64,000 bases of DNA, taken from NCBI GenBank assembly GCA_965603825.1, contig CBFDEM010000005.1:310001-374000 (forward strand). Direction: 5' to 3'. The DNA is from Blepharisma stoltei ATCC 30299. Lineage: Eukaryota; Protista; Ciliophora. The notes beneath the pieces were generated by a model. The model had not been told where the DNA came from. It ran no database searches and was given only the letters and a program-made list of their open reading frames with translations. Shown one piece after another: positions 1 to 64,000 of this stretch; positions within the stretch are counted from its first letter, which is position 1, and every line of letters begins with the position of its first letter. The position numbers and the translations under genes were made by a program.

Positions 1-2
1 AT

Positions 3-1157
3 GAGGTAGAAAAATATACATTTGCTGATGCGATTGTGAGAATAAGAAAATTTCTTGTATCCATGTCAAAATTAGCTGCGATGCCAATAATTGATGACTT
101 TGAAGATCTTATAACATATATGAACACTATTCCTTCCAATGATATTGTTTCAAAAATTTTGTATGATTACCATCTATTTTCAAGGAAAAATGATGAGTGG
201 CAAATATTTTATTCTTTTCCATTTAAAAGATTAATACTCAATAGTATGCATAAAATTGGAATAGATACAGCATTTTTAATTCAAAATGATTCATTTACAA
301 ATTATTTTAAAAAAGTAGAAGTAGTCTTCAAAGAGCTCGTTTCTTTGACTTTGAAAAATGACACAAGACAAAGAAGAACTTTATCAAAATATTTCCCTGA
401 TTTCAATATTTTAATAAATGAAGCAAATTTTACAGAAGAAGCTATATATGGAAAAAATAGACAAAATATAAGCGAACAATTGATTTTCCAGTGGATTTTT
501 ACTCACACAGTATTATATATGATCCAATATGTTAGTTCTGGATTTAAACTTGATCTATATGCTCAAGAAGAAATTGGCATGATTATGTTTTATATGGACT
601 TTTTATACGGAGTTTACCTCAATGGGCTTTCCTCTTTATTAGAATATTTGAGTACAAAATCAGCTAAAAAAAAGAAGTTAAAAGGGATTAAACTCATTCA
701 AAATGAATTTCAACTTTCATCTGCAAAACAAATTTTATGCAGAGGAATAGTCAGATTATTCATAATTCTCCTTAAAATGAATCTTATACAAAGAATCCCT
801 GAAGAAGCTGAAGAAATAAGATTCAGAAATAGGTTTAAAAGATTTGATACTTTAGTAGTCCCTCAAAGGCTTGACTATAGCTCATGATTAAACGTAAAAT
901 CTTTAGCTGAAACTATGGATATTGAGAAGTTAATCACAGATTGCCAAGAATCATTTGAAACAGCAAAAAATCAATTAAAGGAACTAGATGGAATTTTTAT
1001 GGTGAAAGAGCTTATAAGAGTGTGTGTATGGAATTCATTAGCCATAACGAAAGGAGCATGCTCAAATTGGGAGTGCAAGCTTAATGTAATGTATAATGAA
1101 AGTCCAATATTTCCAGTGATATCTCTGGAGCCTTTACCTAACAACGCTACTAGTTAA
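3..1157 (+). CDS. NAA35: NatC auxiliary subunit Naa35/Mak10, C-terminal part (5' truncated by window)
   Basis: Frame is open from the window start. ORFs 36..887 and 915..1157 join through in-frame TGA 885-887. Mak10-like motifs NDTRQRRTL, FKLDLYAQEE, RFRNRFKRF. Ends TAA. Confidence 0.8.
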
Positions 1158-1690
1158 ATAAATAATTAATTTTTTTAACAGCTGAAATTAAAAGACTCAT
1201 GGCCAAAAAGTTATGCTTAGTAATTAAGTTTTTTATCGATTTTATCAGTAAACATATTTTGAAATACCCTAATAATGCGTGATATTAAATAAGATATTTA
1301 TTGCTCAAAGGTTGCTAATAGGTTTTAAATAATTATTAAAAATTTGTAAAATATGAAAAATATTAATACTAAAGTATATATCTCTTATTACCTTTGTTAA
1401 CCTAGTGAATTGGCATTAAACATGCATTTTAATAAGAGATTCTGTTTAGCTTATTTTATATTTTTCCATTTTATCCAAATCAATAAAATGGAATAACCCA
1501 ATTATATAGTCTGATTACCTTTCTAATATGATTTAATAATTATTCATATGCTCAATTCGAGATATTTTTTTATCCAAAAGCTTCCGACTATTGATCTTCT
1601 TAGTCAGCCACATTAAATAAATTCTTATCATTTATTGCAATGCATATTATAGGTTCTTCAGTGAGATTTAAATAAAAAAATATTAAAAAT

Positions 1691-2890
1691 ATGTTAACCA
1701 ATTCGACACTTCTCCCTTTAATATGAAGCTTATTTGCGATAGTTTGCGTTATAATTGAAGCAGTAATTACTTCAGATGTTGAATGAACCAGTTCAGAACT
1801 TGCAGAATGATTGCAATCAGGCCGTAGCAGCGGATTAGATTGGATATTTATTATAATATCCCCAGCAGTAATCTATCTTTTGTTGGCTTCAGGACTGGTT
1901 GTTTACGCATCGTTTAGCCTTAGGCTCGGGAGCTTGGGGATAACATGCGAAATCCTTGCTATATGAATAGGCGATGTAATGAAGCTTCACTATCAGCATC
2001 CTAGACCATTTTGGAACTATTCTGATGTAGATGGGATAGAGTGTGCCAAAGATTGGGGAGCTCCCTCTGGGCATGCTTTTCTCTCAGCAGCAGTTATATT
2101 TTTTTATTTGGGTGAATGAATAAGAAATAGAAAAGGTGTAATATGGAAATTCTTATTGTGCATTTTAATTGTATTTATTATTGATCTAGATAGAGTGTAC
2201 CTTGGGGTTCATTTCTATTTTCAAGTTGTGCTTGGAAATTGCCTAGGAATTTTATTAGCTCTTACTTTTCACAATTTAAAAGTTCAAGAATTCATACTAA
2301 AAATAGGCGAAAATTGGAAATTTTTATTGGCTTCAGAAATTCTATATGCTTTATTTTTAATGTGAACAGGTTTTCTGTATCTATTCAGCTCATCAAATTG
2401 GGAAGAAAAATGGACATTTAATTTTCATGAATCTTGTAAAGGAACTTTAAAATATAATACCCCTATGTTTGCTGGAGTTCTTGAGTCAACTATAATATTA
2501 ATGCTTGGTGGATTTTGGATTGGAAGGTATTTTCTCAAAATAGAGCCTTATAAGATTACAAAGCAAACAGCTTTGTTAGGATTTGTCCTTTTATTATTAG
2601 GAGCTGGAATAGACCAAGGCATAGAGCAGGGAATAATTAAGTATGTGAGTGAAACTGTCAGCTTTATTGTTTTCTGCATTTTAAGATTTCTTGCAGGACT
2701 TTATATCGGATTTGTGATACCTCGCGTAGTATCAAGATACTATATTAGCCACGCAAAAGAGCACTATATACAGACTGCGAAAAATGAACTAGAAGATAAT
2801 AATAAGTACAATGAGAATATCTCAAAAGTAGAAGATCCTACAGATCGTAAAAGTCCGGATGGTGAAGCATCTGGAGATCCTGAAAATTAA
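1691..2890 (+). CDS. PAP2 / glucose-6-phosphatase-like integral membrane phosphatase (399 aa)
   Basis: Single frame from ATG 1691 with 6 TGA=Trp. All three PAP2 motifs present: KLHYQHPRP, PSGH, DRVYLGVHFYFQV. Several hydrophobic helices. Confidence 0.85.
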
Positions 2891-3089
2891 AATACTCCTT
2901 ATGGATATTTTATCGAGAGATAATATTACCTCTTACTAGATAAGATCTGATTCACAGTAGTTTAAATTAAGCAATTAGCTTTGAAAATTAAAAATATCAT
3001 ATTATGAGATTAATTCATAATTAATTATATATGATAAAAAGTAATTAAACTGTTAGTAAGGCTTAGGCTACTCTTAAACTTATATAAAT

Positions 3090-3759
3090 ATGAAGAAAGA
3101 AACTGAAGAGAGTCTGTAAGCAGCTATCCAGGTGGTATGATACTCCTCTAGCTAATACAGATATGAAGCTAAATAAAATAGTAAACCCCTCAGAACTTCC
3201 TATTAAAAGACTCCCCAATCAGAAAGATGACCCGTCACCTAACAAGCACCTCAAGCAATACAATAGCTTCGAATATTCAGAAGGTATTTCTTACACAGTT
3301 GAACAAAAATCTGTATTTAATTATTTCAATTTTATTGGAAAAGCCAACAAAGAATTGAAAGCAATTTTCCATTCCAATCCACAAATGAAAGCCAAAGCAT
3401 GCCAATACAAAAATTGGTCTACTATTACAATGTATCTAAAAGAGCAATTAAATATGAATCAGAGATATAATATAGATGAACTTAATAATCAGAAAATAAT
3501 GATAGACAATGCAATTAGTTTTTTCAAAAAAATTCTTCAGGATAATTCGCTGTGTGAACCTACAAAAAAAGAAGATGTGGTCAATCAGGGTGTTGACTGG
3601 AAAACTGAATTCAATTCAGCATGTGAAAGAATATTAAATCTATCGGTAGAAAATAAACAAAATTTGAAATCGCTAATAATAGGCACCAAGCAAAGCTATA
3701 ACAAGATAAGGGAAAGAATATTAGTTCCTAGTTCGGATTTAAATAAGCAAAAGAGTTAA
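3090..3759 (+). CDS. Hypothetical protein
   Basis: 198-aa ORF from 3163. It extends to ATG 3090 if the 16-nt intron 3116-3131 (GTAAGCAGCTATCCAG) is removed. Confidence 0.55.
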
Positions 3760-3931
3760 TTTAACTAGTTAATTTAATGTAAAAAATAGTTAAAATGGAA
3801 ATAGAGAAGTACCAGAAATAAATCTAAATGATGTCTGCATTCTTCAATTTTTAATTGAGATATATGCTACCCTTAATTTTTAATTATTTCTTATGCAAAA
3901 TTACACTTTAATTGCTTTTGTAGAAAATCTG

Positions 3932-4684
3932 TTATTTAAGTGTCACTCTATTAAGCTTGCTAAGCGGCTTTACAGGCAATAAGTGTGGCTGTGTTTCTAT
4001 AACTGACAAAGCTTCATTCAACTTTTCTTTAAATAATATATGCTCATTTATCAGTTCCAATGTTTCCTCTAAATTCGATGTCTCTTCAATATAATTTAAA
4101 GAAGCACTCAAAAATTGAAGAAATCTCTCTGAATCCGGTAAATTTGAAGATGCATTTGTGTGATATAATAAATACTTCAAAACAAAATTGAAAAAAGTAA
4201 GTGAGTTTTCTGGACAAGTTTCCATTTTAGGATATGATTTTGTGTTTGAAATTAAGAGTCCTAGCATATAATATCTGTATTTCTCTTTCTTTAATAATGA
4301 AAGCCCTTGCCTTTCTGCTTCACTTTTTATGACTTTAAAATTTGCTTTAGTTGTATGATTAAATGCTAATTGAGAGCTGAGCAAATAAATGAATAACCTT
4401 CCAAGATCATCAGAATTTATATGGCATCCTCTATTTATTATAATTGCTTCTATTACTGCCAAAAGATTGTTGTCAATTGAACTTTGTATTAGGTTTGGGG
4501 CAATGTCAAGCGAAAATAAAGGATCTTTTATTACCTCGATTATTTCTTCAGAAGAGTTTGGCAAGTTTTGGACTAATGACTGGACCCTAGTTTTTAAATC
4601 AAGCTGGGAAGCGTTTTCTTGGCTCCATTCACGTAAAGCCAAATCAGGGTTTTTACCACAAAGAATTTCTTGAAGAAGCTCCAT
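3932..4684 (-). CDS. Hypothetical alpha-helical protein (250 aa)
   Basis: Long ATG-TAA ORF with AT-rich flanks. No family recognised. Confidence 0.65.
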   Translation of the reverse strand: MELLQEILCGKNPDLALREWSQENASQLDLKTRVQSLVQNLPNSSEEIIEVIKDPLFSLDIAPNLIQSSIDNNLLAVIEAIIINRGCHINSDDLGRLFIYLLSSQLAFNHTTKANFKVIKSEAERQGLSLLKKEKYRYYMLGLLISNTKSYPKMETCPENSLTFFNFVLKYLLYHTNASSNLPDSERFLQFLSASLNYIEETSNLEETLELINEHILFKEKLNEALSVIETQPHLLPVKPLSKLNRVTLK

Positions 4685-4716
4685 TTTTATTTGTAAAAAA
4701 TAAGGAAGATTAAAGC

Positions 4717-5325
4717 TTAAACATTAAGACATTCAGCACCAGTTCTCATAAAATAGCAGGATCTGCAGACAGGCTGGTATTTTTCTAATCCGCCGTATAC
4801 TTTGACTTCTTTTTCTCCTGATATTCTAACGCTAAACCACGCATCTTCTCCACAATATGAACAAATGCTGCTAAGCTTAGTAATTTTTTCTGATTTAGCT
4901 GCCAAGTGGCAGACACATCCAAATGGCTCTCTTTTGAAATCAGAATCTAAGCAGGCCACAATCACTACTTTTCCTCTATTCGCCATTTCATCTGAAAACT
5001 CAATTATATCTGGGAAAAATTGTCCATCGTCTATGGCTATTACATCGTATAAGGCTGCATCTTCCACGAGCTCAAATAATAAATCACATGATCTTGCTGA
5101 TAAACTCATATGGTCGTGAGTGTAAATTTTTTCATCATTTTCGTTAAATTTGTTGTCTTTTGTTTTTATTAATAAGCATAAATCATCTCTTATAATATAT
5201 CGGTTAACCCTTCTCAGAAGTTCTGTGGACTTTCCGGAAAACATTGGCCCAAAAATGATTTGGATTTCTCCTTTGTGAGGTCTTTTTATTTGGTCTTGAG
5301 CTAGAGAGTTTGAGGTATCAGACAT
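4717..5325 (-). CDS. TK1: Thymidine kinase, TK1 family (divergent)
   Basis: P-loop GPMFSGKSTELLRR, Walker B IDDGQFF, Zn ligands CSYC...CRSC, lasso GGLEKYQPVCR. Confidence 0.9.
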   Translation of the reverse strand: MSDTSNSLAQDQIKRPHKGEIQIIFGPMFSGKSTELLRRVNRYIIRDDLCLLIKTKDNKFNENDEKIYTHDHMSLSARSCDLLFELVEDAALYDVIAIDDGQFFPDIIEFSDEMANRGKVVIVACLDSDFKREPFGCVCHLAAKSEKITKLSSICSYCGEDAWFSVRISGEKEVKVYGGLEKYQPVCRSCYFMRTGAECLNV

Positions 5326-5825
5326 TTTATAATTAAGATTGGGGATAATACAAAGGATTAATAAATAACTCGTTAATATTTTAATATTCCAGTGAGACTT
5401 GTTTTCTTTTAAGTATTTGTGAGATATATTACCTTTTATAAATCAATTAGCACTTTGTTTTGCTTGCTATAACTTATAAAATGTTAGCTTATTTTAATTT
5501 TGAATTTTATACATTTTGTTTTAAAATTTATTAGTTATAAATAGGGAAGTCTGTGAATTCAAGAATATTATAAAATTCTTTAATTAATATGACGCTTAAT
5601 TTAATCATTTTTTTCATGTTAAAAGACTAATATTTATATTGTCAAAATTCGTCAAAGTCAAATTTTTTAGACAGCTCGGTTTCCTCAAATATCTGTCTAT
5701 GTTGTCAAAGTAGAAGACTCTTAATTGGTCAATAATGATAAAAAGGTAGAATAGGATATATTATATGAAATTAGATAAAGAGCTTTATTTTAACTAAATC
5801 AGTTAAGGTTAACTTCAGTCGAATT

Positions 5826-6023
5826 TTAATAAGCCTCGTTCGCGTCAAAAAGCTGAGATAAAATATATGCTATTGTTCCAGCAGCTGGATTAGCAATACC
5901 TAGACCAATAAGTAATAATCTAATCCCCTGCTTTATAGCTTGTTTTGAGGCCTGCCTTTCTGCCCAAGCTATTATTTGATTTCTATAGCGAGCCCATATG
6001 CTTTGCCCCTTCTTTCTACCCAT
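5826..6023 (-). CDS. Small cationic/amphipathic protein (65 aa)
   Basis: ATG-TAA ORF forming a GC-richer island within a very AT-rich spacer. Confidence 0.5.
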   Translation of the reverse strand: MGRKKGQSIWARYRNQIIAWAERQASKQAIKQGIRLLLIGLGIANPAAGTIAYILSQLFDANEAY

Positions 6024-6582
6024 CTTATTATTATTATTATCAATTAGTTTATCTCATTATTTACAGTTTCTACAAAGCTAATATCTGCAGTCTGATATAT
6101 TAACAAGTTTTTAATTTTTTCATGAACGAATAATTAATCAATTAGAACATTTATTAGTAGATAAAATATATTAAAACGCTCAATTTAGACCTATGAGTTT
6201 AGTTCATAAATTATTTCTCAAATGGTTTATAAATTTATAATTGTATTTTAAAGCATTTTCGTCTAATGTTTAATATGTCCATGATTGATAAGAAATTAAT
6301 ACTAAAGCCCTAGTATTTTAATTAATAATTAAATCTCACTCTTACTACAACAAAATAATTTATAGAAAGTATTAAATAATCATATAATAAAACTGCTATA
6401 ATTCATATAAGGCAAGGATGTAAATCGTGATAGTTTATAGTTTATCTGCATTTAGGAAAGATTTTATTAAACCTTGCAATTATTTAATGGCTATATACAG
6501 TTTAATTTATCATAAATTCCACAGTAAATATTTAATTATTCATACTTAATTTAAAAGAGATATTTAAGCTCATGCATTATAA

Positions 6583-6825
6583 ATCCTCCAATATTTCTTA
6601 AGAGAAGATATAAAGAAAGAAATTATTGAAAATCCTGAAAAAATAAACGAAGAAATTGATAATGAAGACGAAGATACAGCATCTGAAATCAGTTTTAAGA
6701 CGACAAGCTCACAGAAAAAATATATTGAAGAACTTGAGCAGATGCTGAGAGAAGAAAGAATGGTAAACCTTATACAGTTACGTATTAAATTAGAAGAAGA
6801 ATTGAAGAGTTTAAATGTTAATTAA
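6583..6825 (+). pseudogene. Start-less acidic/coiled-coil gene fragment
   Basis: Frame REDIKKEII...SEISFKTTSSQKKYIEELEQMLREERM, then a canonical 15-nt intron 6763-6777 (GTAAACCTTATACAG), then LRIKLEEE. No in-frame ATG before the acidic block; ATG 6572 is one base out of frame. Confidence 0.4.
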
Positions 6826-6871
6826 ATTTAAGCATAGCAAGCAATAAACCCCTAATTAAAATTTATTATAA

Positions 6872-7618
6872 ATGAGCAGAAAACGATTATCCATAATTGC
6901 CCAGCATCTATGTTCTGCGGAATGATTAGCAACATACCAAGAAACATCTGATGGAGTAGCTATTATTACTATAAATCGTCCATCAAAGCTGAATTTCTTG
7001 AATAAAGAGATGTGAGATCAATTAAATTCTTATTTGTTGCAAGCTGAATCTAATCCTAATATCAAAGTCATAATACTAGCAGGAATTGGCAAACCATTTG
7101 CAAATGGAGAAAGTTTACCGGCTAAGGAAGAATTAATAGCATCACCTGTGATTATTAATGACCCTACAGATAATTGATTTGGCCAATTAGCATCGATGAA
7201 AAAGCCTATAATTGCACCTGTTAATGATTATGTATGTGATGAAGATTTTGAAATCGCTATGATATGCGATATTGTTATTGCAAATAGCACAGCAAGATTC
7301 GTAATTCCAAAAAGTAAAATGAGGCTAATTCATGGGGCAGTCGGTACTGAAAGTTCAGTCAAAACTGCGAGGAAGCTCCAAGTAACAGAGCTAGTTTTAG
7401 TTGGGGATGTTATTTCTGCTGATGAAGCTAAAAGAATTGGTCTAATTAATAAAGTTGTTGAAAATACTCTAGATGAAGCTATAACTGCTGCTAAGGAAAC
7501 TGCGAGTAGCCCACTAGGTGATATCTTAACTGCCAAAAAAGCAATAAGTTTATATATGAAGCAAGTTTATCAGAAAGGATCATCTACAAATTATATATAT
7601 TTAAATAAGCAGAAATAA
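6872..7618 (+). pseudogene. Degenerate enoyl-CoA hydratase/crotonase, copy 1
   Basis: ATG 6872, 3 TGA. IITINRP and KKPIIA are retained. The GGGCE motif has become DEDFE and LPE has become IPK. A 1-nt frameshift near 7550 (shifted frame YEASLSE matches copy 2 LEVGLSE). Confidence 0.7.
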
Positions 7619-7907
7619 AAAGATATTGATGAGATAAGGGGTCTTTTAAATATCTATATAAGCTTAAACTATTTCCATGCTATTAATATGTTTACGTTAA
7701 ACATGTTTATGAATATAAACAAATTTTAAGTCGCAATGAAAACTTATTCAACATTTTCCTTTTTGAGGTTGAAAAATATAGTAAGTCGTTGGGAGAAGAA
7801 AGAATGCTATATTCTATATAGAAATTTCTTAAATTAGAAAAAAAAATTGTCTATTAAAAATTAAATGAAAGCAACAAAAAAGCATATTGAAATGATTTAT
7901 TAAAGAT

Positions 7908-8631
7908 ATGAATGCAAAAAGATTTGCCACAATTGCACAGCATCTATGCTCAGCTGAGAGACTAGCAATTTACCAAGTGATATCAGACAGCATAGCAATT
8001 ATTACAATAAATCGTCCATCAAGATTAAATTCTTTTAATAAAGATGTGTGGGATCAATTAAATTCATTTTTTCGACAAGCAGAATCCGATCCAAATATCA
8101 AAGTTATCATTATAACAGGGGTTGGCTTTAATGAAAGAATTGACAGCGTCATCAATAATTGTGAATAATCCAGTAGATAACTGATTTGGTCAACTATCAT
8201 CGATGAAAAAACCTATAATTGCTGCTGTCAATGGATATGCAATTGGTGGGGGATGCGAAGTCGCTATGATGTGTGACATTATTATAGCTAGTAAAACAGC
8301 AAAATTTGCATTGCCAGAATCTAAAATAGGACTAATTCCTGGAGTAGGAGGCACTGAAAGGCTAGTCCGAACTGTTGGGAAATTTAAAGCAATGGAATTA
8401 GTTTTAACTGGGGATGCTTTTTCTGCTGTTGATGCAAAAAGGATTGGTCTTGTTAATAAAGTTGTCGATAATGCTTTAGATGAAGCTATTGGAATTGGTA
8501 GGAAAATTATAAATAGTCCACTTCATGCTATCTGCTCTGCAAAAATGGCAATAAATTTCTCCCTTGAAGTAGGGCTTTCAGAAGGACTCGAGCACGAATT
8601 ATCTCTATTTAATTCAAGCGTTTCATTATAA
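7908..8631 (+). pseudogene. Enoyl-CoA hydratase/crotonase, copy 2, frameshifted
   Basis: Core AVNGYAIGGGCEVAMMCD and FALPESKIGLIPGVGGTERL intact. A 29-nt deletion relative to copy 1 near 8127-8130 shifts the frame. C-terminus is short. Confidence 0.7.
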
Positions 8632-9076
8632 AATAAAGATGAATCAAGAGATTAGAGCTCTATTTATATATCAAAATAAACTTATATTTTTTAATCATAA
8701 TTATCAAAAACTTTCAAGGGTGGGCACTTATTTTCGAATTTTTATTGTTTTCTGGCTTTAATTTTCAAATTTTTAAAAATTACTGATGATAGAATAAAAT
8801 ATGGTAATTTTGATGAAGAAAATTTTCTGTTAATTGTCAGATTTATTAGCAGAGTGCTGGCCAAAAATGTGAGAAAAAATTAGAAAATTAAATTTTAAGC
8901 TTATTGAATTAAAAAAACTCAAGAACTATTTATTGAAGAAATTATAAAAATCAAAGATTTTAAGCAAGGCGATAGTTTATGTCTTATAATAAAAACATGA
9001 ATAAAAACGTTAGACTTTTTATTTTCTCCATTTCAATAATACGCTTAAAATTCAACGTAATAAAAAACTAATATAA

Positions 9077-9478
9077 ATGAAATACAAAAGACGCTATGGG
9101 AAAAAAAAGAAAGCTACAAGAAAGAGGACAATTTTAATTCCTTATTATCAAGCATCCTTAAAGGAAATTATGCAAGACCTTAAGATAATTGACTTCGAAA
9201 ACCATCAATTACTGCCAAAGGAAGAGCCAAAACAAAAAATTAAAAAGCCAATAAAAATTACTGATGAAAAAGTTGCCATAGAAAGCTTAGTCATATTAAG
9301 TCAGTCTGCAGAGAAAACTGAAGCTCCAAAGCCTGAAATTCAACTGGCTCCTCGACCTCAACCTCAGCCTCAACCACAGCCACAATTCAACCTTCAGCAA
9401 TTCTGGCAATATTATCCATATTTTCTCTACCAGAACTGCGCGTATAATATGGGCCAATTTGGATGGTATTATAATTAA
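9077..9478 (+). CDS. Hypothetical protein with basic N-terminus, (PQ)n tract and aromatic C-terminus
   Basis: 133-aa ATG-TAA ORF with coding-like composition. Confidence 0.65.
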   Translation: MKYKRRYGKKKKATRKRTILIPYYQASLKEIMQDLKIIDFENHQLLPKEEPKQKIKKPIKITDEKVAIESLVILSQSAEKTEAPKPEIQLAPRPQPQPQPQPQFNLQQFWQYYPYFLYQNCAYNMGQFGWYYN

Positions 9479-9760
9479 TTAGTTCATATAATTTGTAAAA
9501 ATTGAGAAATTATCATATTAATAAAGAAATTTGTAACGTGCAACTTACGATTTTAAATTAGTTGTTTGGTCATTTATAAGAAAATCAATTTATTTATTAT
9601 TTAAATGGTTTATTGTGTCGGTAAATTATTTACCTAAAATTAGAATTTTTTGAATTTTGTTTTTAATTTATTTATACACTGTGTATAAATAAATCTTTAT
9701 TTATGCTTATTATTATTTCAAATTAAACTTAAAAGACTCTTAAAATCTTCTTTCATTAAT

Positions 9761-11545
9761 ATGGAATCAAGCGAAGATAGTAATCTCACACAAATGCTTC
9801 TTCGGAAAGAAAAAGAGCTGCAAAACCTGTCAAAGCTAAGAGTAGCTCAGCTTCAAGAGCAATTAACTTTAAAAGACCAAACCATTTATGATTTAGAATC
9901 TCAAATACGCAGACTCCATAATGACTTTAACTATAATTTAGCTTTAATAAAGCAGCGAGACGAAGAAATCGCTGATTTAGAGCAAAAAGTTTCTGAACTC
10001 TCCCACATACAAAGAGAAAAAGCTGATGGTAAAAGCTCAGCAAATATTTATTGATCACAAGATGAACAACCGCCAATGTCAGATATTCAAAGGGAATTAT
10101 ATCTTAGGGAAGAAGAGCTAAAACAAGTCAAGCAACAATTGGAAGCACTACAGCAAGGTGAAGAAAATAGTGATTTTTATTTGGAAAATGAGCTGGATGA
10201 AGCAAAAATTGAAATAAATGAGCTTAAAATAGAACTGGAAAATGAAAAAGCAAAATCAAAAGAGTTTGAAGAAGCATTGAAAGATGAGAGAATTGCTTTT
10301 GAAAACGAAAGAAATGAAGTTTTAAAGCAGTTTTATGCAACTAAAAATACACTAGCTTCTCTTGAAGAGAGAGTGAACAAGAATAAGCTGGATAGTGATA
10401 GAGATAAAGAAGATCTATCACAAAAGGTATTTGAAATTTCAAAAGAAAGAGATGATTTGGCCCAAAAGCTTGAAGAAATGAGCATGAAGCATAAAGAAGA
10501 GATAAGCAAGTTTGAAATGACGAAACAAATAAGATACGAAGAAATCGACTCCCACCAAGACATGATAAACAGAATGCAGGAACAGATAAAGCAGGTACTT
10601 GAAGAAAATGCACGATGCAACCTAAAAATTGACCAAACAAACAGTAAAATGCTAGCAAGAGAGAAAGAACTATCCCAAGAAATATATGAGCTAAGAAAAG
10701 AACTCACCTACAAGCTTGAGCAGTTAGAAAATATGGAAAACGCTTTAAAGCTAAAGAACACAGAAATAGACACAACAAGAAGCCAAATTGATCACTGGAG
10801 AACTCAAGCACAAACAAAGTCAGGAGAAGCTTTTAAAATGAAACAATTAATGATAAAAGCTGAAGAAAAAGCAGAAAATTTAGAAAAAGAACTGAGAAAC
10901 TACAAAGATTTTCATGTCCAAAAATTTGAAGCTGAGCTTGAAGAGCAGCGGAAAGAATTGCAAAATAAAATCAATCAAATGGATTATGGGCATAAAAATA
11001 GAAATGAAGAGCAGAGGCTTTTGAGAGAAAAAGACTATGAAATAAAACTGCTGCATGATAAACTGGAAAGCATGAGCAAAAGTACGCATGATTTTGTAGA
11101 TTATCAGACATTTTTAAACGAGCTTGAAAGAGCAAAAGATGAAATCTTCACAAAGGATCGAGAAATTGCGAGACTGAATAAATTAGTTGAGTCAATTAAA
11201 AAAGAAAGAGATAAAGCTATATTAGAAAGAGAACAGTTTAGAGATGTTAATTGTAGACTAATTGCTGATACTCCACAATCTGAGTCAACTGTTTTGACCC
11301 AGAAACTTCAAAAAATTGAAGACCATATTGGTTTGCTTTCTACCGATATTATGGCTATAAAAAGGAATAAAACATATTTTCAACAGCCTTATCAGCCTGA
11401 AGAGCCCAAACGGAGGCCTTCAGAAAGTATGTCAGAATATGAGCCTGAAAGAGATTGGAACACTGTTAAGACAGCAAAGTCAAATAAAATTCAGCAAGTA
11501 AAGTCAAATCTGAATAAGAAATTCAATATGACAAGTTTTAAATAA
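9761..11545 (+). CDS. CCDC57: CCDC57-like coiled-coil (centrosomal) protein (594 aa)
   Basis: Two ORFs join through TGA 10052-10054. N-terminus LLRKEKE...LHNDFNYNLALIKQRDEEI resembles CCDC57 DFVYNLQVLEERD. Confidence 0.65.
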
Positions 11546-11559
11546 TTTAATCGAACAAT

Positions 11560-12354
11560 TTAAAGATAGTTATAAGATGTCGCTTCTTCTATTGGAGCTT
11601 TTGTCATTTCACTCCATAAAAATCTTCCCAACTGTAAGCATATATAAACTGCTGCAAGATTTAGCAATACTTTTACTATAGACAAATCTTCTTCAGGCTC
11701 ATCGCCTCTTCCAATGAAATACAGCAAATGTTGCACCAATGCATTGAATTTGTTTCTCAAATAAATAAGCACTGTTTTGACTCCAGCTGATCCTCAGCTT
11801 TTAATTCTAATTAAGGCTTCCCAAAAAACTCCCATAGAATGCATGCTGTTTTCAATAGTCTCAGCAGTAAAACAAAGCGAGCTGACTAATATAGAAAACC
11901 TTTCAATTGCAATCATCCCTTTTGATGGAGGCTCACCATAGGCTCCCATTCCCATTCCATATCCTCCCATTCCTCCGTATCCTCCATATCCTCCCATTCC
12001 CATCCCCATTCCTCCATATCCGCCATACCCCATTCCCATCCCCATTCCTCCATATGAAGAGTACATTCCAGGTCTATACATTGATGAGTAAGGTGACGAC
12101 GACATCATAGGTCTCCTTGCATATGTATTATTGCCTAATGCATTAAGAGTTGCTCCATTAGCTGTGGTTATGTTTCCAGATATTTGATTATTTGATGCGT
12201 TGGGCATTAATGCTGGATTTAAATTTGGATTAGTTTGGTTCGCAGTAATTGCTGGGGCAGGTGTAGCTGGAGCAGCAGACATCGTAGAGATTGGCTGTGT
12301 CGGAGGTTGGGTTTGAACTCTTGGACGCTCCCAAGGTTTAGGTGGTGCTGACAT
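11560..12354 (-). CDS. PEX13: Peroxin 13 without SH3 domain (264 aa)
   Basis: N-terminal PPKPWE, Tyr/Gly/Met-rich tract, hydrophobic segments. Joins through TGA 11794-11796. Confidence 0.8.
11940..12065 (-). repeat. Coding low-complexity GGYGGMGMGM repeats in PEX13
   Basis: Repeated CCCATTCCC/CCTCCATA units on the + strand. Confidence 0.8.
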
Positions 12355-12431
12355 ATTAAATTTCTAGACAATAACTCAGTATAGATTTTTATTCAATATA
12401 TCTTATTCAGGTTTTTAATTATATCGCAAAA

Positions 12432-12890
12432 TTAATCAGAAGCTGGGGTTGAATTTTTAATAAATTTCATAATTTTGTTCTTTATCAATGGCCCAGTGTA
12501 ATCTCCTATTGATTGTCCTTCCTTAAGAAGCACTAATGATGGGAAAGACTTCAAGCTCATCTCTTTGCAGGCTTGGTCATTTTCTTTACAGTTAATTTCT
12601 CCGAATAAAATCGGGCTTCTTTTCTTTTCTTTTGATTTTCTTGCTACACTCTTAATTTCTTTTATTTCCTCTTCTTTTTCATTTTGGTAGCAATAAAGAA
12701 GCATTAATCTGTTTGGAACCTTTCCTAATTTCACTAACTTTTCAGGAGTCATAGATACTACGTAATTTATCTCATCTACTTCAGGGTATCCAAAATATTT
12801 CCTTAATTTGTAATAGTAGCCTTGGTGCTCAAGAAAATAGTACCCAATTACGAACATCGAAATATATGGATACTTGTAAGGAGCTTTCAT
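12432..12890 (-). CDS. Membrane-anchored thioredoxin-fold protein lacking CxxC
   Basis: N-terminal hydrophobic stretch. FGEINCKENDQACKEMSLKSFPSLVLL...YTG is a typical Trx C-terminal half. Confidence 0.65.
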   Translation of the reverse strand: MKAPYKYPYISMFVIGYYFLEHQGYYYKLRKYFGYPEVDEINYVVSMTPEKLVKLGKVPNRLMLLYCYQNEKEEEIKEIKSVARKSKEKKRSPILFGEINCKENDQACKEMSLKSFPSLVLLKEGQSIGDYTGPLIKNKIMKFIKNSTPASD

Positions 12891-13199
12891 GTTGATTTTA
12901 TTATTAAAATAGCTAATAATATATATGCCTTTAATTAGAGAAATTATTTGAAATGTGAAAATTGAACTATTAATGGCAAAAAATTCTTTCTAATAAGAGG
13001 CATTAAGAATTAATGTTCAACGCTACATAAAAATTGGAAACAATCACAGAGTAAAAAAATTAATTAAAATTTAATTTTTATGACCTTAATCAAATGCCTT
13101 TATAAATTTTTTTGATCTTCACCATATACTTGAATATTACTATAGTTTCAAAATGAATCTATCAAAATAGCCATTTGAAAATGTAATTAAAATTCAGTT

Positions 13200-14219
13200 A
13201 TGACAGACATTGATTTAAGCGATCTCGAAAGAGGACTTCATGATTTATTCGAGTATGCATTCGTCACAAACTGCAAACTAGATGATGCTGAAGTAACTCC
13301 AGAAGAAAGGCAAACTCTTGGAGAATTAGACTCATTAGAAGTTCTTGAAAATTTTAAAGACCTCATTCTAGAGCTCATCAACTTTAAGAAAAATCATAAA
13401 AATTCAGACGCCGCTGAACTCAACCAGCGTTGTGAACAATTTGAAAAAATGCTGCAAAAACTAGAAGCTGAAGTCAGAAATCATATCAGGGTTGAGCATC
13501 AATTAAAGCTTCATATAGAAACAAGTCAAAGCAAAGTCGATGAACTAGAAAAATCCAATGAGCAAGCCAACGCTAAAATCAAAAAGCTGGAAAATAAGCT
13601 GCTGAATCTTGAAAAAAACCCTAAGCAGAGGCATAACGAAAATAAGCCGAACAATGAGAAAACTTTGCCAAAGGACCTTTTTATTAGGAAGGATACAGAA
13701 GATAAAATCACAAAGCTGGAAGAAATTGCTGAAAAAAGAGAGAAATTTATACAAAAACTCGAATCAGAGTTTGCCACAACAAAGTCATTATTAGAAGAAA
13801 AATCAAAAGAGTGTGAAAAATATAAAAAAGAAATTATAAAACTTAAAGAAAAAGAGAAGGAAAAAAGCGGGGATTTTAGAGTGATAAATAATATTGACTA
13901 TCTAAAGAAGAGGATTGAAGAAAAATCAATTGAGCTTGGAAAAGTTCAAATCAGGGTGAAAGATAAAACTGGTGAAAAATCTGCATTTATAAAAGAAAGA
14001 GGAAGAAACACAAGGGGATCGTTAGGGGAAATTGATTTGATGAGAAATGCATCACCAGATGGCCTTAGAAAAGAATTGACTGAACCTCCTCTTAGACATC
14101 ATGATGATAAAAAAGGAAATGGAACTATAAAAAGACCAAGGAGCTCTTCAAGAGGGCACATTAGAAGTGCGTCTGATCATGCTCGTCCAAACAGTTCAAA
14201 AAGAGCGCCTTCGAGGTAA
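13200..14219 (+). CDS. Coiled-coil protein (339 aa)
   Basis: Long E/K-rich heptad ORF containing EKMLQKLEAEVRNHIRVEHQLKLHIE. Confidence 0.75.
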   Translation: MTDIDLSDLERGLHDLFEYAFVTNCKLDDAEVTPEERQTLGELDSLEVLENFKDLILELINFKKNHKNSDAAELNQRCEQFEKMLQKLEAEVRNHIRVEHQLKLHIETSQSKVDELEKSNEQANAKIKKLENKLLNLEKNPKQRHNENKPNNEKTLPKDLFIRKDTEDKITKLEEIAEKREKFIQKLESEFATTKSLLEEKSKECEKYKKEIIKLKEKEKEKSGDFRVINNIDYLKKRIEEKSIELGKVQIRVKDKTGEKSAFIKERGRNTRGSLGEIDLMRNASPDGLRKELTEPPLRHHDDKKGNGTIKRPRSSSRGHIRSASDHARPNSSKRAPSR

Positions 14220-14227
14220 AATATGTA

Positions 14228-14806
14228 TTAATTAAGTTTATTTTTTCTCCGACTAATTTGATTTACTCTCAAATGTGAGCCTGTTTTAAAGTCGCGCACA
14301 AAGCTGTAGAGATTTAAATTTTTGCAAGGTTTATTATTGTCTTCTATTTTTTTACCATATTGATGATTCTTACATTTTCGCTTCAATTTGATATTTTCTG
14401 ACAAAAGCTCAATGATCAAGTCTTTCAGCTTTTCAGTTTGATTATTATAAGACGTGGACTGGCTAGAATTCGAGTATAATGAGTTATGTAATTCCATATT
14501 TTTTCTGGTTCTTTGAATAGATGGCCTTAAGTTATTATCTTCTTCTAATGAAAAATGATGAGATTGCTTATCCAAAGAAATATTGGATAAGCTTCTTTGA
14601 TAAATTTTATCTGTATTGCATACTTCAGAAGTAGTTAAATCATTCATATTAATATGAGTTAAAGTTTGTCGTTTTTGATTTTTTCTATTATAATATTTCA
14701 AGGCTTCGCCTCTGTTAATAGTTCCCGAAAGTCTATCAATTAGCTCTGCTTCTTCACAATTAGAAACGTGAATAGAACCATTTGATATTTTTTTCTTATC
14801 AGCCAT
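14228..14806 (-). CDS. Hypothetical protein (192 aa)
   Basis: ATG-TAA ORF with a short coiled coil. Confidence 0.6.
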   Translation of the reverse strand: MADKKKISNGSIHVSNCEEAELIDRLSGTINRGEALKYYNRKNQKRQTLTHINMNDLTTSEVCNTDKIYQRSLSNISLDKQSHHFSLEEDNNLRPSIQRTRKNMELHNSLYSNSSQSTSYNNQTEKLKDLIIELLSENIKLKRKCKNHQYGKKIEDNNKPCKNLNLYSFVRDFKTGSHLRVNQISRRKNKLN

Positions 14807-15126
14807 TATATATTTTCATATTTTCTAGCAAAGATAATAAATATGTGTGTTAAATGAATGATAAAACATCAATTATTTATGATAAGGTATTTGATAATAT
14901 CAAAAATTTTGATAAAAATGATTTGTGTCCTATATAATATTTTATTTTTCCATTAGCCACTACCTTTTAACTTAACCCTTAATTCTATTTCTTAGTCATA
15001 TCAATTCATCCATATAATTTTTACAAATTAGTAAAGATCGCTTAATGTGATTGGCAATCCGATTCTTTTATTGCATATATAACAACTTAATCTTCCCTGA
15101 TTCTTGCATAACTTTATAAATGAACT

Positions 15127-16885
15127 ATGGAGCGTACTTCAATAGACAACGAACTTAATAGTACTCGTGACGAAGAAGACGAAGACCTTTCAAGTCTGAT
15201 TCACTCTTATCCAAACAACAAAAATGAGGTAGTCGAAGTGTCTCCTAAAGGAAGATTTTTTAGAGTAAATTTTTACATAGTTTAATGATCTCTTAGGATC
15301 TGGAGCCTATAAAACTGTATATCGAGGGCTGGACAATGACCAAGGGTGTGAAGTTGCCTGAAACAGTATCAGTGTTAAAAATCTACCTGCTGAAGATAGA
15401 GCTCAAATAGCCGAAGAAGTCAAATTAAATAGGAGACTTAATCATCCTAATATTGTTCATTTCATATCAGCCTGGACAAATCCTAATAAAGAAGAGCTCG
15501 TCTTCATTTCTGAGATCGTCACTGGAGGATCACTACGACAATACTTAAAGAAGATAAAATTTCCAAGGTTAAAAGTAATCAAAAGCTGATGCAAAGGAAT
15601 TCTCCAAGGTCTGCAGTATTTGCACTCACAAAAGCCTTGACCGATAATACACAGAGATCTGAAATGTGATAATATTTTCATCATGTCTAACACAGGAGAT
15701 ATAAAAATCGGAGATTTTGGTTTATCTACAATCATGAGAAGCAAATTGCATACATCAGTATTAGGAACTCCAGAATATATGGCACCTGAGGTCTACGAAG
15801 GCAGCTATGATACGAAAGTCGATATTTTTTCGTTCGGAATGTGCGTCTTAGAAATGTGCACACTTTCAGCACCTTATAAAGAGTGCAAAACCCCGGCAGC
15901 CGTCTATCGAAAAGTTATGTCACGAATTATGCCTGAATCCTTGAAAAAAATTCAAGACGACGAAGTCAAAAAGTTTATTACACTATGCTTGGAAACAGCT
16001 GATAAGAGGCCAGCTGCAAGCGAGCTCTTAAATCACTCATTTTTAGTAATAGATGAAGAAGACCCTAGAGTGCATCAAGCTGTTCTGCTTGCTAATGAAA
16101 ATGACGAAGTCTTGCAAAATCTTCAAAATAACTTAATTTTGGCAGGAAATATTGCAAATGAGCCAGAGAAGAACCTTGTAGAAAGCTCTTTGATAATCAA
16201 AGACAACAGAGGAGCACTTAGACAGGTGACTTTTCAATTTGATTTAAATTCAGACACACCTGAAAAAGTGGCCGAAGAAATGGTTAGAGATCTTGATCTT
16301 GATCCAGCCTTAGCCATCCCTATTGCAAATGAAATTGAAATTCTAGTATTTTCAAACACAAATTCTAAAAATTTATGCTCAGAATGTTATTTTAAAGAAA
16401 AAAATTGCCCAGAAAAAAATGAGGATATATGTAAGCATGTCAACAATCGAGCTCCTATATATAGCAATAGAAAAGTTTCGATATCGGCTCCAGAAGATGT
16501 TAGGATTAGCCAGAATTCTTTAGAAAAAGAACAATCCGAACACACATTAGATGATTTATTACAATTAGATAATACAGATTTTAATATTTATAGCAAAGAA
16601 TTACCACCGATCAATGAAGAAGTCCAGCGACCTTTTAGAGGGGCAATAAGAAAAAGATCAAAAATAGGAAACGACAAAGAAAACGTGATGCTATTGCAAC
16701 AAGCGCTGTCAGCAGTACTCCGAACACGAATAAAAATGGACGGATTTTACGGAGAAAAATGCGAAAATCAAGTCAAGAAATTTCAAGACAAAATTGGATT
16801 AGAACCAAATGGTATCGTCTCAGAAGAATTATGAAATAGATTAATGCTTGAATATAGTAAAGTATGCGAAGAAGATTCAGATTAA
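15127..16885 (+). CDS. WNK: WNK-family kinase + CCT-like domain + C-terminal peptidoglycan-binding-like domain
   Basis: ATG 15127 and a 16-nt intron 15265-15280. GSGAYKTVY (WNK Lys in beta2), EVAW(TGA)N, KSW(TGA)C, IIHRDLKCDNIF, GTPEYMAPE. Reads through TGA 16832-16834 to TAA 16883-16885. Confidence 0.9.
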
Positions 16886-16958
16886 ATCGTCTTCTAAAAT
16901 TTAATTCTAATCAGGATTCTATTTACATTAATTATAATTGAAATGCGAATTAATTAAT

Positions 16959-17714
16959 TTACTCGAGATACCAGGACTGTGGAAAACCTGCGGCATCTCT
17001 TAATTTTGTGTTAAAAGGTGGACGAATTTGTAGTTTAAAGGCTGAAAGGACACTTTTATATACTTCTTTTGGATTATCCCCTGCAAAATGAAGAAATCAT
17101 TTAAGCCCAATTTTTACATGTGAAACTTCTTCAGAAATAATTTTCGACAACAGCAATGCCGAAGTTTTATCCGTGTTCGAGCTTTTCAATTTATTTATAA
17201 GGCGATCATGAGAATCCAAAGCTCTTCCTTCACTAAATAGAGAAGTAAGCACAATTCTTGCACAAATATCAGCTGATGTCTTCTTTGAGTAAAAATAAAG
17301 AGCGTCATTGCATGGGATTGAGGGAAATGAATACCCTAAGCTTTCCATCCTAGTTATAATTAAGCCAAAATGATGCGATTCTTCGCTGGCAATTTGAGCA
17401 AAATCATGGTAAAATTCATAGGGAGCATCTGGAATTGAAAGAGTGTCTCAATACATAAAAATTGCCATCAATTCAATATAAGCTGCTGAATGAAGAAGGC
17501 TGTGCTCAAGCGGGATTTTTAGCTTTGGTTTAGCTGTAAAAGGGTTAATAAACTCAAGATTTTCAGGGAAAACTCATTCATTTTCCACTTTTTCGCCAAG
17601 CTGAAGCTTATTTGTTTTGATTTGCTCAAAGCCTTGCCTCGAAAGTGACAATTTTGTAGCGAGATCTGGTGCTTTCAATATTCCTGAGACAATTTGTCTT
17701 ATTGTATGAGACAT
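16959..17714 (-). CDS. DUF455 ferritin-like (di-iron) protein (251 aa)
   Basis: With 3 TGA=Trp: LLHSAAYIELMA, YW(TGA)D, EESHHF, EGRALD, EEVSHVKIGLKW(TGA)F, PPFNTKLRDAAGFPQSWY. Confidence 0.8.
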
Positions 17715-17782
17715 CGATGACTTTTAAAATATTTCCATTACATTCCCATGATTTATCATTAAATTCAATTTTATAAAATAAA

Positions 17783-18406
17783 TTAGCTACTTACGAAATA
17801 AAAGCTCGTCTTGCAGGTTGAAGTACCTTTGCAGTTCACTTGGCTATAATTTTTATCAAAGCAAAATCTGACTTCTTTGAGATAACTTTTTGAATTAATG
17901 GTGGAGCATGTTGTATCAACCGTATATTTAAGTGCCTTTATAAAAGCGTCCTTTGAGACTTCTGAGGTGCCTGGCTTGACTCCTCCTGCGCTTAAAGTGC
18001 TGAGAATGTTTAATTGTTTATAAAGGGCTACTCCTTTGTCGAAATATGAATTGCATGGTATAGAGGGAGTAATGCAAGTCCCATGTTTTGTCCATTCATG
18101 GGTCCAGAAAGTTTTGGAGTCTCCATTATTTGATTGCCAGTATTTTTTAAGTTCTGTTTCTGTACTTGTAGTGATGTTTAATGGCGAATTAGGGACACAG
18201 TCTTGAGGGTATGTGCCGGACCAATTTTCAGGCCAAAGTCCGTGGATGTTGAAGTTAGTTGATAAGTACCCACTTGGGCAAGATTTATTAAGGCAGTCAG
18301 TTGGCTTCCATTGGACTACAAATAAGTAATACTCATAGCTTGCAGTTAAATCAAACGGAAAAGATGCAAGTGCAACTGAAATAAGCAAAGCCGCAATAAT
18401 TCTCAT
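17783..18406 (-). CDS. RNASET2: Secreted ribonuclease T2
   Basis: Signal peptide, CAS I FNIHGLWP, CAS II FWTHEWTKHGTC. Confidence 0.95.
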   Translation of the reverse strand: MRIIAALLISVALASFPFDLTASYEYYLFVVQWKPTDCLNKSCPSGYLSTNFNIHGLWPENWSGTYPQDCVPNSPLNITTSTETELKKYWQSNNGDSKTFWTHEWTKHGTCITPSIPCNSYFDKGVALYKQLNILSTLSAGGVKPGTSEVSKDAFIKALKYTVDTTCSTINSKSYLKEVRFCFDKNYSQVNCKGTSTCKTSFYFVSS

Positions 18407-18688
18407 TATATAATGGGCGAAAAAATTAAATTGATAAATAGCATTGCCAGATTTCTAAATAAAGATAGATAAAGCTTTCAAATTTGCTCTCCATTTTTGA
18501 GTTATTTATTATCACAGAAAATATGAATTTTATGCTATATGAGGCTCATATTTAGTCATCTTATTTTATTTGATTTTATAAGTCAAGTATCAGCACATAA
18601 ATAAAACCTAAAACTATATCTATTTTTAATAGCCTTACAAAATCATTGAGAAACGAATTTTTTTAAACGTTATTGAAAATTAAAAACC

Positions 18689-20359
18689 ATGTTTTCTATC
18701 TCCAAGAAGCATCTTAATTCTCAATCTCCTAAGGGAGCAGAGTATTCCATTTCATCAAATAGAGATTTTCCTCTAAGAGGATTTCAGAGGCAGCACAGGA
18801 ACAGCACAATTTCTCACCATAACTCAGTCAAAGCGTTTAATTATCGAGATTCAAGTCCTGCCTTATTAAATTCAAATCATTATGGAGGAGATGTATCAGT
18901 CAATACTCCTCTCATTGTCCCGAAAAAATACTCCATAGCAATAACAAACTACACTCTCACTGAAAATCCTGAAAAATCAATAAAAAATGACTCCTCGAAG
19001 CTGTCCCTTATAATTAACAAAACCGAGCCACCAAGCCCTTCAAAAGAATTTATATCTACTCAAAACACGAATTTATTAAGTAGCTCTAAGCACAACACTT
19101 ATATCGCTATTTCTTCTCGAAATATTTTCAAAAAAGATCACTTTTTCAAAAACAATGATTTTCCGAGAACTTTTGCAAACGATTTTGAGCTTAAAGGATA
19201 CAAGCTATCAATATCACAATTGCGAAAAAATTTACAGTTTGAAAGCTCCAAGCTATATAAAAGTCAAAAAAATCTCAATAATATTCATCTTGAACCATTG
19301 GGTAAAGCCAACGAACTCATTAAAGAAGATACTACATCAAAATTTACTTCCCCAGCAGCTGCAGGAAGCTCTAGACCTGATACCGGTGAAACAGATGGAG
19401 CATCAATTCAGTCACTGAGCTATGGACAATCATTAATAAATAAAGAGCCGACTTTAAATGAAATGATAGAAGAAATGAGCTCAACATCAGACGTGACCAA
19501 ATATCATGAATTTAAATTCAAGCTGATGACTGAAGACAAATTTTACAAAGATATCAATGGGAATATAAGAAAATGAAAAGCTGGGGATACTTTAGGAAAT
19601 GGAAGCTATGGGAATGTTATAAAAGCTTTTGATGTAGAAACAGGAGAAATATTTGCTGTTAAACGGCTGTTTTTTAATAAAGAAAACCAATTCCAAGCAG
19701 AACTTGTAGACTCTATTGACATTGAAATCAATATATTGAAAGATCTTTCGCATCCAAATATAGTGAAATACTTAGGTTGTGAAAAAGTTTATGATACTTT
19801 ATGCATATATTTCGAGTATATGCCAGGAGGATGCTTATCCAGGCTACTTTACAATCTGGGTCCTCTTCCTGAAGATGTAGTGAAAATTTATTTAAAACAG
19901 ATTTTGTCAGGGCTTATTTATCTACACTCTCTAAATATATTACATAGAGATATTAAAGGAGCAAATATTTTAATAGATTCAGAAGGAACGCTCAAGTTAG
20001 GCGATTTTGGCTGCTCTAAAAAATATACAACGACAAATGATTCTGGATTTTTAACAAGTGCCAAAGGAAGTCTGCCTTGGATGGCTCCTGAAGTAGTTAA
20101 GCAAAGTGGCTATGGCAGAAAGGCTGATATATGAAGCATAGGATGCCTTACATTAGAAATGCTGAATGCAGAACCACCTTGGAAAGGTCATGATAACTAT
20201 ATAGTTGTTATGATGAAAATTGCAATGACAGACGAACTTCCAGTTTTCCCTGCTAGTATATCTGCAACAGCAAAGGACTTTATTATGGTCTGTCTACAAA
20301 AAGATCCTCATAAGAGACCTTCTGCAGAAGAGTTGATGTGTCACCCATTTTTATCATAA
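18689..20359 (+). CDS. STE11/MEKK-type Ser/Thr kinase (556 aa)
   Basis: Three ORFs join through TGA: KW(TGA)KAGDTLGNGSYG, HRDIKGANIL, DFG, GSLPWMAPE, ADIW(TGA)S. Confidence 0.9.
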
Positions 20360-20527
20360 TTAATGTTTTGATTATCAATTAATTATTTTATTTTGTTTTG
20401 CTATAATCAAATATTCTTAATGATAATATAAAATCATAGCTCATTTTCTTTTTTATTTCAAAAAATTTTAAATAAACTTAAATTTAAAAGTTACCACTTT
20501 AATGAAATAATTGATTTTCACATAAAG

Positions 20528-20956
20528 ATGGAAGGAAGAGAAGAATTCAAAGCTCCAGCACCACCAGCAAACTTGCAAGCTCCAAAGAGAACTTATAAAT
20601 TTGCAAACAAAGCCAAGAAGGAAAGAGGAGCAAAATCTCACATTGATTTTATGAGGATGGCAGACAGTGCTGAGAATCCTTTTGGGATAGACAGGAGTGC
20701 TGGCTTGAGGCATTTCACAATGGAAGAAGTTGAACAGCACAATAAAGAAGGCGATGCTTGAATTATTTTGAATGAGAAAGTTTATGACATGACTAAATAC
20801 ATAGACTATCACCCAGGAGGGTCTATTATCATGCAAGCTGCAGGAAAAGATGGAACAGCACTTTACAACAGATACCACCCGTGGGTCAGTGCAACTGCTA
20901 TACTAGGAAAATTTCAAATAGGAACGGTCACAGTCAGAAGGAACTTCTTGATTTAG
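20528..20956 (+). CDS. Cytochrome b5-like heme-binding protein (resembles CYB5R4 N-terminal part)
   Basis: EEVEQHNKEGDAW(TGA)IILNEKVYDMT, HPGG, YHPWVS. Confidence 0.85.
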
Positions 20957-20989
20957 ATATTATAACTTTTTTCAAATTATTTTAATAAA

Positions 20990-21853
20990 ATGATAAAAAA
21001 TGCCACAAAAGTAATTGCTGGGCTAAAGCAAGAAAGGTTGTCATCATCTATTATCCTATGTAGACCCCATAATAACCATTTCCAGGTCCTTATGATTAAA
21101 CGTAAATCTTCTATGAGTTTTTCAAATGCACTAGTTTTTCCTGGTGGGGCTTTAGAAAAGTATGACACAGATCCAAGATGGGCAAATATTATCGAAACCC
21201 CTTCAGAAGAAATTCAGGAAACTGCTTACTCACAAAAAATTGACTTAAAATCCTTAATGATTGGAGCAATCAGAGAAACCTGAGAAGAAGTTGGAATCCT
21301 GCTTGCGAATAAGACTATCTCAAGAACACAAACAGGAGAAGAATTTTTAGAGTCATGCTTAAAAGAAGGCTCGAGGCCTGAAATCGAGAAACTTCACTAC
21401 TTTAACAGATTGATCACTCCGCTCAATATGCCAAATCGATTTGATACTGTATTTTTCTTGGCAGTTTTAGAAGCTGATCGAGAGGTCCAACTCGATACAA
21501 ACGAAAGTGACTATTACTTGTGGGCTGAGCCTAAAGAGTTTATTAGCAAGCATATTCAAAAAGAAATTATTCTTTTCCCGCCACAGGCTTGTGCATTATC
21601 AACTTTGTCGAAATTCCAAAATCTGAGCCATGTTATTGACTATACAAGGAGATTAAGAAAAATACCAACGTTGGTAGATCTTATTAATAATACCTATGCA
21701 TATTTAATGGGAGACTATAGAAATCAGTATACTCCTGATCATTTCAAGCAGTCCAAAGGAATTCATTGTCTTGAGCTAGGAAAAACAGAGATTAGATATC
21801 AAGTATCTCCTGATGTAGAAAGTTTTTTAATGTTTCCTTCAGAAAGGCTATAG
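20990..21853 (+). CDS. NUDT19: Nudix hydrolase, NUDT19-like
   Basis: MSFSNALVFPGG, GAIRETW(TGA)EEVGI, RFDTVFFL, LFPPQ. Confidence 0.8.
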
Positions 21854-21997
21854 CAGTAGTTTTTTGGTAATTAATTATTACGTTTATTAGACTGATTCTC
21901 AACAGCTCTTATATAAATTAGCACTTATTACTGATTATACTCTATGAATCTTAAAATATTGTTGGCTAAGCTTAATTATACTAATAAATTCAGAAAT

Positions 21998-22765
21998 ATG
22001 GGATGTTGTTCAAATAGACCAATATTAAACGCGACTCAAAAAAAGTTAAAAAGTTTCTTGAATGTTTTCCACAAGTCAGAAACCTTAATTATTGAAAACA
22101 ACCCAAATAACTCAACACCAGAAACTGATGAAAAAAATGAATCTTACAAAAAAGATTTCCTTGCTATTACATATGATTTCATTGATGACAGTGAAGATGC
22201 ATTAGCGGAGTTTTACAATTTGACTGGCATAAAGCTAAGTTCATATGAAGATTTCTGCAGTAGAATAAAAATTTCTGAAAATCTTATCAAAAATCCTTCA
22301 GGGGAAGAAGGCTTTGAAAATTGGATTGCTGAAAATAAAGGAGAAGGGTGGGAAATTCAGAATGTAGGCTGCTATAAAGGTAAAAAAGGCGTCTTTGTTG
22401 CTTCATATGAGTGATCTTCATTGAAGCAAACAATAGATATCCCAGAAGGCAGTTGCCATCGTATTCTTTTAGTAGGAAGCCATATATGCAGAAAAGCAGA
22501 GTATGAATGTGAGGCTAAAATAAGGTTAAAAACATTTGAAAAAGGCTGCATAAACGAGCAAGAAATAAATTTCGATTGTCCTTACAAAGAGCCGATAATA
22601 GATAATTTTTGTGCATGGACAATCATGTCACTAAGTTCTGGAATAAGCAAGCAGCAGCAAACTGTAGAGGTAGTGTTCAGTGGAAAAGATAAATTGTTCG
22701 CTTCAGGCCATTTAGGAGCAAGGTTTGGGTTCTGCTTTGCGTATTTAATCGAATATCAAAATTAA
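21998..22765 (+). CDS. N-acylated protein with FBA (Fbs-type sugar-binding) domain
   Basis: MGCC start. NLIKNPSGEEGFENW...GEGW, FVASYEW(TGA)SSLKQTIDI, GKDKLFASGHLGARF. Confidence 0.75.
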
Positions 22766-22924
22766 TATCTCTATAGGAGTGAATTATTTTATAGAGAGAA
22801 ATAATTTAATTATTAGCAAGCTAAATTTAAAAGCAAATTCTCTAGGGAGAAAATAATTCCAATAGAAAAATAGAACTGAGGGGTATATTTATCAATTAAG
22901 AATCGAATTTTATTATAATTTAAA

Positions 22925-23194
22925 ATGGCCGAAAGGAGAGCTGTGATTAAAAACGCGGATATGTCCGAAGAAATGCAACAAGATGCAGTTGACTGCGCAA
23001 ACCAAGCCATGGAAAGGTTCAATATAGAAAAAGACATCGCCGCCTACATTAAGAAGGAGTTTGATAAAAAATACAACCCTACATGGCATTGCATTGTGGG
23101 CAGAAACTTTGGCAGTTACGTGACCCACGAGACAAGACACTTTATATATTTCTACTTAGGACAAGTAGCGATATTACTTTTTAAATCAGGATAA
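22925..23194 (+). CDS. DYNLL1: Dynein light chain LC8
   Basis: Near-canonical [16 protein letters not shown]...[19 protein letters not shown]...LLFKSG. Confidence 0.98.
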
Positions 23195-23336
23195 GCATTT
23201 ATTTAAATAATTATTTGGCTAACTTTTTCTCAAAGCTGTAGAACTCGATTCAAAATTTGATTTATTTATAAGAAAAGCTGTTATAGCTAATTTATAGAAA
23301 GAAGCTAAACTGTTTGATATTTAAGTAAAGATTTAC

Positions 23337-23645
23337 TTACCAGCGTTGTCTTCTGATTCCTGAAAGGCAGGCTTTATAAATATTTTCTGAACTGTCAGGG
23401 TCCATAAATGGGCTGACACGCAGATCTTTGATTTTATCCAGATCGACTTGAGTTTCTAGTGCTTCAGCCGTCATTCTTTTGCACATACTTTCTGCCTCTT
23501 TTCTGAGTTTAGGGACATTCACTCTGCCTTTTCCAAAATCGCAGCCTCTGTAGCAATAAAAGCGTGAGTTATTATAATATTCAAATGTTTCTTCGCAGGC
23601 AACGTAGCACATTCCACCTTCTTCAAAGCTTGGATATGAGGACAT
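23337..23645 (-). CDS. Small Cys-rich protein with twin CX3C (102 aa)
   Basis: ATG 23645, GC-richer ORF, CYVAC-x13-CYRGC plus two further Cys. Confidence 0.7.
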   Translation of the reverse strand: MSSYPSFEEGGMCYVACEETFEYYNNSRFYCYRGCDFGKGRVNVPKLRKEAESMCKRMTAEALETQVDLDKIKDLRVSPFMDPDSSENIYKACLSGIRRQRW

Positions 23646-24324
23646 ATTTTTATCCAATCCAATTTGAGTGATAATATTTGAGATATTTAGATAATTTTGC
23701 TTTCAAATTAAATTATATTAATTTAAAAATAGATGGAAATTTTCCTTATTGCTATATAATAAATGCATATAAGATTTATTCAATTTTTACTTAAGCAGTC
23801 AGCTTGAAAATATTGAATCGTTGTATTTTATATCTTAAATATGAAATCATTTGAATTAATTATATTCCGAAGCTTTCAGCCGAAAAAGAATAATGGAGAT
23901 GCTAAAAAATAGGAAATCTGCTATGCTAGACTTCTAAATTTAGAAGGAAAGTATGGCTTTTAGAAAAGCTCACAATTTCCTATTCAAAGATAATTTCAAG
24001 CAAGTGTGCCGTTCAGAAGTCCTGCTTTCTTCTTAACTACACTTCTTGAACGAGATAAAACTAAAGCAAATTATCTCTTCTACTGCTTCTTCCAACCAAA
24101 ATTCTTCAAACTTTTCCCAAGGATTCTGAAAACCCTCTATTCTCTTTTCCTCCTAATAATTCAAATTTTTTCACCCCAGTTGGTCTCCATAAGTGACTTA
24201 TAAAAATGTCCATGAGCATAAGTAAAATCCTTCCTCAGGTTTAATGTCGAAACCCATTTGACACCACTCTTAATGAAATTTTAGCCACTAAAAAAATTAG
24301 ATTTCCTAATATAAAATAAATTAG

Positions 24325-25212
24325 ATGGGTAAGCTACAAACCTTTCTCGAAGAATTTAAAGCTGCTTTTTACAGTGATGACGTAGAGTGCCAACTTCGAG
24401 TTCACGAAAAGCTCGAAAATCACTACCATCATCATCCTAATCTCCGGAAAATCTCCCAGAAGTGTGCAGAGTATCAAAAGTTCCTTGAAGAAATAGATTG
24501 CTATGACATGTGTCTTGAATTGCTATTAAATAACGACTGAGATCTTGAGTATGAAGGCAACGATATTCTTGTCGAAAGCAGAGGATCAGGGGCAGATTTT
24601 GTGTCACGTGCAAGTCTTCTGATTAATGCTTCAATCTTGCCCACACTTTCAGTTATTACGGAGACTGATTTATTAAGCACATGGTAATTTAGATGTAGGG
24701 TTCAAGTACTGAACGGAGTCGAAATTATTGCAGAGCCTACAAATTCAAGAAAGCTTGGGTTTTACAATTTTTGGTTCCCTTGGCCGCTCTCTGATAGACA
24801 GTGCGTTTTGGAATTCAGCGCATATCCTGTAAGGTCTGAGCAAGGGGTTTTAATAATGATGAAGACCCCAGAAACTTCGAAATATCTAGGTGCTGAGATA
24901 CCGGCAGCTGCAGAAGGATTGGCTAGGATGAATATTCCGATCGGGGGAGTATTTGTTCAATATATTTCACCAATATTAACTAAAGTTGTTATTGTGGTTC
25001 AGGCAAATGGAAATATTGTATTATTTATTTAGAGTTCTGTACCTGATTGACTATTCAACTTTGGGACAAAGAGAATCATGTATTACTTAATGGACGCTTT
25101 GAGGAACCAAGTCCTAAATTTCCAAGGAAGTATATATGAAAGAAGAGTTGCTGAGAGAGAGGAATACTATCGATTTATTTGCCAGTATATACAGCATAAC
25201 ATTGGAGACTAA
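24325..25212 (+). CDS. START-domain-like lipid-binding protein
   Basis: 15-nt introns 24684-24698 and 25018-25032 plus 2 TGA give a continuous frame with ETDLLSTW, FPWPLSDR and VPDW(TGA)LFN. Confidence 0.75.
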
Positions 25213-25336
25213 AATTTAATAATCAATTTTAAAGTAAATGCGATTTAAAGTATTTTTTATTATAAATAAAAACTGTTTTCATTCTTTGAAATGGATCAAA
25301 TTTGATTTAATTATCAAAGCAAATTTTATCATAAAT

Positions 25337-25726
25337 ATGGTTAAAAATATACCTGGTAAGCCTAAATCCGGAAAGCCATGGAAAACTAACTCGAAAAAAT
25401 CCACAAAATTGGACGAAGAGCACAAAGCAGCCTTACCAAAGGTAACATTTGAAGAAAGAATGAAGAAAAAGCAGGAATTAGAAGAAGTTAAAAAACTAGA
25501 AAAATCACTGATGGAAGAAAGAGCGAATAAGCTAAAGCAAGCCAGAGAAAAATCTGAAACGAAGAAAAAAAACAAAGAGATAAACCAGTTTAAGAGCTCT
25601 TCATTCCAAGTCATCAAAAACACAAAGAAAATGAAGACGATGAGCAAAAAATTGAGATCACAAATTGCCAAGATGCCACCAGGAATGTTTTATAAGGTCA
25701 TTCATGGTAAAAATATCAATAATTAA
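25337..25726 (+). CDS. CCDC86: CCDC86/Cgr1-like nucleolar protein
   Basis: GKPKSGKPWK, K/E-rich helix, FQVIKNTKKMKTMSKKLRSQI. Confidence 0.75.
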   Translation: MVKNIPGKPKSGKPWKTNSKKSTKLDEEHKAALPKVTFEERMKKKQELEEVKKLEKSLMEERANKLKQAREKSETKKKNKEINQFKSSSFQVIKNTKKMKTMSKKLRSQIAKMPPGMFYKVIHGKNINN

Positions 25727-25772
25727 CAAGTTTTATGATAATATATAGCAGTTATAAAATTCTATTATCTCA

Positions 25773-28205
25773 TTAAAGATCTCTTGGCTCTTCTGACTCT
25801 CCAAATTCAGAATCACTATTTGGGCTTGGCGAGGATTTAAAGAAATTCCCTTCAAGTGGCTCTAAATTCGGGAGATATATTTCTGTATTTACAGATGACT
25901 CTGCCTTTTGCTCTTCTTTGACGTCTTCAGATATATCAGGGTTGATAGCTTGAGGCTGAATCACAAATGCTTCAGAGTCCGGCTCAGCTCTTTCTTCAAT
26001 CATGCTATAAGACCTTTCCAGAACCAGTTTTCCAGATTTATTTTTTTCTGCTTGTTGCTGTTCCCCTCCATAGGTAGACAGCCTATCAAGCAAGGACATT
26101 CTAAATTTCTTTTTCCTTGCTGGCTTTGTTTCATATCCAGGAGATATGTCATCTTCAACTTTATCACTGTCTTCACTGTCCATATAAATCATCGTAAACT
26201 TTGGGTCTGCTTTTCTTACAGGGAGCTCGCTTGCAGGCATTTCTAATTGAGAATTAGTAGCACTTACAATAGAGCTAGAATAAGATTGACCTTGCCCATA
26301 TTTTTCAATAAATCCTTCTATTTTTGGATATATATGAGGATCATTAGAGAACAGCTTAGCAATTGGCTTAGAGATGCCACGAACATTACGGGAATCGTAG
26401 TTTCTGTTAATAAGCTTCATTTTTGGAACACGATGGTAGTTTGGCTCAAAGCTGTCTTCAGCTGTCAATCGTTTTGTTTCTGGGGCGCTTCTTTTTTCAA
26501 GCCACTTTTTCTTGGTTTCTTCCTTATCTAAGTTCAACAATATTTTTTTGCATTTTATTGCTACATGTCCTAGCTCTTTACAAATATAACATTTTACCAG
26601 CAACGTCGAAAAATCATTGTCTTCACATTTTTTTGACAGCAGGTCTGTCTGCTCTTTTGCTTCAGGGAATTTTTCCAGAAGCTGGTTCATATTTGCTCTA
26701 GACAAGCTTAACAAATCAACAAAATCAAGACACTTCGCCGAGGCGCATCTTGGCTTTTCTGTAAAAAAAGCAATTTCTCCAAAATACTCTTTTGGTCCTA
26801 AGTCTTTATAAGTTGACTTTGTGGAGTGATGAAAAATGTCGATTTTTCCATTCTGAATAAAATACATCTTGGTGCTCATTTCGCCTTCTTCAATTACTGT
26901 ATCTCCAGGAGCATAAGTTTCGCTTTCTAAAGCTCTTGTCAATTGAGAAATGAAGTGGGCCTCATATTGCTCAAAAATTGGGCAAAGCTTGATGACAATC
27001 CCGTGAATGTGGGCGTAGATTTCGTCACGTAAAGGCTCTGAGAGAAGCGTCAAAATTTGTTTTTCGTCGAGGTTGCTTTTCTTTTTATTTTCCCAGACAT
27101 ATTCAAGATATCTTCTTACTCTGAATTGTAAGTCATGTGGCAAGTCTTTTTTCCTCATATATCGATTCACAGCGACAACTTGCTCTCTGTAAGCATTTTC
27201 TACGGCATTTTGTTTGCTTACAAGAGAGCCAATGCTACCTACAGTGTATGCAAAGACACCACAGGCTACAATCATAGCAAACATTGCATATATTTTCTCT
27301 GGGAGTGTTTTTGGAACAATGTCTCCATACCCTACAGTTGTCATGGTCGTAAATGCCCAATATAAAGAAGTTATATATTTGTCAAAAGGGCTTGAATTTT
27401 CTATTTTCGCAACAGTCACCCAGGTCGTAGGATAATACATCATATCTAAATCCCCTAAAAAATACCACCAGCAAGCTGTCCAGTGAGCTATAAAGAACAC
27501 AATAGAGAGCAAGCGCAAAAACATAAAAATTGTGGCAATTGCATTGCTCGCTATGTAGTCTTCAATTTTTATCAACATTCTTTTAAGTTTTGCCATGCGC
27601 ACAAGTCTAAGAATTCTTAAAAATCTGAAAACTTTTACAAGCCTTAGAAACTGGTTTGAGTTGGATAAGCTGACTTGGCCGCTGTCTGAGCTGTCTCCGT
27701 CTTCAAATGGTCCAGTAATAAACCAGGTAAGCGGGATACTTGCTATTAAATCAAAAAGGAACCATGTTTTTAAGTAATGCTTTATAATTTCTTTGCGATT
27801 CATTTGCAAAGAGCCTTTTGCGTAAAATCCTGTATTAAAGCACACAAAAATATCAGCCATGAAGCAAAGAGTGATAAAAAACTCCAAATATTTTCACCAG
27901 CCTGCAATTGGAACATTAAAGCAAATCCTATATGGGACGGTTATAGCGTAGTAGACTATGAAAATCATAGTTGTGATATCCCATAATAATTTTCATGAAG
28001 ATTCGGGCTGAATGGGACTTAAAATTCATAACCTTGATTTTCCGTCTTTCGATACAGGAGCACTTGGCAAAAATGAATCTTTTTTTATTGTTCTTAAATG
28101 ATGCAATGATTTATTTGCTGCGTTTTTGGGATCTTCTATAGGACCTTGAGATAAATCTTTTTGTATATTTGTTCAATTAGATCTCTTGAGGCCTGAGTTT
28201 TCCAT
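25773..28205 (-). CDS. Cyclic-nucleotide-binding K+ channel (EAG/HCN-like, 810 aa) with CCHC knuckle
   Basis: Extends to ATG 28205 through 4 TGA. S4 FLRLVKVFRFLRILRLVRMAKL, pore TMTTVGYGD, CNBD FGEIAFFTEKPRCASA, CYICKELGHVAIKC. Confidence 0.92.
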
Positions 28206-28564
28206 TTATGAAATTATTAAAGTTTTACTTTTTATTTAAATTATTTGGGCTGTAATGGTACCTGTTAAATCTAGAAAAAACAAAGCTAATTTCATTTTAT
28301 AATTACTTTGATGTCTTCGACAATTAAGCTGGCTTAGAAAACTGATATCCTTTGCTTTAAAAATTTTGTGGCTTATCTTAATTATATAACTAGAGTTATT
28401 TTCCTTTGATATTGACATAATTATCCTATATCTTATAGGAAATAGTTAATTAACAATTAAGATTAATAATGCTAATTTATTCTTAATTATACACTTATAA
28501 ACCTTTGTAAATTTAAGATAACTAATTAAAGGAATGGTATATATGTAAGCGTCTTTATAAATAA

Positions 28565-28771
28565 TTAAGACTGCTTTTTTTCTTCATCTGGATCGTAATT
28601 AGGATCACCTCTATCAGCTATTTCAACTGGTTCACTTTCATCCACTGTTCCCCAGCCTCCATGTCCGCCTTTTTTAGGGTTTGGATCAACACCTTGTGCA
28701 GAGTGTCGGTCAAGTCTTGCATCTTTGTCCTTTTTCCCTTCGACAGATCTCTTATGATCTTCTCTTTCCAT
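28565..28771 (-). CDS. 68-aa PDCD4/SERBP1-motif miniprotein
   Basis: LDRHSAQGVDPNPKKGGHGGWG...DRGDPNYD. Clean ATG-TAA ORF with AT-rich flanks. Confidence 0.75.
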   Translation of the reverse strand: MEREDHKRSVEGKKDKDARLDRHSAQGVDPNPKKGGHGGWGTVDESEPVEIADRGDPNYDPDEEKKQS

Positions 28772-28844
28772 TTTTTATTAATAACATAAACTGTCCACTT
28801 AATTCAAAAATTAATTAGTTGATGCAGAAACTGTTTATGATGGC

Positions 28845-30674
28845 TTAATAGGAATCACAAAGGAGGTTGTATTCTTCTTTAAGCCTCTTTAATTCAGACT
28901 GGACACTAACACACTGTAAAAATATTGATTCACTATATATAATTGGTATTTTTGAGTCTTCAAGAGTTTGAGGGCTATGCTTCTTGAATCCGCTCATATC
29001 TTTTTCGTATTGCTCTTCTAACTCTGCCAACTTCATATTTTTCCTCTTAACTTTATCAGGTTTCGTCCTAACTCGAGTTTTAGCTTTGAATAATAATTTA
29101 CAAGACTGTTTTACCTTATTTTCTACCAGCAAAAAATCATCAAAAGAATTTTTTCTTATGGCTTCTACAATGACAATAGGAGATTTCGAAATATTCAGTG
29201 AAGAATTTCTTGAATGCCTTGATATATTTGAATTGCTCCTACTTGGAGGCTGTATAGAAGTTCCTCTTTCTGACCTTCCTGTGTTGCTTTGTGTATCTTC
29301 AGCCTTGGATTCTGCTTTTTTAGGGTCAATTCAGCAGTCAAGCTTAGATTCAACAGTATTTCAGTTTATTTTTTGCATATTGACTCTTTCAGATCTTCTC
29401 CTGAGAAAAGGTTTGGGTGGCTTTGCTAATATAAGATTGCTATGACTTGAAGGAGGCGGTGATAAAAATTTTACCTCGCTGATAGTAGGATCTTTGGAGG
29501 AAACTGGGTTAACGCTTGATTCTTCAGCTGAACTTTCATAGTGGCTTGTCTCTTCTAAAGGAAATGATATTGGGTTTTGAATTGCTGGTGTTCTCTGTGA
29601 GCGGATACTTTGTTTACTATTTAATGATAACTTCCCTCTCTGTAAAGGCTGCCTTGTTTTTGAATTTGTGACACTTTTTCTCAAAAATGGCTTGGGTGCT
29701 GCTTTTTTATGTATTCCTCAAGATGGACTAGCAAAAGCCAAAGCGACTGAGCTGATTAAATCTTGTTTTAATACGAGATTTTCTGTACTAGTCTTAATTT
29801 GTTCTATGAGTAATGCTATATCAGGGGTTTTAAGGATCCTTCTCAGCTTCCATCCTTTGACAATTCCTTTTAATTTTTCTTTTTTCACTTTTTGCATTAT
29901 AATATTTGCTTTATTCCGTTTATAGCTTCTTCATGCTTGCTGTATTATCCCTGCACAGTGCTGTTTAAATTTATTCATTATTTCTTCTTTCATCTGAATA
30001 TTTCTTTGAGAAAACTCTCTTATTGCTCTAGTAATCTTAAGTGCTGCAGTTTTTCTTTTTATTTTATCACATATTTTAGCTAGCTTTCTCTCCCTTTCTT
30101 CTCTTATCCAATTTTCCTTGAGAATTTTATACCTTTTTCTACCTCTTATCCCTCTAAATCATGCCTGAATTCTAACTGCAGATTTCTTTCTTTTTTCTAT
30201 TTTTCTTTCCTTTTCAAGCGCAAGTTGCCTCAGCTGCTCAATTTCAGCTTTTTTATAATTTTCTGTCTTTTTTGGCCTTTTTTCTATACTATTAGTTGTG
30301 TCCTATATAAAATTTACAGTTGAAATGGAATCTTCGTTTTTATGATCAATTTTTGCTATGAAGGCATCGAACGTTAATCCAACGCTATTTGTTGCCTGTT
30401 GGGGTTGAGCTTTTTTGAATTCTCCTGTTAATTCTGAAAAGTCTTCTTCTGAGCTTATAGAGGATTCAAAATCGGAATCATTTGCAGAGGAGCAGCCTGA
30501 GGATATAGGGGAATCTGCCAAAGGTCGAATTTGGGCTGCCCGAGATTGCGAGGTCTCTTCTATTTCAGTTTTATATGAAACTTCTACTATCTCTTCTTTT
30601 GTGGCGGGTGGAGGAGATGGTGATTTTTTGTAACTTGCCTTACGGATAAGATTGAATACAGAACTAAATGACAT
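28845..30674 (-). CDS. IQ-motif coiled-coil protein
   Basis: 15-nt intron 30303-30317 plus several TGA unite three ORF-track pieces. IQ motifs SAVRIQAW(TGA)FRG and CAGIIQQAW(TGA)RSY. Confidence 0.75.
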
Positions 30675-30983
30675 TGATGAAATAAATATAAAAATTATGG
30701 AAAGGAAGCACTAATAGAACTCCAGCATGAGACGATCAATTTATTGGTCTTTACAATCTCATGCTAAAGGAATCAAAGGGATTAAAACAGGCTGCTTGTG
30801 CATGCTTGTGTCGGACTCTTTTACAATACAAATTCATTTGATGCAGAGCCAATTGTTCGCCCTTCTTTAAGATGCGTACAAGTAATTCATGCTATATTGA
30901 AGAAGAAGACTAAAACTTATTCACATAAGTTATAGCCTTTCTCTTACAGCTTAAGCACTCCATATAAATATTAGATAGTTATT

Positions 30984-32600
30984 TTACATCTTCTTTACCT
31001 TACTTAAGCCAATTTTTAGCTTTTCAATGGTATCTTTGATGAATTCTCCTTCTTTTAGGCTTTTATAGTCCAAACTTTCGCCTCTCGGGTGCTTTGAGAT
31101 GATTTCAGTGTCAAAATTTATAGCTGATTTTCTTCCATATACAATGGTAGCTCGCTTATATGATTCTGAAGAGAACAAAGGGAGCCTCGTTTCAGACTTC
31201 TTTGAATTAGGCCTGCTTGGAGGCTTAGAAGGCAGCGCTGAATGAGTTCTCACCCTTATGATGTTTTGCCTCACTATTGGAAGCGGGGGGTTCTTTATAG
31301 TTTGGCTCACTTTTGGATTGATATTGAAATTAAACTCTTCTTTTAACTTAAAATCAATGTTTTTATTTGTGACTGGGCTGATTTCTGACATCAAATCAAA
31401 AGTGGTCTCGGTTTTGTGTGTCGGCTTTATCCTCGGAGGTAGCTTCTTTTTGGATTCTGCATAAAAACTTGTGTAGTGAAGGTAGCAGTCTTCGCAGACT
31501 TTTATTTCTTGGGCTCCCCAGGACGGGTCTTTTTTCATTTCTTCATATTTTGTGTTAGTTAATAATGGGTTGAGCCTTCTTAAAACATTTGGCACAAGGT
31601 TGCATTTGTCTTCGGAGCTTTCGTTTAGCACCAACGCAGTTTCATCGTTTACTTGATCAGGTGGCTCATTGCCTATCTCAGAAAACTTGAGCACTAATCT
31701 CAATGAAATGTTGTGCATATATTCACTTCTTACCAAATGGTTACAGCCAACACACAATTCTCTGTTTTTCCTCATTTCACTGAATTTGCAAGAGCTTTTC
31801 ACTTTTTTTTCAGTTGCCAAGCTGGAAATCATCAATATAAGCTCCTGAGGCATTTTTTCGTTTTCCTTGTTAGAGCGAGTCAAGTCAAATACTTTTAGCG
31901 AACTGCAAAACTGCAGCCACAACAAATCATCTGCATCTTGTTTGAAAAACAAAGTCATCCTCGCAACTGTGACATTTCCTCCAGTCACTGCTTTAATATG
32001 ATCTACAATTCCCAAACAAATCCTTTGCACCTCTTCAACTAGTCAAGGCGCAGACAATGAATCAATTTTGCTATTATGCTCTAGCCCTTCATATGTGACA
32101 AGTTTATCATAAAATTCCATCTTCGGGTCATCCAATTTATGAATATTTGTTCTTTTTTCAAGCAAACAAAACTGAGGACTTCATATGACTTTAATCAGAG
32201 AATTCTGTGCATTTTTAGGATGGATTCACTTCTGCAAGATCCCACTCAAAGGCTTATCTCGGTTATGGATGAAATCATTAAATGACTCCGGTGTAAAAAA
32301 TTCGACCGTTGCTATGTTTGCTTTATCTTTTTTGTTGTCGCTGAACCCCATAAATGAAGCGATTATCTGCTTGTTTTCGTCCATGAACTCCTGGAAAATA
32401 AATTTATGGGTCACTTTTGTTTTCGATTTTCTCAACAATTCACCAGTTTCTGTACAAAAATACCAAAAAAAAGGCTTGGCTCATCGATAAATGACAGTTT
32501 CAGGAAGGAGGATATTAGGACAGCAGAGTCCTGTGCTTTCGTTCTGCTTCCACAAGTGGAAAAGCAGCCATTCTGTGAATCCAGCTGCACCTGATCTCAT
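30984..32600 (-). CDS. Conserved-looking hypothetical protein (538 aa)
   Basis: ATG 32600 and 4 TGA link the fragments. WYFCTETGELLRK, GILQKW(TGA)IHPK, IW(TGA)SPQFCLLEKRTN, CVGC...CEDC Zn-like pairs. Confidence 0.75.
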
Positions 32601-32626
32601 TTAAATGGTCTATTATTTTAAATTCG

Positions 32627-33830
32627 ATGCATAGTAACCCCTAATTAGAGTACAGATTAATCTCCAAGAAAGGCGAAGGGACTTTCTCCGAAGTTTTGAA
32701 GGCTCAAAGCATAAAAACTGGCAAATATGTTGCCATAAAATGCATGAAGAACCATTTCACAAGTCTTGAGCAGGTAAATAACCTCCGAGAAATCCAAGCA
32801 TTGAGGAGACTTTCCCCGCATCCTCACATTGTAAAGCTATTAGAAATTTTATAGTAAACTCTAGCGTAGTGATGAGCCGACAGGAAGATTGGCTCTCGTT
32901 TTCGAGCTCTTAGATCTTAATTTGTATGAATGGATCAGAGGACGCCGCCATTATCTCCCAGAAAACAAAATAAAGCATTATATGTACCAGCTGTTAAAGT
33001 CAATTGACCACATGCACCGAAATGGGATTTTTCATAGGGATATTAAGCCTGAAAACGTGCTACTAATTGAAGAAGTGCTGAAATTGGCAGATTTTGGATC
33101 CTGCAGAGGGATTTACAGCAAGCAGCCGTATACGGAGTACATCAGTACAAGGTGGTACAGACCTCCTGAGTGCTTGCTAACTGATGGATACTATAGCTAC
33201 AAAATGGACATTTGGGGAATCGGTTGTGTCTTTTTTGAAGTATCTGCTTTGTTCCCACTATTTCCAGGGAACAATGAAATGGACCAAATAGACAAGATCC
33301 ATAAAATCCTGGGGATGCCTCCACAAGAAATCTTAGCTGATTTCAGAAAAAAGGCTAGAGAAATAGATTTTAATTTTCCTACAAGAGAAGGGACTGGAAT
33401 TGATAAGTTAATTCCTCACGTATCCCCGGTCGCTAGAGATTTGATGTCAAAGCTACTGTCATACAGCGCAGATGAAAGAATATCTGCAAGACAAGCACTA
33501 AAGCATCCTTATTTTAAAGATCTTAGAGATCAAGAGAGGCCTCCTCAAATGGCGCCATCCCCTCAAAGTTTAAGAACCCCTGATGCTGATAGTGCAGCTG
33601 GTGATGAAAGTAAGGGATCTGAAGGCATTTTACAGTTGCCACCAATCAAAGCTCAAGGAGGTATAATCCCTAAAACCAAGAAAAACCCAGAGATGAAACT
33701 GAAAAACAACACCTCGAATAAAAGCATTACAATTGACAAAAGCCCTTATACAAGTAAAAAAATAACCCTGGAGCCAAGAAAGCTCTATGCGCCTGTATAC
33801 AAAAAGAGCTTTTATAAAAGTACTTATTAA
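32627..33830 (+). CDS. MOK: MOK/RAGE kinase (RCK family)
   Basis: Introns 32634-32648 (15 nt) and 32854-32869 (16 nt) give MHKYRLISKKGEGTFSEVLK, QVNNLREIQAL, YTEYISTRWYR. Confidence 0.92.
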
Positions 33831-33834
33831 TAAA

Positions 33835-36124
33835 TTAATCACTTTCTTCGTTAAAGTCTCTTTTGTTTATGATTTCAAACAAAACCGAGTGGCTTTTGTC
33901 TTTATCTGGCTCGAAGACCAAGTTTCTAGCTTCTCTTTCTTTGTCAACATCTGAAAGCTTACCCCAAAGTTTTTCACAGCGGACTCTGTTGCTCCATTGC
34001 AAGCCTTTACGTACAATGGCTGGGACATCAGGTATGAATACTGAAAGTATCATTTTTAGAAGGAAAAGGATATGCTCCATGATAATGAAGCAAATCCATT
34101 GATCAGTTGTGGAATCAAAGTGAAAAACATCTCTTGTGAAAACTATTAAGCCTGCATTTGTGCCTGCTCCGATGAAAGAGATGATTTGAATTATTACCAT
34201 TCATACACCAATAGAGTTGTCTATGTGAGGGAAAGGCCTTCTTGAAACTTTGATTAATTTTCAGGCGTCAACTCTGAGTTCTATTATACATAACAATAGT
34301 GTTAATAATGGACTGAATGGGAAAGAAATCCCAAAAAGAACGACATATCCATAGCCAATAATGACTTCCATGTAATCCTCCAGCGGAGTCTCATATTCAC
34401 TTAGGTTATACTCATATTCTTCAATTGCCAACTCTATATGAGCTGACATTTCTTTAAGTCTTTTATTTTCTTTATAAAGTTTGATATATTTTTCTACAAT
34501 TGGATATCCCATTTCTATCAGGTTCAATAGCAAGCTAATAATAAAAATCACCCCTAATTGCAATCCCAGCTCTGACATACAATCGTTATTATCACAGCCT
34601 TCATATCTGCCTTTGAAAAATGCTATATAAAATAGAGAGGAATAAGAGTTGACAAATTGAAAAGAAAAAAACTTGACAGTCAAAGCATTTAAATATTCTG
34701 AGTCGCTTTCATAATTTTCCCAATCAGTCAGCTGAGCTGATATTTTTTGATATAAAATGTTTAAAATCTTGATTTGGATTGCATTGAATAATCCAGCCAC
34801 TCTTGGACCCCAGGAATCTATATTGTTATATGATCGATATATAAAAATTGCAATCAATGAGGCAATAACAAGAGAAACAAAAAATGCTATCATGGTAATG
34901 CTAAGCATATTTTTAACACAAACATGCTTTTCATTTTCATTTATTTTTTTCATTTTCCCACTTATTGGATCTTTTTGGTATACGCCTTTATATTCCGGTC
35001 TCTGCTCTTCATGGACCTCGAACTCTGAAACACCCCATTCCCAAGCTAATGTTTTCTCTCTTCTTACCCAGATTTGGTCCATGAAAGTGCTTCCAATGCT
35101 CAGCATCCATGCATATAGCATAAAAGCAACTTCAGCTCCATTCATCGCTGTGCTTTCAGGATTATCAGCTGAATAAATGATGATACCAAAAATACTTCCG
35201 ATAACAGAAGGGATAACAAGCCACGCTGTATAGGTTTCAAGCCATGCAAAATACATAGCTATTTTCTCCCCAAAATAATCTTTGACTTTAGTTATTTTTT
35301 GAGCCCTCCAGAAATGTCTAAAAGTTACCCATTCTTTATCTAGATACCTTAATATCGCTTTATCATGCTGAGGGAATTGTGATTCTAATATCTCTTTAGC
35401 GGTGAGCTCTCCAAGATCGACTACGCTAGTAATCATGCTATATACAAGTCTAGCTTTGTCTTTGTACTTAAAAATGCTCCCATCTGTAAATTCATTTCCA
35501 AACTGATCATATCGCTGATATATATACTCTAAATATTTTTTACCTTTGGCATCTCCTTTATTTTCAACGTCCCTTTCATATGGGCCATAAGGAGCTACTT
35601 TTTGGAATTCCAATGTGTCATTTGGATCAGATTGAAATTGCAGTTGGTAATCAACTAGATCTGCTTGGACTTTTAAATTATGTTCACTGCTTGATAGCTT
35701 ATAAAATAATTTGTCCCCCAAAACTGACACTGTCACACTTGCATTGAGCTGTAAATGCTCTTGAAATATTTTTAGCATTGTAGTTAATACTTCTTGTATG
35801 ATTATCTTCATTTGGATTGTTGGATTTGTTGAAAAATAGCCTCGGATTCTTCCTAAGCCTTCTTGGTAAATAGGGTCATTTTCACTGATGATGAAATAAC
35901 GTCTAAATTTTTTCTCTGCTGATCCTGCTGGCACATCTTGGTCGAAAAGCTCGCATTTGTAATTTTTGCTTTCCATATCAAAGGGATTGTTGAAAACCAG
36001 GATGTAATGATGTAATTTTTCTGATTCTAGTTCTTTTCTTTTTGCACTTGAGCCTTTAGAGGTGTTTGACTCATCAAAAGGCAGCTAAGATACAACTTAC
36101 CACTGTCTTCACTTTGCTATTCAT
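33835..36124 (-). CDS. Anoctamin/TMEM16 paralog 1
   Basis: YFGEKIAMYFAW, FQFVNSYSSLFYIAF, ELRVDAW(TGA)KL, IGVW(TGA). 16-nt intron 36085-36100 and probable in-frame 15-nt intron 35529-35543. Confidence 0.9.
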
Positions 36125-36300
36125 ATTTAATGAAACTGTTGCTTTTTAATAAAATGAGACAAATTTGATGATTTTCCAGATTAGTCGATACTTTTTAAAA
36201 TAAAAAATTTGTTTTTTTTGCGGCCATATTTAGAATAATTAAAGAATTTAGAGATATGCTGATTGAAATTTATATTACGATATAAAAATCATTATAATTA

Positions 36301-38553
36301 TTAATCATTTTTATTATAATCGGTAAAGGTTTTGTCCGCGATTTCTATCAAATCATATTTTCTTTTATATTCAAGTGGTTCAAATACTAAATTTCTAGCT
36401 TCTCTTTCTTTGTCGATATCAGAAAGTTTCCCCCATAATATTTCTCCTCTTACTCTAGTACTTCATTTTATGCCATTTTCAACTATTCCAGGAACATTAG
36501 GAATAAAAACAGAAAGTATCATTTTTAAAATAAAAAGAGAGTGCTCTAAAGCTATGAAGCAAATCCACTGGTCAATTGCTGAGTTTAAGTGAAAGACATT
36601 TCTAGTAAATGTTATTAGCCCCATATTTGTGCCGGCTCCTATAAACGAAATTATTTGAATAATTACTATTCACACTCCAATTGAGCTTTCTTGTGCAGGA
36701 AAGATTCTTCTTGTTGCCTTGATTAATTTTCATGCATCAACTCGAAGCTCTATAATGCAGAGAAATAAAGTCAGCAAAGGACTGAATGGAAAAGAAATCC
36801 CGAATAAAACGACATAGCCATATCCAATAATTACTTCCATATAATCATCTAAAGGGGTCTCATATTGAATTAAATTATATTCAATTTCTTCAGCAGATAA
36901 ACCAATCTGGGCATCATTTTCTTTGATTTTTTTATTTTCTTTATAAAGATTTATATAATTTTGAAAGATTGGCAAGCCAATTTCGATCAAATTTAGGCAA
37001 AGAGTGATAATATAAATTATTCCCAATTGGAATCCAAGCTCATATACACAGTTTTCACTTTCACAGCCTTCATATCTCCCTTTAAAATATGCAATATAGA
37101 ACAGTGAAGAATAAGAATTAACAAACTGAAAAGCAAAAAGCTTTATTGTAAGTGCATTCTGATATTCCGATTCAGTTTCATAATTTTCCCAATCAGTCAG
37201 CACTACAGCAATTTTTTTGTAAATGATATTCAAAATTTTTATTTGAATTGCATTAAAGATTCCTGCAATTCTTGGTCCTCATGAATCGTCATTACTATTT
37301 GCCCTGTAAAAGAAAATTGCTATTAATGAAGCAATTACAACTGTTACAAAAAATATTATTGTGCTCAAACCTAAAACATTTTTCAAAATCGAGTGTCTTT
37401 TCTTCTCATGTATTTTTTTCATTTTTCCAGATATCGGGTCTTTTTGATATACTCCTTTGTATTCAGGCCTTTGCTCTTCCTGACCTTTTATGTCGCAAAC
37501 TCCCCATTTCCATCCTAATACTTTTTCTTTTCTTAGTCATATTTGGTCCATAAAAGTACTTCCAATACTCAAAAGAAATGCATATAAAAAATAGCAAACT
37601 TCACCTGCATTTATTGAATCAGAAGGGCCAGAATCGGCCGAATAAATAATAATTCCAAAAATGCTTCCAAAGATAGAAGGGATAGTAAGCCATCATATAT
37701 AATTTTCTAATCACGCAAAGTACATTGATTGTTTTTCTCCGAAATAATCATTTATTTTTTCAATGTTTTGGTGCCTCCAAAAATGCCTGAAAGTTACTCA
37801 TTCTTTATCAAAATATGTTAATATCCGATGATCGTGCTGTGGAAATTGAGCATCAAGAATTTTTTGTGTCGTTAATTCTCCAAGCTCAATAACACTTGAT
37901 ATCATACTGTATACCAATCTTATCCGATCTTTATGCTTAAATATGCTCCCATCTGGGGTTTCATTCCCTAAGTTATCGTATCGCTTGTATATTCTTACTA
38001 AATAAAAATTACCTTTCTCACTTCCTTTATTCTCTGCATCTCTTTCATAAGGGCCATAAGGTGGTACTTTTTGAAAATCTAAATCATCATCTGCATGAGG
38101 CTGAAACTGAAGTTGATAATCCACTAAATCCGCTTGAACTTTAAGATTACGCTCAATACTAATCAGTTTAAAAAAGAATTTATCTCCTAGTAGTGAAAGT
38201 GTTACCGTGACGTCAAGTTGCAAATAATCTTGAAAAATTTTTAAAGTTGTTAATAAGAATTCTTGAACCAAAATTTGCATTTTAATTGTTGTCTTTCCAT
38301 CAATGTGGCTTCGAATTCTGTCAGCAGCTTCTTTATAGGCAGATTCATCTTCACTTATATTAAAGAACCTTCGAAATTTAATTTCAGCTTTCTCTGAAGA
38401 TACATCATAATCATAAAGCTTGCATTTGTAGCCTTTCTTTTCTGAGTCAAAAGGATTGTTGAAAACTAATATATAATCATAAAGTTCAACTGCGGGTGGC
38501 TCAGTGTTCTCATCTGATGAATCTTTCAGCATTGATGATCCATCATTAGGCAT
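36301..38553 (-). CDS. Anoctamin/TMEM16 paralog 2 (tandem duplicate)
   Basis: Colinear with paralog 1, at least 8 TGA=Trp, probable in-frame 15-nt intron 37998-38012. Confidence 0.88.
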
Positions 38554-38771
38554 CTTATAAATACTGATTTTGCGGAGGAGCAATTAAATTAATAGGATTA
38601 GCTGAAACTTTTTAAAAGAGCAACTTTTACAAATATTATCTGTTAACTTTAGAATCTAATATATATTTGAATTAGTTATCTTTATTAGCTAGATTTAAGT
38701 CAATTATTTTTGTTTTATTAAATTTGACTTACTTACTTATTATTCAGGAACCTTATGCTTCCAGCAAGCCT

Positions 38772-39023
38772 TTAAGGCTCTTTTTCCTTAGCTTTTTTCT
38801 TTTTTTTTTTCAGCTCTCCTTTCTGCTCCAATTTACCTCTCCTTCTTTTTGCTTGTCATCCTGCTCCAGTTCTCGCTTCAATTTTTGCTTCAACATCTGC
38901 ATCAACTCCTGCTTCAACTTCTGCTTCAACTTCAATATTTACCTTGTCGAAAATCTGAATAGTTTCATTTCATCAAGTATTTCCCTTTAACCTTAAATGC
39001 TCATGATAATGAATCTTTCCCAT
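38772..39023 (-). other. Possible 83-aa ORF or decayed gene with VEA(E/G/K) 12-bp repeats
   Basis: Open only if TGA=Trp (3 TGA). GTTGAAGCAG-like repeats near 38875-38935 and a poly-Lys tail. Confidence 0.25.
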
Positions 39024-39477
39024 TATTCTTCTTTAAATCTTCTTTTCAAATTCTTCAATCTCTTATTCAGAAAATAATTTATCTATGTACTCGAGATGCG
39101 ACAATCAATTTCCTCATCAGAATCCTTAAAACTTTACGATTCCGGACTCGAAGTCCACATGGATTTGTTTTTGCTAAACCCTTCAAATTCCATAAACCTA
39201 AAAAAATAAAAAGGGCTTTTATTGGTTTGACAGTTTTAAATCGAATATTCTTCATTAAAATCAGACTAAAATTAATTTCAGCTCACATTATTTGCTATTA
39301 TGCTATGCTCTATTGACTATTTTCTCATTTATAGCCTATATTTTCGAAAATAAAATGCTTAAAGTTTGGTTAATGATTTTGAACTTAAAGGAATAAATTT
39401 TGGCAAGATAATTGAAATATAGTATTAATTCATATCTCTTACCAAATTTATATTAGTAAAGATTAACCTTTTAAATA

Positions 39478-41109
39478 TTATTTAATTTGTTCGTCAATTT
39501 TGTTGAGTCTATCTATGAACTCAACCCAAACACTTTTAAGTTTTGTATGTGATTTAATTTCTTTATTTGCGTATGTCTCTAATTCCATTATATTCCTCCT
39601 TGTTGTGAAAGGTATAAACCACATAGTTTCTTCTCTGAGTTTATAATTATGGTATCCGTATCTATCTTTGAGCTTTTCTACATCTTTTGTTTCTTGGTGA
39701 AGCATTTTCGGAATCGCAACTTCTTTGTCGCTTTTCATAGCTGCAACGTTTATATTAGTAACACTCGGATCAAGCTCCCATTTAAGTATATCTCCATTAT
39801 TCCACAATTTTTCTTTTTTTCCTCGAAGCCTCCTATTTTCTTTCTGGTATTTATTCAAATGTCTTTCTCTATCTTTAATTAAATCTCTAAATGGGATGCT
39901 TTCATTATATGTGAATTTAAATAAAGTGCTTATATGGTCTTTAACAAAAACAGCTCTTTTTTCATCACTTTTTGCAAGCGTCCCTAAAACACCTTGAAGA
40001 GCTCTAAATATTTCTACATTTAAATTCGTCTGAGAAAGCATTTGCAGTCTTTCCATATCATTCATTGACTCCTTGAGCTCTAGCATAAGCTCAGATGTAT
40101 TATGGAGCTGTTTTTCAAGCTTATTTGCTTGGCGTTTAATTCTCCTTTGGATTTCTATTGCAGAATTGACATAATCTCTTAATCTTTCAGTGTGGTCTTG
40201 CGAAGTTGAAGGGTTGATTCATACAAAACCCTCTAAAGAAGGCAATTCATCAGTAGTCGATGGCTCACGAAAAGTGCTAGTCTGCGTTTTAAATAAATTA
40301 TATTTCAAGTTATCATTTTCTTTCAAAAAATGAACAAGATATAAGGACCTGCTTAATAATGGATGGGATAGAATATTTTTCATAAATCGAGTTAAGAACC
40401 TCTGATCTTTTCGATTTGTATCCATCACGTTTCTAGTAGTAAAACGTTTGGGTAGCCTTGGCGGTACATAAACTCCAGGAAAAGTTCTTGCAAGTATATC
40501 TCTTAGCCAATAAAAATCATTAGTCTCTCTTTCTACAGTCCAGTCTAGTGGCATAGTTCTCAATATATATTTTCCGAGAGTTATCTTATTGGTAGACGCC
40601 CCTGTAATTGGCTTGCTCATTATAGTCACTTCACAAAGGTTTGCAGAAATTTCTGTATCCGGCAGAGTCTCAGCTTTGACTTTGTATATTTCTGCTTGTG
40701 CATCTTCTTCTATTAAGGCAGCCCTTACGCTTGACCTTGCCAGTTTGACTTCTTCAAATCTGTCAGGCATTGACTGAAATCTTTTATAGTCAGGCTTCAC
40801 TGAGAATTTTTCTGTTTTCATTTCTGTTGAAAATCTCTTAAAGTTTTCAGGCAAAAAATCTTCCCATCTTTCTTCTTCTTTGTTAGACTCATCTAATGGA
40901 AGCTCAAAAAATGGCTTTCGGTCTTCTGATTCAAAATCTGATTTTGTGGTTTGCTTTGTTTGTTTGAAGATTTCAATTTTCTGAGTAGTTATTTTTGTGT
41001 TGCCGGTAGTGTCTGCAGACCGGAGACTCATGTCGGGATGGATGGGAAGTTTATTGACTTCACCTTGAATAGGAAATTCGTAAATTTTTTCAGGTTTGGC
41101 TTCTTCCAT
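39478..41109 (-). CDS. PX-domain sorting nexin-like protein (543 aa)
   Basis: WTVERETNDFYWLRDILARTFPGVYVPP (PX) followed by a helical BAR-like region. Joins through TGA 40219-40221. Confidence 0.8.
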
Positions 41110-41231
41110 TTTTGAGTGTGATTTTTGTAATGGATATAAATTGATTTTGAGATTTTTTGGTTTTTTAATAGAAAAAGAAAAGACAGCGATTATTTGTTTA
41201 AATTGCGATTTTAGAGATAATTATGGATAAA

Positions 41232-41843
41232 CTAGCAACATTTTTTTGCTTTTTCCTTAGGCTGAGGTTGAAGCAATAATGCATCGCTGCCTCTACTTAA
41301 CCTAGATAATGCAGATTTATCTTCTAAAATTTTTTCTGCTAGAACTTGGAATAATTTTTCAACATCAGTTCCTTCTTTAGCTGAAGTTTCTAAATACTCC
41401 ATATCATGTCTTTTTGCGAAATTTTGCCCTTCTTTTGTAGGTATAATTCTTTGATCTGCTAGATCAATTTTATTGCCAACAAGGAAATTTTTTAAATTTG
41501 GTGGAGCGTTATCTGTCAAATCTTTAATTCACCAATCAAGATCATTGAATGATTCTCTTTTGGTAACATCAAATACAATAATAGCTCCACTAGTATTCTT
41601 ATAATAAAGCTTATTAACAACTCTAAAGTTCTCTTGTCCAGCTGTATCCCAAATATTGAGCAATATATCTTTATCATGTATTCGAATGTTTATTGTTCTC
41701 TCTGCTAATCCTATAGTAGGTCCTATACTAAAAGTGAAAGTTCCATCGCAAAACCTTTTCATTAAGCTGCTTTTTCCTACCGTAGGAGCACCGATAATAA
41801 CGATTTTTATCTTGTGAGCACCGAATTGTTTACTTGATTCCAT
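41232..41843 (-). CDS. Rab-family small GTPase (divergent)
   Basis: GAPTVGKS, WDTAGQE, DWW(TGA)I, GNKID, ETSAK, C-terminal CC. Confidence 0.92.
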
Positions 41844-42529
41844 CTTATATATTTTGCAACATAAATACAATTGAATACTGTTAATAGCTATCAGCTTTGT
41901 GGGAACATAAAAAATTAATGAAAGATAGGAATTAGATTGGATTTAGCATAAAGCTCGGCTTAATTGAAGAAATAATCGCTCATTAAGTATTAATAAAATA
42001 TAGATTAGCTGCTCAAACAATATTACTTTCCTTTCCTCTCATATGCCCCGATTTTTATTCAGAAAATGGGAAAGAGTGAACGTTAAGGATTGAATTATTA
42101 TTCTTAAAAAGAAATCTCACCAATTATCAATAGATAAAAAAATATTAAGAATTAAATTATTCCAATTGCAAATGATGCCATTAGGTACAAAATTAAGCAT
42201 TTAGCATATAGAGATGAGCTAAATGAATTTTAGTCTTATTAATGCTGATCTTAGCATACTCTAGCACTGAAAACAGATAAGTAGGTATTTATGGATTATC
42301 TAGCTAGTTTCCAATTTTATTTATCTTTTGAAACAAGAAAATTGAAATAAAATTGCGTAAAAATACTTCAAGAAGCTGAAAATTACAAAAATGCAAAGAA
42401 ACTTAAGAAGTATGATCATATTTCGTTATATTTCGTTATATTACAGAGTAGAAACCTGTAAATCATCATTGCGATTCAAATTCTTTATCTTTCTTAACTT
42501 ACCTTAATTCTCTGAATAAAATAAAACTC

Positions 42530-42919
42530 TTAGAATCTTAGCTCATTCTTTAATGGCATCATTACCTGTTTTCCTCTTTGCTGTGCTGTTAGCAAACCTG
42601 CCTTCCCTCTCAACCCTCTTCCTCTCGTAATTGCTATTCCTTTTCCTGTTGAAGTCTGTTTGATTCTTTTAAACATCGGTGCATTTTTGAACATATCAGG
42701 CACAATCACAAATCTTATTTGTGCGCCTCTGATATAAACTTGCTCTAAAACATATACATTCCCATCACGAGATGTGACAGTCACTGTTTCCAATCTGCAG
42801 TTCATTGTGTCTTCTGCATCAACTAAATATCCTCTATACAATTCGCCAGTTTTTAGCTCAATTGTAATCACATGGTTTTCAGCTTCATGCAATAGTTTGA
42901 TTGGGACACCTATGCTCAT
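42530..42919 (-). CDS. SNRPD3: Small nuclear ribonucleoprotein Sm D3
   Basis: [16 protein letters not shown]...[22 protein letters not shown]. Confidence 0.97.
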
Positions 42920-42926
42920 AATAAAT

Positions 42927-44289
42927 ATGAGCTATACTCGAAGGCCCAAAGACTCTGACACAGAATCAGGTGAAGAAAAAGAGGATTATCAAAATCTTTA
43001 CGAGTCTGAACAAGATCGATATTATATAAACTCTTTACCAGAACTTGAAAGGGAAAGAATTCTATCTGAAAGATATGAAAAAAAGCTCAGGGAAAAAGAC
43101 AGAGAAAGGATGCAAATGCAGCTGGAAAAAGCTCAAGAAAGGAAGCAGCCAATTGTAGAAGGTATGGAAGAGTTCTCGGATGAAGAAAAACGGGGAAGGC
43201 GAAAAAGAAGGAAAAAAAGCGACGATGATTATGAGCCAGTTGCTAAAATGAAGAAAAGTAAGCTGCAGATTATTGAAAAACAAGAGCAGGCTTATGATTA
43301 TAAAAAAGAGTCGGCAATTGTGCAGCTTGAAGATATTGAAAGAATCAGATTAGGAAGAGACCAGCTTGTGAAATGATGTCCACATTTGTATTTTGACAAA
43401 ACAGTGAAGGGCGCTTTTGTGAAAATTAATATTGGGAAGAAAAAAGGCACAAATGAAAGCGTTTATTTAATGTGCGAAGTTGTTGATGTGCTTACTGGTG
43501 ATTATTATGAAATCCCTGATACCAAAATCAGTACAAATAAATATCTCCATCTGGCTCATGGGAAAAACAAAAAAACTATGAAGATTGATATTGTTTCTAA
43601 AAAGCCTTTTACAAGTGAAGAGTTTGAAGCATATGCAGAAAAACTCAAAAAAGACCAAATAAAGCCAGTCACCAGAAATCATATTGATAACAAGCTAGCC
43701 GAAATTCAAGCTGCGCACAACTATAAATACACAAGTGAAGAAATTGAAATCATGGTAGAAAAACAACTTGAAGAAAACATCGCGAAAGGGAACATCGAGT
43801 CCTTTGCAACCTTGGAGCTTGAAAAACTCAAAGTAAGGCTAGAAGACATGAAAGCGAATCCTGAAGGAATAAGTGAAGAAGAACAAAGGAAAAAAATTCG
43901 AAGCCTTGAAGACATGATCAAAAAGTTGGAAAATGCATTGAAATTTGACGACAAAATTGTGGTAGGTGAGACTGTTCAAATTTTAAATGAAAGAAATAGA
44001 ACTAAACAACTGGAAATTGACTTATGAAGGGTAAGATATTATTAAGGCTGAACAAAGAAAGCTACATAAGCTTGAAGAAGCAAAGCAAGAAAATAAAAAA
44101 GCGGAAGAAGTGAAACCTAGTATGAAATAATTAGAACTTTCTCAATATGAAATGGACCAGCTAGCAAAGCAGAGACTGGTGACTATTCATTCTGTTGATT
44201 TAGAAATTGATGATTGGATACCACTAACAGGGCCGCTGAGAGTACCAATAAGAGAGTATCCTGCACTAGTCACTCCTTATCCTCTTTAA
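42927..44289 (+). CDS. RTF1: PAF1 complex subunit Rtf1 (Plus3 domain)
   Basis: [26 protein letters not shown](TGA)[21 protein letters not shown]-terminal IHSVDLEID. Introns 44031-44046 (16 nt) and 44120-44134 (15 nt). Confidence 0.88.
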
Positions 44290-44367
44290 TAATATATAAT
44301 TTAAATCGAAATATTAAAAGAACTGTTAATTAATAGATTGTTAATTATTTGATTTAATTATATACAC

Positions 44368-45099
44368 CTATTCACCAATGTATCTTGGCTGGTATGTAGG
44401 CGAAGGACTCTCACTTTCTCCAGGACTACCTTCAAATGTAGGCAAAAAGGCTCTGCTTTCAAAAGAATAATTTTCAGAATGATACTCATTTGGGAGAGGT
44501 TTTAATTTTATAACAGAACTATCCTCAATTTCAGATTGAGTTCGTTTTATTTTTTCATGAACCATCACTTTTTCAATTCCATTTGGCAAAGAATTAAAAA
44601 CATTTTTCATATCTAACAAAGCAAACCTTTTCGGTTTAAAAATGCTGGAATCAAGCTCTATCGGCTCCCATTTTTTATCAGAATATTGAGCTGCAAATCT
44701 TGAATTTTGATTATTTTTGTTGTTTAAGCTTAGCCTTCCAGTCCCAAAAGCAGGATGCAGTCTTGAGTTGTTATTAATTTTACTAATAGAAGGCAAATTT
44801 TCTTTTTTCACACTTATTGAGTTAACTAAATCAGATTTTGTGCTTCTTTTCGTTGAATGACTTCGTGATCTCATTGACAGTTTGTTGGGCCCAAATCTAA
44901 TTGTACTCGGGATTTGTGTAGTTTTGAATTCATCTCTTTGTGAAGAATTATAACTTTTATACAAACTTATATCATTTTTTGATTTTTTCAATAATTCTTT
45001 TGGATTTATATCAGAAATATTCAAGAAGCTTGATGAGTCTAGTTGGCAACTGTGCATTCTCGCTACATTTTTATGTCTCTGTCTTAACGGATTCTCCAT
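44368..45099 (-). CDS. Hypothetical disordered protein (243 aa)
   Basis: ATG-TAG ORF, rich in S/K/N. Confidence 0.65.
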   Translation of the reverse strand: MENPLRQRHKNVARMHSCQLDSSSFLNISDINPKELLKKSKNDISLYKSYNSSQRDEFKTTQIPSTIRFGPNKLSMRSRSHSTKRSTKSDLVNSISVKKENLPSISKINNNSRLHPAFGTGRLSLNNKNNQNSRFAAQYSDKKWEPIELDSSIFKPKRFALLDMKNVFNSLPNGIEKVMVHEKIKRTQSEIEDSSVIKLKPLPNEYHSENYSFESRAFLPTFEGSPGESESPSPTYQPRYIGE

Positions 45100-45135
45100 T
45101 TTCTAATTTTTAGGTTATTTAGATAAATCCTAATA

Positions 45136-46131
45136 ATGGCAGATGAGCTAATTATTGACGCCAATCGTTGTGCTTTCCGAGAGCTATTTAGCAAATTAAA
45201 GCAAAAGGAAAAGATGCTGACCTACAATGAATTATTCAAATTTTTGGAAAAGGCACATATATTTCCTGATTTATTAGATATTTATAGACTGAAATCCTTG
45301 ATTTTGGATAGCGCAAAAACCAATGGGAACTATGATAAAAGGCCAAGTTTTTCATATATGGGATTTGAAATTTTATTATGCGAACTGGCTAATAAAATAT
45401 ATGAGAAACATCCTCAAAATGAGAGGTTTAAACTCTTGATAAGGCATATAGTGATTTCATGCAGGCTGCTGTATGGTGTTCATTTAACCCAGACTTTGTC
45501 ACAAGACCCACTTGATACTTTTAATTCTGAATCAACAAATTCTTTATTTTTTGCTACTGAGGACAAGCGGTTAGCAAAAGCACAATCACTTAAGGGCTTA
45601 ACTTCCCCTTTTCAAGCATTCAAGAATTCCAGGGATAATTCTTTCAAAAACATTACTAACAAACTACCAATAGCAAATCCAGAAAAGAATATTAAGCCCG
45701 CAGTAAAAAATGATTCAACAGTTAACATTCTTTTAAAGACAAAAAGACCGGTTCTGCAAACTGCTCATCAATCTCCCAACAAAATCTCACCAGAAGTTAT
45801 TGGAAAATTAATTGGATCGAAATCATTAACAGTCTCTCCTCTAGCTGCTTCTGAAATTCCTTCACCACAAACCCCAAACCAAAACTCCGATGATATGAGC
45901 CTTTCATTCGATGATAGATATGAAAAGATTGTAGAACTATTTAGCGAGTTTAAGAAAAAGAACGAGTCACTAAAATTACCAAAAACTGGCTGCATTAGCT
46001 CGAAGGTTTTAGAATTTATAAGCCATATAAGAAACCGAAGAGTAGGAACAGTAAGCGTCATTTAGAAATATTTATTGAAGATGAATTTTGAATTATGGAA
46101 ACTAAAAACTCTACGAAAAAAATTAAATTAA
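45136..46131 (+). CDS. Hypothetical protein with helical N-terminal domain
   Basis: The 309-aa ORF's TAG lies inside a canonical 15-nt intron 46051-46065 (GTAAGCGTCATTTAG). The spliced frame ends at TAA 46129-46131. Confidence 0.65.
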
Positions 46132-46144
46132 ATATAAAATTAAT

Positions 46145-46501
46145 ATGGAAGAATGGAGCTATGAGATCTGCGATTGTGCTAAAAACCCATTCATGTTTGT
46201 TTGGTCTCTTTGCATCCCATGTGGACTCCACTGCATGCAAACTTGTAATGCAAAGCATGCAGATCCTTTAAATAAACACTCAGCTTTACGAGCCTACTTA
46301 TGCGTTTTATTCTTTGGATGTGTAGGAGCATCAATTAACCGCAACCTACTTAGAAAATCATTGAATATAAAAGGCAATCTCTTTCATGACTTCGCACATT
46401 TGATCATTCCTTGTTGTGCTGTGACGCAAGAATGGATGCAGGTCATGAAAGTAAAGAAGGGAAGCGGAGAGCTTTTAATTACTCAACTTAAAGTTATTTA
46501 A
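46145..46501 (+). CDS. PLAC8/cornifelin-family Cys-rich protein
   Basis: WSYEICDC...LCIPC, NRNLLRKSLNIKG, PCCAVTQE. Confidence 0.8.
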   Translation: MEEWSYEICDCAKNPFMFVWSLCIPCGLHCMQTCNAKHADPLNKHSALRAYLCVLFFGCVGASINRNLLRKSLNIKGNLFHDFAHLIIPCCAVTQEWMQVMKVKKGSGELLITQLKVI

Positions 46502-46955
46502 CCCTATTAATCCTGCCAAATAAAATGCTAAGAATTAAAAAACTATTTAATCTTTGTTTTGAAAGTTTTTGTAAATTGTAAATGGAGGTGCCATAATCAA
46601 CTAATTATTGTAATTTTTTTCCTCTCCATTGATTAAAAATTATAATAAGAGATGTTAATAAAAACTAATTAAGGCCTTCTATTTTCTTTAATATTTATTT
46701 TAATAAATATATTATATGATAATAATTAGCAAAGTAAACTAAAGTTTGGAAGCATTATTTATAAAAATTTAGCACTTGGACAATAGAAGCTAAATTATTC
46801 GATCATTATTTATTAGGGAAAAATTAGATTTCCTATAAAAATAATTATCATATCTCACACATTTTATGAATAATTTTTCTCTTAAATTTCCTAAAAAACA
46901 GTCAATCAAATCTTTTAATTAATTCTATTATATATTATCTAAATATTTAGAATAA

Positions 46956-48065
46956 TTATGTTCATGCCTTCGAAGACGCTAAGACAATTTCATCTCTTTG
47001 GCTAGTGACTGATTTGAATTGGGCTTCTTCGATTTGTAGTAGATCTTTCACCCAAGAATTCCTCAGCAATTTTGGCACTTCAGTTGCTGGGAGTTTTACT
47101 ATTTCTTGGGTCGGTGAATTCAAAGCCAAGATTTTTCTCAAGAACTCAGGAGTTTCAATTGCATCCTCATTGCTTTCTTCGACGAAATTAAAGCGACTAT
47201 GAAGTCTTCGGGGCGCGAAGTCAAAACTATAAACTCTTGGCTTAGTTTTTGGAGGAGTCTGAAACTCTTCGCTGGAAACTCTTGGCTTAGTTTTTGGAGT
47301 CTGAAACTCTTCACTGGAAATTCTTGCTCTTTGAACTCGAGCTGAAGGAAGTACATGGTGTTTATCTGGCTTTGCTGCAATGACATTTAGTAGCGGAAAT
47401 ATGGAATTATGAGCCTGAATGTGACAATTATGCTGAATGTCTTCACGTGTGAAGGTATCTGACAAGCTTCCTTCTTCATGTAGATACATGCAATCAGGAT
47501 TTTGACATCTGGTTCCTTTTACATATGAATTGCAATATTTAGTAGTCCCATATGTAGCTTTTATTTCTCTCTCTTCATACACGAAGCCATCACAAGCCTA
47601 ATCGGATTTTACTTTAATACACAAAGTTGCCTCGACCTCGCTATGGTATGTTAGGTATGCACTGTATGACAAACCTGAAGGATTTGTATATGCATTGGCT
47701 TTATTTACAACACATTTTTTTATTCGGCCATATTGACCAAAAAACTTGTCCATGCTCATAACCTAAATAAAACTGACCTTCTCATCAGCCAAACTGGGAG
47801 AAAGCCCTATCAAGTAAACAAGATTTCTTTGGATTACTCGATACTTAGCAAGTTCAGCTCTGCTGTTTTGGTCACAGAGTTTTGAATATGATGAACTGAA
47901 TAAGGGTTACTTAAAGAATAAAGCTCTGTGACAGTGCGGACATCTGGGATTTATTGCATCTTCTGTTATATGGTTAGCACATTTGGTGCACAGGACTTGT
48001 CCGCAGTTACACAATTGACGTGATGGTAACGCTGTCTGGCAAACACCACAGATTCTGTCTTCCAT
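46956..48065 (-). CDS. CNOT4: CCR4-NOT subunit Not4-like (RING + RRM + CCCH)
   Basis: RING C..C/C.C/C..C/CPHC, RVIQRNLVYLIGL, FGQYGRI, YGTTKYC...C...C.YLH. 15-nt introns 47896-47910, 47763-47777, 47598-47612. Ends TGA ACA TAA. Confidence 0.88.
47231..47320 (-). repeat. Two-copy tandem duplication of about 42-45 nt in CNOT4 (SSEEFQTP(P)KTKPRV)
   Basis: AAACTCTTGGCTTAGTTTTTGGA(GGA)GTCTGAAACTCTTC occurs twice on the + strand. Confidence 0.85.
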
Positions 48066-48946
48066 AGATAATTTATAATAAAAGTTATTTTGATATCAAA
48101 GCCATTAGTTCAATAAACGCTTTAAATTTGAAAATTTAAACTTATTTTGGTGTAAAGGAAATGGCGTAGCAGATTAATCAGTAAGGATTAAAATTGGAAT
48201 TAAAATTTTTAAATTTGAATTCGAGCGGGTTTGCTACTCCCTATTAAATTCTTTGTTTATTGAGACAAAGGAATATCTAAATAACCTTTCTAAAGAGCAA
48301 TAATCTTTAGGAGGTATTTGCATTTAATTATCAACTATTATAGTAGTGCCAGCATCATTTAAAAATATAATTTAGATAAACTATAAAAACTAACGAGAAA
48401 ATAGTAATTTATAAACAATTAATAATTATTTAATAAGGTTCTTATTACATCATCTAAATGTTTATAAAATTATTAATAGACTTAATTTTTGAAACACTGA
48501 AATAAGTTGAAATAATTTAAGGATTCAAATGAGCCTGCAAGTTAATCAAATAGAATAAAGTTTTAGCAATGGCAAGGTAGACAGCTGAAATTAATAGCTG
48601 TTTCAAATAATTATGCTCAAATACAATAAAATTTAAAAAAATCAAAAGCTGGGCTTTAGAGGTATTTTATTTACGTTTTCATAATCCAGATGAATGAGAT
48701 GGATTTTTGCTGCGAGTAGACCATTTCAGTTCTTTTATCCGTGCAAAGTTTTCATCACAATGTGATAGCAAATATCATGGAAATTCACATATTTTCTGCT
48801 GTTAATCCCTTATCATTTTAGCATCAAAATAATTTAACTAGCAAAACATTTAGGCAAGATTATTGCTAAACTAATTATCTCATTTTCCTAACCGTTTTAA
48901 TTTAAATTTAAGTTAACTGAAATGAAAATACTAATTCATATAACTA

Positions 48947-51900
48947 ATGACTCAGCCTATTTTTAGATACGACGAAGCGAATTGGATAAATGATATTCTA
49001 TTCACATGAGCATTCTCCCCTATAAGGTTTTGAGTTAAAAATAAGCCAAATCCCTCAAATTTAGTGGATGTTCCAAAGAGATTGAAGTTTAACGAATCTG
49101 TTGATAAACTAGAAAAAGAATGAGAAAATGAGCTAAATAGTAAAAACCCGAGTTTTTTCAAAGCCTTAATTAGAGTTGTGGGCTGAGATTTTATAAAATA
49201 TTGTATACCAGGAATAATAGGCTACAATTTAGGACTGGTCCAAGCTGTCCTTGTTATTTTCTTAGTCGAGTACATGCGTGATGAAGATGCAGATCATTAT
49301 GAAGCAATTTATCTGGTTATCGCATACGCTACCTCAGTTATATCAGCCCATTTTTTGTTTACTATCAGTTCTTTCAAATTAAGGGTCTTAACTGCCAGAA
49401 TCAAATCAATAATCCCATGTGTTATATTTAAAAAAGTTTTGACAATGTCAAATGTAGCAATCTCAGAAGGAGACAATAAAGGAAAACTCTCTAATGTGAT
49501 TGCAACTGAACTAGAATTTCTTGATCTTTTATTTGTCACTATGCTTGTTCTGGCTATGCCAATTTTTATAATAGGATCATATATTATTTTAGGCATTTTG
49601 ATAGGTTGGGCTGGAATAATTGGCTTAACTATAGACATTCTTCATTTTCCTATAATAGTTTTATTAGCGAATATTGTAGGGAATTACAGGCTAAAAATTG
49701 CGATCCATAGTGATGGAAGAGTGAAAATGATCACAAACCTTATTGAAGGCATTAGAATTATTAAACTTTATGGGTGGGAAGATCCATATTTAGCTCTCAT
49801 TTATAAAAAAAGGCTTGAAGAAATAAGAGAAGCAATCCACAAAATAAATGTTTTTTCTATAGGAAACACAATCGGAACAGCAGGATCATGCTTGATTTTG
49901 CTCATAACTTTTTGGCTTTTTGTGCACTTTGGAAATGATTTAAGCAGTGGGGAAGTGTTTTGTGCAGCGACACTTTTATTGATGGCTCATGTCCTGATTA
50001 CTAGATCGGGAGTTGTAGCAATTACAACAATAGTGCTACTTATTCTGTCAATGCAGAGAGTAACCCAAATTATTTTGCTAAAACCAAGGCCAAAGTCTCA
50101 AAATTCAGACACAATGGGACATTCTGTGTCTGTGAAAAATGCAAGTTTTGGATATAATGGGGCTAATACTGGAAATAGCTCTGAGCTACATAAATTGAGC
50201 GAAGGAGATGGAGAAAAAGAGCCTGCACTAATTGGCATTAATTTTGAGCTCGAAATTGGCGAGCTTTTAATTGTAGTTGGACCTTCAGGGTCTGGAAAAA
50301 GCACTCTTTTGATGGGATTATTACAAGAAATAGCTTTAAAGTCAGGGAACTTCGGAGTGAATGGGAAAATTGCATATTCTGGAGATAACCCTTGAATTGT
50401 TTCTGGTACTATAAAGGAAAATATTGTGATGGGCAGCGAGTATAACGAAGAACTATATAACAGAGTAATTTTTGCATGTGCACTTGAAAAAGACTTAAAG
50501 CTGCTTACGTATGGAGATAATACAAATATTGGGAATAGAGGAATAACTTTAAGTGGAGGCCAGAAAGCAAGAATATGCCTTGCCAGAGCAGTCTATACTA
50601 ATAGAGATATAATCCTTCTTGATGACCCTTTAAGTTCTTTTGATCCAGAAGTAAGCGCTCATATATGAAAATACTGCATTAAAGGAATATTAAGCGGCAA
50701 AACGATCGTTATTGCAACTCACCAACTTCAGCTTGCTTCAAAAGCTGATAAAATATTAATTCTATTTCAAGGAAGGCAGATTTTCTTTGGAAATAGTGAG
50801 GAATTGAAAACAAGGGAAAATATCGTGAATATCCTTGGCGACTTAAATGACACTTCATCTGTATCTACTATTAAAAATAGCGACCTAGATAGTCTGATCA
50901 GTGCAAATGTTAACCAAGATAAAATTTCTATTGAAGATGAGGCAAGTAGCAAGCCAGTTGTGGTGAAGTCTTACTTTAGGTACTTACTTTATGGGTATAA
51001 ATACTCATTTATTTTCGTGATAATTTTTCTTATTTTAATTGCAGCCCACGCAGCAAGTGTTGCTGTGATGTGGTGGCTTGCAATATGAGCTGCACAATCC
51101 GAAAGTGAACAGGAAAACAACTACTACGTATATGTTTTTGCAATTATTTCCTTACTAAGCTTGATTACAGCATTTCTAAGATGCTACATTCTGTATTATG
51201 GTATGGCTATAAGTGGTAGAAATCTTCACAACGCCGCACTTGCAGGGATCACTAAAACAAATACATGATATTTTGATAAAAACCCTACGGGAAGAATGAT
51301 AAATAGGTTTTCAAAAGACACTTTATTAATGGACGAAATTTTAATGATGCATCTTTTTGAATTCGTCCACACACTAATTTTGCTTTGGGGTACATTTATA
51401 GTAGTCACCATTGTAGCTCCTCTTAACGTATTTGCTATTACAGCCTATCTGGTTTATGTGATATTTTTAGCACTAAAACTAGTCCCAATTTCTAAAGAAC
51501 TGAGATCAATTGAGTTGATGTCCAAAAGTCCAATTTTTTCTATTTGCAATGAATCTGTGCTGGGGCTGGTCTATATAAGGTCTTTTGATCTCCAAGAAAA
51601 GTTCTATTTAGATCTAAGGAAAGCTGTGGAGCATAATCTTAAATGCATATTAAATAACGAACTCTGCATAAGGTTCTATCAAGCTTATATTGAATTGGGA
51701 GGCACTTTATTGAATATTATAAATGTCATTATACTTGTAGTTTTTCGAGATTATGTAAGGGAAGAATTCGCAGCTATGAGCATGTCACTATTGATATCAA
51801 TTTTAGCTTTGGCATCTTGGTGGGCTGAAATGATGATAGAGACTGAAAATTTAATGTCTTCTCCACAGAGATTGATGGAGTATGCAGATTTGCCTGTGGA

Positions 51901-52705
51901 AGGAAATTTTGACTCAAGCAAAAAATTCGTGATACATTCAGGCAAAATCGAAGTACAAAACTTATGGATGAGGTATCAAGACAATTTACCATTTGCTCTC
52001 CAATATCTTGATTTCTATATAGAGCCTGCTCAAAAAGTTGGAATTGTAGGGAGAACAGGCTCAGGGAAATCCTCTTTTATGCAAGTTCTTTTTAGGCTGA
52101 TCAACCCTTATTCTGGCACGATTATAATTGATGGACAAGATTACAGAGAAGCCGGGCTTCACCAGTTACGCAAACAGATGTCAGTGATTCCTCAGTCCCC
52201 TACGATATTTTTAGCAAGCTTCAGAGATAATCTTGATCCTTTCCATGAGCATACTGAAGAGGAAATCATGCAAGTCCTCAAAGAAACCAGACTTTATGAT
52301 AAAATAAATTCATATCCAGACGGGCTTAACCACATTTTGAATGGTGACGGAGGAGGCTTATCTGCAGGGCAAAAACAATTAGTTTGTTTAGCAAGAGCAG
52401 TGATAAGAAAAAACAAAATCGTAATGATGGATGAAGCGACTTCGAATGTCGATTTCGAGACTGATAAATTTATACACAAAAAAATTAAAAAAATGTTTGT
52501 TGACAGCACTTTACTTATAATAGCGCATAGATTGAGAACAATTATTGATATGGAAAAGATCATTGTGATGGAAGAAGGGACTTGCAAAGAATTCGGAGAT
52601 CCGAAAGAGCTTGTGAAAAACGAAGATTCTTTGTTTAGAAAAATGATAATGTACACTGGACAAGTGGAATCTCAGTATTTGCTGAAGAAATTAATAATTG
52701 ATTAA
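48947..52705 (+). CDS. ABCC/MRP4-like ABC transporter (1252 aa)
   Basis: One frame with at least 8 TGA. TMD-NBD-TMD-NBD layout: GPSGSGKS, LSGGQKAR, LLDDPLS, GRTGSGKS, LSAGQKQL, MMDEAT. Confidence 0.92.
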
Positions 52706-52760
52706 TATGAGTTTTATAATAAATAAATAAATAAATAAATAATTTTGCAAGACAATAGGA

Positions 52761-55103
52761 ATGTCCATTCAAGAAGGCCAGAATTGATCTCAGTTGCCTA
52801 ATTTAGATGTCCAAAATAGAGATCAAGCTATTGTTAATCCTTCTGATATAGAAGAAAATAGCAACGCAGAACCTTATTATGAAGAATCTGTCTACCAAAA
52901 ATTGGTCAGGCCTTGCAACAGATATGATGAGTTTATGGGGAAATTTACTGCCAATGGGTCAATGCCACCTCCTTGTTTGGCTCAATATTTCGTAAAAGAA
53001 CAAAAAGTATCCAATCCAAGGTTCCTCAGATTTACATGCACAAACTGCTCTCTTAATGAAAATATACAATACAATATCGGAATTCCTCTCGGAGCAATTT
53101 GGCAGCCTTTTGCAGAACTCTCACCTGAAGATGATAAGGTACCTTTAATAGAAAGAGAACCTCTTAGATGCACAAACTGTCTTGCTTATATGAATGCACA
53201 TTTTAAATTTTCTAATAATGATTTCAAATGCAATATATGCGGATATGTACAAAAATATTCTAAAGAATACTTTAAATCTCAAGGCTCATTTCCAGAATTC
53301 AGCCGAGGAACTTATAAGTATCTAATATCAAAGGAATTGCAGGGGAGCATCGATAAAAATATATATTATTTGGTATGCATCGATATAACGAATTTTTCTT
53401 TAGGGCTGGGTGTTTATCAGCAAGTTTTATCATCAATAAGAGATATTTTGAATTATATCCCTAATCCAGAAATTGTAAAGATTGGAATCATAACATATGA
53501 CTCATTTCTTCACTTTTTTAGTTTGAATAACTCTCCTGAAAGTATTCAAGAAGTCATTGTTTCAGATGAAAATGATCTATTTATCCCATTCCATTTTTCA
53601 TCACTATGTTATAATGCACAAACCGAAAAAGAAAAGATTGAAAATTTAATAGACAGTTTATTGGGATGAGAGTTCTCTGAAATAAGTAAAAATACTTTAC
53701 CTGTTGCCACTATTATTGATTTGGTTAAAAATCATTTTAAAGGAGATGCTGCATGCCGACTTCTTTTATTTTCAAGTAAGGCTGAAAGTCTAAAAACAGA
53801 AAAATTAAATTATTTAGGCTCTTTAGAGGAGTTCATTAGGCTTGGTAAAGAATGCACAGAAAATTCTCTATGTGTTGATTTATTTTTATTTAGTAATAGC
53901 GTGGATATTTCTTCTCTAGCAACGCTTTCTTCACAAACTGGCGGAGATATCTATTATTACCCAAAATATTTATCAAAATATGACGGTGAAAAACTTTATT
54001 ACCAGTTATTGAGGATATTTACTCGACCACAAGTTTTTGATGCAAATATGAGAATCCGATGCAGCATAAAAATGGCTATTGATGATTGTATTGGGAATTT
54101 TATAAAGAAAAGCCCAGTTGAAATGCAAGTGGCTGCTATTGATAGTGATAAATCTATCGGAATAATGCTTAAATATGATGGAGTGCTTGTAGAAAATGAA
54201 AAAGTTTATCTCCAATGTGCAATTTTATATAGAAATAATTTAGGACAGAAAATTTTAAGAATTTATAATGGACTTATGATTGCAGATGAGAATTCAAAAT
54301 TTACACATACTGAATATGGAGATTTGGACACAATTAATAACATCTTAGTTAAAAAGTATGCAAAAATGATGTTTGAAAAACAACTGCAAAATGTGAAGAG
54401 TGATTGATATAATTTCATCTATAGAGTCACTAATTATTATGGATGGGTTATTTCAGGCGCAGGATCAGATGTATTAAAACCACATTTTGTTGATATGCTG
54501 CCCTTATTTTACAATACAGCAAATAAACTTGCAGGACTTTCATTTAATCAATCTATATCAGATGACATTAGGCTGGTGTCTTCATTTTCTTTATATTCTA
54601 TATCTTCATCAAAGCTACGTCTTTTATTATATCCAAATATTTATAAACTGCATGACATAATGGCTCAGCCCCGCCTTCCTGGGACTGCCTCGAGCTCAAC
54701 TACAATTTATCTACCTGATACTGTGCCTTGTAAAAGGGAAAGCTTATCTCCTGAAGGGGTTTATTTGCTTGCAAATGGAGATATAATTGTTATTTTTATC
54801 GGGAAAAATGCACCAGAAGAATTTTTAATTAAACTATTTGGGAAGCCTTTAGATCAGCTGAGTAAAGAGGAAATTGATATAAAAAATATAGGAACTGAAG
54901 AATCAGAAAGAATTTCTTTAATCATAAATGAATCACGAATAAAAAATCCAAATGGAATACCTCCTCTTTATTTTTATTTAGAAGAAAAAGATAACTATGA
55001 ACTAATAAAACAATTTATGGTGGAAGATCAAAACGGAAATGAAACAAGTTATGAATTATTTGTAGAAAATATAAATTCTTTGGTGCAGTATTATGAAGAT
55101 TAA
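52761..55103 (+). CDS. SEC24: COPII coat protein Sec24-like (780 aa)
   Basis: IPLGAIWQPFA, Zn finger RCTNCLAYMN...CNIC, trunk domain TGGDIYYY, MRIRCS, gelsolin-like tail. 3 TGA. Confidence 0.88.
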
Positions 55104-55314
55104 TTTTAAACTATATAAGGCCAAGTCAGTATTTTATAAATGCTTATGAACTTTTCGTTATTAATTATTAAAAATTATTTGAACTTGTTAAGAATTTTTA
55201 TGAAAATATTTTCTCTAAAGTTTTTATTAATGTCCTATTGTCTCTATTTATCCCTATTTCCTCCTAAAATAGGACTAATTTTTCTATTCTCACATGTATC
55301 TATTTCTAAATAAA

Positions 55315-55863
55315 ATGGATATACAATTTTCCTCTAAGCAGCTATATGGAGGTGCTATTGAAGCAGAATTTCCAAGCTCCGTTAGCGATTTGTCTCAAGT
55401 TACATTTGTTCCAGATAACCAAGAAGTTTTTACAGATTTAAACACAGAAGCTACTCTTATACTAGATCTACTTGAGCGTGCAGAGTGTCAAGATGAAAAC
55501 TCTGCAGCTTACCATTATAATGATCTTGCCGGCCAAAACGAAAGTTCAGGTCCAGGGCAATCCACAATTATTTCAACACGCGAAATTTCTCCTCAAGAAA
55601 TGCCAAATATTCCTGCTGATTGGAAAAAATACATAATTAAAGGCCAAATGCTGATAAAGCCAGATAAAGGCCAATTTACTGATAGAGATCTAGTTAATAT
55701 TCTGATGCTTATTATCAGAATCGCTGAAGTAGAAACAGATATTGTTTTTCATATTAACTTACCGGTAAAAGAAAGGATAGACCAAGAAAACGCTATGATC
55801 GAAAAATACTTTAAACGGTTTATGGAGTCATTTAAAATCAATGATATGGGTCTTTTTGGGTAA
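55315..55863 (+). CDS. MOG1: Mog1 / Ran guanine nucleotide release factor
   Basis: LYGGAI, DLSQVTFVPDNQEVF, LILDLLE, HYNDLA, C-terminal GLFG. Confidence 0.88.
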   Translation: MDIQFSSKQLYGGAIEAEFPSSVSDLSQVTFVPDNQEVFTDLNTEATLILDLLERAECQDENSAAYHYNDLAGQNESSGPGQSTIISTREISPQEMPNIPADWKKYIIKGQMLIKPDKGQFTDRDLVNILMLIIRIAEVETDIVFHINLPVKERIDQENAMIEKYFKRFMESFKINDMGLFG

Positions 55864-55915
55864 TGAAGTTAAAATTAATATGAATTTCTAGATTATCGAT
55901 AATAAAATATTTTAT

Positions 55916-56659
55916 ATGAAAACCAACCAAGATTTCTTCTCCTTGCATTTCTGCTTACTGGGGACAGCTCAGCTCAGCCTTATTTATGGAAAAGCTGAAT
56001 TATTAAAGGAGGTTCCATATGTCTTTATATTATCTCCATCACTGTGCTATTTATTGATAGAAATCATCTTAGCTATTATAGAGATTATTAATTCTGAAGA
56101 AGTCACTCAATCAGAAGCCTTAAAAATTTTGATAAAATTTGCAACACTTGGACTTGCTTTTACAAGTATCATTTTTTTGATAGAAAGCATGGATTCAGGG
56201 TTTGAATCGCTAGTCCCGATATTATTACCTTTATTTTTAATACTTGCAATGCATAGCTCATGTAGAGTACTGCATAAGCCTCCACCAATAATTTCATCAA
56301 TCCTCAATATATTACCGCCTACATTATCTGTTTGCACTATAAATGGGACATGCAGCTCAATGTATGTATCTTTATTTTCTTCCGTTTTTAGTGCATTTGG
56401 GGCATCTATATCAGATTTTATTACAATTTTAAACCCTTTGACCTATCTTTTGCTATTCTTGACAATACTTTCACTTTTTTTTTCAAAGCACTCAATAAAG
56501 CATCCACCTTTTCTTTTGGGATTATTTTCAACAGTTGGAATATTATTATTCCAATATCTAGATTTATTTATGATGATTTTAATGTCAAATGGCTTGCTAA
56601 TGGTATCTGTATTATGGAATAATCAAATGATAAAAGTCGGGGAATTCAAACGTATTTAA
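55916..56659 (+). CDS. Polytopic membrane protein, C-terminal half possibly MerC-like
   Basis: About 7-8 hydrophobic helices. A CTINGTC pair precedes the last helices. Confidence 0.6.
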   Translation: MKTNQDFFSLHFCLLGTAQLSLIYGKAELLKEVPYVFILSPSLCYLLIEIILAIIEIINSEEVTQSEALKILIKFATLGLAFTSIIFLIESMDSGFESLVPILLPLFLILAMHSSCRVLHKPPPIISSILNILPPTLSVCTINGTCSSMYVSLFSSVFSAFGASISDFITILNPLTYLLLFLTILSLFFSKHSIKHPPFLLGLFSTVGILLFQYLDLFMMILMSNGLLMVSVLWNNQMIKVGEFKRI

Positions 56660-56712
56660 TTGCTAATCAATTTTATTGAGTTGCTGTTATATTTAATTAA
56701 TAAACCGAAAAA

Positions 56713-57690
56713 TTAATTAAAAATATTTTCTTTATTTTCTTGAGTTTCTGTATATATTCTGCTTGAGAAATCTGATATCTCCTTCTTGTCATCATTGACA
56801 TTACTATCTTCAATTTTAATTTTCTCTTGGAAATTTAGCCTCAAAGGGCTACCATTGAAATGCTTTAGAGGAGCAGAAGATGGCTCTGAATTGATTCTCT
56901 TTGGATGAACTGGCGGCTTTGCTGGGGTGCTTGGCTTAGAGTTTCTCATTTCTGTGTTAATATTATCAAATTCGTTCTGTTTATCACTTCATTCTTCGTT
57001 TCTTTTTACTGGTGAAACAGAAGAAACCCTCAGTGTATTGTTTACTTTGCTGTATTTTATTTCAATTTTTTTGCTTGTTATGTCCCCAAGATCTAAATTT
57101 GAGCTCTTTGACCTTTTTTTTCTTTCACAGGATTTTTGTGTTTTTATTACTCTTTTAGCCTCATTTAAGATTTTTTGTTTCAAAATATTGACCTGGTTTT
57201 CTATTGATGAAGAAAGCCCTGATGAATACTCAATTGATTGCTTCGAATGCTTTACGATGTGTTTGTCAGGAGAGTCAATTAAAGGCTGTGCGCACAGCTT
57301 ATAAGATTTGTAGGACTTTGAGTGAATAGCTTGATCTGATAGTTTTGTTAGGCTAACTAAGTATTTTTTATTTTGTTTGATGTTCCTGATGTGTTGTTTG
57401 ATTTCTGAAGATAAGACCTTTAAATCATCATGACCGTTTTGCGCAGTGTCTATTCTTTCTTTGTTTGAAGTCATGATACCTGAGATAATTTCTTTGTGAA
57501 TTTTTATGATTTTATTGTATTCTGGCAAGAAAGGGGTTTGATATTTGGAGAGCAGAGATGAATAGGCACTACTCAGTTTGCTATGAGCTTTCGCTGACTC
57601 TTTAAGGAATTTTTTAATTGACCTTACAAAAGAAAGGCAATTTTCCAATTCTCCTTCAGGGATATCTAAGGTATTTGAAATAGTTTCCAT
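56713..57690 (-). CDS. Hypothetical protein (325 aa)
   Basis: Two ORFs join through TGA 56989-56991. Helical N-terminus, C-terminal KEN. Confidence 0.65.
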
Positions 57691-57745
57691 ATGATTATAG
57701 CATCCCCCTCTTAAAAAACAATTTTCATTTTTCTAAAATAAATAA

Positions 57746-60517
57746 TTAGAGATCTTCTTTAAAATCTTTATCTGTTCCCTCCTGAGCTTTTTCACCTTCA
57801 CTCTCTCCATCTGCAGTTTTTTCTTTCTCATCCTTGGCTTCCTCAGCTTTTTGTCCTTGATTTTTATCTTCTTCTTTCTTTTCTTCATTCTTCATATCTT
57901 CACTGCTATAAGATTCTCCATCTACAGTCACATTTTCCATCTTTACCTTGCTCCAGTCAAAATCTTTTCCAAAATTCATGAACTCAGGGACCTTTGGCTT
58001 AGGTTTTTGCATTCTCTGTAATTTTTCTACCTGCTTAACTGCTTGGTCAACTTTACTCGAAATTTCGCTGGTTTTGAAAGCTAACGGATCCCAAGGGTTC
58101 TTAGCCTTTTGCTCTGCTACTCTTTCAGAAATCCAAGAGCGAGTATTATTGATTGTGAGTCTTGTGAAAGCCATTTCTTCTTTTGGTATCCAAGGTTTCG
58201 TTGCATTAATTGTCACAAGCTTTTCTTCTAGTTTTAATATTTGAGCTAAGGCATCAGCTACAGCTTGATCTCTAATTTCTGATTCTTTTTCTCTTTCCAA
58301 AGCATCGGCAATTTTACCTTCCAAGTCTTTTTTAGCTTTTTTGATTTCTGTGGAATTTGCAATTGTGTATTCGGCTGATTCCATCCAGTCGTGGGTTTCT
58401 GAGATGGATTTGGAGTATTCCTCGCGCTCATTTTCTTGAGTTACTTGAATAAAAGCTGATTCTTCAAGTTTTTCTCGGAGGAAATAGATGTATGACTCCA
58501 AGTCGTTTTTCACTTCGGCTAGTCTTTTCTTTTCTTCTTCTTTGGTTTTAAAAGCACCAATGCGAGTCATGAGTTCATAAGCGGCTTCTTGTTTGAGAGT
58601 TCTTGGGATTTCTAAATCAGTTTCATTGAATTCAAGCTTTTTGTCTTGCATTTCTTTTACAGTGATTTCTTCGTACTCAATTTTATCTGAAGTGCTGTTT
58701 TTAACTTCAGAAGCTGCTTCAGTGTCTTTGTGTTCTTCTTTCTCTTTAGAATCCTCTGATGTTTTTTCTTCATTTTTGTTTTCGCCTTCCTCCTGAGTAT
58801 TTTCTTTTTCTTTATTATCCTCTTCTACTTTATCTTCATTCTTGCTTTCCTCTTTTTCGCTTTCTCCTTTCTCAGTTGCTTTTTCTTCCTCTACCTTTTT
58901 ATCTTTTTGTTTTGGAACCTTTTTAACTACATTAACTTCAATTCTGCTATGGACTTCATATAAGAAAGGCAAATTGCTTGAGTCTAGTGCAAAAAGGAAT
59001 AAAAGATCCACCTCTTTTCCAGACTGAACAAATAAGTCTTGAATCCCATGAACATCATAACTGAGAGCATCTACCACTTTATCTCCATAAGCTATTTGCA
59101 AAATAATTTTAAGATCTTCTGTATGCTTCAAAATTACTCTTTCCAAATTTCTTACAGGAACTCCATATGGGAAGACCTCTACTGTCTTAAAAGGCTCACT
59201 TCCATCCTTTGTGTAGAATTGTGCAGTAACATTATAAAGATTGATGTCGGTCAGCCACAGTGGCTTTACATGCACAACTTGGCTATAATTTGCAGCAAAA
59301 AGAGCGGCACCGTGAGCCATAGCTTCGTCTCCATTCAGATGAGTCCCTAGTTCTACTTTCAGCTTGTCTTTTAGCACATCTTGGACTTTTGGAATTCTGC
59401 TGACTCCTCCTATTAGCTCAAAGCTATTTATTTGTTCAATGGTTAGTCCAGCGATTTCTAATGCTTTATTTACTGGCTCGACTAGTTTATCAAGGAATGG
59501 AGCCATCATTTCTTCGAACGCATCTCTAGTTAGAGTGATTTTCAAGTCTTTTTCTTTATAGAGGCTATTTACTGTGACTGGGACAACTTTACTAGCACTT
59601 AATGTTTTTTTGGTAGACTGTGCTTGATGGAATAGCCTAATCATAGCTCTTGACGATTCTCTTGCATTCAGTCCAGTGCTTTTTTGAAACTCTTCCACAA
59701 AATGTTCAGCTAAAAGCTTATCAAAGAAGCTTCCTCCTAAGTATTTATCGGATGCGTGTGCAAGAATCTGGATATTTTCTATTTGTTTATTTGTGGTCCC
59801 AAACATTCTCTCGACTGTTGAATACTCTGCGATTGTAACTTGCAAATAGCTAGCCCCAAGGTTATAAAACAGTGCCCTATGGGTAGTTGTATTATCTAAT
59901 CTATCAATCCCATAGTAAAATGCAGCAGCTGTATTTTCATTTACAAACGACAATACATTGAGCCCAGCTGCATAAGCAGAATATATTAAGGCAAACCTTT
60001 GAGCTCTAGTCCAAAAACTTGGTACTGTGATTGTACAATCCTTCACATGTCCCTCTGCAAATTTTTCTGTGATTTTTTTGGCGTGTTCCAAAACCATGAC
60101 AACTACTTCTTCATTAGTAAGATCAAGCCCTTTAATTCTGTAGCTGATACTAGTTCTGTTTTCGTCTTCAAAAAGCTCGATTGGCTGGAATGTTGATAAA
60201 AAATTTTGACGAGCTTTGACATCGGTATATGGGATCCCTAGAAGGCGATGCGGAAAAGCAATTGCGAGATCTGGCTTTTTAGACTGCTCTTTTAAGGCAT
60301 TTTCTCCAAATAAGCGCCCTTGTTCTGTGAATGCGATGGCTGAAGGAGTCGCTCTTTTGGAATGCTCATTTTCTACGATAACTAGTTTTTTGCCAGGACG
60401 GATAAGTGAAATCTAGGTAAAAGTTACTTTGAAATTGTCAGTTCCAAAATCAATTCCAATCACACTTGCAGTTGCAAGAAAAGTCAGAAGGTAGAAAAGA
60501 AAGATTGTGTTTTTCAT
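57746..60517 (-). CDS. HYOU1: ER Hsp70-family chaperone GRP170/HYOU1
   Basis: Signal peptide, VIGIDFG, SKRATPS, ITVPSFW, IGGVSRIPKVQ, LNGDEA, C-terminal KEDL. 15-nt intron 60413-60427. Confidence 0.92.
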
Positions 60518-61384
60518 ACACGTGTTTATAAATGGAGCAAGCTTATAAACTCACAAGGCATTTTTGTGAATTAGAGAGCACTAAAGAGAGAAAGCCGTAT
60601 TCTTCTGTATGTAGATAATGAGGAAAGATATAAACTTCATAACATCAGAAACATTTCACTTGAGCAATATCGACTTTATTACATCTGGGCAGGCTCACAA
60701 ATAGAAATTTCATTCAAAAAATTGGCTAACAGAATTTTTTAAGTTCTTTAACTAGCAAAATTTTAAACTCTATGAGCACCAAGTTCAATTAAAATAAAAT
60801 TCCATTGCAATCTTTAAACTGAAAGAAAAATTTAAAATTATTTGAAATTTAAAATTCAAATTTTAAGCAAATTGCATAAAATTTGTTAGATTATCAATCC
60901 TTATAAAGCAATTAATAGTTTTATCATTAAAATTGCAAAGGGCCACTAGAGTTAAAGAAAAATTTATAGCTCTTGAAATTTTACCACTCTAATAAAAGTA
61001 TCATGTAAAATCTTAATTAGAGTGCTGACTTATGTTTGGTGCAAAAGCGGAGTTTATAATGGAGAAATAGGACTTAAAGCTAAACATTGAAAATTTTAAT
61101 GGGCGAAAGCTCTTGAAATGATATGGCTCCAATGAATAAGCAATGCAAAATCTCTAGTTGAATGCTGACTGACGCTTGATGTATAAAACAGAATTTCGTA
61201 ACTCAGAATGCCAAACTAATCCTATTTTGATTAAATAATCTACCAAGGTTAAAGAATTCGACCCACATATCTAAAGAATTTTTTTAATGAAGAAATTGGG
61301 CATCCCTAAATAGGTGTAGGCTTTCATATAGCCTATAAAAATTGAGGTTACTTATAATCAAAAATTATTCATAAACCAGTTATT

Positions 61385-62389
61385 TTAGGCTCTTATCGTG
61401 GTATTATGATACCCTGTAGAAGGCACAAAGATTGTAGTGAAGACTGTTGAAGGGTTCAATACAGGTGACACTGAAAGCACATCAAATAGCTTGTCTATAT
61501 TCATATTGGCTTGGCCGATTTGCTCAATTTGCTGTATTGCAACTGTTTTTCTGTCGTCCCAGCTTGGATCCACAAGCCAAGGATCATAATTAGTCTGTAC
61601 CAAATACCAAGTAGTTGAATTTAGTTTTGGAGCATCAACAGTTTGAGCTCTGTCCCTTACAATAACAGATCCGTCATTTTCATTCACACCTCCAAGAATA
61701 TAATAAGTTGCATCAGCAAGTTTAGCATTATACAAATATGTAAACGCATCTTCGTATGAGTTCTCATTAATCAAAGCTTGCCTAATAGCCCACAAATCCC
61801 CTTGATATCCTAAAAACAGTGCATAATTATTATCCAGCTTTGAGCCACTATCTCTCTGGTTTTGAGTAATAGAGAAGCCAGAATAGCTTATTCCAGTTCC
61901 AACCCCAAGGTACCAAGCAAAGCCAACCGATGTATAAAGAAGCTTCCCATCTTTGGTGACGTCAATAACTACAGTGGTGTTTCTTAAAAACTCTTCAGAA
62001 TCATAGTCAAGATTTCTTCCATGGATAATTGTGCCATTTGTTAATCTAACAACAATGGAGGTGCAAAATGCATTGTACTCGTACATGAAGTTTAAAAAAG
62101 CTGCTTCTTTGTAAGTGATGTTTACTGTTTGGGCCATCCCTTGAAGCTCTTGTTTGAATTCTGGGTTGATATAGCCTCTATTAAGCAAAATCATCAAAAG
62201 ATCAAGCTTAATAGGAGTGATGGAATACTTAGCATAATTCTGAGCAAAAGTTTTGATAATGGAAGCATATGGAGCTTGCACATGAGCCCATCTTGTAGAT
62301 GGTGGATCATTTAGACTGACTGTATAGCGCTCTGGAACTGAGTTACCAATCGTAGATAAAACGAATAAAGCAAAGAATAATAGCTTCAT
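61385..62389 (-). CDS. Acid ceramidase / NAAA-like Ntn hydrolase
   Basis: Signal peptide, LNDPPSTRW, cleavage/nucleophile FCTSIV, HGRNLDY, LVQTNYDPW, DDRK. Confidence 0.92.
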   Translation of the reverse strand: MKLLFFALFVLSTIGNSVPERYTVSLNDPPSTRWAHVQAPYASIIKTFAQNYAKYSITPIKLDLLMILLNRGYINPEFKQELQGMAQTVNITYKEAAFLNFMYEYNAFCTSIVVRLTNGTIIHGRNLDYDSEEFLRNTTVVIDVTKDGKLLYTSVGFAWYLGVGTGISYSGFSITQNQRDSGSKLDNNYALFLGYQGDLWAIRQALINENSYEDAFTYLYNAKLADATYYILGGVNENDGSVIVRDRAQTVDAPKLNSTTWYLVQTNYDPWLVDPSWDDRKTVAIQQIEQIGQANMNIDKLFDVLSVSPVLNPSTVFTTIFVPSTGYHNTTIRA

Positions 62390-62808
62390 TATGTTTATAA
62401 TAATATATTCTCCTGAAGTAATTATCTAATTTAATTTAATTCAACTAGATCCTCAAAAGACGTAGGTAATCAACTTTTCTTAAATAGATTAAGATCCATA
62501 ATTTTTATTAGTAAAATCTGCTGGTTGAAAGTTTATGCTTGATAATTCATTAAAAGCAATAATTCATAACCTAATAAATATTAATTTTGAAGCAGTCCAG
62601 CTTGCAATCCTTATGCTAACTTTCAAACATAATATGCATTTTGATTTCTATATGGATTTTGCAGAGACTTATGTTTTATAAGCTTATCCCACACGATATC
62701 GAAGTTAAGATTTTAAGAATTATTAATTAATGTATTTGCTTTTTGTTCAGAGAGTAGTTTACAATTAGTTTTATATTTTCAAATATTATAAAAACAATTA
62801 ACAAAATA

Positions 62809-64000
62809 TTAGCTAGAAGATACTTTATTCACTACTGATCTTCCTCTTAGTTTCTCAACAACAAAGTAGCTGGATCTTTCAGTAGATCGTAACACTTTTC
62901 TGATGAAGTCTTGATCATGAGAAATTATCATCATTTGCAGCTTTGGGTTTCCGTTAACTAAGCTAGCAATTGCATCTCCTAGTCCATCTGTATTATCAAT
63001 ATCCATATTAGTCGTTGGCTCATCAAGCGCAATAATACAGTTTCCACTTGAAAAGGCTTGAGCCAGTGCAATTCTAATTATTAAAGATGCTAGCATCCTT
63101 TGTCCAGCTGAGCATCTTCCTCTCATATCTAATTCTGTATTATTCCCAATTAAAGTGATCCTATAATTATAAGAAACTCCTTTATCCTTCTGAATCGGGT
63201 CTGTTTTTATCATAATAGTCTCTATATCTCTTCCTTTATAAGTTTCTGTTCATAAAGTTCGCAAAATCATATTGATTTGGTCGATTTTTTGTTGGTGATA
63301 TTTTATTATTGCATTGTCCAAACATTTTATAAACGACTTATGCTCGCCAATTGACTTTTCCAATATTCGTGTTTCAATATAAAGATGCGCAGCTTTAGTT
63401 TCAGACATTGAAGTTGGCTTTTTGCTGAGCTCTTTAAGTTCTTCTTGAATTGAGGATAAGCGTCCTTCAATCCTGCCTTGCTCCACTTTTATATCTAGTT
63501 CTCTTTCTTGTAAGTCTTTAAGCATAGCTCCATCAAATTGGCTTAACTTCTGGTCTAGTTCAACTATTTCCCCTTCAAGCTTGCGCAAATCAGCTTTGAA
63601 TTCTTGCTGCTTTTTGAGCTCATTGAATTTGCTAAATGACACTTGCAAATCTAAAAGTTCTTTAGAAGTTGACTGCATGGCAATTGATAGATTTTTATGT
63701 TTTTCTTTTGAAATTGAAAGCTCAGATTGTATATTATCCAGAAGGTTGTCTAGCAATTTCATTTGAGATAGTGTGTCTTGATATGAGCTTGAATATGAGC
63801 AGGATTCAAGATATGAGTTGTAGATAGACTCAAATCGAGAGATTTTTGAGTTCATAGCATTTTGGTTTGAAGACTTGCTAGATTTTTCGTTTTGGAGAGC
63901 TTCTTCAGCCTCTTTGATTTTGGTTTTCAAAGGATCAATTTCGCTGGATTTTTGCTCTATTTGTTTCCTCTTATTAATGATTTCTTCTTCTAGTGAAATT
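62809..64000 (-). CDS. RAD50: DNA repair protein Rad50, C-terminal part (5' beyond window)
   Basis: Coiled coil, then AIIKYHQQKIDQIN, LW(TGA)TETYKGRDI, LDMRGRCSAGQRMLAS, LDEPTTN, IISHD. Confidence 0.95.

Follow-up and report, generated by a model that had tools for sequence, protein, structure and literature searches.

A predicted WNK-type kinase of the ciliate Blepharisma stoltei and its heterotrich relatives end in a domain of the bacterial PG_binding_1 type

A predicted WNK-type protein kinase encoded in the genome of Blepharisma stoltei ends in a domain that, as judged by profile scores, best structural matches and the fold of a paralogue, is a bona fide peptidoglycan-binding domain (PGBD) of the bacterial/phage type and not of the MMP type. 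The gene belongs to a five-member family that is common to heterotrichs, and the feature is thereby more robust and less specific to one gene. It occupies positions 15127-16885 on the forward strand of the window, by which is meant the whole stretch of 64,000 nucleotides analysed, and consists of two exons and one intron with a product of 580 aa. Its features are as follows.

15127-15264, + strand: exon 1, translated as an acidic N-terminus of 46 aa that ends with SPKGRFFR, the lead-in to the kinase
15265-15280, + strand: intron of 16 nt, GT..AG, of the heterotrich type; its removal restores the frame
15281-16885, + strand: exon 2, with the TAA stop codon at 16883-16885
15281-16045, + strand: predicted WNK-type protein kinase domain, from Pkinase matches and motifs
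about 16166-16348, + strand: predicted WNK autoinhibitory or CCT-like (PF2-like) domain, from OSR1_C, CCTL2_WNK and family profile A2
16349-16663, + strand: linker, poorly conserved as judged by identity between paralogues
16664-16855, + strand: predicted three-helix PG_binding_1 domain (PF01471), from Pfam scores, family profile A1, and fold and PDB matches
16856-16885, + strand: short acidic C-terminal tail, read from the sequence, with the TAA stop

With a GC content of about 0.29-0.39 per 2 kb, the window is rich in AT, and the assembly comprises 41.46 Mb in 64 contigs. The macronuclear genome of B. stoltei has been described as 64 telomere-to-telomere contigs, with introns mostly of 15 or 16 bp and with UGA reassigned to Trp (PMC9942806). 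The 580-codon reading includes one TGG and four in-frame TGA codons, of which three (15359-15361, 15587-15589 and 15638-15640) belong to the kinase domain and the fourth, at 16832-16834, falls within the last helix of the PGBD. Where three of these codons stand, that of the last helix among them, paralogues encode Trp by TGG (EVA-W-N, KS-W-CKG and EEL-W-N); opposite the third TGA, all homologues have Tyr (KPYP). In the paralogue L003, a TGA stands at the position homologous to the stop codon of this gene. An earlier note on this DNA had made the last helix dependent on reading TGA as Trp, and that reading is upheld both by TGG at the same place in the paralogues and by the published code.

Hydropathy and motif counts were taken from the joined 580-aa reading with X at each TGA, and for the Pfam and homology searches the pieces between TGA codons, rather than the spliced read-through protein, were run separately. 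The stretch from the kinase to the PGBD, at 15641-16831, is a single uninterrupted ORF of 397 aa, and the kinase/PGBD fusion is therefore independent of splicing. The sequences quoted in the earlier note, each with its position, were recovered at those positions in the window. The 580-aa reading contains neither a signal peptide nor a TM helix: over 19 residues the Kyte-Doolittle mean peaks at 1.34, and the acidic N-terminus has no hydrophobic segment. The protein thus looks soluble and cytosolic, in agreement with the earlier placing of the domain in the cytosol.

The kinase gave Pfam Pkinase matches of 1.5e-28 and 5.1e-9 on two separate pieces, the first of these being the 397-aa piece, which also carries OSR1_C/CCTL2_WNK (21-24 bits) and PG_binding_1 (35.1 bits) matches. 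The glycine-loop strand reads GSGAYKTVYRG and places the catalytic Lys in beta-2, as in WNKs, and beta-3 reads EVA-W(TGA)-NSI rather than VAIK, as in the WNK sequence VAWCE, so that the beta-3 Lys is absent. The same relocated Lys is found in the paralogues, in Stentor and in Climacostomum, and the kinase motifs HRDLKCDN and IGDFG are present. Among the best 120 homologue clusters, the named matches from outside the ciliates were plant WNK4/5/8/9/11, which places the kinase among the WNKs; paralogues of B. stoltei are annotated as WNK4_5, WNK4_7 and WNK4_8. For the block following the kinase, OSR1_C (cut-off 22.4) fell short with 21.2 bits on the 397-aa piece and passed with 23.9 bits on a 96-aa excerpt, and CCTL2_WNK scored 21-24 bits, under its cut-off of 27. 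Profile A2, built from the CCT-like block of 22 relatives, matched WNK3 (5O2C, E 2e-9), the WNK1 AID (2LRU, 1.2e-7) and WNK2 (6ELM, 1.4e-7). The kinase motifs and these matches bear out the WNK kinase and CCT-like block proposed in the earlier note.

In common with animal and plant WNKs, the Blepharisma protein has the relocated Lys (GxGxxK), the HRDLKCDN loop, the activation-loop Ser and a CCT-like domain directly after the kinase. It differs from animal WNKs, which have a coiled coil and a long disordered C-terminus, in being short and having neither. It further reads DFG in place of the DLG of WNK1, lacks RFx[V/I] and ends with PF01471. The chloride-site Leu of the WNK1 DLG is replaced by Phe in the Blepharisma sequence IGDFGLS. 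No match to RF.[VI] was found in the 580-aa reading; RFx[V/I] is the SPAK/OSR1 docking motif, typical of animal WNKs and not defining in those of plants and protists.

The C-terminal domain scored above the PF01471 cut-off of 23 on both the 397-aa piece and the last 78 aa (35.1 and 38.8 bits, respectively), each of these pieces stopping before the TGA, and a six-frame reading through the TGA gave 40.7 bits over profile positions 3-57. Family profile A1 gave 93 bits at 16664-16855, and the WNK-attached PGBDs of relatives scored 26-48 bits against PF01471. When the family profile was compared with PDB sequences, the top match was phiKZ gp144 (E 1.9e-10), and further matches were a C. difficile peptidoglycan-binding protein, SleC, a Streptomyces DD-peptidase, L,D-transpeptidases and CtpB (1.9e-5). 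The PGBD of phiKZ gp144 binds the cell wall with high affinity. The fold of the domain of a paralogue is a three-helix bundle, scoring 9.7 against the AP3 endolysin (1.4 Å over 60), 9.5 against SleB, 9.3 against gp144 and 6.5 against the MMP-2 propeptide, with unrelated chains at 2.5 or less. The PG_binding_1 domain that had been proposed from the letters of the sequence is thus recovered over the Pfam cut-off even without its last helix, and with the three-helix fold in a paralogue. Membership of the MMP propeptide family was rejected, as the cysteine switch PRCGxPD was not seen in the C-terminal sequence and no MMP chain among the PDB sequences was matched by the family profile at E≤1. CtpB, a secreted protease, differs likewise, its domain having four helices.

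A type-1 PGBD consists of two DGxxGxxTxxxPho repeats (PMC12547810), and Phe487 and Thr503 of ExeA, the binding of which is reviewed in PMC4098917, are quoted as critical residues in a passage of PMC12547810. In the gene studied here, repeat 1 reads DGFYGEKCENQV, with Cys in place of Thr, and repeat 2 reads NGIVSEELWNRL. As judged from 33 WNK-attached PG_binding_1 domains, repeat 1 is largely kept in the family (D in 28, G in 32, the second G in 22 and T in 18), and the aromatic residue of the FQ motif, equivalent to ExeA Phe487, is F or Y throughout. Repeat 2 is degenerate, with Gly5 in one of the 33 and Thr8, the equivalent of ExeA Thr503, in three, so that the family departs from the two-repeat pattern of a type-1 domain. 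Charged residues specific to the family have appeared in helix 2, namely Lys13 in all 33 domains and Glu9 in 29. The PG_binding_1 domains of gp144, the endolysin of Burkholderia phage AP3, SleB/SleC, SltB2/SltB3, the Streptomyces Zn DD-peptidase 1LBU and ExeA/EpsAB share with the WNK-attached domains the Pfam domain, repeat 1 and the FQ aromatic, and the latter are set apart by the lack of Gly5 and Thr8 in repeat 2 and by their own invariant Lys and conserved Glu in helix 2. A further difference is that the PGBDs of cell-wall enzymes are extracytoplasmic and attached to a murein-active enzyme, whereas that of the WNK family is eukaryotic, cytosolic and attached to a kinase. The usual context of PG_binding_1 is accordingly not seen in this protein, the domains found being the kinase, the CCT-like domain and PG_binding_1, together with a weak, sub-threshold Pfam match to zf-A20 in the linker. 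The linker also contains a Cys motif (16376-16438) and, directly before the PGBD, a basic RKRS motif.

Five matches to PF01471 were found in the 41.5-Mb genome, and each of them is the C-terminal domain of a WNK paralogue, which excludes a chance occurrence of the PGBD on a WNK. A more sensitive profile, made from the 33 WNK-attached domains, recovered the same five loci at E≤1 and none besides. These are dispersed over contigs 5, 21, 51, 56 and 60. The WNK-type CCT-like domain was found at nine loci, five of which have the PGBD. Synonymous sites between the paralogues are saturated (pS 0.7-0.9), and for this reason dN/dS is unusable for most regions; selection was instead read from pN against pS and from the identity of the PGBD as compared with that of the linker. 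The PGBD is 42-83% identical between paralogues, and the adjoining linker falls to 14-22% in the distant pairs, in which the PGBD retains 42-47%. The PGBD is thus under purifying selection. Its retention on five paralogues and across heterotrich genera, in spite of saturated synonymous sites, shows that the domain does something for the kinase.

Outside B. stoltei, PF00069 and PF01471 occur together in about 40 of the best 120 homologue clusters. The named carriers are B. stoltei WNK4_5, WNK4_7 and WNK4_8, B. japonicum, Climacostomum virens and Stentor coeruleus (SteCoe_25049), all of them heterotrichs, and about 30 environmental clusters also have the kinase-PGBD architecture. RNAi works in Stentor. 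Fusions of other paralogues were found in transcript-derived proteins of B. japonicum (MMETSP1395) and Climacostomum virens (MMETSP1397, complete ORF). Four of the five environmental contigs examined (L006, L010, L011 and L012) have a 15/16-nt intron at the same site as the gene studied here, which in three is 15 nt long and directly follows GRFxR and in one is 16 nt long and accompanied by TGA=Trp. The fifth contig, L008, carries the most divergent member, P0039, and shows neither feature: a tiny intron is missing from the shared site. Its GC content is 40%, and a region search returned nothing but the contig itself. PF01471 was found on none of about 70 plant WNKs among the matches listed and in none of the large ESM Atlas WNK/OSR1 clusters (Chordata, Chlorophyta, Oomycota and Mucoromycota), as expected from the earlier statement that animal and plant WNKs lack the domain. 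No ESM Atlas cluster of at least 50 members combines Pkinase with PG_binding_1.

A quick search, with SH-aLRT support only, gave a maximum-likelihood tree in which the non-plant clade consists throughout of WNKs with the PGBD, apart from several entries that seem to have lost it or are truncated. The tree fits one old fusion that would have preceded the splits between paralogues and between genera. Presumably a bacterium or phage supplied the domain in a single event, older than the divergence of the heterotrich families and of the WNK paralogues. An exhaustive profile search returned 51,909 proteins at E≤0.001, of which the best 150 are all multi-repeat PGBD proteins ranked by their summed score, and for this reason no donor lineage is named. 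A tblastn search of the domain against phage genomes gave nothing at E≤1e-3, and a region-restricted word search found the paralogue alone.

With a probability that we put just short of even, co-option has turned the PGBD into a module for regulation or assembly. The partner of the cytosolic three-helix bundle would be another protein, the bundle itself or the kinase/CCT-like unit, and the polymeric cell wall would no longer be recognised. In this way the short WNK, which lacks the long coiled coil and disordered C-terminus of its animal counterparts, would be controlled in its localisation, oligomerisation or autoinhibition. Co-option is favoured by the family-wide degeneration of repeat 2 and the new charged residues of helix 2 among the 33 domains, and by the absence of a signal peptide or TM helix, which leaves the PGBD away from the place where murein sacculi are normally met. 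Such re-use has precedents: CtpB dimerises through a domain with the PGBD fold, and the inhibitory propeptide of MMP-2 has this fold as well, 'despite distinct function' (PMC3808539). The domain is at least as likely to be a repurposed interaction module, the alternative named in the earlier note, as a sensor of bacteria.

In the second reading, that of the earlier note, the cytosolic PGBD would bind cell-wall fragments, which would either leave food vacuoles by escape or transport or derive from cytoplasmic bacteria, and would recruit or activate the WNK. We lean against this reading but regard it as a real possibility, and we view with the same reserve the proposed output, in which the physiology of ions, volume or vacuoles would be tied to the load of bacteria. 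The domain is canonical PG_binding_1 by sequence and lies closest to the peptidoglycan binder gp144, its best PDB match, and repeat 1 and the Phe487-equivalent aromatic are kept, points that also count against co-option; purifying selection on the domain is strong. It is also the sole type of PGBD in the genome, in which no PGRP/Amidase_2 was found. Ciliates digest bacteria and can host cytoplasmic ones, so that cytosolic muropeptide ligands are plausible, and fusions of a kinase with a cell-wall-binding module have a general precedent in the bacterial PASTA kinases and the plant LysM receptor kinases. Against a sensor stand the loss of the Gly and of the Thr503 equivalent from repeat 2 in nearly all members, the cytosolic position of the domain and the finding of the fusion in heterotrichs only, among the named organisms in the matches listed; its retention on all five paralogues would suit a structural or regulatory role equally well. 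The degeneracy of repeat 2 is nevertheless no proof that binding has been lost, since the second repeat is likewise degenerate in SltB2, a peptidoglycan enzyme of P. aeruginosa (PMC12547810). For this reason, and because the closest relatives of the domain are true peptidoglycan binders, the sensor reading keeps an appreciable probability. In its fullest form, that the heterotrich PGBD-WNK is a muropeptide receptor kinase with a horizontally acquired module, controlling ion, volume or vacuole physiology, we consider it unlikely.

Less probable again is a third reading, in which the PGBD would bind some other small or polymeric ligand within the cell, for instance an endogenous glycan or amino-sugar, a peptide that is short or contains D-amino acids, or a component of membranes. 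That the kinase would in this way be targeted to an organelle, for example the food vacuole or contractile vacuole, is similarly improbable. The conserved, family-specific charged surface of helix 2 and the altered repeat 2 suggest a changed specificity rather than decay, and a terminal domain on a flexible linker is typical of targeting modules; however, no candidate ligand emerges from the sequence, and no documented use of PF01471 for ligands of this kind was found.

An artefact or relic, whether an assembly chimera that includes DNA of bacteria, a gene model joined wrongly or a functionless domain in decay, is very improbable: although the last 17 codons, including Trp and the rest of the last helix, hinge on TGA=Trp, the paralogues encode this Trp by TGG and the domain itself is written in the ciliate code, an assembly chimera is rejected by the continuous ORF, the five dispersed paralogues in a telomere-to-telomere assembly and the transcript-derived fusions of relatives, and a decaying relic is rejected by the contrast between the conserved PGBD, under purifying selection, and the diverged linker at saturated synonymous sites.

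The fusion is already present in public databases as an automatic Pfam annotation, and in a full-text literature search no paper came up that deals with a peptidoglycan-binding domain on a WNK or on any other ciliate kinase. A preprint on the Stentor kinome reports 10 WNKs and lists novel kinase architectures with no mention of a PGBD, and a 2026 preprint on the Stentor genome mentions neither WNK nor peptidoglycan. Nor did the literature searched describe any WNK to which a dedicated, bacterial-type domain for ligand binding is attached. WNK kinases have been studied as sensors of chloride, potassium, osmotic pressure and crowding. A module that recognises peptidoglycan is joined to a signalling output in the PASTA kinases (PknB/PrkC), the LysM receptor kinases and NOD1/NOD2. 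The PASTA, LysM and LRR folds and the kinases or NACHT attached to them are unrelated to the parts of WNK-PGBD, and the PASTA and LysM modules are extracellular, on membrane proteins, whereas WNK-PGBD is predicted to be cytosolic. Homology to the PASTA or LysM systems was accordingly rejected on the unrelatedness of both binding folds and kinases, as was homology to NOD, given that Pfam found no NACHT or LRR, and any resemblance to the latter would be functional.

If the PGBD has been co-opted for dimerisation or autoinhibition, the PGBD fold would have been re-used independently for the third time, and light would be shed on the regulation of short, non-animal WNKs. If instead muropeptides are bound, the family would represent a cytosolic bacterial-sensing kinase in protists, through which feeding or symbiosis would be linked to ion homeostasis; such a sensor would be the first ligand-gated WNK and an independent invention of intracellular peptidoglycan sensing.

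The C-terminal peptidoglycan-binding domain (PGBD) is not a constant feature of the WNK kinases of B. stoltei. Four further loci with a WNK-type CCT-like domain and no PGBD were found in the whole genome:

C18:100472-100660, CCT-like domain without PGBD
C2:316182-316367, CCT-like domain without PGBD
C57:236309-236479, CCT-like domain without PGBD
C36:970555-970725, CCT-like domain without PGBD

One B. stoltei WNK lacking the domain (P0048) clusters with an environmental protein that carries it (P0032), and this grouping suggests that the PGBD was secondarily lost in P0048. The PGBD-containing proteins include a second subfamily, made up of the paralogues L001 and L002 and the homologous proteins P0028, P0039 and P0044, which have a common PFSSGN-x-SPI motif located 60-100 residues N-terminal to the PGBD. 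This motif is not present in the subfamily of the window gene.

The environmental WNK-PGBD genes on contigs L006, L010, L011 and L012 had been shortened by prokaryotic gene callers, either at a 15/16-nt intron directly after GRFxR or at TGA codons, and the missing part lies upstream of the called genes (at 2870-2890 in L006). The intron site is exactly that of the window gene, and TGA is read as Trp in L012 (GC 30%) as well. The WNK-PGBD encoded on L008 (P0039) is divergent and has no intron at the common site. L008 itself is eukaryotic and extremely gene-dense, with intergenic gaps of ~8-20 nt and a GC content of 40%.

The linker of the window gene includes a C-x2-C-x7-C-x7-C-x-H pattern (16376-16438), which is kept in paralogue L003 and gives a sub-threshold match to zf-A20 (E 0.03-0.08). 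It could form a small zinc knuckle. Immediately N-terminal to the PGBD lies a basic R-K-R-S motif (~16643-16657) that looks like a basophilic-kinase phosphorylation site; its counterparts are RKRT in L003, RRGS in L005 and RRSS in Stentor.

Other peptidoglycan-related domains were sought in the whole B. stoltei genome. No Amidase_2/PGRP (PF01510) locus was found, and LysM (PF01476) was found at four loci, including:

C5:379003-379131, LysM, ~5 kb past the window end

In the kinase domain, DFG (IGDFGLS, ~15710-15730) occurs in the window gene, in paralogues L003 and L005 and in Stentor; L001, L002, P0028 and P0039 carry DLG at this position. The Leu of DLG contributes to the inhibitory chloride site of human WNK1, and chloride sensing may hence vary between the paralogue groups.

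The third in-frame TGA of the window gene (15638-15640), read as Trp, aligns with a Tyr (QKP-Y-PIIHRDLK) conserved in all paralogues, Stentor and environmental relatives, and with Asn in Climacostomum; each of the remaining three is opposite Trp. The window gene ends in EEDSD followed immediately by TAA (16883-16885). At the homologous codon, its closest paralogue L003 (L003:1705-1719) has TGA followed by AAT TTT AGT TAA, annotated publicly as a four-residue W-N-F-S extension. This terminal TGA, versus TAA in the window gene, could be a site for asking if UGA ever terminates translation in Blepharisma.
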